A stretch of DNA of 14,306 nucleotides from Nanobdellota archaeon. Lineage in GTDB: Archaea; Nanobdellota; Nanobdellia; Woesearchaeales; JAHWHD01. This document shows positions 1 to 14,306 of the stretch, in pieces. The notes under the pieces were generated by a model that was not told where the DNA came from, did not search any database, and worked only from the letters and a program-made list of their open reading frames with translations. The stretch spans positions 1-14,306 of the forward strand of contig JAYENX010000027.1 of the NCBI GenBank assembly GCA_034722435.1, in the 5' to 3' direction. The position numbers and the translations under genes are program-made. Positions within the stretch are counted from its first letter, which is position 1; every line of letters begins with the position of its first letter.

Positions 1-244
1 GTTGTTTTTATTAATTTGTTTCTAAACTTGGTTGTGTTTCTTCTTATTTGTTAATATATTATTAAATCTAAGTGTATTTGTGGATTATTTTTTGTTATTT
101 GTTTTTTTAATTTTTTCTGTTTTTGTTGTATTTTTGATTAAATTTATTTTAATTTTTGTTAATGTGTTTCTAAAGCGCTTCTTTTTCTTTGTTTTTGTTA
201 ACTCATTACTTAATTGTTATATTCTTTATTGTTTAACCCATATG

Positions 245-286
245 TTTAAATATTAGCTATTTGTATTTATTCTAAATTGTGAGGTG
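245..286 (+). promoter_or_regulatory. TATA box (TTTAAATA, 245-252) and Shine-Dalgarno-like GAGGTG (281-286) for the gene at 293
   Basis: GAGGTG lies 6 nt before ATG 293 and is complementary to the archaeal 16S 3' end. The TATA-like box is about 40 nt upstream of the ATG, which fits a leadered mRNA. Confidence 0.6.
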
Positions 287-292
287 TTTTTT

Positions 293-649
293 ATGACAAA
301 TTTAGTTGCATGTTTAAGTACAGGAAAAGGTACGTGGGGGCATGTAGTAAGATTGATTGCTGAGTATGATTGGAAAAAGATTATTCTTATAACTAATGAA
401 TTTGGACGAGAGAATTTTAAATCTGAGAAAAATATTGAATTTGTTGTAGTTGATTCTCTTAAACCAGTAGGGGAACTTATCAATGATATTAAAGTGGGTC
501 TTAGGGGTAAATTTTCTGGAACTGAAGTGGGTCTTAATCTTGTTTCAGGTACTGGGAAAGAACACATGGCTTTATTGTCTGCAGTGCTTAAGCTTGGATT
601 AGGTGTAAGGTTAGTGGCTGTAACAAAAGATGGAGTTCAGGAGTTATAA
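293..649 (+). CDS. Small conserved-looking hypothetical protein, CARF/Rossmann-like fold (118 aa)
   Basis: ATG 293 follows the SD; the ORF-track GTG at 284 is part of that SD. The alternating beta/alpha pattern LVACLSTGKGT...KIILIT...FVVVDS...VGLNLVSGTGKEHMALL resembles the CARF 'v.lTGGxKxm' motif. The CDS is clear; the fold call is tentative. Confidence 0.75.
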   Translation: MTNLVACLSTGKGTWGHVVRLIAEYDWKKIILITNEFGRENFKSEKNIEFVVVDSLKPVGELINDIKVGLRGKFSGTEVGLNLVSGTGKEHMALLSAVLKLGLGVRLVAVTKDGVQEL

Positions 650-1237
650 TTCACTAACATAAATTCTGTAACCGCTTTTTTTTGCTAGATCTTTTACATT
701 TCCAAATACTTCTAACATTTTTTTTCTAAGCATTTTACCGCCTTTATTATGTACTGCAACTAATTGTAGAAGTCCTTTATCTTTAAGATGTTGTTTTGAA
801 TCTTCAATTATTTGGAGGCAAAGTTTTCGACCTGCTTTGAAAGGAGGATTAACGAGGATTGTGTCAAATTTTTGTTCTTTAAGTTTTTCATATAAATCTC
901 CTCGTTTAATTTTGGCAGTTACTTTATTGAGTTTCATATTCATTTTGGTTAGTTTAATTGCTCTTTTGTTGATATCTGTCATGGTTATGTCTGTATCGGG
1001 AAAAATTGTCTTAATGGTAATCCCTACAGGTCCATAACCGCAGCCTAAATCAAGAACGTTCCATGAATCTTTTATTATGCATTTATTAATTAGGAGTTCG
1101 CTTCCTTTGTCAATCTTTCTGATTCCAAAAACTCCTGAACCTGTATAGAATTCGAATTCTCTATTTCTTAAAATTGTTTTTATTTTATTAAGTCTAAGTT
1201 CTGATGTTTGGTGTTCTTTGTAGTAATGTTCTGTCAT
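644..1237 (-). CDS. Class I SAM-dependent methyltransferase, MTS/RsmC-like small family (YbxB/MJ0882-like), probable RNA methyltransferase
   Basis: N-terminal HYY, F-x-T-x-SGVF-x-x-x-x-ID-x-GS-x-LL, motif I VLDLGCGYG, acidic D-IN-x-RA, motif IV NPPF, and C-terminal K-x-GY-x-IY. Confidence 0.92.
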   Translation of the reverse strand: MTEHYYKEHQTSELRLNKIKTILRNREFEFYTGSGVFGIRKIDKGSELLINKCIIKDSWNVLDLGCGYGPVGITIKTIFPDTDITMTDINKRAIKLTKMNMKLNKVTAKIKRGDLYEKLKEQKFDTILVNPPFKAGRKLCLQIIEDSKQHLKDKGLLQLVAVHNKGGKMLRKKMLEVFGNVKDLAKKSGYRIYVSEL

Positions 1238-1261
1238 TATTAAACCTATAAATCATTAATT

Positions 1262-1269
1262 TATATAAA
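1262..1269 (-). promoter_or_regulatory. TATA box (TTTATATA) of the methyltransferase gene
   Basis: Lies 24 nt upstream of ATG 1237. Confidence 0.55.
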
Positions 1270-1311
1270 AAGATATTGTTATATGTGAATTTAATTAGAA
1301 ATAATGATGAT

Positions 1312-1323
1312 AAAAATAAAAAA
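1312..1323 (-). terminator. Oligo-U terminator-like tract
   Basis: TTTTTT-A-TTTTT on the minus strand, starting 6 nt after the stop at 1330. The AT-rich context weakens this call. Confidence 0.3.
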
Positions 1324-1329
1324 TATAAT

Positions 1330-2442
1330 TTATTTTTGCATTACGCCATATAAATAGTAAAGGAGTCTTTCGCTAGCTTTTACAATCTCTTCGCCTTCAC
1401 CTTGAATAGTAATACAGTTGTTTTCCATTATTACTTTGGTTTCTTCACTTTCCTTAAACACAATCGCCGGTTTGTCTGTGGTGTCGCAGGTTATGATTGG
1501 ACGGTCTTCACAAGATTTTGTTTTATTAACTGTGCATGCTCCTTCAAGAGATATTCTGAAAGCTTTTACAAAGTTAGTACCTATTTCTCCAGTGGAAAGA
1601 GTGATATAGTTAAGGTATTCTCCTTCTGGATTGAATGAAAGATATACTTTGTTAACGTTTTTGAAACTTTCGTCAATATCTCCTTCAATAGGAATACTTT
1701 CTAGTTCGACGGGTCCGTGATGAAGTCTTACGTAATATTCAGTTTTTGGGTCTATCTTAATATACGTGTACCAAAGTTCATCATTGCCTTGGCTAAAGTC
1801 AAAACCGTTATACGAATACATTGAAGAAGCGATTATGTTAACAGATTGACCTGATGGATTTTGAATTTGTATAATCTCTTCTTTACTGCCGCAATATCTT
1901 ATGCTGAATATTGCTGCAATGATTAGTATTATTATGAGAATTGTGATTCCAAAATATTTTATGCTTCCAGTATTTTGTTCATAATTTGGTAGGTTGTTAT
2001 CGGTTGAACATGAAGGACATGTATGTGTTTGAGGTGGTTCTGGTTTTACTTCTTCTGGTTTAAGTTCCACTTTTTCAATTCGTACATCTACTTCTGCTTT
2101 TTCTGGTTCTTTTATTGTTTCTGGTGTTTCTTTAGTTTCGATCTTAATCGCCTCTTTCTTCGTTATGTTTTTTTTGGTAATTTTCTTTTTACTTTTTTTA
2201 ACCTTTTTACTTTTGATTTTTTTTTCTTTTGGAGTATCTTTAAGTTTTTCTTTTTCGTCTTTTTTATTAATCTTTTTAACTACTTTCTTTTTAGTAGTTT
2301 TTCTGCGTTTATATTTTTTAGTTTGAGTTTTATTAAAGGATTCGAAGTTATCTAAGGGTATACTTCCATCTAAGGGTATATCTTCTGCAGGTGCAATAGT
2401 GATGTCCTGGTTTATGAGATATTCTACTTCTTCATTTGCCAT
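1330..2442 (-). CDS. Single-pass membrane protein with a Lys-rich N-terminal tail and a Cys-containing C-terminal (probably extracellular) domain (370 aa)
   Basis: Start moved from 2502 to ATG 2442 (MANEE) because TTTATAAA sits 22 nt upstream. Domain order: Lys-rich segment, E/P-rich linker, CPSC, TM helix YFGITILIIILIIAAIFSI, then a globular domain (YSYNGFDF...LWYT...PIITC...NCITIQG...ERLLY). Confidence 0.85.
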   Translation of the reverse strand: MANEEVEYLINQDITIAPAEDIPLDGSIPLDNFESFNKTQTKKYKRRKTTKKKVVKKINKKDEKEKLKDTPKEKKIKSKKVKKSKKKITKKNITKKEAIKIETKETPETIKEPEKAEVDVRIEKVELKPEEVKPEPPQTHTCPSCSTDNNLPNYEQNTGSIKYFGITILIIILIIAAIFSIRYCGSKEEIIQIQNPSGQSVNIIASSMYSYNGFDFSQGNDELWYTYIKIDPKTEYYVRLHHGPVELESIPIEGDIDESFKNVNKVYLSFNPEGEYLNYITLSTGEIGTNFVKAFRISLEGACTVNKTKSCEDRPIITCDTTDKPAIVFKESEETKVIMENNCITIQGEGEEIVKASERLLYYLYGVMQK

Positions 2443-2464
2443 ACGAAAACTGATTAAATTGTTA

Positions 2465-2472
2465 TTTATAAA
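2465..2472 (-). promoter_or_regulatory. TATA box (TTTATAAA)
   Basis: Lies 22 nt upstream of ATG 2442. Confidence 0.55.
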
Positions 2473-2566
2473 GATTATTGTAGTGTAAATATTGTTTTGC
2501 AATAGAATTTGGTCTTATTATATGTTCTGTAATTATTGTAAAATGTGGTTTGTAATTATCGTAAAC

Positions 2567-2574
2567 TTTAAAAG
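2567..2574 (+). promoter_or_regulatory. TATA box (TTTAAAAG) with an upstream A-rich BRE-like stretch
   Basis: Lies 22 nt upstream of ATG 2597. The same AACTTTAAAA context occurs upstream of queA. Confidence 0.55.
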
Positions 2575-2596
2575 TGGGTAAATGTGTTATTTTGGT

Positions 2597-3292
2597 ATGG
2601 TTAAAAAAGCTTTAATTGAGTTAAGGAATGTTCATAAGATTTATCAGATGGGTGATGTTGAAGTAAATGCACTTAGTGGTGTCTCTCTTTCTATTAAAAA
2701 GGGTGAGTTTGTAGCTATAATGGGTCCATCTGGTTCAGGTAAAAGTACTATGGTAAATTCTATAGGTTGTTTAGATGTGCCTACATCTGGTTCAATATTT
2801 TTAGATGGGCATGATATTTCGCATATGACTGAATCGAGTCTTGCACAGGTAAGAGGGAAATTGATAGGGTTTGTATTTCAGCAGTTTAATCTTGTTCATA
2901 CATTGACTGCGTTAGAGAATGTGACGCTTCCAATGATATTTCAAGGCATTCCCAAAGAACGAAGGTTGAGAAGAGCTAAAGAGTTATTGGAGTTGATGGA
3001 TCTCGGGGATAGGATTCATCATAAGCCTAATGAGATGTCTGGCGGTCAACAGCAAAGAGTTGCTATTGCAAGAGCTCTTTCTAATGATCCTGATTTAATA
3101 TTGGCAGATGAGCCAACTGGAAATCTTGATTCGAAAACAGGTAAGAGTATAATGGAGTTTCTTAAGAAATTGCATAAACAGGAAGGAAAGACGATTGTTC
3201 TTGTAACGCATGATGAGTATCTTGCAAAAGCGGCAGAAAGGATTGAATATTTGAAAGATGGTGCCATAATACGTTCAAAAAAATTGAAATAG
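2597..3292 (+). CDS. ABC transporter ATP-binding protein, LolD/MacB/SalX family (231 aa)
   Basis: Walker A GPSGSGKST, Q-loop FVFQQFNL, signature MSGGQQQRVAIARAL, Walker B LILADEPTGNLD and H-loop VTHD. ATG 2597 is preferred over 2582 on TATA spacing. Confidence 0.97.
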   Translation: MVKKALIELRNVHKIYQMGDVEVNALSGVSLSIKKGEFVAIMGPSGSGKSTMVNSIGCLDVPTSGSIFLDGHDISHMTESSLAQVRGKLIGFVFQQFNLVHTLTALENVTLPMIFQGIPKERRLRRAKELLELMDLGDRIHHKPNEMSGGQQQRVAIARALSNDPDLILADEPTGNLDSKTGKSIMEFLKKLHKQEGKTIVLVTHDEYLAKAAERIEYLKDGAIIRSKKLK

Positions 3293-3365
3293 TAATAATT
3301 ATGATTTTGATAATATATAATCTCTATTAAATATGTTGAAATTAATTAAATATTATGATAAAGTA

Positions 3366-3373
3366 TTTAAATG
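3366..3373 (+). promoter_or_regulatory. TATA box (TTTAAATG)
   Basis: Lies 20 nt upstream of ATG 3394 and 14 nt upstream of ATG 3388. Confidence 0.45.
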
Positions 3374-3387
3374 AATAATAATTTAAA

Positions 3388-4749
3388 ATGGCTATGAAAA
3401 ATAAAGCAGGTGTGTTGATAGCAATATTTGTAATTTTAATATTTTCAGTAAGTGTAGTTGCTGCATCAAATTCGGGAACTACTTGGAATGTTGTTGATTA
3501 TGAGAATGTTCAATTAACTTTACTAAATCAGAATCCTGATCCTGCTGAACCTGGAGAGTTTGTTGAGCTCAGGTTTAACGTTGTAAATACTGGTTCAATA
3601 GTTTCAGATGCTAAATTTGAGATTGTTGAGGAGTTTCCTTTTACTGTTGTATCGGATGAATTGCTTGAAATTACTGAGTTCAAGGGTGGTGGAGATAATT
3701 CTTATGTGTTATATTATAAAATAAAAGTTGATGAAGATGCAGTTGAAGGTGATAATGATATTAGGATAAGGTTTGCTTTATCAGATGGTAGATGGGTTAC
3801 TGCAGGTCCTTTTACAGTAAGAGTGAAGACTCATGATGCTGTGTTAAGTGTTGAGGATATTTCACTTGAACCTGAAAAACTTTTACCTGGTAAAGAGGGT
3901 GAGTTGAAGTTTGAATTAAAAAATTGGGCTGATTCTTTATTGAAAGATATACATCTTAAGCTTGAGCTTGGTGGTACTCATTTTAGTCCAGTTGGAAGTA
4001 CAAATGAAAGAACAATAAGTAGCCTTAATTCAGGGGAAAGTATTTTTTTAACGTACAAACTTTTTGTCGATGGTGAGGCCTCTGCTAATATGTATCAGGT
4101 ACCTATAATGTTGACTTATTCTGATGAGACTGGTATAGTGTATTCAAAGAATGTAACAATTGGAGTTTTTGTTGATGGTGAACCCGAGTATTTTATGAAT
4201 TTGGAAGATTCTGATGTATATGAAACAGGTAAAGCGGGTAAGGTAGTTGTAAGTCTTTCAAATATTGGACCAAGTGAAATGAAATTTCTTACAATGGAGC
4301 TTAAAGAAAGCGATGATTATGAAGTGATATCTAATAATAAAGAATATTTAGGGAATTTAGAGAGTGATGATTTTGAAACTGCAGAATTTGAGATACATAT
4401 TAATAATGTGAAAAAAGAGATTTTGTTAAATCTTGAACTTATTTACAAAGATTCGTATAATACTGAGTTTGTCAAGGATGAATATTTATCTTTAAATATT
4501 TATTCTAGTAGAGATGCAGTTAAATTTGGTTTTGCTAAAGGGGTTAGTTTTTTACCTTCAATACTTTTATTTGTTGGAGTTGCAGTTTTAATATTCTTGT
4601 TTGGTTTTTGGATATATATGTTGATAGATATTTTTAAACATCCTTTGAGAAATCCTGATAAGCAATTACTTTGGATTTTTTTAATGGTTGTACTTCTCTT
4701 TGTAGGCGCGTTTTTGTATTACGTCTTTGCGAGAAGAAGGAGAAAATGA
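3388..4749 (+). CDS. COG1361 S-layer-domain family membrane-anchored protein with a C-terminal PLDc_N-like helical hairpin
   Basis: Signal peptide (KNK-AGVLIAIFVILIFSVSVVA); three repeated beta-sandwich units (PDPAEPGEFVELRFNVVNTG, PEKLLPGKEGELKFELKN, TGKAGKVVVSLSNIG); TM helix; then WIYMLIDIFK...K-x-LW...LL-x-VGAFLYYVFARRRRK. Its position between ABC ATPase and permeases is the usual archaeal context. The start may be 3394. Confidence 0.85.
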   Translation: MAMKNKAGVLIAIFVILIFSVSVVAASNSGTTWNVVDYENVQLTLLNQNPDPAEPGEFVELRFNVVNTGSIVSDAKFEIVEEFPFTVVSDELLEITEFKGGGDNSYVLYYKIKVDEDAVEGDNDIRIRFALSDGRWVTAGPFTVRVKTHDAVLSVEDISLEPEKLLPGKEGELKFELKNWADSLLKDIHLKLELGGTHFSPVGSTNERTISSLNSGESIFLTYKLFVDGEASANMYQVPIMLTYSDETGIVYSKNVTIGVFVDGEPEYFMNLEDSDVYETGKAGKVVVSLSNIGPSEMKFLTMELKESDDYEVISNNKEYLGNLESDDFETAEFEIHINNVKKEILLNLELIYKDSYNTEFVKDEYLSLNIYSSRDAVKFGFAKGVSFLPSILLFVGVAVLIFLFGFWIYMLIDIFKHPLRNPDKQLLWIFLMVVLLFVGAFLYYVFARRRRK

Positions 4750-5924
4750 TTTTAGATTATTTTAAAATTGCTATCAATAACTTGATTCATCGTAAGCTAA
4801 GAACGTGGCTTACGGTTATAGGTATAATTATAGGTATAGCTTCTATTATAGCTTTAGTTACTGCAACTCAAGGTTTGCAGAATTATGTTGAGTATCAATT
4901 TGAAAGGATGGGTACTAATCGGTTAATGATTTTACCTAATACTTTTGATCTTTCTGGTTCTTTTGAAGGTCTAATCGAAGACGATGTCGATGCTGTTGAA
5001 CGAGTTTCTGGCTATGAACGGGCTTCCTCAATAATTTTTGAGAGAGTAACTGTTGAGTATAAAAAGCAAGTTGAGCTTATAGGGTTAATGGCTTGGCCTG
5101 CTGATCATTCGGCAGAAATTTTTGGTGATTATGGTTTAGGATTTGTGGCTGGAAGAACTTTTGAAAAGGAGGGTTCTAATATTGTTTTAGGTTATAGGGT
5201 TGCAAAGGATCTTTTTGATAAAGAATTAAGAGTTAATAATAGAATAATAATTGAAGATAAAACTTTCAAAGTGGTGGGTGTACTTGAAGAGGTTGGTAAT
5301 CCTGAAGATGATAATATTGTTTATATGCCGCTTGAAACTGCAAGGAAATTGTTAAATAAACCTAATTCAGTTGCTTTTATTGATGTTAAAATTAAAGATG
5401 GGGTTGATATTAATCAGTTTGTAGGTAAGCTTAAAAGAGCTCTGGAAAGGATTAGAGATGAAAAAAGTTTTCAGATTTTAACATCTGAACAATTACTTGA
5501 ACAATTCGGGGATATTTTAGGAATTATACAAGCTGTACTTGTCGCCGTAGGGGGTATATCCTTATTAGTTGGTGCAGCAGGTATTGCAAATTCTATGTAT
5601 ACATCAGTTCTTCAAAGAAAGAAAGAAATAGGTATAATGAAATCAATTGGTGCCCGAAGAAAGGATATAGTTTTGCTTTTTTTGATTGAGTCAGGTCTTC
5701 TTGGTTTTGTTGGAGGAGTGATTGGAGTTATATTGGGTGCTTTAATGGCTAAGCTTGTAGGAGTTGCTGCTGCAGGGGCAGGATATGCTATATTTAGAAT
5801 TGAAATTACGGCAGCTATTGTAATATTTGGAATAATTTTTGCGACAGTTGTAGGGATGGTAGCTGGTGCGTTTCCTGCTAAGAATGCTGCTAAACTTAAA
5901 CCTGTGGATGCGTTAAGAGGTTGA
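4746..5924 (+). CDS. ABC transporter permease, MacB/FtsX (SalY) family (392 aa)
   Basis: The true start is ATG 4746 in an ATGA overlap with the upstream stop, not 4671. N-terminal N-L-x-x-R-K-L-R-T-x-LT-x-IGI-x-IG, large extracellular domain, GIANSMYTSVLQRKKEIGIMKSIGA, C-terminal PAKNAAKLKPVDALR. Confidence 0.95.
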   Translation: MILDYFKIAINNLIHRKLRTWLTVIGIIIGIASIIALVTATQGLQNYVEYQFERMGTNRLMILPNTFDLSGSFEGLIEDDVDAVERVSGYERASSIIFERVTVEYKKQVELIGLMAWPADHSAEIFGDYGLGFVAGRTFEKEGSNIVLGYRVAKDLFDKELRVNNRIIIEDKTFKVVGVLEEVGNPEDDNIVYMPLETARKLLNKPNSVAFIDVKIKDGVDINQFVGKLKRALERIRDEKSFQILTSEQLLEQFGDILGIIQAVLVAVGGISLLVGAAGIANSMYTSVLQRKKEIGIMKSIGARRKDIVLLFLIESGLLGFVGGVIGVILGALMAKLVGVAAAGAGYAIFRIEITAAIVIFGIIFATVVGMVAGAFPAKNAAKLKPVDALRG

Positions 5925-5928
5925 ATAT

Positions 5929-7110
5929 ATGGTGATGGATTTTGTTTTGTTAACATGGAAAAATTTGAAAAGTAGAAAGATGCGTAGCTGGTTAACTATT
6001 ATTGGGGTTATAATCGGTATAGCTGCGATTGTTTCTTTGTTTTTGATTTCTCAAGGTTTACAAAATGCTGTTGAACAACAATTTGAAAAGATGGGTGTTA
6101 AGAATATTAGAGTTGTCCCTGGAGGTTTAACTGGTCCGCCGACTGGCGCGTTAAGGATGGATATTGATATTAAAGATAATATTGAACGGGTGAAGGGTGT
6201 TGATTATGTTGATAGTGTTCTTATGGCGAATGCAGAGGTTGAGCTTGGTAAAGAAACTTTATTTTTTTCAATAATTAGTTATGATACTGATCTTGGTGAG
6301 GAAGGGTTTGTTGATATGGATATTGAACCATTAGAAGGTCGACTTTTACAGAAAGGTGATCGTGATGTTGTTCTTTTAGGTTGGACTATTGCCAAGGATG
6401 CTTTTGATAAAGAAATATTTGCAAAGAACAGTATTGTAGTGGAAGGAAGGAAAATGAAAATTGTAGGAGTGCTTGAAAAAACAGGTACAATTGATGAATC
6501 TGTTTATATGCCATTGGAGACTGCGCAGGATCTTTTAGGTATATATAATGAGATTAATGTTTTTGTGGTTAATATTAAGGATGGTATAGATATAACTAAT
6601 GTAGCTGAAGATATTAGGCATGAATTGGAGCGTGATTTGGATGAGAGTGAGTTCACAGTTTATACTCCTGAACAATTATTGAATCAAATAAATGATATAC
6701 TAGGTATTATTCAAATTGTTTTAGTTGGAATTGCTGCTGTTTCTTTGCTTGTTGGTGCTATAGGGATAATGAATGCAATGTTTACATCTGTACTTGAACG
6801 GACTCGAGAGATTGGGGTTATGAAAGCCATAGGTGCAAAGAATCGAGATATATTGTTGATATTTTTGATAGAATCTGGATTTATAGGTTTGTTCGGAGGC
6901 GTAATTGGTGCGATTATAGGTGTAGTTCTTGCAAAAGTTGTTCAGGTTGGGGCAGCTGCGTTTAATTTTTCTTTGCTACTTATAATTATAGACTGGAGAG
7001 TTATTGTTTTTTCTTTAGTGTTTGCTTTTTTTGTTGGGGTTATATCAGGTATAGTTCCCGCGTTAAAAGCTGCAAAGTTGCAACCTGTAGATGCTTTAAG
7101 ATACGAGTGA
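5929..7110 (+). CDS. Second ABC transporter permease, MacB/FtsX family (paralog of the upstream gene)
   Basis: KNLKSRKMRSWLTIIGVIIG, GIMNAMFTSVLERTREIGVMKAIGA, PALKAAKLQPVDALRYE. It begins 4 nt after the previous stop; ATG 5935 is an alternative start. Confidence 0.95.
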   Translation: MVMDFVLLTWKNLKSRKMRSWLTIIGVIIGIAAIVSLFLISQGLQNAVEQQFEKMGVKNIRVVPGGLTGPPTGALRMDIDIKDNIERVKGVDYVDSVLMANAEVELGKETLFFSIISYDTDLGEEGFVDMDIEPLEGRLLQKGDRDVVLLGWTIAKDAFDKEIFAKNSIVVEGRKMKIVGVLEKTGTIDESVYMPLETAQDLLGIYNEINVFVVNIKDGIDITNVAEDIRHELERDLDESEFTVYTPEQLLNQINDILGIIQIVLVGIAAVSLLVGAIGIMNAMFTSVLERTREIGVMKAIGAKNRDILLIFLIESGFIGLFGGVIGAIIGVVLAKVVQVGAAAFNFSLLLIIIDWRVIVFSLVFAFFVGVISGIVPALKAAKLQPVDALRYE

Positions 7111-7200
7111 AACGAGAATCTTGAAGCTAGGAATGAAATGACTATGCTTTGCGTTACGAATGAAATTATTATATTTTGAGATTTGAATTAAAAATTTCAG

Positions 7201-8130
7201 TTAAGAAACTATTTTTTTAATTTTTCTCCAAACATATCCTGCAGAGTCGCCGCCAACAGAATTGTTAGTTCTTGCTTGTTTCATTGTGGTGCAGAGTGAG
7301 TGGTAGTTGTGGTTAAGGTATTGAAAAAATGTTGAGACTTTGTTTAGGAAAGGTCTTATTGGTTTGATCATGGTAGATGTTTCAATAGGTTCTGAAGTTT
7401 TGATCTCTGGATGTTCAGTAAGATGTTTTTTGAATACAGGTAGAAGCATTTGTTTTAATTCATTGCCTGTTTTTTCTAATATTGATTTGGGTTTTGAGAA
7501 GTAATCTCCTCTGAAAGCTTCAGCTAAGTAGCTGACCTTAACATAATTTTCTATAACTTTGTCAAAAGTGAATACTTCTGGTGTTAAGTCGAGTGCTTTT
7601 TCTATGAAGCTGCCCCTTATGTGTTGGAGGCAGGCAGTGATGAAATCTTCACTTTCTGGATCAATATGTTGCGGATAAATTACTTTGGATAATCGTCCTG
7701 CGAGATAAAGGTTTGTTTGATTAAAACTTCTCCAGTGTACTTCTGCTAAACTTATTACACCTATTTTATAAGGTATTTTAATCTTTTTGGGTTCGTCTAA
7801 GTTTGCTTCAACAGGTTCTGTTTCAAGGTTGTAATAACTTATCGTGGTGTTGAGCGATTTTTGTTTTTCTTTTGTTGTCTCATCCCATTGTGCTTGCTCT
7901 CCTAGTGCTTCAAAAAAATTATCAGGATATTCATATATTAAAATAAAGTCGGGTTTGATACATTTTCGTGCATTAGGATTAAAGTGTTCTTTTGTAAGTG
8001 TGTCTAGTTTTGTATCAAGACCTTCTTGGAAAAATGAGCCATAGCCTATGATTGCTGCAAGATTGTTTCCAAATCTGGTCTTGAAATCTTGAACAAGTTG
8101 ATTATTTACATCTAGTAGTGTTTCTAGCAT
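7201..8130 (-). CDS. Tam41/Mmp37-like nucleotidyltransferase (putative CDP-diacylglycerol/CDP-archaeol synthase), 309 aa
   Basis: Colinear matches to remembered Tam41 motifs: IGYGSFFQEG (FAYGS..Q), PDFIL (IDFI), YYN (YFN), YKIGVIS (IKYGVIS), LYLAGRLSK (LYLAGRLxKPV), ALDLTPEVFT (ALLLLPExFT), VSYLAEAFR (LSYxGDxR), K-x-x-SI (KVxNI), and C-terminal GYVWRKIKK (YAxxKxxK). Confidence 0.78.
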   Translation of the reverse strand: MLETLLDVNNQLVQDFKTRFGNNLAAIIGYGSFFQEGLDTKLDTLTKEHFNPNARKCIKPDFILIYEYPDNFFEALGEQAQWDETTKEKQKSLNTTISYYNLETEPVEANLDEPKKIKIPYKIGVISLAEVHWRSFNQTNLYLAGRLSKVIYPQHIDPESEDFITACLQHIRGSFIEKALDLTPEVFTFDKVIENYVKVSYLAEAFRGDYFSKPKSILEKTGNELKQMLLPVFKKHLTEHPEIKTSEPIETSTMIKPIRPFLNKVSTFFQYLNHNYHSLCTTMKQARTNNSVGGDSAGYVWRKIKKIVS

Positions 8131-8152
8131 ATTTAAAGGGAATAAGCTGGAG

Positions 8153-8170
8153 TTTAATAATTTTTAAATA
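8153..8170. promoter_or_regulatory. Back-to-back TATA boxes of a compact divergent promoter
   Basis: Minus-strand TTATTAAA (8160-8153) is 22 nt before ATG 8130. Plus-strand TTTAAATA (8163-8170) is 23 nt before ATG 8194. Confidence 0.6.
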
Positions 8171-8193
8171 CTACAATGTATATCATGGATAAT

Positions 8194-8757
8194 ATGATAA
8201 AATTTGTGAGAAAGTTGTGGAGATTGCTTGGATTGGTATTTCCTGTGCTTTACTTTTTTTTAAGTAAAGCTTGGATGATTGGGATTTTAAGTTTTCTTGT
8301 AGCTTTATTTGTAATATTTGAGATTTATAGATATAAAAAAATTGAATTTAATAAGAAGTTTTTTAAGAAATATAAATTTATACTGAAACTTTCTGAGAAA
8401 AATCGAATGTTGAGTGCCACATGGTTTATGATGGCTTCTTTGATAGTTGTTGTGTTTTTTGAAAGGAACATTGCAATATTGGCAATATTTTTTTCTAACT
8501 TAGGTAATATCGCAGCAGTTTTTGCTGGTCGGTTGTATGGCAAGTTTAGTTTTGGACATAAAAATATAGAGGGTAGTATGGCGATGCTCGTAGTATGTGT
8601 AGTTATTGGGTTAGTTGCTTTTTTTAATGGATTTATTGATCTTGGTGTGGTTCTAGTAGGGGCATTTGCAGCTACAGTTGCTGAACTTTTTACTAATGGA
8701 CCGTATGATAATCTCGCAGTCGCCGTAATTGCTGGTTTAATTATGAGTTTGGTTTAA
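8194..8757 (+). CDS. Dolichol/phytol/diacylglycerol kinase-like membrane protein (COG0170, SEC59/Dgk1/VTE5 family), 187 aa
   Basis: RK motif at the N-terminus (VRKLW), multiple TM helices, G[N]xAAxxAGRLYGK, K-N-I-EGS, and E...DNL near the C-terminus. ATG 8194 is chosen on TATA spacing; 8176 and 8185 are alternatives. Confidence 0.85.
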   Translation: MIKFVRKLWRLLGLVFPVLYFFLSKAWMIGILSFLVALFVIFEIYRYKKIEFNKKFFKKYKFILKLSEKNRMLSATWFMMASLIVVVFFERNIAILAIFFSNLGNIAAVFAGRLYGKFSFGHKNIEGSMAMLVVCVVIGLVAFFNGFIDLGVVLVGAFAATVAELFTNGPYDNLAVAVIAGLIMSLV

Positions 8758-8758
8758 G

Positions 8759-9289
8759 ATGAAATTACTTTTACATGTTTGTTGTGGTCCGTGTGCTACT
8801 TCTTCTATTAAACGAGTTATTAAGGATTATGATGTTATTTGTTATTTTTATAATCCTTGTATTGAACCTGAAGAGGAGTATTTTAAACGGTTGAAGGAGT
8901 TTGTTAAGGTTTGTGAATTTCTAAAGGTAGATTATGTTATCGGTGATTATGATAATGATGAGTTTCGTAGTTTAGTAAAAGGTCGTGAAGGTGATGTTGA
9001 AGGTGGTGAACGGTGTCTTATTTGTTATGAGCAGAGATTAGGGAAGGTTGTAAAATATGCTAAAGAGAATGGGTTTGATTTGTTTACTACAACTCTTACA
9101 ATAAGTCCTCATAAAAGGTCTGTTGATATTTTTGAAATTGGAAAAAAAGTGAGTGAAAAATTTGAAGTTGAATTTTTAGAGATTGATTTTAAGAAAAAGG
9201 ATGGTTTTAATGAATCTGTTGAGATGAGTGAAGAAATGAATTTGTACAGGCAGAATTATTGCGGGTGCGAGTTTTCTAAAAATATTTAA
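8759..9289 (+). CDS. queH: Epoxyqueuosine reductase QueH (DUF208)
   Basis: LLLHVCCGPC, YFYNPxI-x-P-x-EEY-x-x-R, RCLICY-x-x-RL, FTTTLTISPHK, FKKKDGF and LYRQNYCGC-x-FS. It starts 1 nt after the kinase stop, so the two are probably cotranscribed. Confidence 0.95.
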   Translation: MKLLLHVCCGPCATSSIKRVIKDYDVICYFYNPCIEPEEEYFKRLKEFVKVCEFLKVDYVIGDYDNDEFRSLVKGREGDVEGGERCLICYEQRLGKVVKYAKENGFDLFTTTLTISPHKRSVDIFEIGKKVSEKFEVEFLEIDFKKKDGFNESVEMSEEMNLYRQNYCGCEFSKNI

Positions 9290-9340
9290 TTCAATAATAA
9301 AAACAATTTTAATTATGGAATCTCCTGATAAGTATTTTAT

Positions 9341-9360
9341 AAAAAAGAGAAGTAAAGAAT
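9341..9360 (-). terminator. Pyrimidine/oligo-U terminator-like tract
   Basis: Minus strand reads ATTCTTTACTTCTCTTTTTT, starting about 17 nt downstream of the stop at 9378. Confidence 0.3.
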
Positions 9361-9377
9361 TGTTAACAAGTTCTTGA

Positions 9378-10169
9378 TTATTTAAGTTTGTTCATATCTT
9401 TTCTGCCTGATATTCGTACAGCTGCTTCTGCATTTTCAGGGGAATACCTTATGCTTGCCATTGCTTTGTATTCAGCTGTTACTTGATCAAGGCCTGGTAT
9501 TTTTGGATTATCTTTTATGTGAAAGACTACATATTTTATTGGGTTTGAATGTATAGGTGAAATTAACTCATTAATTTGTGACTGATCTTTTGCTGAGAAA
9601 TCTTTTCTCGATTTTGGTGTTAATCTATATTCTACTGAGCCATTGTTCTTTACGTTTTGACTTATCTCATAAATTGTTGTTTGAGCTGAATTTAAATTTC
9701 GAAATGTAGTTTCAGCTATCCTGGTTTTTGGAGAATCTTTTCTGTGTTTCACTTCTATGATAACTGGTGCGTCTAAAATATCTTCTCCTTCTACTGGGAT
9801 TGATAAGTAGCCTGCTTCAATGAGATTCAATCTATCGAATAAAGAAGGGCCTTGTAATTTTATTTTTTTATCAAATGCATGTATTAATTTAGGTGTTGGT
9901 TGACTTAGGAATTTTTTGAATTTTTGTTTGTAATTTACATCCTTACGTTCATGTGCTGTATGTTTAGTCGTAAGTCGTGTTCCTGTAGAATGGTCTTCAC
10001 TACTTAGATATGACTGTTCTCCTAAAGAATGTGTTCCCATTCTGGCTGCATGTGCTGTGCTAGGGAAAAGTGCAGTTGCTAAGCCGGCAATGGTTAGTGC
10101 GCCTGCTAGAAGTGTTTTTCTAAAAGAAGGTGTTCGTTCAGTTTTTTCTATATTATCTTCTAAGCTCAT
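9378..10169 (-). CDS. Hypothetical secreted protein (263 aa)
   Basis: Long open frame with A/C-ending codon bias like the other minus-strand genes. TATA box 25 nt upstream. Signal peptide RK-TLLAGALTIAGLATALF-PSTAHA|A. No family recognised. Confidence 0.8.
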   Translation of the reverse strand: MSLEDNIEKTERTPSFRKTLLAGALTIAGLATALFPSTAHAARMGTHSLGEQSYLSSEDHSTGTRLTTKHTAHERKDVNYKQKFKKFLSQPTPKLIHAFDKKIKLQGPSLFDRLNLIEAGYLSIPVEGEDILDAPVIIEVKHRKDSPKTRIAETTFRNLNSAQTTIYEISQNVKNNGSVEYRLTPKSRKDFSAKDQSQINELISPIHSNPIKYVVFHIKDNPKIPGLDQVTAEYKAMASIRYSPENAEAAVRISGRKDMNKLK

Positions 10170-10194
10170 TCTAATGTTAGTATGATGTGGGAGC

Positions 10195-10202
10195 TATATA
10201 AA
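10195..10202 (-). promoter_or_regulatory. TATA box (TTTATATA)
   Basis: Lies 25 nt upstream of ATG 10169. Confidence 0.55.
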
Positions 10203-10315
10203 GATTTAGGGGTTCATGTTATTGATAAATTGTATATTTTTATATGCGAGTTGCATGAAAATGAGATTGGTCATATTTGTTTACATGTGGAGTTTTGTTT
10301 TTCTAAAAGATAGGT

Positions 10316-10323
10316 TTTTATAG
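10316..10323 (+). promoter_or_regulatory. TATA box (TTTTATAG)
   Basis: Lies 21 nt upstream of ATG 10345. Confidence 0.45.
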
Positions 10324-10344
10324 TTCTTAAATTTGTTTTTGTTT

Positions 10345-10845
10345 ATGACAGTTATAATAACTGACGAGTTTACATTGCGACCTTTGGCTGTGGTAGATTT
10401 GGAAGGGTTTTTTGAGACCATGCAGGATTCAGATACTAAAAAGGCTCTTAATGATGTTCCTGCTGATATTGAAGAAGCTGAAAATGAGATTCAGAAGATG
10501 TTGAAAAAGGTGTCTGATGGTTTTTCCGAGATATTTACTATCGAGGTTGGTGGTAAGTATGCGGGTAATGTGACTTTAGAGTATCAAGGATATAAACCTT
10601 GTGATGAAGGTAGATTGCACATTTTTATTCATCCTGATTTTCGTGGGAAGGGGTTAGCGACTAAAACTCTTAAGAAAGTTATTGAATATGGTTTTAATGA
10701 GAGGAAGTTTGTAAGAATATTTGCACAATGTAAGGCTTCAAATATAGCGATAATGAAATTGAATCAGAAACTTGGTTTGAAGGTTGTTAAAGAGCATATT
10801 AATGAGAATGGTGTTAAGAAAGTTCTTTGGGTAATTGATGCTTAG
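10345..10845 (+). CDS. GNAT family N-acetyltransferase, RimJ/RimL-like (166 aa)
   Basis: FTLRPL-x-x-x-D start, AGNVTL, acetyl-CoA motif A IFIHPDFRGKGLAT, and N-x-A-x-x-KL-x-x-KLGL. ATG 10345 is preferred to the upstream TTG 10333. Confidence 0.92.
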   Translation: MTVIITDEFTLRPLAVVDLEGFFETMQDSDTKKALNDVPADIEEAENEIQKMLKKVSDGFSEIFTIEVGGKYAGNVTLEYQGYKPCDEGRLHIFIHPDFRGKGLATKTLKKVIEYGFNERKFVRIFAQCKASNIAIMKLNQKLGLKVVKEHINENGVKKVLWVIDA

Positions 10846-11827
10846 ATAGTAACATAGCGTCTCCCAGACTGTAAAATCTATATTTGTTTTTTATTGCTTC
10901 TTTGTATGCTTGTTTTATTGTTTCTGTTCCTGCGAACGCTGAAACTAAAATAAGAAGTGATGATTTAGGTAGGTGGAAATTGGTGATTAGTGTTTGAGCT
11001 TTGGATTGGAATTTGTATCCTGGATATATGTATATGTCAGTGGTTGCTTTTTTTGGATAAGTTCTTTTATTTTTTGATGATGCTTCTAATGCTCTTAGGG
11101 CTGTAGTTCCTACAACAATGACTTTACCTTTACAATTGTTTATTATTTCTGCTGATTGTTTTGATATTTCAAAATGTTCGTTGTGCATTTTGTGGTCTTC
11201 TATGTTTTGTTCTGTGATTTCGAGGAAGGTTCCATAGTCAATGTGTAAAATGATTTTTGCAATTATTATTCCTTTATCTTTTATTTTTTTAAGAAGTTCT
11301 TCAGTAAAGTGTAGGGATGCTGTAGGTGCTGCTACACTTCCTTCAGTTTTTGCAAAGATTGGTTGGTATTCATTTTCTTCAAGGTATTCTCTTTGAATGT
11401 ATGGAGGGAATGGGAATTGTCCTTTCTTTTCTAGAATTGGTTCAATGTCTTGTTTGAACATTACTGTGAAAATGTCTTTGTCTAAATCAGTTATTGTTGC
11501 TTCCTGGTTTTCGATTATTATTTTTTGGCCTATTCTCGGGTTTCGTGTTTTGATTCTTGCTTCGTAAGTTAGTGGTTTGATTTTGTTTAGAAGGACTATC
11601 TCTAATGGTGCCCCTGATTCTTTTTTTCCTTTTAATTTGCAACGTTTTACTTTTGTTTCGTTTATTACAAGAACGTCGTCTTTGTTTAGATAGTTTAGAA
11701 TGTCGTAAAAGTGTTTATGTTCTATTTTTTCTTTTACAATCATAAGTTTAGAAGAGTCTTTAGGAAATACAGGTTTATGGGCTATAAGTTCTTTTGGTAG
11801 AATGTAATTGAATTCTTCGAGTTTCAT
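10814..11827 (-). CDS. queA: S-adenosylmethionine:tRNA ribosyltransferase-isomerase QueA (337 aa)
   Basis: F-N-Y-x-LP-x-ELIA-x-x-P, LVINETKV, PPYI-x-R, GSVAAPTAxLHFT, H-x-MH-x-E, VGTT-x-x-RALE, IYPGY-x-F, LITNFHLPKSSLL-x-LVSAF and YRFYSLGDAM. Start moved to ATG 11827 (MKLEEFNY) on family N-terminus and TATA spacing. Confidence 0.96.
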   Translation of the reverse strand: MKLEEFNYILPKELIAHKPVFPKDSSKLMIVKEKIEHKHFYDILNYLNKDDVLVINETKVKRCKLKGKKESGAPLEIVLLNKIKPLTYEARIKTRNPRIGQKIIIENQEATITDLDKDIFTVMFKQDIEPILEKKGQFPFPPYIQREYLEENEYQPIFAKTEGSVAAPTASLHFTEELLKKIKDKGIIIAKIILHIDYGTFLEITEQNIEDHKMHNEHFEISKQSAEIINNCKGKVIVVGTTALRALEASSKNKRTYPKKATTDIYIYPGYKFQSKAQTLITNFHLPKSSLLILVSAFAGTETIKQAYKEAIKNKYRFYSLGDAMLLSKHQLPKELS

Positions 11828-11849
11828 ACTTTTTGATTGGTTGTGGTTG

Positions 11850-11891
11850 TTTTTAAAGTTTAGGTTGTTGTTTCCCAAAAGCATTTAAATG
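11850..11891. promoter_or_regulatory. Divergent promoter: TTTAAAAA (minus, 11857-11850) and TTTAAATG (plus, 11884-11891)
   Basis: The boxes lie 22 nt before ATG 11827 (queA) and 20 nt before ATG 11912. Confidence 0.5.
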
Positions 11892-11911
11892 AAACTTTAA
11901 TAATTGAGTTG

Positions 11912-12223
11912 ATGAGAAAAACGTATGGATCATATAGAACTGATAATTGTCCTTTTTGTGGAGCGCGTGCAGTGACTAAGAATTCTCAAGGTGTTCCTGT
12001 ATGTGTGGATCATAAAAATAAGAATCTTAACGATTTGAAATGTGCATGTGGTTCTTGGTTGGATGTGAAAACTGGTAAGTTTGGTGTTTATTTTAATTGT
12101 ATTAATTGTGGTAATATTAACTTTAGGAAAGCGATGGAAATGAATGAGAAGGTTAAAGTTCAATCGAAAAAAGAAAGGAAGGAGATTGTAGTTAATTCTG
12201 ATAGAGTTGATTTTCTTTATTGA
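11912..12223 (+). CDS. Small zinc-binding protein with two metal sites (103 aa)
   Basis: CPFC...C-x-x-H, followed by CACG...GKFG-x-YFNCINC, which resembles the topoisomerase-I-type C4 zinc ribbon. Confidence 0.85.
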   Translation: MRKTYGSYRTDNCPFCGARAVTKNSQGVPVCVDHKNKNLNDLKCACGSWLDVKTGKFGVYFNCINCGNINFRKAMEMNEKVKVQSKKERKEIVVNSDRVDFLY

Positions 12224-12489
12224 TTTTTATATGGTACTTTTTGTGTTTGGTAAATTTGTTCTCTTGTGTCCATTTCTTTTTGGATAGTAGGGTAATGTGG
12301 TGCGAAATCCACTAGGAGAGGTTTTATCTGTCTATTATATGTTATTTGGGCTTCTTCTGCTAGTAAATGGAAATGTTCAGGGTCTGTTTTTTTAAAACCT
12401 CTGTATCTTTCGTTTAACATAGAAAGAATTGTTAATGCTTCTAAAGTTTGGTCATTTATTTCTGGTTTTTGTGTTTCGGTCTCAGTCAT
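12217..12489 (-). CDS. Hypothetical protein (90 aa)
   Basis: ATG start with a TATA-like TTAAAAAT 22 nt upstream (12519-12512). Minus-strand codon bias matches its neighbours. No family recognised. Confidence 0.7.
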   Translation of the reverse strand: MTETETQKPEINDQTLEALTILSMLNERYRGFKKTDPEHFHLLAEEAQITYNRQIKPLLVDFAPHYPTIQKEMDTREQIYQTQKVPYKNQ

Positions 12490-12558
12490 GTTGTTAGGGT
12501 TAGATTGATTTATTTTTAAGGATTTGTATGTTGTTGTGTATGTTTTCTAATCACAACA

Positions 12559-12566
12559 TTTATAAA
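12559..12566 (+). promoter_or_regulatory. TATA box (TTTATAAA) of the subtilase gene
   Basis: Lies 26 nt upstream of ATG 12593. Confidence 0.55.
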
Positions 12567-12592
12567 CTATTTTTGTTTCTTTTTTATATAAA

Positions 12593-14306
12593 ATGAGGTG
12601 TGTAAAGTTATTTTTATGTATAGTTATATTTATTCTAGTTTCTAGTTTGTGTTATGCTGCGCAGGTTGAGGATTTAGTTTTTGATTCTTTAGATTCTGAT
12701 GGTGAAGTTGATGTTATTGTTGTGTTGAAAGATACTTCTGCAATTGAAACTGCAAATAAGTTTGTGGTTCAGGCTAAAGCAGAGAATAAGTTTAATGTTC
12801 TTGAGAATAAGAAAAAAGAGATTAAAAAAAATCAGGATAAAGTTTTGAATAAACATAAAAATTTTAAGGCTAAACATGTATATAGTACAATTAATGCTTT
12901 CTCTGGGAAAGTTGATAGTGCTACTTTAGCTGATTTACAGAATGATCCTGATGTTGAGAGAGTTCTTTTTGATAAATCTTTAAAGATTCAATTAACTGAT
13001 AGTGTTCCTTTAATCAGTGCTGATGATGTTTGGAAAAGGCAAATTAATGGGTTTAATATTACGGGTAAAGGAGTGGGTGTTTGCGTTATTGATAGTGGTA
13101 TTGATTATACACATGAAAGTTTAGGTGCTTGTAGTCCCACACAATTAACCCTTGGCGGGAATAATGAAAGTTATGTTTTAGAGTCAATTCACCCTTATGC
13201 AAATAGTTTTGATTATATGTGGAAAATAACTAAGCAAGGATATAATAATATTTCAGTTCATTTTCAAAATATTTCACTAGAGTATCCTGGTCAGGACGGG
13301 TATGATACTGCTGATAGGATTCTCATATATAATTCTAATAAAGAGCAAATTGCAGTTTATCATGGTGCGGCAGGAGGGCTTGCTGATATTTGGACTCCTT
13401 ATTCTGAAGGAGATACGATTTATATAAGATTAGTTACAGATGGTTCTGTAACTGACTATGGTTTTTACATAGATGAAACTAGGAATGGTACAACCGATAC
13501 ATCTTATGATTGGAGTGCTTGTAAAAAAGTAATTGGTGGTTGGGATTTTATCAATAATGATGGGTTGCCGATGGATGATAATGGTCACGGAACGCATGTA
13601 GCAGGAATTGTTGCAGCTAATGGTTCTGTGATTGGTGTAGCTCCTGAAGCTTCTTTGGTAGCTATTAAATCTATGGATTCTTCAGGGAGTGGACAGGATT
13701 CGAATATTGCTGCTGGTATTGATTGGTGTGTGAATAATTCTTTAGTTCATAATATTTCTGTAATAACTATGAGTATTGGAGGTGGTGGTCCTTATACTGA
13801 TTTAAATTGTCCAGTTAATGCTTTTTTAATTGAAGCAAGTTTGCAATCAGCTCATCAGGCAGGAATATTTGTTGCTATTGCTTCAGGTAATGATGGATTT
13901 TCAAATGGACTTTCTTATCCTGCTTGTTCTCCTTATGCAATTTCTGTAGGTGCTACAGATAAGAGCGATAATATGGCAAGTTATAGTAATACGGGTTCAA
14001 ACCTTGATTTGGTGGCTCCGGGTAGTAGTATAATCTCTACTAAGGTAGGAGGAGGTTCGTATTTAAATTCGGGTACTTCGATGGCGTGTCCGCATGTTGC
14101 TGGAGTCGCTGCTTTAATAATGCAAGAGCGAAATGAATTGGGTTTAATTGCATACGGTCATGATCGGCTTGAAGAGTTAATGAAAAATTCATCTTTAGTA
14201 AATGTAACTGATGTTTATGATTTTCCAAGAGTTGAAGCTTATCGTGCGTTAAATGATGCGTGTGATGGGGCGGACTCTAGTTATAGAAATACTACTTATT
14301 ATTATG
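12593..14306 (+). CDS. Secreted subtilisin-like serine protease (peptidase S8) with an I9-like propeptide and an internal CUB-like insertion; 3'-truncated by the window edge
   Basis: I translated it by hand: open from ATG 12593 to the end of the window (571 codons). Signal peptide MRCVKLFLCIVIFILVSSLCYA; propeptide VDVIVVLKD...YSTINAFSG...DPDVERV; catalytic D167 (VIDSGIDYTH, 13091), H332 (HGTHVAG, 13586), oxyanion N433 (ASGNDG, 13889) and S496 (GTSMACPHVAG, 14078). Confidence 0.96.
   Translation, partial: MRCVKLFLCIVIFILVSSLCYAAQVEDLVFDSLDSDGEVDVIVVLKDTSAIETANKFVVQAKAENKFNVLENKKKEIKKNQDKVLNKHKNFKAKHVYSTINAFSGKVDSATLADLQNDPDVERVLFDKSLKIQLTDSVPLISADDVWKRQINGFNITGKGVGVCVIDSGIDYTHESLGACSPTQLTLGGNNESYVLESIHPYANSFDYMWKITKQGYNNISVHFQNISLEYPGQDGYDTADRILIYNSNKEQIAVYHGAAGGLADIWTPYSEGDTIYIRLVTDGSVTDYGFYIDETRNGTTDTSYDWSACKKVIGGWDFINNDGLPMDDNGHGTHVAGIVAANGSVIGVAPEASLVAIKSMDSSGSGQDSNIAAGIDWCVNNSLVHNISVITMSIGGGGPYTDLNCPVNAFLIEASLQSAHQAGIFVAIASGNDGFSNGLSYPACSPYAISVGATDKSDNMASYSNTGSNLDLVAPGSSIISTKVGGGSYLNSGTSMACPHVAGVAALIMQERNELGLIAYGHDRLEELMKNSSLVNVTDVYDFPRVEAYRALNDACDGADSSYRNTTYYY

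Follow-up and report, generated by a model that had tools for sequence, protein, structure and literature searches.

A divergent Tam41/Mmp37-type protein of a woesearchaeal genome, a candidate CDP-diacylglycerol synthase

A gene from a Nanobdellota archaeon (order Woesearchaeales) encodes a protein, P0001, that belongs to the Tam41/Mmp37 superfamily, with a resemblance to it far above chance. With moderate confidence we assign to it the role of a Tam41-type CDP-diacylglycerol (CDP-DAG) synthase, this role being more likely than that of a CDP-archaeol synthase. In all three domains, the synthesis of phospholipid head groups centres on CDP-activated lipids. Reviews assign the CDP-lipid step in archaea and bacteria to the transmembrane CTP transferases CarS and CdsA; Tam41 is the mitochondrial solution, also present in a few bacteria (PMC7018664, PMC11646218). 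GpsA and PlsC have already been noted in Woesearchaeota, in a study that does not address the activation step (PMC6431249). The original prediction, made from the DNA alone, considered such a protein to be uncharacterised in archaea; this stands as regards the literature searched, where we find no paper tying Tam41 to DPANN, Woesearchaeota or CDP-archaeol and no relative characterised there, but NCBI automatic naming already calls some P0001 relatives "phosphatidate cytidylyltransferase".

Gene and Locus

The window, that is, the whole stretch of DNA analysed, comprises 14,306 nucleotides. The features considered in this work are as follows.

7201..8130, minus strand: Tam41/Mmp37-like cytidylyltransferase gene (P0001), 309 aa, an open reading frame without internal stops
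8035..8043, minus strand: Y30-G31-S32, the G-S motif of the NTase domain, (near-)invariant in the family and the same in canonical Tam41
7948..7950, minus strand: D61, the only acidic residue conserved in the NTase core, a candidate Mg2+ ligand
7765..7767, minus strand: K122 of the (Y)K-x-G motif, kept by 90% or more of family members and paired with the invariant Lys of canonical IKYG
7684..7710, minus strand: L141-K149 (LYLAGRLSK), paired with YLAGRFQKP of S. pombe Tam41
7492..7530, minus strand: Y201-K213 block (SYLAE..R......K) with Y201, E204, R207 and K213, from alignments and profile matches
7222..7236, minus strand: Y299-K303 (YVWRK) of the basic C-terminal helix, Y299 and K303 being kept in both the divergent clade and canonical Tam41
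8131..8193, no strand: short AT-rich intergenic region between divergent genes, with two TTTAAA boxes (8132-8137 and 8163-8168), read from the sequence
8194..8757, plus strand: P0004, divergently transcribed, probably of the CTP_transf_1 superfamily (diacylglycerol/polyprenol-kinase-like), from ESM Atlas and homologues

Membership in the Tam41 Family

The match of P0001 to Pfam PF09139 is marginal and partial (25.1 bits with the cut-off of 24, E 1.4e-5, aa 118-245 only); the same Pfam search gives no match to NTP_transf_2 or related families, and no NCBIfam model exists for the protein. Of the 33 aligned sequences, mostly clade members, 17 match PF09139 at E <= 0.01 (best E 6.6e-25). The profile of 33 relatives retrieves S. 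pombe Tam41 (6ig4/6ig2) with E 1.2e-9 at chain positions 55-248, aligning YGS, D61, K122, YLAGRxxKP, SYLxE/D..R and K213, and hhalign comparison of the divergent-clade profile with canonical Tam41 yields the probability of 99.7% and E 4.2e-27 over 205 columns.

In the AF2 model of P0001 (pLDDT 92.1, pTM 0.89), a winged-helix-like domain follows the NTase domain, and a basic helix lies at the C-terminus. Foldseek places Tam41 structures on top (E 3e-8, TM 0.54-0.61). In VIA comparisons, the model matches bacterial Tam41 7ecd with Z 20.1 (243 residues, rmsd 3.9 A) and yeast (S. pombe) Tam41 6ig4 with Z 16.1, both being structures of experimentally characterised enzymes, while the next matches, aminoglycoside NTases, reach Z 8.4 and cover the N-terminal NTase domain only. 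The Tam41 match spans both domains, residues 1-289 of P0001 being aligned with 7ecd and 2-270 with 6ig4. The Tam41/Mmp37 homology proposed originally is hence borne out by the PF09139 score above cut-off, the profile search, the hhalign result and the structural match to both the S. pombe and Firmicutes enzymes, with generic NTases at Z 8.4 or lower.

Conserved Residues

In the merged alignment, constructed from the divergent clade, canonical Tam41 rows from Woesearchaeota and metagenomes, and eukaryote Tam41, residues Y30, G31, S32, D61, K122, G124, R146, K149, Y201, K213, Y299 and K303 are identical across the three groups. D61 is also present in 33/33 relatives, and R146 and K149 of LYLAGRLSK are invariant in every group of the alignments; position 204 is Glu in P0001 and Asp in canonical Tam41. 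The coordinates reported initially for YGS (8043-8035), D61 (7950-7948) and LYLAGRLSK (7710-7684) are exact. Tam41 is reported to keep only one of three NTase acidic residues (PMC11646218), and the conserved residues of P0001 fit the published Tam41 scheme of one retained acidic residue and basic residues for CTP (PMC11646218, PMC7018664). Judging by the alignments, the basic set for the CTP triphosphate, the G-S motif and the single acidic residue all appear to be present in P0001. The terminal helix (residues 296-308 in the AF2 model, YVWRKIKKIVS) has conserved Y299, R302 and K303, and may have a role in membrane binding.

On the other side of the comparison, H50, N53, Y61 and E182 (P0048 numbering), which make up the canonical WHxxN...(H)YS motif and the Glu preceding the last Lys, are invariant in 19 canonical Tam41 sequences, but nothing conserved corresponds to them in the divergent clade, either in the family alignment or in hhalign. 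This loss is what marks the P0001 clade as a variant. Conserved residues specific for the clade are Y196, R207 (register off by one), N289 and R302. The long branch described below, together with the lost WHxxN...YS motif and Glu, suggests that substrate specificity may differ from that of canonical Tam41.

Comparison with Known Enzymes

Mitochondrial Tam41/TAMM41 (Mmp37; S. pombe 6ig2, 6ig4) shares with P0001 the NTase and winged-helix-like domains, YGS, the single catalytic Asp, the K / R-x-x-K / Y-x-x-D(E)-x-R / K series and the C-terminal Y...K, and is likewise soluble with a basic C-terminal helix. Apart from the missing motif and Glu and the Glu-for-Asp replacement at position 204, P0001 differs in that it is only about 19-22% identical to the mitochondrial enzyme, has no mitochondrial presequence, belongs to a separate clade, and comes from an archaeon without an identified cardiolipin pathway. 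The best structural match, Firmicutes Tam41 (7ecd), is also prokaryotic and presequence-less, with identity of 13-16% only; it has been shown to make CDP-DAG (Kimura et al., 2022, as cited in PMC11646218). CarS and CdsA transfer CMP from CTP to a phosphatidate-type lipid, the very step that is proposed for P0001 (PMC7018664), but have an unrelated fold and are polytopic membrane proteins.

Phylogeny and Distribution

The P0001 clade is small and well separated, with 39 representatives among 1.84 billion proteins; about 2-3% of the genomes sampled from the phylum carry a member. In the Tam41 tree it occupies one side of a long, well-supported branch (99% SH-aLRT), and all canonical Tam41 are found on the other side, including the Patescibacteria-type rows (P0033, P0039). 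As to the idea that an archaeal branch would bear on the origin of Tam41, the tree is unrooted, so that no direction can be claimed.

Separate canonical Tam41 genes of Woesearchaeota nest among eukaryote sequences in the same unrooted tree. They occur in Woesearchaeota-like genomes (G083, G110, G377; P0048) of the same phylum and order as the genome encoding P0001, also without CarS, but score 263-295 bits on PF09139 compared to 25 for P0001, share 37-40% identity with the Tam41 of animals and fungi, and bear the NCBI name phosphatidate cytidylyltransferase. Two distinct Tam41 lineages, the divergent clade and the one nested among eukaryote sequences, are thus present in one archaeal order, which matters for accounts of the origin of the mitochondrial enzyme.

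Of the 401 genomes sampled from the phylum, 160 encode CarS, which is also identified in four out of six strong carriers of the P0001 family from this sample (G050, G170, G195, G322). A complementary distribution with CarS is rejected by the latter count, and hence the P0001 family is not simply a CarS substitute.

Lipid Genes of the P0001 Genome

The genome is archaeal: its SSU scores 1395 bits with the archaeal model versus 1057 bits with the bacterial one, those relatives that bear a name are labelled "Candidatus Woesearchaeota archaeon", and the tetranucleotide profile of the contig agrees with the rest of the genome (r = 0.989), as expected from the initial assignment of the contig to archaea. 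As it is a metagenome-assembled genome of 60 contigs (94.5% complete), every gene absence is provisional. The check for carS and cdsA suggested at the outset reveals neither CarS nor CdsA in this 94.5%-complete genome; moreover, across 51 genomes of the group, PF01148 matches only CarS genes, as cross-matches. GGGPS, a UbiA-type prenyltransferase, a CDP-alcohol phosphatidyltransferase and PlsY are also not found in the 60 contigs.

On contig C46 we observe, side by side, genes for an acyltransferase with a PlsB-like domain, GpsA, a FabF-like ketoacyl synthase (KAS) and a two-domain PLD-family protein, and a second acyltransferase, AGPAT-like/PlsC-like, is encoded on contig C28; the scores behind both acyltransferase assignments are far under the NCBIfam equivalog cut-offs. 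An EgsA-like G1P dehydrogenase (196 bits, equivalog cut-off 413) is present as well, so the genome is not purely "bacterial-type". It also encodes AglB/STT3. The PLD-family protein was considered as a consumer of CDP-DAG, which is unsupported by sequence, since its nearest matches are Nuc and MitoPLD/Zucchini rather than cardiolipin or phosphatidylserine synthases, and its score with the Cls model is only 21 bits. Given this and the missing CDP-alcohol phosphatidyltransferase, no clear CDP-DAG consumer is identified in the genome.

Genomic Neighbourhoods of the Family

Neighbours of the P0001-family genes are glycerophospholipid genes in three independent lineages. One is formed by the P0001 locus and the P0002 lineage, with the diacylglycerol/polyprenol-kinase-like neighbour; in another (G050), the family member adjoins a divergently transcribed PlsC-like acyltransferase gene; and in the third (G284), a distant member (hhalign 97.8%) lies head-to-head with a gene for a fusion of CDP-alcohol phosphatidyltransferase and a PGP-phosphatase-like domain. 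The best named NCBIfam match of the transferase half of this fusion is archaetidylinositol-phosphate synthase, at 35.6 bits with the cut-off of 180. Besides, the P0009 locus has GDPD and inositol monophosphatase genes within 3 kb, and a cis-prenyltransferase gene is located 3 kb from the P0013 member.

Among the 9 carriers of the divergent type, each from a different family, 8 encode GpsA or a PlsC-like protein, compared to 15 of 39 non-carriers (Fisher p 0.009, indicative only because of kinship; the carriers counted include the unpublished genomes G322 and G333). Most other carriers own archaeal-type CDP-alcohol transferases.

Proposed Function

We suggest that P0001 would act as a Tam41-type nucleotidyltransferase, competent in catalysis and attached peripherally to the membrane. 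It would hold CTP-Mg2+ between the NTase and winged-helix-like domains and transfer CMP to the phosphate group of a lipid of the phosphatidate type, with CDP-activated lipid and pyrophosphate as the products. The gene content makes CDP-DAG synthase the best reading, as CdsA, CarS, GGGPS, UbiA and a CDP-alcohol transferase are not found, and GpsA, two acyltransferases and KAS are encoded. The likeliest substrate would then be sn-glycerol-3-phosphate-based phosphatidic acid, made by the cell's own GpsA and the PlsB-like and PlsC-like acyltransferases, or, alternatively, obtained from scavenged diacylglycerol phosphorylated by the neighbouring CTP-dependent kinase-like P0004. P0001 would thereby fill the CDP-DAG synthase step in a genome where neither CdsA nor CarS was found. 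The non-CarS route to CDP-archaeol or CDP-DAG contained in the original prediction is retained in part: CDP-DAG is favoured by GpsA, the acyltransferases and KAS, while CDP-archaeol is less so, given that neither GGGPS nor UbiA is found, and simple replacement of CarS disagrees with the four of six strong carriers.

The archaeon carrying P0001 may activate phosphatidic acid as mitochondria do. A Tam41-type enzyme in a DPANN genome lacking CarS and CdsA but having GpsA and acyltransferases is a testable candidate for a part in making or remodelling the membrane, and bears directly on the "lipid divide" debate. A broader scenario, which we put forward only tentatively and with rather low confidence, is that this woesearchaeote and its scattered relatives make or remodel G3P ester phospholipids without the archaeal core-lipid pathway, and that CDP-activation is performed by an ancient, archaea-specific sister clade of Tam41 and not by a CdsA/CarS-type enzyme. 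If true, this archaeon would stand on the "wrong" side of the lipid divide and rely on a type of liponucleotide synthase that has hitherto been known only in mitochondria and a few bacteria, and the P0001 clade would provide a candidate deep branch from which the origin of Tam41 could be rooted.

Alternative Explanations

The same gene content could be read differently, with P0001 as a soluble CDP-archaeol synthase that works without CarS and activates archaetidic acid scavenged from a host (a diether G1P lipid, unsaturated or saturated) for head-group remodelling. A DPANN genome without GGGPS, UbiA-type prenyltransferase and CarS is what is expected of a lipid scavenger, the EgsA-like gene is in line with this, kinase-like P0004 could re-phosphorylate scavenged archaeol, and archaeal-type CDP-alcohol transferases are present in most other carriers, e.g., in the G284 fusion. 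We consider this explanation unlikely, however, as a second CDP-archaeol synthase would be redundant in the four strong carriers with CarS, GpsA and PlsC-like genes, whose products make G3P ester lipids, are over-represented among carriers, an acyltransferase adjoins the family member in G050, and a CDP-alcohol transferase is not found in the P0001 genome itself. In another reading, the Tam41 fold has shifted to another phosphomonoester acceptor (such as dolichyl or polyprenyl phosphate, lysophosphatidate or a phospho-sugar) or to a nucleotide other than CTP. This is consistent with the coexistence with CarS, the long branch, the loss of WHxxN...YS and of the canonical Glu (E182), the clade-specific Y196, R207, N289 and R302, the presence of dolichol kinases in the P0004 superfamily and of AglB/STT3 in the genome, and the cis-prenyltransferase near the P0013 member. 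Yet all residues common to canonical Tam41 around the nucleotide site are kept, the adjacent genes in G050 and G284 encode enzymes of glycerophospholipid metabolism and not of glycosylation, and no CDP-polyprenol pathway is known; such a shift seems quite improbable.

By far the least probable is that P0001 is a generic Pol-beta-type NTase (MNT antitoxin or aminoglycoside-NTase-like) without a role in lipid metabolism, or a catalytically dead structural protein. Single-sequence phmmer search of PDB with P0001 retrieves no Tam41, only a chance ABC-F match (E 0.21), its nearest ESM Atlas clusters are generic NTP_transf_2 ones (146-154 shared features, the Atlas model being poor, with pLDDT 0.49), and the marginal Pfam match is limited to aa 118-245. 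However, the profile and structure comparisons are specific for Tam41 (E 1e-9, E 4e-27, Z 20.1 versus 8.4) and extend over both domains beyond the NTase core, the core has one conserved acidic residue instead of a DxD/E triad, and no HEPN or toxin partner is found next to P0001. A dead enzyme, in turn, disagrees with the conservation of the catalytic residues.

The Neighbouring Gene P0004 and the Intergenic Region

P0004 is a polytopic membrane protein of about 187 aa; its open reading frame opens at 8176, and the homologues begin at the Met at 8194. The ESM Atlas clusters that it resembles, with feature scores of 0.94-0.95 and structure TM of 0.88-0.93, bear the names "diacylglycerol/polyprenol kinase" and "phosphatidate cytidylyltransferase family". 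Its homologue in G038 (E 1e-29) itself reaches the PF01148 cut-off. P0004 may be a kinase or a transferase, and may conceivably represent an unrecognised CdsA or CarS. Against the latter, P0004 has no Pfam or PDB match of its own, and its sequence lacks the CdsA signature PGHGG..DR.D (signature according to PMC7018664). The AF2 model, built from five sequences, has pLDDT 59, too poor for a fold search.

The P0001-P0004-type pairing is seen again in the P0002 lineage. On the contrary, two syntenic lineages have the order MacB-MacB-P0004-like-QueH with no Tam41-like gene between, no P0004 homologue is found within about 6 kb of other P0001-family members, and the P0004 family shows no co-occurrence, being present in 3 of 12 Tam41-like carriers and 11 of 39 non-carriers. 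An obligate two-gene module of Tam41-like and kinase-like proteins is rejected on these grounds, and the pairing is a lineage-specific adjacency only.

The second TTTAAA box of the intergenic region precedes the ATG at 8194 by 26-31 nt, and the boxes may represent a putative promoter.

Family Assignment and Predicted Structure

The following genes of the window are considered:

2582-7110 (+), same-strand run of an ABC ATPase, a 453-aa CARDB protein and two MacB/FtsX permeases
7201-8130 (-), P0001, Tam41-like protein, 309 aa, no interruption in translation
8194-8757 (+), P0004, membrane protein of ~187 aa
8759-9289 (+), QueH, intact, bacterial-type, 211 bits
10814-11884 (-), QueA, intact, bacterial-type, 370 bits
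12593-14305 (+), subtilase (Peptidase_S8, I9 propeptide), ORF running past the contig end

The original prediction assigned P0001 to the Tam41/Mmp37 family, and its motif coordinates are exact (YGS, 8043-8035; Asp61, 7950-7948; LYLAGRLSK, 7710-7684). The sole Pfam match is a marginal one to PF09139 (Tam41_Mmp37; 25.1 bits at a cut-off of 24 bits, E 1.4e-5), covering residues 118-245 only; the NCBIfam search gave no match, and a single-sequence PDB search found no Tam41. HMMER, run exhaustively against 1.84 billion representative proteins, yielded only 39 relatives at E <= 1e-3, hence the family is small. The profile built from 33 of them (A1) matched S. pombe Tam41 in PDB (6ig4, 6ig2) at E 1.2e-9, the alignment pairing YGS, the Asp of (P)DFI, the Lys of YK-G, YLAGRxxKP, SYLxE/D..R and the downstream Lys. 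Seventeen of the 33 members individually match PF09139 (E <= 0.01), and profile-profile comparison of the family with 19 canonical Tam41 sequences gave a probability of 99.7% (E 4.2e-27, 205 columns). The predicted homology is borne out by PF09139, the A1 match to S. pombe Tam41 and the profile-profile comparison, and we consider membership of P0001 in the Tam41 superfamily secure.

The AlphaFold2 model of P0001, with A1 as the input alignment, is confident (pLDDT 92.1, pTM 0.89). Its five best Foldseek matches in PDB are all Tam41 (6ig4, 7ecd, 6ig2; E 3e-8 to 9e-6, TM 0.53-0.61), the next match having E 9e-4 and TM 0.2. VIA-align superimposes the model on 7ecd, the Firmicutes Tam41-CTP-Mg complex, with Z 20.1 over 243 residues, and on yeast Tam41 with Z 16.1 and 15.7, compared to Z 8.4, over the N-terminal domain only, for the best non-Tam41 chains, aminoglycoside NTases. 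As Tam41 structures rank at the top and other NTases match a single domain, the generic Pol-beta NTase envisaged as an alternative in the original prediction is not preferred.

When the divergent clade, Woesearchaeota/metagenome canonical Tam41 and eukaryote Tam41 are aligned together, residues Y30, G31, S32, D61, K122, G124, R146, K149, Y201, K213, Y299 and K303 are identical in all three groups; E204 of P0001 aligns to a canonical Asp, and R207 is the counterpart of a canonical Arg, with the register off by one position. Judged by alignment, this conservation matches the published description of Tam41, in which only one of the three acidic residues of NTases is retained and basic residues bind CTP (PMC11646218) in a site between the NTase and winged-helix domains (PMC7018664). 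Compared to canonical Tam41, the divergent clade lacks the invariant WHxxN...YS motif and a Glu (E182 in the numbering of P0048, a canonical Tam41 from a Woesearchaeota-like genome); Y196, N289 and R302 are conserved residues specific to this clade. P0001 belongs to a clade of the Tam41 superfamily that is divergent and apparently confined to Woesearchaeota, and whose catalytic core is intact.

Host Genome and Its Lipid Genes

The genome (G000), of which the window is an entire contig (C27), is assembled into 60 contigs totalling 1.30 Mb, with 94.5% completeness and 2% contamination. The original prediction allowed for a bacterial contig, and several genes on it are of bacterial type (QueA, QueH, MacB/FtsX, subtilase), but an archaeal origin is indicated by the SSU rRNA of the genome (1395 bits with the archaeal model vs. 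1057 with the bacterial one), by the label "Candidatus Woesearchaeota archaeon" of the closest P0001 homologue (51% identity, syntenic) and of other family members, and by the tetranucleotide profile, which correlates with the rest of the genome at 0.989, mid-rank among its contigs. Long contigs of other family members carry Orc1/Cdc6, TFIIS/RPB9-like, RNA polymerase subunit L and TrmB genes nearby.

Neither CdsA nor CarS, for which the original prediction proposed to check the genome, was found in the 60 contigs of this genome, nor were CDP-alcohol phosphatidyltransferase, UbiA-type prenyltransferase, GGGPS and PlsY; AglB/STT3 is present. Two other loci are relevant:

C46:18110-22861 (L038), bacterial-type lipid cluster: acyltransferase, GpsA, ketoacyl synthase, PLD-family protein, unknown 172-aa ORF
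L050:1879-3222 (on C20), EgsA-like G1P dehydrogenase homologue, 196 bits, below the equivalog cut-off of 413

Four of these genes adjoin on C46. The acyltransferase has a PlsB-like domain, its best NCBIfam matches being weak ones to PlsB-type GPATs; GpsA is the NAD(P)H-dependent G3P dehydrogenase (214 bits); the ketoacyl synthase is FabF-like and extended N-terminally by ~150 aa; and the PLD-family protein has two domains. As a consumer of the CDP-activated lipid, the latter is not supported by its sequence, which resembles Nuc and MitoPLD/Zucchini more than cardiolipin or phosphatidylserine synthases. A second, AGPAT-like acyltransferase is encoded on C28. Given these acyltransferases and GpsA, an sn-G3P phosphatidate route is plausibly encoded, and the step that follows, CDP activation, has P0001 as its sole candidate in this genome. 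Earlier work described GpsA in Woesearchaeota and, in DPANN generally, PlsC (PMC6431249). The EgsA-like homologue has a ~175-aa N-terminal extension, and occurs in the same genome as GpsA, with GGGPS and DGGGPS not found.

Predicted Function

Tam41-type liponucleotide synthesis is the most likely function of P0001. Because of the gene content of the host, CDP-diacylglycerol is favored over CDP-archaeol as the product: we lean toward a CDP-diacylglycerol synthase, regard a CDP-archaeol synthase as unlikely, and a shifted acceptor or nucleotide as slightly less likely still. The proposed non-CarS route to either product stands in part, being consistent with the lack of detected CdsA and CarS in this genome; four carriers (G050, G170, G195, G322) that have CarS and a Tam41-like gene together argue against simple substitution of CarS.

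Co-occurrence was analyzed in 12 carriers and 39 non-carriers. GpsA is present in 6/12 and 5/39 of them, respectively, and no GpsA-positive genome of the set lacks both CarS and a Tam41-family gene. GpsA or a PlsC-like protein occurs in eight of nine divergent-type carriers, each from a different family, vs. 15/39 non-carriers (Fisher p 0.009, with kin non-independent). Every PF01148 match among these genomes is to a CarS gene, hence a true CdsA was not seen in the group.

The literature searched contains no paper linking Tam41 with DPANN, Woesearchaeota or CDP-archaeol. The claim that such proteins are uncharacterised in archaea holds as far as this literature shows, extending to their being undiscussed, although NCBI partly annotates them automatically.

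Distribution and Phylogeny

With the A1 profile, the divergent family was identified in 12 of 401 sampled genomes of the phylum, six of them strong carriers (G000, G050, G058, G170, G195, G322). The unpublished G322 and G333 enter the counts, no conclusion depending on these alone, and the CarS tally additionally takes in unpublished G243, G244, G360 and G396. The PF09139 search of the same sample revealed three canonical genes (263-295 bits), with 37-40% identity to animal and fungal Tam41, named "phosphatidate cytidylyltransferase" by NCBI, full-length and in Woesearchaeota-like genomes without CarS:

L021:6675-7658 (G083), canonical Tam41
L026 (G377), canonical Tam41
L027 (G110), canonical Tam41

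In a quick IQ-TREE tree (51 sequences), a branch with an SH-aLRT support of 99% has the 29 divergent rows all on the same side, canonical Woesearchaeota/metagenome rows are nested among eukaryote ones, and two rows, one Patescibacterial, branch between the divergent and canonical groups. As the tree is unrooted and bacterial sampling thin, it does not state transfer direction or order of origin; transfer from a eukaryote to an archaeon, or an ancient common ancestry, may account for the three canonical genes.

Gene Neighborhoods

The P0001 gene and P0004 form a divergent pair, separated by an AT-rich spacer of 45-63 nt that contains two TTTAAA boxes. Atlas features and structure group P0004 with "diacylglycerol/polyprenol kinase" and "phosphatidate cytidylyltransferase family" clusters, and its homologue in G038 matches PF01148. 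The pairing is repeated in the lineage of P0002, another family member, but in two further syntenic lineages the order is MacB-MacB-P0004-like-QueH, a Tam41-like gene being absent from it, and P0004-like genes occur in 3/12 carriers vs. 11/39 non-carriers. Hence the adjacency is lineage-specific rather than a conserved module.

Elsewhere, the divergent neighbor of the Tam41-like gene in G050 is a PlsC-like acyltransferase; at the P0009 locus, GDPD and inositol monophosphatase are encoded within 3 kb, and at the P0013 locus, a cis-prenyltransferase 3 kb away. A distant family member in G284 (hhalign 97.8%, E 1e-12) has the following arrangement:

L015:602-2670 (on C12), Tam41-like gene head-to-head with a CDP-alcohol phosphatidyltransferase fusion, 39-nt spacer

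The phosphatidyltransferase is joined to a mitochondrial-PGP-phosphatase-like/YqeG HAD domain, the gene order resembling the mitochondrial Tam41-Pgs1-Gep4 sequence. Neighbors at the remaining loci are unrelated. Three independent glycerophospholipid neighbors support a phospholipid role, their numbers being too small for statistics.

At least three related lineages show synteny over the block MacB-MacB-(Tam41-like)-P0004-like-QueH...QueA, within which the Tam41-like gene is polymorphic in presence (7111-8193 of the window vs. L051 and the P0044 contig). In the latter relatives, only about 85-100 nt separate the second MacB/FtsX gene from the P0004-like gene, pointing to an insertion or deletion of recent date. 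The ATPase/CARDB/MacB-FtsX block is also kept beside the Tam41-like gene in the P0002 lineage. In the window, the ATPase ORF stops 96 nt before the next ORF, and the CARDB ORF, whose product has a C-terminal PLDc_N membrane motif, overlaps the first permease. The subtilase has a CUB-domain match (aa 200-293) inside its catalytic domain. Directly downstream of the G050 Tam41-like gene, a sigma-70-like ORF (regions 1.2, 2, 4; C8, L016:5856-6686) is found in a genome classed as archaeal; it may be a regulator of bacterial type that a DPANN archaeon has acquired, or the contig may be mis-binned.
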